From: Myxococcales bacterium
GTDB taxonomy: Bacteria > Myxococcota_A > Polyangia > Fen-1088
Direction of reading: 5' to 3'
Assembly: GCA_031423255.1 (NCBI GenBank)
Contig: JANPFD010000239.1
Coordinates: 1 to 27,873, forward strand
DNA length: 27,873 nucleotides
In this document: in pieces, positions 1 through 27,873 of the stretch
Numbering within the stretch: the stretch's first letter is position 1
How the letters are laid out: each line of letters begins with the position of its first letter
Notes under the pieces: model-generated
Told to the model about the DNA's origin: nothing
Database searches by the model: none
What the model saw: only the letters and a program-made list of their open reading frames with translations
Position numbers and translations under genes: made by a program

Positions 1-2
1 GC

Positions 3-139
3 GTTCACGATGGCCGATCTAGCCGTTCACGATGCGCCGATCCCGGCGTTCATGATCGACCGATCCGCGCGTTCACCATGCACCGATCCCGGCGTTCACG
101 ATGGACCGATCCCCGCGTTCACCATGCGCCGAAATCCGC
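3..139. repeat. tandem direct repeats, ~5.5 copies of a 23-bp unit (consensus GTTCAcgATGgnCCGATCCcgGC); may extend left of window
   Basis: Seen directly. Units start at 3, 25, 48, 71, 94 and 117; each keeps GTTCA...CCGATCC. No intervening unique spacers. Confidence 0.8.
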
Positions 140-425
140 ACCCGAACGTGGGTGGCACGCCATCCGGCACACCTATGCTTCCCATGCAGCGCGCTTCGGG
201 GTGAACCCGTGGCGGCTTCAGGCGTGGCTGGGGCACTCGACCATCGGGATGACCCTGCGCTACGTCCATCAGGTCGAGGAGCACAAGCGACCCATCCCGG
301 AGGAAGTCGTCGCAGCAGGGGCGGGGGCCAGCGGCCCGGACGAACGTGTGGTGCTGATGCTCGGGGCCCGCTACCGAGTAGTCCGTGCAAACGTCGTGCA
401 AACGTCGCCCCTGGCCGTTGTCTGA
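3..425 (+). pseudogene. tyrosine recombinase/integrase C-terminal remnant (catalytic box II + Tyr region only); 5' part replaced by tandem repeats, window-truncated
   Basis: The open frame-3 translation ends ...GWHAIRHTYASHAARFGVNPWRLQAWLGHSTIGMTLRYVHQVEE. That is the HxxRHT box II plus the LGH...Y nucleophile motif of tyrosine recombinases. The ~50 codons upstream in the same frame are encoded by the 23-bp repeats and show no recombinase similarity. Confidence 0.55.
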
Positions 426-632
426 TCGTAGTAAAAATCGATACTTAAGGTGTAGGCGGGACAGGGATTGAACTTGACCGAGAGAAACCGCAAAAAATAG
501 GTGCGGCGCGGATTTGCAAAGCATCTCGGCAAGTTCAGTCCCTGGTCCCTTCCGTCGCGTTCCGTCCAGAACCACCCAGAGAAGTGTTCCGTGGCAACAC
601 GGTGGCAACAGAAACGGTGCTGGGACTACGGT

Positions 633-1037
633 CTACCAGGTCACGACGGTGAGACCGGGGATCTTCAGAAAGTCCCTTTGGTTGCGAGTGACCACGTCGA
701 ACCCTCGTGACAACGCGGTACACGCGATCGCCAGGTCGTCCCTGGGAACAACGATGCCCTTCGCCTGCAACTCGGCGTCTACCCGGGCGCGCACGCGAGC
801 GGCGGCCAGGTCAAAGTCGATGATCGGTATCGCCGAGAGGAACCCTTCCACGATCTCTTCTCGTCGCTTCCGCCGCTCAGGCGTGTCTGCGCGATACACG
901 CCGTGAAGCAACTCAGCCGCTGTCACCGAAGCCATTGCGAAGCCGGCGTCAGGGGTGATGAGCCGGCGGGCATCATCGGACGCCAATGCGCCGCGCTCGG
1001 CGGCGATGAAGATGCTGGAATCGATCAGCGATCCCAC
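633..1037 (-). CDS. vapC: PIN-domain toxin, VapC family (type II TA)
   Basis: 134 aa. The N-terminus MGSLIDSSIFIAAERG (acidic residue in the first strand) and overall PIN-like composition fit VapC. The start overlaps the upstream small ORF by 13 nt. Confidence 0.6.
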   Translation of the reverse strand: MGSLIDSSIFIAAERGALASDDARRLITPDAGFAMASVTAAELLHGVYRADTPERRKRREEIVEGFLSAIPIIDFDLAAARVRARVDAELQAKGIVVPRDDLAIACTALSRGFDVVTRNQRDFLKIPGLTVVTW

Positions 1038-1252
1038 GGAGACGCCGGAGCTTCCGGGGCTGCCCTGCTCGCGCTCACGCCCGCCTCGATGTCGTCGGCG
1101 AGTCCCTCGTCCTTGGGCAGGCGAGTCAGCAGGGTGAGCAAAGCGTCGGCCGGGAGCAGCTTGGGGTCATGCAACAGAGCATCCGCCAGGTCTGCGCGCT
1201 CGTCTGGAGTCAGACCATCGAGGAGTTTGTGGACGCGCGAGCTGCGAGCCAT
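1025..1252 (-). CDS. small antitoxin-like protein (addiction-module component, TIGR02574-like motif LTPDERADLADALLHD)
   Basis: 75 aa from an internal ATG at 1252 (the longer ORF reaches 1330). It lies immediately upstream of vapC and overlaps it. The LTPDER..L..AL motif is typical of the putative addiction-module component family. Confidence 0.45.
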   Translation of the reverse strand: MARSSRVHKLLDGLTPDERADLADALLHDPKLLPADALLTLLTRLPKDEGLADDIEAGVSASRAAPEAPASPWDR

Positions 1253-1482
1253 GACCTTTTTGATTTTGCCCCAGATTCGACCGAAAGACACGTCCTCGGC
1301 GGGAATCCAGGGCCTTGCTCCGCGCTGCACTGTCGTCGTCGGACGTCTTCGTCGAACGTGACGCGCTGCCCAGCGTGCACCACTTGAGCATGCACACGGC
1401 AGCGCACCGCCGCCAGGCTTTGCCTGCGGCAGCTCATCGCGGGGGGCGACGGGGACTCTTGTCAGGGTCCCCGTCCCGATTG

Positions 1483-1554
1483 TGGAGCGACGCGGACTCG
1501 AACCGCGATCTCAGCCGTGCGAGAGCTGTGTCCTCCCAGTTGGACGATCACCCC
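1483..1554 (-). tRNA. tRNA-Ala (anticodon CGC)
   Basis: Hand-folded cloverleaf on the minus strand. Acceptor GGGGTGA/TCGCTCC with a G3:U70 wobble (Ala identity). T-arm CGCGG-TTCGAGT-CCGCG. Anticodon loop CTCGCAC. A73, no encoded CCA. Confidence 0.65.
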
Positions 1555-1606
1555 GGAATCAAGGCACCGGAGCCCCTCCCCCGGTCGTGCCGAGGGAGGG
1601 GCCTGG

Positions 1607-2128
1607 TCACTGCTGCAGAGATCCGCTCCAGTAGGCCGTCCATTCGGTCGGCATTCTCGAGGGATCCATGGCGACGGTCAGCGTGGGCAGCCACCGCGGC
1701 TTCGTCGGATTGCGCAGGAGACGCATCCTCGCCTGCGACGGGGTGCGGTTCGCCTTGGTGGCGTTGCACGGTACGCAGCAGGTCACGATGTTCTCCCAGG
1801 TTGTGCGGCCACCGGCCGCGCGCGGCAGAACGTGGTCGAAGGTCAGGTCCTCCGACGGAAGGCGCTGGCCGCAGTACTGGCAGATGAAGGCATCGCGGGC
1901 GTAGATGTTGAGGCGCGAGAACCTGATCGCCACCTTGTCGCGGCGGAAGCGACGGAGCACGCGCACGACCGCCGGCATCGGGTAGTCGCGCGCGACGCCC
2001 CTGATGGTGCGGTCGCGGCTGTACTCGAGCACCTCGGCCTTGCCGAGGAAGACGTCCACCACGGCCCGCGTCCACGGCTCGATACGCAATGGCCGGTAGT
2101 CCACATCGAGAAACAAAACAGCGGTCAT
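1607..2128 (-). CDS. HNH endonuclease
   Basis: 173 aa with CQYCGQ...DHVLPRAAGG...WENIVTCCVPCNATK (C-x2-C, His-Val, Asn, C-x2-C-N-x-K HNH signature). A strong RBS (AGGAGG, 2136-2141, about 8 nt upstream of the ATG) and two GC hairpins precede it on the minus strand. It is embedded between tRNA genes of the array. Confidence 0.8.
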   Translation of the reverse strand: MTAVLFLDVDYRPLRIEPWTRAVVDVFLGKAEVLEYSRDRTIRGVARDYPMPAVVRVLRRFRRDKVAIRFSRLNIYARDAFICQYCGQRLPSEDLTFDHVLPRAAGGRTTWENIVTCCVPCNATKANRTPSQARMRLLRNPTKPRWLPTLTVAMDPSRMPTEWTAYWSGSLQQ

Positions 2129-2229
2129 GGTGTCTCCTCCTTTCTTTTTTGTCGGGGGGCGCGTCGGACGCGCCCCCCGCGCCCCCGGCTCGCTTCGGCG
2201 GGCAAAGCCCGCCTGCGCGAGCTTTTTTG

Positions 2230-2303
2230 TGGGTCCGGATGGATTCGAACCATCACCTTTCCGGGTTTGAGCCGGCTGCGTCTTCCGGTTGCGCCACGGA
2301 CCC
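2230..2303 (-). tRNA. tRNA with Leu anticodon CAA but class-I (short variable arm) structure
   Basis: Acceptor GGGTCCG/CGGACCC, A73. T-arm GATGG-TTCGAAT-CCATC. Anticodon arm CCGG-CTCAAAC-CCGG. Variable region only ~5 nt. Confidence 0.5.
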
Positions 2304-2315
2304 GTCAGTCGTGCG

Positions 2316-2393
2316 TGGTACCTGGGGAGGGATTCGAACCCTCACTGGACACGTTCTGAGCGTGCTGCCTCTTCCAAGTTGGGCTACCCAGGC
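2316..2393 (-). tRNA. tRNA with Leu anticodon CAG, class-I structure, CCA encoded
   Basis: Acceptor GCCTGGG/CCCAGGT (G1:U72), A73 then CCA. T-arm GAGGG-TTCGAAT-CCCTC. Anticodon arm GCACG-CTCAGAA-CGTGT. Variable ~5 nt. Confidence 0.5.
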
Positions 2394-2398
2394 GTCTG

Positions 2399-2472
2399 TG
2401 GACACGGTCAGATTCGAACTGACACTGCCGACGTTCTCGACGTCGTTCCTCTGCCTGTTGGGATACGTGTCC
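2399..2472 (-). tRNA. tRNA with Leu anticodon GAG, class-I structure (C33)
   Basis: Acceptor GGACACG/CGTGTCC, A73. T-arm GTCAG-TTCGAAT-CTGAC. Anticodon arm CGACG-TCGAGAA-CGTCG. Confidence 0.45.
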
Positions 2473-2479
2473 GTGAACG

Positions 2480-2551
2480 TCCTGGCGTCGGGGATCGAAC
2501 CCGAGCCGTCCGCTTATAAAGCGGCCGCTCGCACCAGCGAGCCTCGCCAGG
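2480..2551 (-). tRNA. tRNA with anticodon UAU (Ile-like)
   Basis: Acceptor CCTGGCG/CGCCAGG, A73. D-stem GCTC/GAGC. Anticodon CCGC-TTTATAA-GCGG. T-arm TCGGG-TTCGATC-CCCGA. Confidence 0.5.
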
Positions 2552-2555
2552 CCAG

Positions 2556-2627
2556 CGGTCCCGACGAGGATCGAACTCGCCTATTCCGGTCGACAGCCGG
2601 ACATCCTCACCAGAGGATTACGGGACC
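2556..2627 (-). tRNA. tRNA-Asp (GUC)
   Basis: Acceptor GGTCCCG/CGGGACC, G73. D-stem ATCC/GGAT. Anticodon TCCGG-CTGTCGA-CCGGA. T-arm GCGAG-TTCGATC-CTCGT. Confidence 0.7.
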
Positions 2628-2656
2628 AATCGCGTGGGCAGCGCCCATCAAGGTTG

Positions 2657-2727
2657 TCGGAGCTGACGGAATCGAACCGTCCTCTACGGTGTGTAGGACC
2701 GCGGCCCAACCACTGGACCAAGCTCCG
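2657..2727 (-). tRNA. tRNA-Val (UAC), C33
   Basis: Acceptor CGGAGCT/AGCTCCG, A73. Anticodon GCGGT-CCTACAC-ACCGT. T-arm GACGG-TTCGATT-CCGTC. Confidence 0.55.
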
Positions 2728-2728
2728 G

Positions 2729-2800
2729 TGCGCGCGGGAGGGGTTGAACCTCCGCTCTCCAGCATGTCGGGCTGGCGTCTTTCCGTTCGACCACGCGCGC
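2729..2800 (-). tRNA. tRNA-Val (GAC), C33
   Basis: Acceptor GCGCGCG/CGCGCGC, A73. Anticodon CCAGC-CCGACAT-GCTGG. T-arm GGAGG-TTCAACC-CCTCC. Confidence 0.55.
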
Positions 2801-2801
2801 A

Positions 2802-2871
2802 TACCGGCGGACGGATTCGAACCGTCCCGCACGACCTTATGGGGGTCGCCTGCTCGCCCGAGCTCGCCGGC
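2802..2871 (-). tRNA. tRNA-Met-like (CAU), C33, truncated D-arm
   Basis: Acceptor GCCGGCG/CGCCGGT. Anticodon CGACC-CCCATAA-GGTCG. T-arm GACGG-TTCGAAT-CCGTC. Only ~16 nt between acceptor and anticodon stems. Confidence 0.45.
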
Positions 2872-2875
2872 GTGG

Positions 2876-2947
2876 CGCCCACGGAAGGAGTCGAACCTTC
2901 GCGACCAACGTTCGTAGCGTCGGCGCCGAATCTCCGTCGGCGTGGGC
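2876..2947 (-). tRNA. tRNA-Arg (ACG)
   Basis: Acceptor GCCCACG/CGTGGGC, G73. Anticodon CGACG-CTACGAA-CGTTG. T-arm GAAGG-TTCGACT-CCTTC. Confidence 0.65.
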
Positions 2948-2948
2948 C

Positions 2949-3024
2949 TGGTGTCCGATGCGGGCCTCGAACCCGCGCCTCCGCATTGAAAGAGCGGCAG
3001 CCTCGCCTGCTAGCCCAATCGGAC
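2949..3024 (-). tRNA. tRNA-Glu (UUC), CCA encoded
   Basis: Acceptor GTCCGAT/ATCGGAC, A73 + CCA. Anticodon CCGC(T)-CTTTCAA-(T)GCGG. T-arm GCGGG-TTCGAGG-CCCGC. Confidence 0.55.
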
Positions 3025-3041
3025 AGTCATTGGTGTCGGCA

Positions 3042-3116
3042 TGGTGACCCCAGCGGGTATCGATCCCGCTTCTGCACCTTGAGAGGGTGCCGACCTAGCC
3101 AGTAGTCGATGGGGCC
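3042..3116 (-). tRNA. tRNA-Glu (CUC), CCA encoded
   Basis: Acceptor GGCCCCA/TGGGGTC, A73 + CCA. Anticodon GCACC-CTCTCAA-GGTGC. T-arm GCGGG-ATCGATA-CCCGC. Confidence 0.6.
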
Positions 3117-3121
3117 CTGTG

Positions 3122-3196
3122 CCTCCTCGGCCGGACTCGAACCGGCAACCTCTCGCTTCGGAGGCGAGCGTGGTCATCCATTTCCACCACGAGGAG
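3122..3196 (-). tRNA. tRNA-Arg (CCG)
   Basis: Acceptor CTCCTCG/CGAGGAG, G73. D-stem GTGG/CCAC. Anticodon CTCGC-CTCCGAA-GCGAG. T-arm GCCGG-TTCGAGT-CCGGC. Confidence 0.7.
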
Positions 3197-3201
3197 AGAA
3201 G

Positions 3202-3272
3202 AGCGCGTGGCCGGAGTCGAACCGGCAGGGACGAGATTAGAAGGCTCGCTGGCATCCAGTTGCCGCACGCGC
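3202..3272 (-). tRNA. tRNA-Arg-like (UCU), enlarged 9-nt anticodon loop
   Basis: Acceptor GCGCGTG/CACGCGC. Anticodon region GCGAG-CCTTCTAAT-CTCGT. T-arm GCCGG-TTCGACT-CCGGC. Confidence 0.45.
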
Positions 3273-3276
3273 GCTG

Positions 3277-3348
3277 CTGTGGGAGTTGGATTCGAACCAA
3301 CGGCTTCTCGCTTAACAGGCGAGCCGATTTCCGCTCTCGCATCCCACA
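3277..3348 (-). tRNA. tRNA-Asn (GUU)
   Basis: Acceptor TGTGGGA/TCCCACA, G73. Anticodon CTCGC-CTGTTAA-GCGAG. T-arm GTTGG-TTCGAAT-CCAAC. Confidence 0.65.
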
Positions 3349-3353
3349 AGAAG

Positions 3354-3427
3354 AGCCCCTCGACCGACTTGCACGGTCCCTGTTCCCGGGTACAGGCCGG
3401 GTGCTGCGCTCTCTCAGCATGAAGGGC
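3354..3427 (-). tRNA. tRNA-Thr (UGU), C33, variant T-loop TGCAAGT
   Basis: Acceptor GCCCTTC/GAGGGGC, U73. D-stem GCTG/CAGC. Anticodon CCCGG-CCTGTAC-CCGGG. T-arm GACCG-TGCAAGT-CGGTC. Confidence 0.5.
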
Positions 3428-3429
3428 GG

Positions 3430-3500
3430 TAGCGGCGGCCAGAGTTGCACTGGCTTCCTCCGGGTTATGAGCCCGGCGTGCTCTCCCACACTTCGCCGCA
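3430..3500 (-). tRNA. initiator-like tRNA-Met (CAU): three G:C in anticodon stem and a 1:72 mismatch
   Basis: Acceptor TGCGGCG/CGCCGCT with an unpaired position 1:72. Anticodon stem CCGGG/CCCGG (G29-31:C39-41), loop CTCATAA. T-arm GCCAG-TGCAACT-CTGGC. Confidence 0.5.
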
Positions 3501-3501
3501 G

Positions 3502-3573
3502 AGCCCACGGGCCGAATCGAACGGCCTTCTCCCGGTTACGGGCCGGGCGCGTCACCATGTACGCTTCGCGGGC
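3502..3573 (-). tRNA. tRNA-Thr (CGU), C33
   Basis: Acceptor GCCCGCG/CGTGGGC, U73. D-stem GCGT/ACGC. Anticodon CCCGG-CCCGTAA-CCGGG. T-arm GGCCG-TTCGATT-CGGCC. Confidence 0.55.
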
Positions 3574-3661
3574 ACGAACTCGGTCGCCGTGCACACCCGG
3601 GTGAAATTCAGCCGCACGAGCGGCTGGAGGAACCGGGCGCCACGACGACCTTCTGGTCTTG

Positions 3662-3732
3662 AGCACCATGCGTGAATCGAACACGCGTCTCTTGCTTGGA
3701 AGGCAAGGGCCTAACCATTCGGCCAACGGTGC
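3662..3732 (-). tRNA. tRNA-Gly (UCC)
   Basis: Acceptor GCACCGT/ATGGTGC, U73 (Gly identity). Anticodon CTTGC-CTTCCAA-GCAAG. T-arm GCGTG-TTCGATT-CACGC. Confidence 0.7.
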
Positions 3733-3816
3733 GCGTCGGGCGCAGGCGAGCTGCGCTCACCGGAGCCCATCGCGGGGGGCGCGGGACCCTTGAGGGTCCC
3801 GAAGTAAATGAATGTG

Positions 3817-3888
3817 AGCGCCCGGCGGGACTCGAACCCGCTCCTTCTGACTGGCGGTCAGACATGCAGCCATGAACACTTCGGGCAC
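3817..3888 (-). tRNA. tRNA-Gly (GCC), C33
   Basis: Acceptor GTGCCCG/CGGGCGC, U73. Anticodon TCTGA-CCGCCAG-TCAGA. T-arm GCGGG-TTCGAGT-CCCGC. Confidence 0.55.
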
Positions 3889-3977
3889 GAACTTCTGACG
3901 AGCTCAGGCGGGCTTCGCCCGCCGGAGCTCGTCGTCGGAGGGCACGGGAACTCCTCTCAGGGTTCCCGACAAGGCGG

Positions 3978-4048
3978 AGACGAGAGAGGGACTCGCACCC
4001 TCATGACGGGTTTTGCAGACCCGCGCCTATCTCTTCGGCCATCTCGTC
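3978..4048 (-). tRNA. tRNA-Cys (GCA), variant T-loop TGCGAGT
   Basis: Acceptor GACGAGA/TCTCGTC, U73 (Cys identity). Anticodon CGGGT-CTGCAAA-ACCCG. T-arm GAGGG-TGCGAGT-CCCTC. Confidence 0.6.
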
Positions 4049-4050
4049 AC

Positions 4051-4136
4051 TGGAGGAGAGCGGAGATCCTGCCTCCCACACCCGAAGGTGCCACCCGGGT
4101 AGCATCCGGTGCCGGGCCTCGCCCGGTTCGCTCTCC
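4051..4136 (-). tRNA. tRNA-Ser (GCU), class II, CCA encoded
   Basis: 86 nt. Acceptor GGAGAGC/GCTCTCC then U + CCA. Anticodon CCGG-ATGCTAC-CCGG. Long variable arm CACC-TTCG-GGTG. T-arm GGAG-GCAGGAT-CTCC (variant loop). Confidence 0.55.
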
Positions 4137-4137
4137 A

Positions 4138-4225
4138 TGGCTGGGAGTGAAGGATTCGAACCCTCAGGACGTTAACCCTGGCCAGGTTTTCGAGACCTGT
4201 TAGGCGCCATTGCCTGCCACTCCCA
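4138..4225 (-). tRNA. tRNA-Ser (CGA), class II, CCA encoded
   Basis: 88 nt. Acceptor TGGGAGT/ACTCCCA, G73 + CCA. Anticodon CAGGT-CTCGAAA-ACCTG. Long variable arm. T-arm GAGGG-TTCGAAT-CCTTC (one mismatch). Confidence 0.6.
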
Positions 4226-4230
4226 AGACG

Positions 4231-4297
4231 CGGGCAACCGAGGAATCGAACCTCACTGGCGGGTTTTGGAGACCCACGTGATCCCAGATCGTCGCCC
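4231..4297 (-). tRNA. tRNA-Trp-like (CCA anticodon), miniature D-arm (67 nt)
   Basis: Acceptor GGGCGAC/GTTGCCC, G73. Anticodon TGGGT-CTCCAAA-ACCCG. T-arm TGAGG-TTCGATT-CCTCG. The D region is only GATC-TGG-GATC. Confidence 0.5.
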
Positions 4298-4305
4298 ATC
4301 GGCGC

Positions 4306-4377
4306 TGGTGGAGGCGGAGGGTAACGCTCCCTCCTGACCTGCTTGCAAGGCAGGGTCACAGCCTTCTGTACGCCCCC
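4306..4377 (-). tRNA. tRNA-Ala-like (UGC), G3:U70, CCA encoded, miniature D-arm, variant T-loop
   Basis: Acceptor GGGGGCG/CGCCTCC (G3:U70), A73 + CCA. Anticodon CCTGC-CTTGCAA-GCAGG. T-arm GAGGG-AGCGTTA-CCCTC. D region CAG-AAGG-CTG. Confidence 0.5.
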
Positions 4378-4381
4378 AGGG

Positions 4382-4453
4382 TCAGCGTGGGGTGAATCGA
4401 ACACCCATGATCTCGGTTCCAGGCCGAGTGACCAGCCATTGGCCCACACGCTG
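4382..4453 (-). tRNA. tRNA-Pro (UGG), C33
   Basis: Acceptor CAGCGTG/CACGCTG, A73. D-stem GGCC/GGTC. Anticodon CTCGG-CCTGGAA-CCGAG. T-arm GGGTG-TTCGATT-CACCC. Confidence 0.6.
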
Positions 4454-4460
4454 ATGGTTG

Positions 4461-4533
4461 GGTGACCGCCCGGTATCGATCCGGGACCTTCTCGTTCACA
4501 GCGAGACGTGCAGAGCCACTACACCACGGCCAC
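4461..4533 (-). tRNA. tRNA-His (GUG)
   Basis: Acceptor GTGGCCG/CGGTCAC, C73 (His identity). D-stem GTGT/GCAC. Anticodon TCTCG-CTGTGAA-CGAGA. T-arm CCCGG-ATCGATA-CCGGG. Confidence 0.65.
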
Positions 4534-4653
4534 CATCACAAACATCCACAAGAGACCCGACGGATGGGCGCGAGGGCCATCGTGGAGTTGTTCACCGCTC
4601 GGCACGTCACGGGATATCCGTGGCGTCCGCCGCGCTCTCCTTCCGTCGGTATC

Positions 4654-4728
4654 TGGTAGAGGCGCTGGGGATCGAACCCAGCCCTGCCGCTTATCGAGCG
4701 GCTGCACGTCCCATCGTGCTACGCCTCT
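4654..4728 (-). tRNA. tRNA-Ile (GAU), C33, CCA encoded
   Basis: Acceptor AGAGGCG/CGCCTCT, A73 + CCA. D-stem GCAC/GTGC. Anticodon GCCGC-TCGATAA-GCGGC. T-arm CTGGG-TTCGATC-CCCAG. Confidence 0.6.
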
Positions 4729-4738
4729 GTTTTGGATC

Positions 4739-4882
4739 GGAACCCTGAAAGGGTTCCGCACCTCCCGCGATAGGTGCGTCCGGGCAAAGCCCGTCCGCAC
4801 CTGCGCGTTGGACGCAAAACCCTGAGAGGGTTCCACACCTCCCGCGTAGGTGCATCTGGGCAAAGCCCGTCCGCACCTGCGG
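4739..4882. repeat. two tandem copies of a ~70-nt structured element (GGAACCCT-GAAAG-GGTTCC hairpin + GCACCT...AGGTGCG...GGGCAAAGCCC...CGCACCT), not tRNA-like
   Basis: Copy 1 is about 4739-4808 and copy 2 about 4818-4882, roughly 85% identical. Each has three stem-loops and an AGGTGCG segment that can pair with either an upstream or a downstream partner. Neither copy has a T-loop or an acceptor pairing. Confidence 0.6.
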
Positions 4883-5051
4883 GCGTTGGTCAGGGTGGCT
4901 GGAACTGCCCCAGCGACCTCCGGCTCCCGAAACCGGCGCTCATCTCACCGAGCTCCACCCTGATGTCGCGTCGGAGGAGGACGGGCTACGCCCGGACTCC
5001 TCCATCGCGGGAAGGGCTGGAAACCCTTTCAGGGGTTCCAGCCAAATGAAG

Positions 5052-5124
5052 TGCCCCCGTCTGGAATCGAACCAGCACCTTCCGCTCTTCAGGCGGACGC
5101 CATCACCAGATCGGCTACAAGGGC
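5052..5124 (-). tRNA. tRNA-Phe (GAA)
   Basis: Acceptor GCCCTTG/CGGGGGC (two G:U pairs), A73. Anticodon TCCGC-CTGAAGA-GCGGA. T-arm GCTGG-TTCGATT-CCAG(A). Confidence 0.6.
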
Positions 5125-5209
5125 ATCGTTGTGGCCGGGGTGGTGCCCGGCCACGGGCATCGTCATCTATTCGGTTGTCAGGGAGCGGGTCGATTGCTCG
5201 ACGAATCTG

Positions 5210-5280
5210 TTCGGGGACGAGGACTCGAACCTCGACATGCAGGGTCAAAGCCTGCCGGCCTGCCATTAGCCGATCCCCGA
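5210..5280 (-). tRNA. tRNA-Gln (UUG)
   Basis: Acceptor TCGGGGA/TCCCCGA. D-stem GGCT/GGCC. Anticodon GCAGG-CTTTGAC-CCTGC. T-arm CGAGG-TTCGAGT-CCTCG. Confidence 0.65.
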
Positions 5281-5304
5281 GTTCTTCTTCTGTTTGTCTT
5301 TGCG

Positions 5305-5375
5305 TTCCGGGACGAGGATTCGAACCTCGACACCTGCGTTCAGAGCGCAGGGGCCTGCCATTAGCCGATCCCGGA
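5305..5375 (-). tRNA. tRNA-Gln (CUG)
   Basis: Acceptor TCCGGGA/TCCCGGA. D-stem GGCT/GGCC. Anticodon CTGCG-CTCTGAA-CGCAG. T-arm CGAGG-TTCGAAT-CCTCG. A close paralog of the preceding Gln gene. Confidence 0.65.
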
Positions 5376-5380
5376 TCACG

Positions 5381-5452
5381 TGGGCCGCCAGGGACTCGAA
5401 CCCTGCTATCTCGATTAAGAGTCGAGTGCTTCGCCATCAAAGCTTGCAGCCC
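5381..5452 (-). tRNA. tRNA-Lys (CUU)
   Basis: Acceptor GGGCTGC/GCGGCCC, A73. D-stem GCTT/AAGC. Anticodon CTCGA-CTCTTAA-TCGAG. T-arm CAGGG-TTCGAGT-CCCTG. Confidence 0.7.
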
Positions 5453-5547
5453 GCTGTATTCGCGTGGGCGCAGCGGGGCGTTGCCACGCGGAGCCCGTTG
5501 CGGGAGGGTGCGGGAACCCTTTCAGGGATCCCGCCAAGATCGTTGGT

Positions 5548-13614: not shown

Positions 13615-14375
13615 ACAGCCACGACGTGGCCCAGGATCCACGACTTCGCGCGATCGTGCAGGCACAGCCTCACCCGCTCCTGTTCGCAACGGTGAGCGGG
13701 GCTCATCTGTATGGCTTCCCCTCGCCAGACTCGGACTTCGATCTTCGCGGTGTCCATGTCCTTCCGCCCGAGTTGGTCGTCGGCCTCGATGAAGGGCCGG
13801 CCACCATCGAGGTAGCGGAGCGCCGTCCGGATCTGGAACTGGATCTCGTCACGCACGACGCGAAGAAGTTCTTCGGGCTGCTCCTGCGTCGCAACGGCTA
13901 CGTCCTCGAGCAGCTCTATTCACCGCTCGTCATCAGCACGACGGCAGAGCACGGAGAGCTCAAGGCGATCGCCCGCACCTGCATCACCCGCCATCATGTG
14001 CACCACTACCGGGGCTTTGCCGGCACCCAGTGGGATCTCTTCTGCAAGGAGCAGCCGCGACGGGTCAAGCCGCTCCTCTACGTGTACCGGGTGCTGCTGA
14101 CCGGCATTCATCTGATGCGCACGGGGGAGATCGAAGCCAACCTCGTTCACCTCAACGAGGAGTTCAGGCTTCCCTACGTCCCGGAACTCGTCGCGCGCAA
14201 GCTGGAGGGACCGGAGAAAGCCACGCTTGCCGAACAGGACTGGGGCCGGCACGAGTCCGAGTACAACCGCCTTGTGGGCGTCCTCGACGAGGCATCGGTC
14301 GCCAGCACGCTGGCCGAGGAGCCGTCAGCACACCGGGCGCTGCACGATCTTCTGGTGCGCGTTCGCCTGAGGTGA
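13611..14375 (+). CDS. Pol-beta-superfamily nucleotidyltransferase, paralog 2
   Basis: 254 aa. Its start overlaps the previous stop (ATGA). Motif GAHLYGFPSPDSDFDLRGVH is the same NTase signature. Similar length and architecture to paralog 1. Confidence 0.65.
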   Translation: MNSHDVAQDPRLRAIVQAQPHPLLFATVSGAHLYGFPSPDSDFDLRGVHVLPPELVVGLDEGPATIEVAERRPDLELDLVTHDAKKFFGLLLRRNGYVLEQLYSPLVISTTAEHGELKAIARTCITRHHVHHYRGFAGTQWDLFCKEQPRRVKPLLYVYRVLLTGIHLMRTGEIEANLVHLNEEFRLPYVPELVARKLEGPEKATLAEQDWGRHESEYNRLVGVLDEASVASTLAEEPSAHRALHDLLVRVRLR

Positions 14376-14408
14376 GGACGCGTGCGTGTGTACCCGACGC
14401 CATGCCTG

Positions 14409-15089
14409 CTAGCCGTCGTATCGATACCCGACACCGTGGACAGTTCGCACCAGACTCGGATTTGCGGGATCTGCCTCCACTCGCTGTCTCAGCTTCGAGA
14501 TTTGCTGATCCAGGGTTCGGCTGTTCGGAGCGTGTTCGATCCCCCATAGCCGGTTGAAGAACGTATTGCGGTCCACCACCTTTCCGCGGTTTTCCTGCAA
14601 GAGTCTCAATATTCCGATCTCCCGCAGGGACAGCTCGATGACGTTCTCCCCGCGGCGCGCCCGCAACTCGGCCGGGAACACCTCCAGATCGCCGATGGTA
14701 AACGGCATTGACTGGGTCGGACGTTCACGAAGGCAGCGGCGTGTGACGGCGCGGATCCGGGCCACCACCTCCTTCACTCCGAATGGCTTGACGATGAAGT
14801 CGTCTCCGCCCATCTCCAGTCCCAGCACCCGGTCGATCTCCTCGGACTTGGCGCTGATGAAGATGATCGGGACTTCGGGATCGCGACCACGGATCTCGCG
14901 GCAGACCTCATAGCCACTTGCACCGGGCATCATGATGTCGAGGAGAACGAAGTGCGGGCTCTCGGCCAGGTACAGGCGGACCGCCTCCCGCCCGTCGCAG
15001 GCTGTGATCGTCTCGTAACCCTCTGCGACCAGGATGTCCCGCAGCCCTTCGCGAATGTGGCGGTCGTCTTCGGCGAGCAGGACTTTCAT
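14409..15089 (-). CDS. OmpR-family response regulator (receiver + winged-helix)
   Basis: 226 aa. MKVLLAEDD...D..(D52)...LLDIMMPGASG...K. The C-terminus LVRTVHGVGYRY is OmpR/PhoB-like wHTH. Its start overlaps the kinase stop. Confidence 0.85.
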   Translation of the reverse strand: MKVLLAEDDRHIREGLRDILVAEGYETITACDGREAVRLYLAESPHFVLLDIMMPGASGYEVCREIRGRDPEVPIIFISAKSEEIDRVLGLEMGGDDFIVKPFGVKEVVARIRAVTRRCLRERPTQSMPFTIGDLEVFPAELRARRGENVIELSLREIGILRLLQENRGKVVDRNTFFNRLWGIEHAPNSRTLDQQISKLRQRVEADPANPSLVRTVHGVGYRYDG

Positions 15090-16636
15090 GCAGCCTTTTC
15101 GGTGATCAGAATGACCTCGAAGCGCGCACCTCGATCAGAATCCAGGATCCGCAGGTCGCCGCCATGCCGTCGCGCCAGATCGCGAGCGATGCCGAGACCG
15201 ATGCCGGTGCCCGGCACCCCTTCATGGCTGGGCGCCACGAGGCGAACGAATGGCTCGAAGACTCGCTCCCGCTCCGAGGCGGGAATACCCGGCCCGCGAT
15301 CTTCGACCAGGATGCGCATGATCGGCAAGGAGACAGCGGTGCGCACCACCACCGGCCCTTGCGGCGCGTACTTCTCGACGTTGCTCAGCAGGTTGCCGAG
15401 GATCTGCGCGAGTACGTCTGCATCCACGCGTACCTGGCCGGGCGCTCCGGCATCGAAGCGGGCGGTCACGCCGCTGGAATCGAACCCCGGCCCGAACTGC
15501 TCGAGGAGGCCGCGAATGACGTCGTCGACACAGGCGGACGTGGGCTGAACCGTCAACCTTCCTTTCTCCAGACGCGACAAGGTGAGGATATTGGTGATGA
15601 GGCGTCCCAGACGCTGGCTCTCTGCCACTATGACGGCCAGTCGCTGGCGGCCAACCGGATCCTCAATCGTCTCTTCCAGCAACTCCGCGTACATCCGAAC
15701 GTTGGTCAACGGAGTCTTGAGCTCGTGCGAGACCTGGTTCACGAAGCTGACCCGCTCCGCAGCCAGCCGGAATTCGCGCGTGCTCTCCCGGAAAATCCAG
15801 ACCCCAGCCCCCACCACCACCAGCGCAAGCGCGAGCAGGCCGCCTGCGATACCGAGGGCGGTATACCCCCGCACGGGTTCCGGTCCCAGATAGGCCAGGC
15901 GCCAGGCCGCGAACGGCGGCCGGAGCCACAAGGCCACGAGAGGCTTGCTGTTGGGCGGTGGCGTGTAAGCGCCCCACTGGTAGACCATGCGGCCACTCGG
16001 GTCGAACAGAGCGATCCGCTCGTCGCCTCTGGATCGGTCAGGCACCGTCGCAGGAAGACGGGCTACCAGCGCAGCCTGCACGACGACCTTCGGCACCGCG
16101 ACTGCCACGATCTGGTCGGGAGCCGTCCGCCGCCAGAAGAGAAGGCCCAGTCCTTCGCGGTCTAGTAATGGTTCCCACCCGGAGGTGACACGCTCGCCTG
16201 CACGCGACAGAGCGGCACCGGGCTCCCACAGAGTACGAGCGTCTCGAATCAGGCGCTGTTCCTCATCATTACCGGGGCCACCCGGGGGAAAGAGAAGACG
16301 GCCCGCACGATCGGCGACCACCATGCGTTCGAGGCGCGGATGCCGCTGCGACAACGCGCGCAATTGTTCGGGATCGGACGGGAGGTGTTCGGTCGCAGCC
16401 AGAAGGTCGCGTTGCAATTCGGTATCCACCACATCGAGCATCACCGCTAGATCCTCCAGCTTGCGCTCGAGCAAGGAGCGCATCTCGCTGGCGGCCCGCC
16501 CCTCTTCACTTCCAGCCACCCAGATGCCCACGGCTGCCAGCACCCCGACCGGGGCCAGCACGAGCAGACCAAGCAGGATTCGAAGGCGGAGGTGCACGTC
16601 AGTCCCGGGCCAATCCCCCCAGAGGATCGTTGCCAA
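15086..16636 (-). CDS. sensor histidine kinase (2 TM, HisKA + HATPase_c)
   Basis: 516 aa. H-box VNQVSHELKTPLTNVRMYAELL and G-boxes DRGPGIP...GTGIGLGIARDLARRHGG. The start may be the GTG at 16597 rather than 16636, which overlaps the upstream vWA gene by 38 nt. Confidence 0.8.
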   Translation of the reverse strand: MATILWGDWPGTDVHLRLRILLGLLVLAPVGVLAAVGIWVAGSEEGRAASEMRSLLERKLEDLAVMLDVVDTELQRDLLAATEHLPSDPEQLRALSQRHPRLERMVVADRAGRLLFPPGGPGNDEEQRLIRDARTLWEPGAALSRAGERVTSGWEPLLDREGLGLLFWRRTAPDQIVAVAVPKVVVQAALVARLPATVPDRSRGDERIALFDPSGRMVYQWGAYTPPPNSKPLVALWLRPPFAAWRLAYLGPEPVRGYTALGIAGGLLALALVVVGAGVWIFRESTREFRLAAERVSFVNQVSHELKTPLTNVRMYAELLEETIEDPVGRQRLAVIVAESQRLGRLITNILTLSRLEKGRLTVQPTSACVDDVIRGLLEQFGPGFDSSGVTARFDAGAPGQVRVDADVLAQILGNLLSNVEKYAPQGPVVVRTAVSLPIMRILVEDRGPGIPASERERVFEPFVRLVAPSHEGVPGTGIGLGIARDLARRHGGDLRILDSDRGARFEVILITEKAA

Positions 16637-17327
16637 TCCGATTCATCATCTCGACGAGATTGAACATGCGCGGCGGTGTGCTGGTGACACGCGCCTGCTC
16701 CCGGTCACGGCGTACGCGTCTTGGGCCACGTCGGATAACCGGAGAAGACGGAGATGATGGCTGGTTGCCGGCCGCGGACTCTTGGCTGGCGACGTCCAGT
16801 CCAGCGCCCAGAAGTTCTCGTTCGACAAGGCGACCCACGTTCCTTGTCCGCTCGCCGACAACAACCGTGGACAAAGAAATGCCTTCCTTCATCAGCAGTG
16901 TGGCGAACGTTCCGAGTTGTGCCGGCGAGTTCTCGGCGGATACGAGGACGATGCGGCTGGCCCGATCTGGCCGCGCAAATCTGGCCAACTCGCCCTTGCA
17001 CTTCACGACGGCAGCGAACGCCGCTGTAGACCCGCCACCCGCGTCGAGGCGTCGAATACCGGCCGCGACCTCGTCCCGCTGCACGAGACGTGTTGCGGGC
17101 ACGACCACCTGCACCAGGTCATCGTACGCCACGAGCGAGATGCTGTCTGTGGGTCGAAGCTGCCGGATCGCATCCATGAGGCCAAACCGGACTTCTGCGA
17201 CGTTCCCGTTGCCCATGGCTTGCGATCGATCAACCGCCAGGCAGGCATTGACGCCACCATGACTGCCTTCCGCCGAAGGATGAGCAACTGAAAACAGCGC
17301 GACGGCGACCAGCAAAAAAGAGTTCAT
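16599..17327 (-). CDS. secreted von Willebrand factor A (vWA) domain protein
   Basis: 242 aa. Signal peptide MNSFLLVAVALFSVAHPSA. MIDAS DxSxS (DRSQAM) and GGGSTA. It is the first gene of the vWA-HK-RR operon. Confidence 0.7.
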   Translation of the reverse strand: MNSFLLVAVALFSVAHPSAEGSHGGVNACLAVDRSQAMGNGNVAEVRFGLMDAIRQLRPTDSISLVAYDDLVQVVVPATRLVQRDEVAAGIRRLDAGGGSTAAFAAVVKCKGELARFARPDRASRIVLVSAENSPAQLGTFATLLMKEGISLSTVVVGERTRNVGRLVERELLGAGLDVASQESAAGNQPSSPSSPVIRRGPRRVRRDREQARVTSTPPRMFNLVEMMNRIGNDPLGGLARD

Positions 17328-17523
17328 GAGCGAGCCTCCTCCGACAAACGTTAGTCAGGGCGCCGATCTAGGTGGTCAGCGGCTTGTATGTGATTTGTAA
17401 AAAGATTGTGAAGGCGACCGGTGGGTTGCCTGCCCACGCCGTGTGCACTCCGCGCCGATGTAGGCGGCGAAGCAATCGGCTCCCGGATGGCATCCACCGC
17501 TCGCGCCAGTGGTACGATCGAGA

Positions 17524-17974
17524 CATGTGGTTTGCCCTGCTCATCGTGGTGGCCGACGGTACCCAGGCAGCACCGGACGCGGGCTCGTCGATCCGACGAC
17601 GACCCGTGACCGAGGCCGATCTCCAGCCTGAAGGCAGTCGCGACCCGTTCAGGCGGGTTGCTCCGCTGGCGATCGTGCCTGCGGTGCCGGAGTCGACCCG
17701 AGCCCGGACATACCCGCTCGGCGAGTTGAAGCTCGTCGCCGTCATCGGAGGCGATGTCCCCGTGAGGGCGATGTTCGTCACGCCACGCGGTCGAGACGTG
17801 ATCGTCAGACGCGGTGACTTTCTGTCCAGCAGTGACGCCCGGATTGCGCAGATCCTTTCCGATCGAGTCATCCTGGAAGTCGCCGAGCGTCTCGACGACG
17901 GCGTGCGATTGACCCAGAGGGTGCTCGTCCTCCACCAGGACGAAGGCCCGCTCCGCTTCAGCGACGAGGAGTAG
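17524..17974 (+). CDS. PilP-like lipoprotein/pilus-assembly-type protein (RDPF motif + C-terminal beta domain)
   Basis: 150 aa from the ATG at 17524 (the ORF is open from 17372). Hydrophobic N-terminus, a conserved SRDPF motif, and LGELKLVAVIGGDVPVRAMFVTPRGRDVIVRRGDFL resembling the PilP core. No pil neighbours. Confidence 0.35.
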
Positions 17975-18182
17975 CCGGCGCCGATTCCGGCTTGATAAAG
18001 ACGTCGGGTGCGTCGATGGGTTCGTGTGGCGCTGCGTTTCATCGACCGCCACATGGTCTACGTGCCGGAGAGCGAGCTCTGGACAAGACCGGCGTCGGCT
18101 TCGATCGCTCCGGCGCCGCGCTCACCCACAGGACGGCACGGCTGATCGCGAAACGCGAAATGAAGGGCCGGCGAGGGCGTTG

Positions 18183-18794
18183 CTACGGAGCCTTCATGAC
18201 CTCGAAGTACAGCGTCGACTCCCGCCCCGTGCGATGCCGGGACCTGACGCCCTCGATCTGCCGACCCTCGTCCGCAAAGAGCCATCGATCGGTAGCCATT
18301 ACCCCGAACGCGGTCAGGACCTGGTCCAACTCGTGACGTCCGAAGACCCGGATCGGGCAGTCCGCCCGGTCCCCGGCGCCGCTCTCGCGAATCGACTTCA
18401 ATATCCCGTCGGCGAGCGCCTCGTGAAACGAGGCTGCAGGACGATCACCGCGCTCGTACAGATAGCCCGCCTTGAGCAGGTGAGCCTCCAGATTGCTGAA
18501 GTTCGATCGAAGCAGTTGATCGGCGGCCGCGAGGGCCTCATCCCGGTTGCCGTCGGCCGATGCGGTCCGTAGTGTCTCCTCCAGGGCCTTCGCGCCAGAA
18601 TCTCGCTGAACGGCCCCGCCATGGCGAAACCGCAGGTAGTCGATGTCGTCAGGGTTCAAGGGTCGCTTGTTGGGCTTGAGAAGTACCTGGGTCGTCTGCT
18701 CGTAGTAGAGGCGATCCGCGGCCGGGTTCAGGGGAAAGGTCGCGGCGCACGAAATCAGAGAGATGCTTGCAAGAGCTGCCGCCACCCGGATCAT
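18183..18794 (-). CDS. putative lipoprotein, function unknown
   Basis: 203 aa. Signal + lipobox ...ISLISCAAT. No family recognised. Its start overlaps the stop of the upstream large vWA gene. Confidence 0.45.
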   Translation of the reverse strand: MIRVAAALASISLISCAATFPLNPAADRLYYEQTTQVLLKPNKRPLNPDDIDYLRFRHGGAVQRDSGAKALEETLRTASADGNRDEALAAADQLLRSNFSNLEAHLLKAGYLYERGDRPAASFHEALADGILKSIRESGAGDRADCPIRVFGRHELDQVLTAFGVMATDRWLFADEGRQIEGVRSRHRTGRESTLYFEVMKAP

Positions 18795-21508
18795 CGAGAC
18801 ACCTCCGGCGCCGGGAAGAGCCGTGGTTCACGAGAGGTCGCCCCGGGTTCGTGGTCGGTCAGGACCAGGGCCAAAAGGATCGATCGGGGGAGCGGCTCTA
18901 TCTGCTCGAGCGCATCGGGCAGCGTCACCCGCACCACGACGTCCCGGTCGCAGGTACCTTGAAAGATGCTGACGCCCCTCTCCCGGGCGGAGACTGGCAG
19001 CAGTGTGCGTCCGCAGTTCGGCAGCAGGGAGAGACGGCCAAGGGCTGTCTCCAGGCGGACCGCGTGTCCGACGGAAGTGCCCTGGAGCATGTGGCCGGTA
19101 CCGGTTTCCGAGTGAAAGAAGCCGACCTGATGCCCGCCCACATGCCCCTCCGCCTCGTGCCCGTGCATCATGATCCAGACTGGCTCCTCCCCGATCCGGC
19201 CCACGATCTCCACCGGTTTGACGTCCAGGCGGACGGGGACCCCCCGGACAGTCCCCTCCAGGTGTGTCCCGTCGAGGGTCAGGGTGCCGTCGATGCGGCC
19301 GTTGCGCTCGATGACGATCCGCGGTGAAGAGGCGGCCTCCTCTCCGGCTGAGAGGCGCTTCATCTCCTGCGCCCGACGTACGAGGCCCAGGAAGTCGCTC
19401 CTGTATGACCCTGCATCGGAGCCGAGGCCCTCGCGAGCCAGTCGGTCGACCATGGCCAGATCGGCGCGTCCACCGTATGGCGATCCACGCAGCACCATCC
19501 CGAACGCAGCCACGGAGGCCGCAAACCGGAAATCGGCCGATGCTGCTCCTGGCTTGGCGTTGGTATCGACGAGCGGGACCTCCAGCTTCTTGCTGGTCTC
19601 GCCTGCAGGCTCCTTGTACCTGACTTTCAACGTGAGGATCTCGGGACTGGCAGACGCCGCGATCGCGGCGGGCTGGTAGCGCAACGGATCGACCTTCGCT
19701 CCTGGTGGCGTGATCTCGTAAAGAGCGGTGACGGTGTGACCTGCTCCGATCTCGCCTCCGTCCTTGCGATCGTCGTTGAAGTCCTCCTTGCGCAGCCGCC
19801 GGTTCTCGTACCCGAGGAGGCGGTAGGTTCCGACGCGGGCAGGATTGAACTCGACTTGGATCTTCACGTCCTTGGCGATGGTCAGGATCGTCCCGGACAG
19901 CTGCTCGACCAGCACCTTCCGAGCTTCCCTGAGGGAATCGATGTAGGCGTAGTTCCCGTTGCCCTTGTCGGCGAGCGCCTCGATGGTGCCATCCTTGAGG
20001 TTGCCCGTGCCGAAACCGAGGACTGTGAGGAAGACACCGGCGCGTGCCTCCTTCGCGACCAGCTCGACCAGATCGTCCTTCCCGGTCACCCCGACGTTGA
20101 AGTCCCCGTCAGTAGCCAGGATCACCCGGTTGTTGCCGCCACGAATGAACTCCTGACGGGCGATCCGGTACGCGAGCCGGATGCCCTCGCCGCCGTTGGT
20201 GGAGCCTCCGGCATCGAGCCGGGAAATCGCCTCCCGGATTGCAGTCTTGTCACTGGCCGGCGTCGAAGGAAGGACCAGGCCGGCATTCCCGGCGTAGACC
20301 ACCATCGCCACCCGGTCGCGAGGCCGCAACTGCTCGGCCAGCAGCAGGAGCGAGTCCTTCACCAGCGGGAGCTTCCTCGGCTCGTTCATCGAACCGGACA
20401 CATCGATCAGGAATACCAGGCTGGCGGCCGGGCGATCGCCGATGGGCACGTCCTTGCCGCGCAGACCGATCCGCACCAGACGGGCGTCGGCGTTCCAGGG
20501 ACAGTCGTTGACTTCCATGGACATCCCGAACGGAACGCCGGGCGCTGGCGCCGGGTAAGCGTAGGGGAAGTAGTTCACCAGCTCCTCGACGCGAACGGCG
20601 TCAGCGGGTGGCAGGTGCCCGTCGACGAGAAAGCGGCGCACGTTTGCGTAGGAAGCGGTGTCGACGTCGATCGCAAAGGTCGACAGAGGCGAGTCGCTGG
20701 TCTGGGAGGGCGCCTTCTCGGCGATTTTTGCGTACGACTCTGTGCCGTACCCTGCGGTTTGGCTTTCGAGCGCTGACAGCGACTTGCCCGAGAGCCTTTG
20801 CCCATGTGTCTTGAAACCCTCGACGTTCATCGAGTTCTGCTGCGTGCTTCCCCCGCCCACTCTGACACCGGCCGTGCCGTGGCCGATGAAACTCTCCACG
20901 GCAAAACGCTCGTCGAGCGGAAGACTGTCGGCAAACTCCTGCTCGTAGACTTCCCTCACCGCCGAGGTGCTGACGATCGGCGCGTTCTCCCTCACCATCA
21001 CCGCCTCCTGCTCACCCTCCACCTCCATGATGAGGTAGACGCTCGCAGGGGCGTCGACGGCTACCCGGATGTTCCTCTGATGCACGGTTTTCAGCTTCGG
21101 TGCCGTTGCGATGATTTCGAACGTCCCGGGAGGTAGTCCGACGATCCTGTAGAAGCCCTCATCGTTCGTGTACGCAACCTTGGCTCCGCCGCTCAGGGCA
21201 GGTGAACGAACGGTGACCTTGATGCCTTTGATCGGCGTCCCTGTCTGGTCGTAGACATACCCTTCGATCGAGCTCTCGGGGACGCTGTTCAGCAGAGCGA
21301 CCCAGACCGGCACCGCCCTGGCTAGGCCGAGGTCAGCCTTGGCTAGGCCGAGGGACCTCCTCAGCTGCCGCGTTCCGCTATCGGGCTCGGGAACACTTTT
21401 GCTCCCGGTCGCTGGCCGGGCCCGGTTGACCACCGAGCCCTCGATGGTCCCCATGGACGTTGCACCCACCACGATGAACAGCAACAGCAGTACCTTCTTC
21501 ATACCCAT
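18791..21508 (-). CDS. large secreted vWA-domain protein with carboxypeptidase-regulatory-like beta-sandwich domain
   Basis: About 905 aa from MGMKKVLLLLFIVVGATSMG (GAGGT RBS; the ORF reaches 21538). CarboxypepD_reg-like segment IEGYVYDQTGTPIKGIKVTVRS...AYTNDEGFYRIVGLPPGTFEI. vWA MIDAS LVFLIDVSGSM...GGSTNGGEG. Confidence 0.7.
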   Translation of the reverse strand: MGMKKVLLLLFIVVGATSMGTIEGSVVNRARPATGSKSVPEPDSGTRQLRRSLGLAKADLGLARAVPVWVALLNSVPESSIEGYVYDQTGTPIKGIKVTVRSPALSGGAKVAYTNDEGFYRIVGLPPGTFEIIATAPKLKTVHQRNIRVAVDAPASVYLIMEVEGEQEAVMVRENAPIVSTSAVREVYEQEFADSLPLDERFAVESFIGHGTAGVRVGGGSTQQNSMNVEGFKTHGQRLSGKSLSALESQTAGYGTESYAKIAEKAPSQTSDSPLSTFAIDVDTASYANVRRFLVDGHLPPADAVRVEELVNYFPYAYPAPAPGVPFGMSMEVNDCPWNADARLVRIGLRGKDVPIGDRPAASLVFLIDVSGSMNEPRKLPLVKDSLLLLAEQLRPRDRVAMVVYAGNAGLVLPSTPASDKTAIREAISRLDAGGSTNGGEGIRLAYRIARQEFIRGGNNRVILATDGDFNVGVTGKDDLVELVAKEARAGVFLTVLGFGTGNLKDGTIEALADKGNGNYAYIDSLREARKVLVEQLSGTILTIAKDVKIQVEFNPARVGTYRLLGYENRRLRKEDFNDDRKDGGEIGAGHTVTALYEITPPGAKVDPLRYQPAAIAASASPEILTLKVRYKEPAGETSKKLEVPLVDTNAKPGAASADFRFAASVAAFGMVLRGSPYGGRADLAMVDRLAREGLGSDAGSYRSDFLGLVRRAQEMKRLSAGEEAASSPRIVIERNGRIDGTLTLDGTHLEGTVRGVPVRLDVKPVEIVGRIGEEPVWIMMHGHEAEGHVGGHQVGFFHSETGTGHMLQGTSVGHAVRLETALGRLSLLPNCGRTLLPVSARERGVSIFQGTCDRDVVVRVTLPDALEQIEPLPRSILLALVLTDHEPGATSREPRLFPAPEVSR

Positions 21509-21617
21509 TTCGACCTCGCCGCCGGCGATCGAGGTCAAACAAAAACCACCTGAGATTCGGGCAGTTGAGCCAGTTCTTTTATTGACCCTCTCGCGTCCGA
21601 GCGCGGTCTAATGATCG

Positions 21618-22211
21618 GTGAGCCCGGCCGTGAACGAGAAAGTCGCCACGGAATCGGATTGGGTGAGCCGGTGCCAGGCGGGAGATCTCGCCGCCTGGCG
21701 AACTCTGTATGACCAGTACCTGCCTGTCGTGTATCGCGTGTGCAACCGGATGGGCGTCCCTCCGGCGGATCTCGGTGACGTCTGCCAGGAGGTCTTCCTC
21801 CGCGTCTACCGCGCGCTGGGCGGTTTCCGGGGAGAGGCGCAGTTCTCGACCTGGCTCTATCGCATCGCCCTCAACGAGGCGGCTCGCTCGCGGCGATCGG
21901 GCTCGGTCCGTCTCGCACTGTCGACATTCCTTCGACGTGAACCGGTCGTCCAACCGATCTCTCGTCCCGATGACGAGCTCGCCCGCACCGAGGCCGCCCG
22001 TGAACTCGAACGGATCCTCGCCCGCATGAAGCCGAAGCAGCGGGAGGTCTTCGTCCTCTTCGAACTCGAGGAGCTCGGCCTCGAGGAGATCGCCGAGGTC
22101 CTCGGCTGTCCTCTCGAGACGGTACGCTCGCGCCTGCGCCACGCCCGTGCGGACTTCGACCGGCTCCGCAGGCAACGCGAGCTCGTTGTCTCCCAGGGAG
22201 GCTCGCCATGA
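21618..22211 (+). CDS. ECF (sigma-70 family group IV) RNA polymerase sigma factor
   Basis: 197 aa. Region 2 YDQYLPVVYRVCNRM...DVCQEVFLRVYRAL...FSTWLYRIALNEA. Region 4 LEEIAEVLGCPLETVRSRLRHAR. Confidence 0.85.
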   Translation: MSPAVNEKVATESDWVSRCQAGDLAAWRTLYDQYLPVVYRVCNRMGVPPADLGDVCQEVFLRVYRALGGFRGEAQFSTWLYRIALNEAARSRRSGSVRLALSTFLRREPVVQPISRPDDELARTEAARELERILARMKPKQREVFVLFELEELGLEEIAEVLGCPLETVRSRLRHARADFDRLRRQRELVVSQGGSP

Positions 22212-23266
22212 AGGACTTCGAACGACTGCGGGTGGCGGGAACAGAGGAGGAGCGCGCACTCCTCCGCAGCGCAGAAGATCCCTCCGTTCCACCCGGCTTC
22301 CGCGAGGAGGTCCGGCGAGCCGTCGAGGAACGGATCTCGCCCCGGCGGAGGCAGCGCTCGTTCCGGCGCCTCGCCTTCGGGATCGCCAGCACCCTCATCG
22401 CCGGGACCGCGCTCGCCTACGGCGTCGCCCGGTACCGGGCTGCGAAGGAGCCACCATCGCCATCAGTGCCGGCTCCGAACCCTGGGCAGCCGACTCACCG
22501 ATCGGCAATTGCTCCGTCCACGACGACGTCCTCCGATCCAGCTGCACCGCCGATCCCGTCCTCGTCTCCCTCGCACCCGGCACACCGGCAGGCGACCGCC
22601 CCGATCACGGCCCCCGAGCCCGCGCCCGAGTCGATCACCATCCTTGCGCCCCCGACCTATCGGCCGACACCAACATCGACGCCGACGCCGGTCGCTGCGG
22701 TGGTCACACCTGCAGCGGCCTCGGCATCGCCCGTTGCGGAGCCTGCCCGGCTGGTGATCGGCCGTGAGGGCCGCCAGGAGGTGAGCGTGACGGTCGACGC
22801 CACGCGCGTGCAGGGCAAGGTCCGGAGCACGCCGGTGGCCATCGAGCTCAAGGGTGGGCAGATCCTGGGCAAGGCCGGGATCGAGAACGTCTCTCTCTGG
22901 ATCCGCGGGTACGTCGCGAGTGGCACCATCGCCGGACGCGACGTCGGGTACGAGCTCTCCCCCACGAACGACGGCCATCTCCTTCGTGGCTCGCTTCCTT
23001 CGCACACGGTGCGCGTCGAGCTGACCTCGAAGTCGCTCTCCTGGTACCCGGGCTGCGACCAGCCGCTGGCGCTGGTTGGCCCCGGTGTCTATGAAGGTCG
23101 CTGCTCCTGGGGCGGCAAGGCGCGCGTTGCCATCCCCGAACCGCTGCAGAAGATGGCGCCGATGGCGAAGCTGATCCTCCTCGGGATCCTGCTGACCGAG
23201 CGAGACCCCGTGCTCGAGAACGGCACGCCCGAGCTCTTCGGGATCCCCGACTGGCCGAAGCGCTAG
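22208..23266 (+). CDS. putative anti-sigma factor (single TM, Pro/Thr-rich linker, C-terminal domain)
   Basis: 352 aa. Its start overlaps the sigma stop (ATGA). Short cytoplasmic N-terminus, TM FGIASTLIAGTALAYGV, a PS/PT-rich linker, then a globular C-terminus. Confidence 0.6.
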   Translation: MKDFERLRVAGTEEERALLRSAEDPSVPPGFREEVRRAVEERISPRRRQRSFRRLAFGIASTLIAGTALAYGVARYRAAKEPPSPSVPAPNPGQPTHRSAIAPSTTTSSDPAAPPIPSSSPSHPAHRQATAPITAPEPAPESITILAPPTYRPTPTSTPTPVAAVVTPAAASASPVAEPARLVIGREGRQEVSVTVDATRVQGKVRSTPVAIELKGGQILGKAGIENVSLWIRGYVASGTIAGRDVGYELSPTNDGHLLRGSLPSHTVRVELTSKSLSWYPGCDQPLALVGPGVYEGRCSWGGKARVAIPEPLQKMAPMAKLILLGILLTERDPVLENGTPELFGIPDWPKR

Positions 23267-24147
23267 GCGGTCGCCCGGCGACGAAGCCTGGATTGAAAAG
23301 ACCGGATTGCCTCCAGCCAGCGGGGATCGGCCACGAACAGGTGGACCAGGATCATTGCGACGCTCAGATCAGCGAAGCTGATCAGGGCCATCAAGGAGGC
23401 ATGCATGATCACCATCGCGACCCAGATCCACTGGCGGAGGGCGGGAACAACGGCGAGGGGTAGGAACAGCAACTCCAGGCCCAGGGCCGAGTAGCTGACC
23501 ATGCGCAACACCGGCATCGGAAGTCCCAGCAGCAGGTCGCGCACCACGCCGGGCCTGGCAAGGGGACTCTCCAGCACACGAGCGATCGCCGTTCCATCCA
23601 GCCAGGAGGGACTGACGAGCTTGGTGTAGCCGCTGAAGCTGTAGCCGGCAGCCAGGACGAGCCAGGCGGCGGCATGGATCCCGGGCGGAAATCTCCAGGG
23701 CTCGCTCTGCTGCCGCCACAGGCCAACGCCCCTGTCGAGCCGAGGCATGAAGGCATGGGCCACGAGCAGCCAGCCGATGTAGGGCAGCGAGGGATTGGCG
23801 ATGAGCGGGTTGCGCCCGAAGAGACAGGCGAGCGCGTAGGCCAGGAACAGGCCTCCGGCGCGATCCTTGATCCCGAGCGCGAATGCCGCCGACACCAGGG
23901 CTGCCACGTTCACGAAGAGGGTGACGAAGGCCGGCCCGTCGTGGACGGCAAGCAGATTCGGGAACAGTCTGGAGAACGGGCTGAGTCCGGCATCGGGAAG
24001 GACGCCCGCCGAGGAGAAGATCTCGGCCGCCCAGGGCGACAGATGGGCGAAGTGAATGAAGAGGTAGAGACCGAGCACGAACCTGAACCGCCCGTAGAGC
24101 GCCCCCGTCCAGGCCGCGCCCGACGGCAGAAGGGATCTCACTGGCAC
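23263..24147 (-). CDS. polytopic integral membrane protein (possibly HTTM/vitamin-K-carboxylase-like fold)
   Basis: 294 aa, Trp-rich, 6-8 predicted TM helices. Family assignment is a guess from composition. Confidence 0.35.
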   Translation of the reverse strand: MPVRSLLPSGAAWTGALYGRFRFVLGLYLFIHFAHLSPWAAEIFSSAGVLPDAGLSPFSRLFPNLLAVHDGPAFVTLFVNVAALVSAAFALGIKDRAGGLFLAYALACLFGRNPLIANPSLPYIGWLLVAHAFMPRLDRGVGLWRQQSEPWRFPPGIHAAAWLVLAAGYSFSGYTKLVSPSWLDGTAIARVLESPLARPGVVRDLLLGLPMPVLRMVSYSALGLELLFLPLAVVPALRQWIWVAMVIMHASLMALISFADLSVAMILVHLFVADPRWLEAIRSFQSRLRRRATA

Positions 24148-24584
24148 CCGGCTTCGAAGGTGCGTGGCAGATCGCCGAGCGCCTCGGGCCTCAGCGGTTC
24201 GAGTCGGATGCGCACGTCCGTCATGCGGGAAGCATCGAGGCCGAGTTCGCGAAAGAGGCGCCGGTCACGGCAGAGCGCGGAGCGGAGGACGGCGCGGAAC
24301 ATCGGGGCGCTCGCCGGATTGGTGGACATCACCGGTCCAAATGCCAGCACGGCGCCGTAGACGTTCCGGCGGTTGTAGGGACCCTCGAGCCTGGCATACA
24401 GATCGGGCGTGATCGGCTGCGAGCGCCGCTTGCCGTCGGGCTCCGTCCAGTCGATATGGAACGCAGTCGAGTAAGTCTCCAGGCCCTGCACCGCGGAGAA
24501 GACCTTCGGTGCGGGTGACATGTTGGTTGCTGCCGCCAGGGCGCGCAACGAGGGAAGGCCCAGGAGATAGGCCGTCATCTGCAT
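24138..24584 (-). CDS. small membrane-anchored hypothetical protein
   Basis: 148 aa from the internal ATG at 24584. The longer 344-aa ORF overlaps the upstream gene out of frame. N-terminal TM, then a soluble domain. It overlaps the downstream gene by 10 nt. Confidence 0.4.
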   Translation of the reverse strand: MQMTAYLLGLPSLRALAAATNMSPAPKVFSAVQGLETYSTAFHIDWTEPDGKRRSQPITPDLYARLEGPYNRRNVYGAVLAFGPVMSTNPASAPMFRAVLRSALCRDRRLFRELGLDASRMTDVRIRLEPLRPEALGDLPRTFEAGCQ

Positions 24585-24631
24585 CAGCCCGACACCCAGC
24601 AGGACGACGACGGCGACGAGCTCGCGGCGGC

Positions 24632-25369
24632 TCAAGAGGCCCCGCCGTTGACGTCCCGTCCGAGCAGCATCCCCGGCAGCTTCTGCTCCATGCCATCGCC
24701 GAACCCGCAGCGGCCCTCCCACCGCGAGGGATTCCGGAAGGTTCCGAACATCATGTCGAAGACGGGAAGGTCCGCGAAGTTGTGACGGTGCAGCCCTTCC
24801 TGGTGATGGACGCAGTGACTCTCCGGACGCTGGATGATGAAGCCCAGCCACACCGGGGTGCGGACGTTCCAGTGATAGAAGAGTTCCGCCATGCCGTTGA
24901 TCAGCATGACGAGGGCGCCGGCCTCGGGGCCGAGTCCTACGATGGCGTAGAGGACCACGCTCGACAGCACGCCGTTGATCGCGATCTCGATCGGGTGCTT
25001 GTAGAAGCTGGTGATCACCTCGATGCGTTGAGGGCTGTGGTGCACCTGGTGGACCCAGCGCCAGAGGAAGCTCACTTCGTGCCGGAACCGATGCCACCAG
25101 TAGTAGACGAACGTGTGCACCACATAGCCGAGCAACGCCCCGCCCCAGACGCCGAGTCCGTCCGCTGACCACGGCCGGTAAGTCCCGATCCAGGCGTCAT
25201 AGGTGAGTCCGGCCAGGTAGACGGATCCCGCCTGCGCCAGGTTGAGGAGTACGGCGCGGGTCCACCATCCGGAAACCTTCGGCCATGCGCGCCCGGGGCG
25301 CAGGCGCTCGATCCCGATCATCAGGATCGCCAGGCCGATCACCACCCCCGTCACGGCAAGTGCGCGCAT
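24632..25369 (-). CDS. fatty acid hydroxylase / sterol desaturase superfamily membrane protein
   Basis: 245 aa with three His boxes: WHRFRHE, HQVHHS, HCVHHQ, arranged around 4 TM helices. Confidence 0.75.
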   Translation of the reverse strand: MRALAVTGVVIGLAILMIGIERLRPGRAWPKVSGWWTRAVLLNLAQAGSVYLAGLTYDAWIGTYRPWSADGLGVWGGALLGYVVHTFVYYWWHRFRHEVSFLWRWVHQVHHSPQRIEVITSFYKHPIEIAINGVLSSVVLYAIVGLGPEAGALVMLINGMAELFYHWNVRTPVWLGFIIQRPESHCVHHQEGLHRHNFADLPVFDMMFGTFRNPSRWEGRCGFGDGMEQKLPGMLLGRDVNGGAS

Positions 25370-25510
25370 ACGTCAGCGAACCTCGCGAGCATAACTCCTC
25401 GCGTTCCCCGGCATTCCCGCCTACACCGGCCCGGTTGTATGGCGATGAAGTGCGGCGTAGGTCGCCACGACTCGATTCACACGGCGTTCGAGTGAGCGCA
25501 GACTATAGGC

Positions 25511-25894
25511 ATGGTGCTGACTGCATTCGCGATGGTCGGTCTGCTCTCGGTCGCCACGGATGACGCTCGGCCTTGCGCCGAGATGCAGACGCAAGCGCGT
25601 CCCAGGGTCATCCGCCTCTCGACGCTCGAAGCCGATCCCAGGGAGGCGCCGGATCGGCGGTTCACGAACCGGCGCATCGACATCGACATGAAGAACGCCG
25701 ACGTCCACAACCTGCTCCGGCTCCTGGCCGAGGTCGCGCAGTTGAACCTGGTTGTCGCCGACGACGTCTCGGGGTCGGTCACCCTGAAGATGAAGAACGC
25801 CCGCTGGGAGGACGTCCTGCGCGCCATCGCGCGTGTCAGGAAGCTGGACTACGACTGGCAGGGCAACATGATCATGGTCGAACGAGCGCATTGA
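25511..25894 (+). CDS. secretin N-terminal (N0/secretin_N-like) domain protein, stand-alone or truncated
   Basis: 127 aa. IDIDMKNADVHNLLRLLAEVAQLNLVVADDVSGSVTLKMKNARWEDVLRAIARVRKLDYDWQGNMIMV matches the PilQ/GspD N-terminal domain pattern. No secretin C-domain follows. Confidence 0.4.
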   Translation: MVLTAFAMVGLLSVATDDARPCAEMQTQARPRVIRLSTLEADPREAPDRRFTNRRIDIDMKNADVHNLLRLLAEVAQLNLVVADDVSGSVTLKMKNARWEDVLRAIARVRKLDYDWQGNMIMVERAH

Positions 25895-25988
25895 GCGTTA
25901 CCGCTTCGACCCACACCCGCCTTCTCGCCGTCGAGACGATCGACGCCGGCTGGATGCTCGGCTGGAAGTGGCTGGCAGGGGCGCGCGG

Positions 25989-26849
25989 TTAGACGGCGGC
26001 CCGTAGGCGTTGCCCCGCTCTGCGCAGCGCGGGCAAGGCCACCAGCAGGAGCAAGAGCGGTGAGTCCAGATCCCGCGCCCTACCGCGACGCTCGATGATC
26101 CACACGACGGCGATCGACAGGTTGTAAAGGACGTACAGAGGGCCGGCTAGCATCGCCTGCGAGTAGACGTCGGTGCCAGGGGTGAGGATCGCGCCGACGA
26201 CGACGGATAGAACCAGGGCGTAGCGATTGAAGCGCCACATCCCGCGCGCGCTGATCAGCCCCAGCCAGCCGATGAGGCCCAGCACGACCGGCAATTCGAA
26301 AGCGGCGCCGCATCCGACCAGCATGGTGATCTGGAAGTCCGCGACACTCTCCATCGTCAGCATGTTCCTGACGATCGGCCCGGCCTGGCCAGGAACAGCG
26401 ACGGGAATGCCGGTTCCTAGAAGGAACAGGTGGGTGGCCTTCGACAGCAACGTGTAGCCGAACACGGCGCCTCCGGCGAAGCAGGCGAACGTCGCGCCGG
26501 TGAACGCCAGGATCATTCGCTTTTCGCGACGGTAGAGTCCCGGCGCGACGAACTTCCACAACTCCCAGAGCACGAGCGGCAGGGCGGTGGCTATCCCGAG
26601 CACGATGGCGAGCTTCATCTGCACCCAGAAGCCCTCGGACGGCGACGTCCTGATGATGATCGGTTCCTGCCCGAGTTGCCTCATCGCCTGCTCGACCGGC
26701 CGCATGAGGAAGAGGAAGAAATCGTTGGCGTAGAAAGAGGAGACGAAAAAGGCGGCCACGAAGACCAGGCCCGCGTTCCGGAGACGTACCCTCAGCTCCT
26801 GCAGGTGCTCCATGATGCTCATCGGTTTTTCGTCCAGGTCCTGTTCCAT
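25989..26849 (-). CDS. tatC: twin-arginine translocase subunit TatC
   Basis: 286 aa. N-terminus MSIMEHLQELRVRL, six TM helices, conserved TatC blocks. Confidence 0.85.
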   Translation of the reverse strand: MEQDLDEKPMSIMEHLQELRVRLRNAGLVFVAAFFVSSFYANDFFLFLMRPVEQAMRQLGQEPIIIRTSPSEGFWVQMKLAIVLGIATALPLVLWELWKFVAPGLYRREKRMILAFTGATFACFAGGAVFGYTLLSKATHLFLLGTGIPVAVPGQAGPIVRNMLTMESVADFQITMLVGCGAAFELPVVLGLIGWLGLISARGMWRFNRYALVLSVVVGAILTPGTDVYSQAMLAGPLYVLYNLSIAVVWIIERRGRARDLDSPLLLLLVALPALRRAGQRLRAAV

Positions 26850-26893
26850 GGCGCACCTCCAGCAGTGACCCGGGAACCGGAGTGCCCCTTCCG

Positions 26894-27859
26894 CTATTCC
26901 GTGTTCTTTGAGGTGAGATCCCGGACCACGGGAACCAAGCCGAGCACGACGCGTGCGAGTCGCACATAGTCCAGTGTTTCCGGAGTGTCACCTGGTGTGT
27001 GGTAGTTGGGGTTCCGGAAGGGCGCGGTGTCGGTGACCATGATTCCGGGATAGCCGGCCTCCCAGAACGCCCATTGATCGGACCATCCGACGCCCGGCAC
27101 CCCTCCGGGGAGGGCTCCCCCCTCGGAGGCGATACGCGCGCCCTTGCGGAAGGTTCCGATCGCGCGTCGGACCAGCCAGCGTGATCCGAGGTCGCCGACG
27201 AAGGCTACGAAGTTACCGCGATCAGGATAGAGCGCGGAGAAGAGGGGCGGGTACCTCTGCGTCCCCGGCTCGTCGCGGAAGTAGCCAAGGGACTCCAGGC
27301 TCAGCATGGCCACGATGCGTTCGCCCTTGTCCCGGCAACGTCGCGCGTAGACCAGACTACCCATGGAGGGGCTCTGGAAGTACGGAGGCTCCTCGTTGGC
27401 GAACGCCACGAACCGGACAGTTCGCGCTTGAGGCGACGGGCCCGAAGTCAGGCGGGCCAGTTCCAGGAGTACAGCCACACCGGAAGCGTTGTCGTCCGCG
27501 CCGGGGACGCTCTCGGCGGAGTCGTAGTGAGCGCCGATCACCACGATCTCGTCCTTGCGTCCTGTCCCGGGACGCTCGAGCACCAGGTTGTGGCAGGTCT
27601 TTCCGTCGGCGGCGAAGGACTGACGCTCCACGGGCAGGAGGGTGCTCCGGAAGGACGTCTCGATCTGATCTGCGGCCCGATCTAGCGCCGCGGGAGAGGC
27701 CACGTTCCGCGGCCCGATCTCCCGGGCTAGGGCCAATGCTGATCGGGTAGCGCGTAACTGATCGAGATCGATCCAGATTTCCTGTGGAGAAAAATGCATT
27801 CGCCACGGGACCGAGGAGCGACGAGGATTTGGTGAACTTCCGAGGGTGGAGGGTCCCAT
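26894..27859 (-). CDS. M28-family zinc aminopeptidase
   Basis: 321 aa with IGAHYDS...GADDNASGVAVLLELAR...EE...H metal-ligand pattern of M28 peptidases. The N-terminus lies near the window edge, so the start is uncertain. Confidence 0.7.
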   Translation of the reverse strand: MGPSTLGSSPNPRRSSVPWRMHFSPQEIWIDLDQLRATRSALALAREIGPRNVASPAALDRAADQIETSFRSTLLPVERQSFAADGKTCHNLVLERPGTGRKDEIVVIGAHYDSAESVPGADDNASGVAVLLELARLTSGPSPQARTVRFVAFANEEPPYFQSPSMGSLVYARRCRDKGERIVAMLSLESLGYFRDEPGTQRYPPLFSALYPDRGNFVAFVGDLGSRWLVRRAIGTFRKGARIASEGGALPGGVPGVGWSDQWAFWEAGYPGIMVTDTAPFRNPNYHTPGDTPETLDYVRLARVVLGLVPVVRDLTSKNTE

Positions 27860-27873
27860 GGATCTCGATAAGT

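Follow-up and report, generated by a model that had tools for sequence, protein, structure and literature searches.

Three class I tRNA-Leu genes without a long variable arm in a tRNA array of phage affinity: probable members of a widespread leucine-decoding type

Short leucine tRNAs and long tRNA arrays described so far

A bacterial or phage class I tRNA-Leu goes unmentioned in two reviews consulted, one of which (PMC7609411) places tRNA-Leu among the class II tRNAs. Leucylation of a bacterial class I tRNA-Leu is known only for the type I tRNA-Leu(CAA) of Streptomyces coelicolor (PMC6614811), which is leucylated roughly half as efficiently as the type II form and whose gene the authors did not succeed in deleting. 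The E. coli LeuRS failed to charge this tRNA, an ability that resides, in the Streptomyces LeuRS, in the leucine-specific domain (PMC6614811); a non-actinobacterial host thus need not be able to charge such a tRNA. In the case of Aquifex tRNA-Leu, removal of the arm mainly lowers affinity (PMC2377443). Animal mitochondrial tRNA-Leu is also class I with A73, and its human form is not a substrate of the S. coelicolor LeuRS (PMC6614811).

Long tRNA arrays (L-arrays) have been defined as sets of 20 or more tRNA genes that share a strand and are packed at 2 or more per kb; they supplement a housekeeping tRNA set and stay silent until translation is stressed (PMC8421152, PMC4758250). In the operon of Anabaena (Nostoc) sp. 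PCC 7120, translational stress induced 23 of the 26 tRNAs, counted over the whole operon, and these were charged in vivo and detected in polysomes (PMC8421152); this trn operon and a slipin gene both belong to the TrcR regulon (PMC10272220). The recurrence of RtcB and HNH genes beside such arrays has been reported as well (PMC8421152, PMC10272220). In the parts of these same two papers covered here, the arm-less Leu genes of the Anabaena array are passed over without comment.

Structure, setting and leucine identity of the three genes

The window, i.e., the whole stretch of 27,873 nucleotides analyzed here, contains three short leucine tRNA genes on the minus strand: tRNA-Leu(CAA) at 2229..2303, tRNA-Leu(CAG) at 2316..2393 and tRNA-Leu(GAG) at 2398..2472. 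All were called by ARAGORN, with lengths of 75-78 nt, and all scored above the gathering threshold of 29 bits of the Rfam model RF00005, with 54.8, 51.8 and 46.3 bits, respectively, the last value coming from a search in E-value mode. An earlier note on this DNA had described three class I tRNAs with Leu anticodons CAA, CAG and GAG, A73 and a short variable region, and had argued that they were not an artefact of folding. ARAGORN and Rfam agreed on the description, and the covariance-model scores, together with 5-nt variable regions and no long arm, upheld the argument.

The variable regions were AAGGU in the CAA gene, CCAGU in the CAG gene and GCAGU in the GAG gene, shorter in all three than the stem-loop arm of at least 10 nt that distinguishes class II. 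The CAA and GAG genes measure 74 nt to A73 and the CAG gene 75 nt; the latter is the only one of the three with an encoded CCA, which the CAA gene lacks, and it carries a G1-U72 pair. Every gene had a 7-bp acceptor stem, U8, a 5-bp anticodon stem with a 7-nt loop, U48, a 5-bp T stem with the loop UUCGAAU, and A73. Two irregularities were observed: a G27-A43 mismatch in the anticodon stem of the CAA gene, and the anticodon loop UCGAGAA of the GAG gene, where C is found at position 33 instead of the near-universal U33. Of 16 class I Leu(GAG) genes from elsewhere, 9 likewise had C33. The minimum free energy fold was a cloverleaf for the CAG and GAG genes and not for the CAA gene; the z-scores of the single sequences (-1.3 to -1.8) were unremarkable, as is usual for tRNAs. 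A search of the window with a pattern for the arm-less Leu body returned exactly these three sites, and none in 100 shuffles.

The genes lie in an array at 1482..5738 (minus strand), composed of 28 ARAGORN genes plus about seven further tRNA-like genes in 4.26 kb of a single strand. This size, density and strandedness are those of an L-array, and so are the linked HNH homing-endonuclease gene and the patchy, cross-phylum distribution, with relatives on phages or other mobile elements. The only long-arm tRNAs called by ARAGORN in the array were a tRNA-Ser(CGA) of 88 nt at 4138..4225 and a tRNA-Tyr(GUA) of 89 nt at 5650..5738, both class II and on the minus strand; these served as internal controls, indicating that long arms are retained for Ser and Tyr in the array. 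In agreement with the earlier note, no class II Leu gene was found among the approximately 35 genes, even in a relaxed ARAGORN run. As to a class II Leu gene hidden in one of the 77-95-nt spacers, the only candidate was a 93-nt 'Leu(gag)' call at 2873-2965 obtained with -ps90. This was rejected as an artefact, since it overlaps 17 nt of a tRNA-Glu, has no U33, and occupies a slot that synteny and alignment with related arrays identify as an Arg(ACG) gene. Several slots neighboring the Leu genes contained degenerate tRNA-like genes. C33 was found in 9 of the 28 array tRNAs, and this frequency could reflect a relaxed constraint. A scan of the array for sigma-70 promoters and terminators gave nothing above chance. 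The codons CTG, CTC, CTT and TTG, which the three anticodons cover, accounted for about 96% of the Leu codons in the window genes.

The known recognition features of bacterial LeuRS are A73, U8-A14, A15-U48 and a D stem of 3 bp whose xAAyyGGyAGA loop sets G18G19; the enzyme reads neither the anticodon nor, strictly, the variable arm. The three genes displayed this Leu-type D arm in addition to A73: a 3-bp stem and an 11-12-nt loop (CAAC..GG.AGA) with A14, A15, G18G19 and the terminal AGA. The D arm was GCC-CAACUUGGAAGA-GGC and similar in the window genes and GUG-GAAUUGGUAGA-CAC in the class II Leu genes of related arrays, so that the architecture is the same in the class I and class II Leu genes of the same arrays.

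Directly downstream of the Leu genes, and inside the array, is the HNH homing endonuclease gene (1607..2128, minus strand; Pfam HNH_5 and HNH). Its product was 60-78% identical to those of HNH genes located after Leu tRNAs in related arrays, and 33% identical (E 8e-26) to all8564, the HNH protein encoded beside the Anabaena tRNA operon. A SPFH/Band_7 (slipin-like) gene flanks the array at 7162..8268 (minus; Pfam Band_7), and a homolog of it also flanks the array of L182. Beyond it lie the genes for RtcR, the sigma-54-dependent regulator of the RNA repair operon (8656..10257, minus; Pfam RtcR, 272 bits, and Sigma54_activat), for the RNA ligase RtcB (10375-11634, plus; Pfam RtcB, 433 bits) and for the RNA 3'-phosphate cyclase RtcA (11637-12650, plus; Pfam RTC, 265 bits), followed by two RlaP genes, encoding nucleotidyltransferases of the RNA repair pathway (12022..14375, plus; Pfam RlaP, 149 and 185 bits). 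RtcB homologs also adjoin the arrays of L182, L187, L189, L078, L104 and L009. The sigma-54 RtcR suggests that the window genome is probably non-actinobacterial. Weak similarity to a Myxococcales MAG was also seen, and an exact-protein look-up gave only a shorter copy of this metagenomic contig (Logan SRR20217180). No phage structural genes were detected in the window, and the flanks are bacterial (Rtc, a two-component system, TatC and others).

Distribution and conservation of the arm-less type

The pattern for the arm-less Leu body matched at least 120 viral and at least 120 bacterial genome stretches. When the anticodon was left free, the same viral stretches, at least 120, were returned as with a pattern restricted to Leu and Phe anticodons, and among the matches listed a Leu anticodon was present in 129 of 129 viral cases and in 120 of 120 cases in the genome stretches. 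These class I Leu genes occurred in phages and in long arrays, the latter from at least seven bacterial phyla, and Actinomycetota carried them singly, with many 74-77-nt Leu(CAA/UAA) genes there fitting the body pattern of the window. Within the 200 unique sequences among the matches listed, 198 had A73, a position that the pattern left unconstrained, and 188 formed all seven pairs of the acceptor stem. An alignment of 61 sequences gave paired bases in 98.4% of cells, with 416 cells changed on both sides and 19 of the 20 pairs changed on both sides; covariation was 0.989 versus 0.228 in shuffles, and at most 0.18 when the partners were slid. In phages, members with the UAA anticodon were found in AT-rich genomes and those with CAG or GAG in GC-richer ones. 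The Leu(CAA) of the window was 75% identical to the Leu(UAA) of L110, a relative with 53% GC.

The gene order of the array was syntenic with the IMG/VR contigs L245, L247 and L248 and the metagenome contig L260, the first three of these sharing the order Asp-Ile(UAU)-Leu-Leu-Leu-HNH; L245 encodes an SPP1-type portal protein. Among the related arrays, the best match of the CAA gene was the class I caa gene of L245, and the closest ortholog of the CAG gene was the class I cag gene of L270. Intact class I genes are kept at the same positions in the syntenic relatives. Class I and class II Leu genes were about equally numerous in related arrays; across the array family studied, roughly every second Leu gene was class I. 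A megablast of the whole array against cultured phages gave no match, whereas sensitive blastn with the tRNAs alone did; with it, the CAG gene was 85-87% identical to annotated 76-nt tRNA-Leu genes of Erwinia and Salmonella phages. The search of a plasmid collection gave only three weak Mycolicibacterium matches.

We considered that the class I genes could have arisen by deletion of the arm from a neighboring class II ortholog. The two bodies do not align as orthologs, and systematic differences separate them, class I having U8-A9 and C13 where class II has U8-G9 and G13, so this origin was rejected. Related arrays also contained 78-79-nt 'short Tyr' calls, which keep a medium variable arm; a 74-nt Tyr of L119 was the only one short enough for class I by length.

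Collectively, these sequence comparisons place the three genes in a common and conserved arm-less tRNA-Leu type that is normal for mobile arrays. The kind is already known, though little discussed, and this locus most likely adds a member to it. The premise of the earlier note that bacterial tRNA-Leu is always class II was too strong, because the short form is widespread, annotated in phages and characterized in S. coelicolor (PMC6614811). Likewise, the picture of an exceptional or decoy-like locus did not hold, as the same body is widespread and every listed viral match carries a Leu anticodon. Its third suggestion, a genuinely unusual Leu decoding set, came closest of the options it offered, except that the set is not exceptional to this locus.

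Probable function and comparison with known systems

We consider it probable that the three genes are genuine Leu isoacceptors of an arm-less lineage, housed in a supernumerary mobile array and used for ordinary decoding. This reading builds on the structure, family membership, conservation, Leu-specific body, synteny and context established here; expression, charging and the timing of use are what we infer. The arm-less lineage circulates in phage tRNA clusters and horizontally transferred L-arrays, and apparently also serves as the housekeeping tRNA-Leu(CAA/UAA) of Actinomycetota. The genes would be transcribed with the rest of the array and processed, with subsequent CCA addition for two of the three, and then leucylated by the host LeuRS, a path suggested by the fact that this enzyme reads neither the anticodon nor strictly the arm. 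In decoding, CAA would read UUG, CAG would read CUG, and GAG would read CUC and CUU. The array itself may be a supernumerary tRNA set of phage affinity, spread by the embedded HNH homing endonuclease; by analogy with Anabaena, its activation probably follows damage to translation or to the housekeeping tRNA pool. Ordinary leucine decoding is thus the most likely function.

A possible but rather doubtful addition is that the arm-less design is an adaptation, evading nucleases that cut the class II variable arm and keeping Leu decoding going while the host tRNA-Leu is destroyed. This proposal adds a reason for the design and does not replace leucine decoding as the explanation. The variable loop of the class II tRNA-Tyr is cleaved by Retron-Eco7 and Septu, and infection is rescued by phage tRNA-Tyr that either differs in this loop or is present in excess (PMC11555353, PMC13096335). 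In tRNA-Ser, the variable loop is the cutting site of VapC52 (PMC13273310), and nuclease-evading changes have been proposed for phage tRNAs (PMC10264068). Moreover, phages and arrays with a link to RNA repair are rich in class I Leu genes, many anticodon loops of the window array have C33, and a PIN-domain gene lies at 633-1037. However, the tRNase literature cited here contains no nuclease that cuts the variable arm of tRNA-Leu, Ser and Tyr retain long arms in the same arrays, related arrays mix both Leu classes in about equal numbers, and the class I form is apparently an ordinary housekeeping tRNA in Actinomycetota (PMC6614811). The resistance of class I Leu tRNAs to tRNase toxins, which the earlier note had listed among its options, is plausible.

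A bolder version, to which we give somewhat less credence still, is that arm-less tRNA-Leu is a distinct ancient lineage kept by mobile elements beside the class II form, and that the window holds a chromosomally captured, nuclease-proof 'translation survival kit'. If true, loss of the arm would put leucine decoding beyond the reach of tRNases directed at the variable arm, and the C33 loops, the homing endonuclease and the Rtc operon would combine nuclease-proof tRNAs with tRNA repair.

It is improbable that the genes are decoys or sponges that soak up tRNases or tRNA-binding factors and stay out of translation. The frequency of C33 and other non-canonical features in the array is in line with such a role, but a decoy needs neither a Leu anticodon on a Leu body, which was nevertheless invariable among the viral matches listed, nor the tracking of host codon usage; A73 is kept almost throughout, and the operonic tRNAs of Anabaena were aminoacylated and in polysomes (PMC8421152). 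More improbable still is that they are decaying, non-functional copies that detectors continue to score as tRNAs: the C33 of the GAG gene, the mismatch of the CAA gene and the degenerate neighboring slots would fit decay, but the Rfam scores of 46-55 bits, the intact helices, the strong compensatory change in the family and the intact class I genes of the syntenic relatives argue against it. Finally, charging by a synthetase other than LeuRS, with recoding of Leu codons, has only the unusual class I shape in its favor and is highly unlikely, as is the mischarging proposed in the earlier note, because positions 3:70 are G-C, C-G and A-U with G3:U70 absent, there is no long arm for SerRS, the Leu anticodons are foreign to the anticodon-reading synthetases, the D arm and A73 are of the Leu type, and the body is tied exclusively to Leu anticodons, all six of them.

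With leucine decoding as the preferred reading, the result is mostly corrective: the genes are neither decoys nor artefacts and belong to the standard equipment of mobile tRNA arrays. It matters for tRNA annotation, where isotype models and length filters may mishandle class I Leu genes, and bears on how the LeuRS of diverse hosts accepts both forms of tRNA-Leu and on the role of phage and array tRNAs, whether codon supply or evasion of tRNA-cutting defences.

Among the known systems, animal mitochondrial tRNA-Leu resembles the window genes in being class I with A73, but the organellar system is unrelated and reduced and has a LeuRS of its own, whereas the D and T loops are fully canonical in the window genes. 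With these, the S. coelicolor type I tRNA-Leu(CAA) shares the 5-nt variable loop, U8-A14 and A73, and there too long-arm Ser and Tyr tRNAs coexist with a short tRNA-Leu. It differs in being a single housekeeping gene beside four class II isoacceptors, with C48 (Fan et al. 2019, NAR, PMC6614811), whereas the window has three class I isoacceptors with U48 in a mobile array. Phage clusters (Erwinia phage phiEa21-4, FelixO1-like) contain, as the window does, 75-78-nt genes, annotated there as tRNA-Leu, and Leu genes of both classes are found on the high-GC contigs L245, L247 and L248, in contrast to the window, where all are class I. The array on plasmid delta of Anabaena is likewise a long single-strand tRNA array with a homologous HNH gene and a functional link to RtcB and a slipin/Band_7 gene. 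Its operon lies at about 50.0-52.2 kb of the plasmid, the first 50 kb being without tRNA genes, and each of its four Leu genes is of the short form, measuring 75-78 nt, in contrast to the long Ser(gct) and Tyr genes; its GAG gene appears degenerate. The Leu anticodons are UAA, GAG, UAG and CAA in Anabaena and GAG, CAG and CAA in the window, and no C33 loop occurs in the Anabaena array, in contrast to the window array. Moreover, the link to rtcB is regulatory and distant in Anabaena, acting through the TrcR repressor, whereas in the window RtcR-RtcBA-RlaP is physically adjacent to the array.

Three tRNA-Leu genes with short variable regions

ARAGORN with default settings predicted 28 tRNA genes on the minus strand between positions 1482 and 5738, among them the neighbouring tRNA-Leu(caa) (2229-2303), tRNA-Leu(cag) (2316-2393) and tRNA-Leu(gag) (2398-2472), also on the minus strand. 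The Rfam tRNA model, whose gathering score is 29 bits, gave them 54.8, 51.8 and 46.3 bits, respectively. When read from the sequence, all three genes showed a 7-bp acceptor stem, U8, a D arm with a 3-bp stem and an 11-12-nt CAAC..GG.AGA loop, A26, a 5-bp anticodon stem with a 7-nt loop, a 5-bp T stem with a UUCGAAU loop, and A73; in Leu(CAA), the anticodon stem has four pairs and a G27-A43 mismatch. The variable regions were 5 nt each (AAGGU, CCAGU and GCAGU), and the CAG gene was the only one of the three with an encoded CCA. Long arms were retained by Ser(cga) (88 nt) and Tyr(gta) (89 nt) of the same array, according to ARAGORN. The earlier note had described short variable regions, leucine anticodons and A73, and this was correct by ARAGORN, Rfam and direct reading; absent from it was the C at position 33 of Leu(GAG), in the anticodon loop UCGAGAA. 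Its statement that the array is without a class II (long variable arm) Leu gene also held, as no hidden one was found by default ARAGORN or by Rfam at E up to 1. A 93-nt "Leu(gag)" predicted by relaxed ARAGORN at 2873-2965 was treated as an artefact: it overlaps tRNA-Glu by 17 nt and is without U33, syntenic arrays hold Arg(ACG) there, and the window sequence aligns best with Arg(ACG) genes.

Other features of the array were also observed. C33 replaced the near-universal U33 in 9 of the 28 ARAGORN tRNAs, spanning 2398-5738: Leu(gag), Val(tac), Val(gac), Met(cat) at 2802-2871, Thr(cgt), Gly(gcc), Pro(tgg), Ile(gat) and Tyr(gta). It was found at lower frequency in other GC-rich arrays (loci L234, L201, L225, L182, L187 and L189), and in none of the AT-richer sets examined (Anabaena, phiEa21-4 and L110). 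Overall, 5.3% of 1385 unique phage and array tRNAs had C33, with the highest share in Leu(GAG) (13/24); the C33 loops could be GC-driven drift or anticodon-nuclease evasion. The 77-95-nt "spacers" contain tRNA-like genes overlooked by default ARAGORN, namely Asp(GUC) at 2556-2627 (Rfam, 52.9 bits), an Arg(ACG)-like gene with an odd D arm at 2872-2948, in the slot of the artefactual "Leu(gag)", a Thr-like gene with the loop CCUGUAC at 3349-3427, a class II Ser(GCU)-like gene with an odd D arm at 4049-4137, Trp(CCA) at about 4228-4303, a strong match to the Trp gene of the IMG/VR contig L245, an Ala(UGC)-like gene at 4306-4377 and Pro(CGG) at 4887-4962 (Rfam, 40 bits). Counting these, the array would provide tRNAs for all 20 amino acids. 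A hairpin, GGAACCCUGAAAGGGUUC, recurs in several spacers, in most cases with CCCUCCCGC and another GC-rich hairpin after it. It lies at 4739-4757, 4816-4834, 5021-5038 and 5514-5531, with variants in 3733-3815 and 3889-3975, and its pattern gave 6 matches over two strands (4 sites) versus 0.01 expected by chance; it could act in processing or regulation, or belong to a small repeat family confined to the array. Just upstream of the Leu genes is tRNA-Ile(UAU) (2479-2551), whose anticodon is rare in bacteria; this tRNA is also present in the related arrays L177, L187, L189, L227, L245, L248 and L260, and that of L110 was mislabelled Tyr(ata) by ARAGORN. A further non-canonical class II tRNA of related arrays (L265, L268, L272, L275 and L281) is a tRNA-Tyr(GUA) of only 78-79 nt, with the medium variable arm kept and the D arm shortened. 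Sub-threshold Rfam matches to Plastid-ycf2 5UTR on the plus strand (2229-2303, 2728-2800 and 3661-3732), exactly antisense to tRNA genes, look spurious, as does a weak CRISPR-DR28 match (E 0.02; 2201-2224) on a GC-rich hairpin just downstream of tRNA-Leu(CAA).

Conservation and relatives of the class I body

The body of the class I (short variable region) genes was searched with a pattern made of the D loop CAAC-N(1-3)-GGNAGA, fixed class I spacing, a variable loop ending in RGU, and UUCRAAUC, with the anticodon first restricted to NAR. In the window it matched the three Leu genes only, and 100 shuffles gave no match. IMG/VR contained at least 120 matching stretches, a lower bound like all pattern counts here, and the matches listed, an arbitrary portion of each collection, carried UAA (62), CAA (30), UAG (18), GAG (12), AAG (4) and CAG (3). 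No Phe anticodon was among them, though the pattern permitted GAA and AAA. With the anticodon fully free, the matches listed fell in the same 120 stretches. Bacterial contigs, one genome per species, gave at least 120 matches, and those listed had CAA (67), UAA (41), UAG (5), CAG (4) and GAG (3). Because Leu anticodons were carried by 129/129 of the listed free-anticodon viral matches and 120/120 of the listed bacterial ones, the class I body is specific to leucine anticodons, within the one sub-lineage that the pattern covers; among the genes that the pattern misses are those of Anabaena and S. coelicolor.

Among 200 unique pattern-matched sequences, A73, a position not constrained by the pattern, was present in 198, the acceptor stem was fully paired (seven pairs) in 188, and the T and anticodon stems (five pairs each) in 196 and 162, with all four Watson-Crick pair types seen at most stem positions. 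In a 61-sequence alignment, 98.4% of the class I cloverleaf cells were paired, both sides had changed in 416 cells versus 92 in shuffles, and the covariation score was 0.989 versus 0.228 in shuffles, and at most 0.18 with the partners slid by 1-3 columns. The test was fair because the pattern left the stems unconstrained. These data indicate that the class I Leu genes encode functional RNAs and that purifying selection maintains their short-arm cloverleaf.

Class II Leu genes found alongside class I ones in phage loci and arrays carry GUG-GAAUUGGUAGA-CAC as their D arm, and class I genes GCC-CAACUGGCAGA-GGC, with a 3-bp stem and an 11-nt xAAyyGGyAGA loop identical in design. The bodies differ systematically, with U8-A9 and C13 in class I and U8-G9 and G13 in class II. 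No alignment of the window genes as arm-deleted versions of the class II gene in the relatives' matching slot was obtained. From such sequence comparison, the two classes look like two lineages exchanging anticodons, recent deletions being disfavoured; as an example of a swap, the window Leu(CAA) is 75% identical to Leu(UAA) of the relative L110 (53% GC).

Related arrays were collected through the HNH protein of the window array, which avoids ascertainment by Leu type. Eleven such arrays in IMG/VR held 13 class I and 21 class II Leu genes; metagenome arrays with an HNH at least 57% identical held 23 and 22 unique ones, and their loci with two or more Leu genes were all class I (5), all class II (2) or mixed (6). 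By anticodon, the class I:class II counts in HNH-collected arrays were 2:7 for GAG, 9:5 for CAG and 10:4 for CAA. In the closest syntenic relatives, as in the window, the genes run ...Asp-Ile(UAU)-Leu-Leu-Leu-HNH. The metagenome contig L260 has the same class make-up as the window (GAG and CAG, 77 nt each, and CAA, 79 nt, all class I). The IMG/VR contig L247 combines a class II GAG gene (87 nt) with class I CAG (74 nt) and CAA (75 nt) genes, L245 a class I CAA gene (74 nt) with class II GAG (84 nt) and CAG (86 nt) genes, and the array L270 class I CAA (77 nt) and CAG (76 nt) genes with a class II GAG gene (84 nt); the window Leu(CAG) has its closest ortholog in the CAG gene of L270. The window is the all-class-I extreme of a continuum, and class I GAG is its rarest element.

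Leucine decoding and alternative explanations

Bacterial LeuRS identity depends on A73, U8-A14, A15-U48 and the G18G19/T-loop elbow, the anticodon is not used, and in Aquifex arm removal chiefly reduces affinity (PMC6614811, PMC2377443). The identity elements were retained in 3/3 window Leu genes. The anticodons CAG, GAG and CAA would read CUG, CUC/CUU and UUG, and these codons account for about 96% of the Leu codons of the window genes (CTG 46%, CTC 36%, TTG 7.5% and CTT 6.6%); in phages, the anticodon that the class I body carries varies with genome GC. Selection at the level of translation predicts a body tied to leucine, retention of the identity elements and anticodons matched to codon usage. 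These features favour ordinary leucine decoding, which we consider the likely role of these genes, within a supernumerary and probably stress-used tRNA set. Two caveats apply, the C33 of the GAG gene and the failure of E. coli LeuRS with a Streptomyces type I tRNA (PMC6614811).

Arm loss might itself be adaptive. Some defence nucleases cleave class II tRNAs in the variable loop, and a Leu tRNA without the arm would escape them. Retron-Eco7 and Septu cut this loop in class II tRNA-Tyr (PMC11555353, PMC13096335), VapC52 does so in tRNA-Ser (PMC13273310), and tRNase evasion by phage tRNAs is a published proposal (PMC10264068). However, no report of a Leu-arm nuclease was found in the literature searched, Ser and Tyr in the same arrays retain their arms, relatives carry Leu genes of both classes, and the single class I Leu genes of Actinomycetota presumably serve as housekeeping tRNAs; we regard this explanation as unlikely. 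Neither the decoys raised in the earlier note nor pseudogenes would be expected to show the leucine-tied body, the retained identity elements and the codon match described above, and both are disfavoured.

Distribution and array neighbourhood

In INPHARED, 108 cultured-phage records matched the window Leu(CAG) over about 76 nt, most with 80-87% identity, and many already had a tRNA-Leu annotation; they include cyanophages and phages of Erwinia, Salmonella, Shigella, Streptomyces, Mycobacterium, Enterococcus and Pseudomonas. The tRNA-Leu genes of Erwinia phage phiEa21-4 measure 77 and 78 nt and adjoin Ser (91 nt) and Tyr (83 nt). Most of the 120 bacterial matches listed were single 74-77-nt Leu(CAA) or Leu(UAA) genes in Actinomycetota (Mycobacterium, Amycolatopsis, Micromonospora, Nocardioides and Bifidobacterium, among others), which we infer to be housekeeping genes. 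They are consistent with the published S. coelicolor type I tRNA-Leu(CAA), leucylated about half as efficiently as a type II isoacceptor and encoded by a gene whose deletion the authors did not achieve (PMC6614811). Tyr (84-87 nt) and Ser (85-91 nt) were long, yet Leu measured 74-78 nt, in bacterial tRNA arrays of Bacteroidota, Verrucomicrobiota, Myxococcota, Acidobacteriota, Actinomycetota, Chloroflexota and Planctomycetota. The CAA/GAG/CAG trio of the window was also present in one Phycisphaerales array, and the Bacteroidota array L177 had a class II Leu(taa) besides short Leu. The trn operon on plasmid delta of Anabaena/Nostoc PCC 7120, a sample picked independently of the body pattern, has Leu genes of 75, 78, 75 and 78 nt, Ser(gct) of 90 nt and Tyr of 87 nt; for the operon as a whole, translational stress induces 23/26 tRNAs, which are aminoacylated in vivo and occur in polysomes (PMC8421152). 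Bacterial type I tRNA-Leu (PMC6614811), short tRNA-Leu annotations in phage records, and links of L-arrays (long horizontally transferred tRNA arrays) with HNH and RtcB are already known. A discussion of arm-less Leu as a general trait of phage and L-array tRNA sets was not found in the literature searched, reviews included; this generality, a survey result rather than a property of the window locus, may merit a short note.

The window array has the hallmarks of an L-array (defined in PMC8421152, PMC4758250). At least 28 tRNA genes lie on one strand in 4.3 kb, the embedded HNH homing endonuclease (1607-2128) is homologous to Anabaena all8564 (33% identity, E 8e-26), and phage-like contigs carry relatives of the array, one of which, L245, has a gene for an SPP1-type portal. 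Relatives found through this HNH include the loci L245-L259 and L260-L284, and more than 500 exist in metagenomes. Homologs at least 57% identical were always inside tRNA arrays, those at most 50% identical were in loci without tRNA genes, and that of L324, 52% identical, was in an array; the HNH genes that reside in arrays are therefore a subfamily of their own. Elsewhere, the window encodes ordinary bacterial functions (a two-component system, VWA proteins, TatC and an M28 peptidase), so the array lies in a bacterial replicon, with no obvious prophage. Just past the last array tRNA is a PIN-domain (VapC-like) gene (633-1037), and an ORF without a Pfam match (1025-1330) lies upstream of and overlaps it, in an antitoxin-like placement; the PIN-domain protein is a possible tRNase toxin beside the tRNA array.

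A Band_7/slipin gene and the genes for RtcR, RtcB, RtcA and two RlaP proteins adjoin the array. The RNA-repair module (8656-14375), about 3 kb away, is complete, with the sigma-54 RtcR gene divergent from rtcB-rtcA, followed by the two RlaP nucleotidyltransferase genes, and RtcB and HNH homologs recur beside other arrays bearing class I Leu. The sigma-54 RtcR speaks against an origin of the window, a contig from a soil-type metagenome, in Actinomycetota. This neighbourhood agrees with that of Anabaena, where enrichment and co-regulation have been reported for trn, rtcB, the HNH gene and a slipin gene (PMC8421152, PMC10272220), and the physical adjacency of an L-array to an RtcR-controlled Rtc operon strengthens the functional link proposed from the Anabaena co-regulation.
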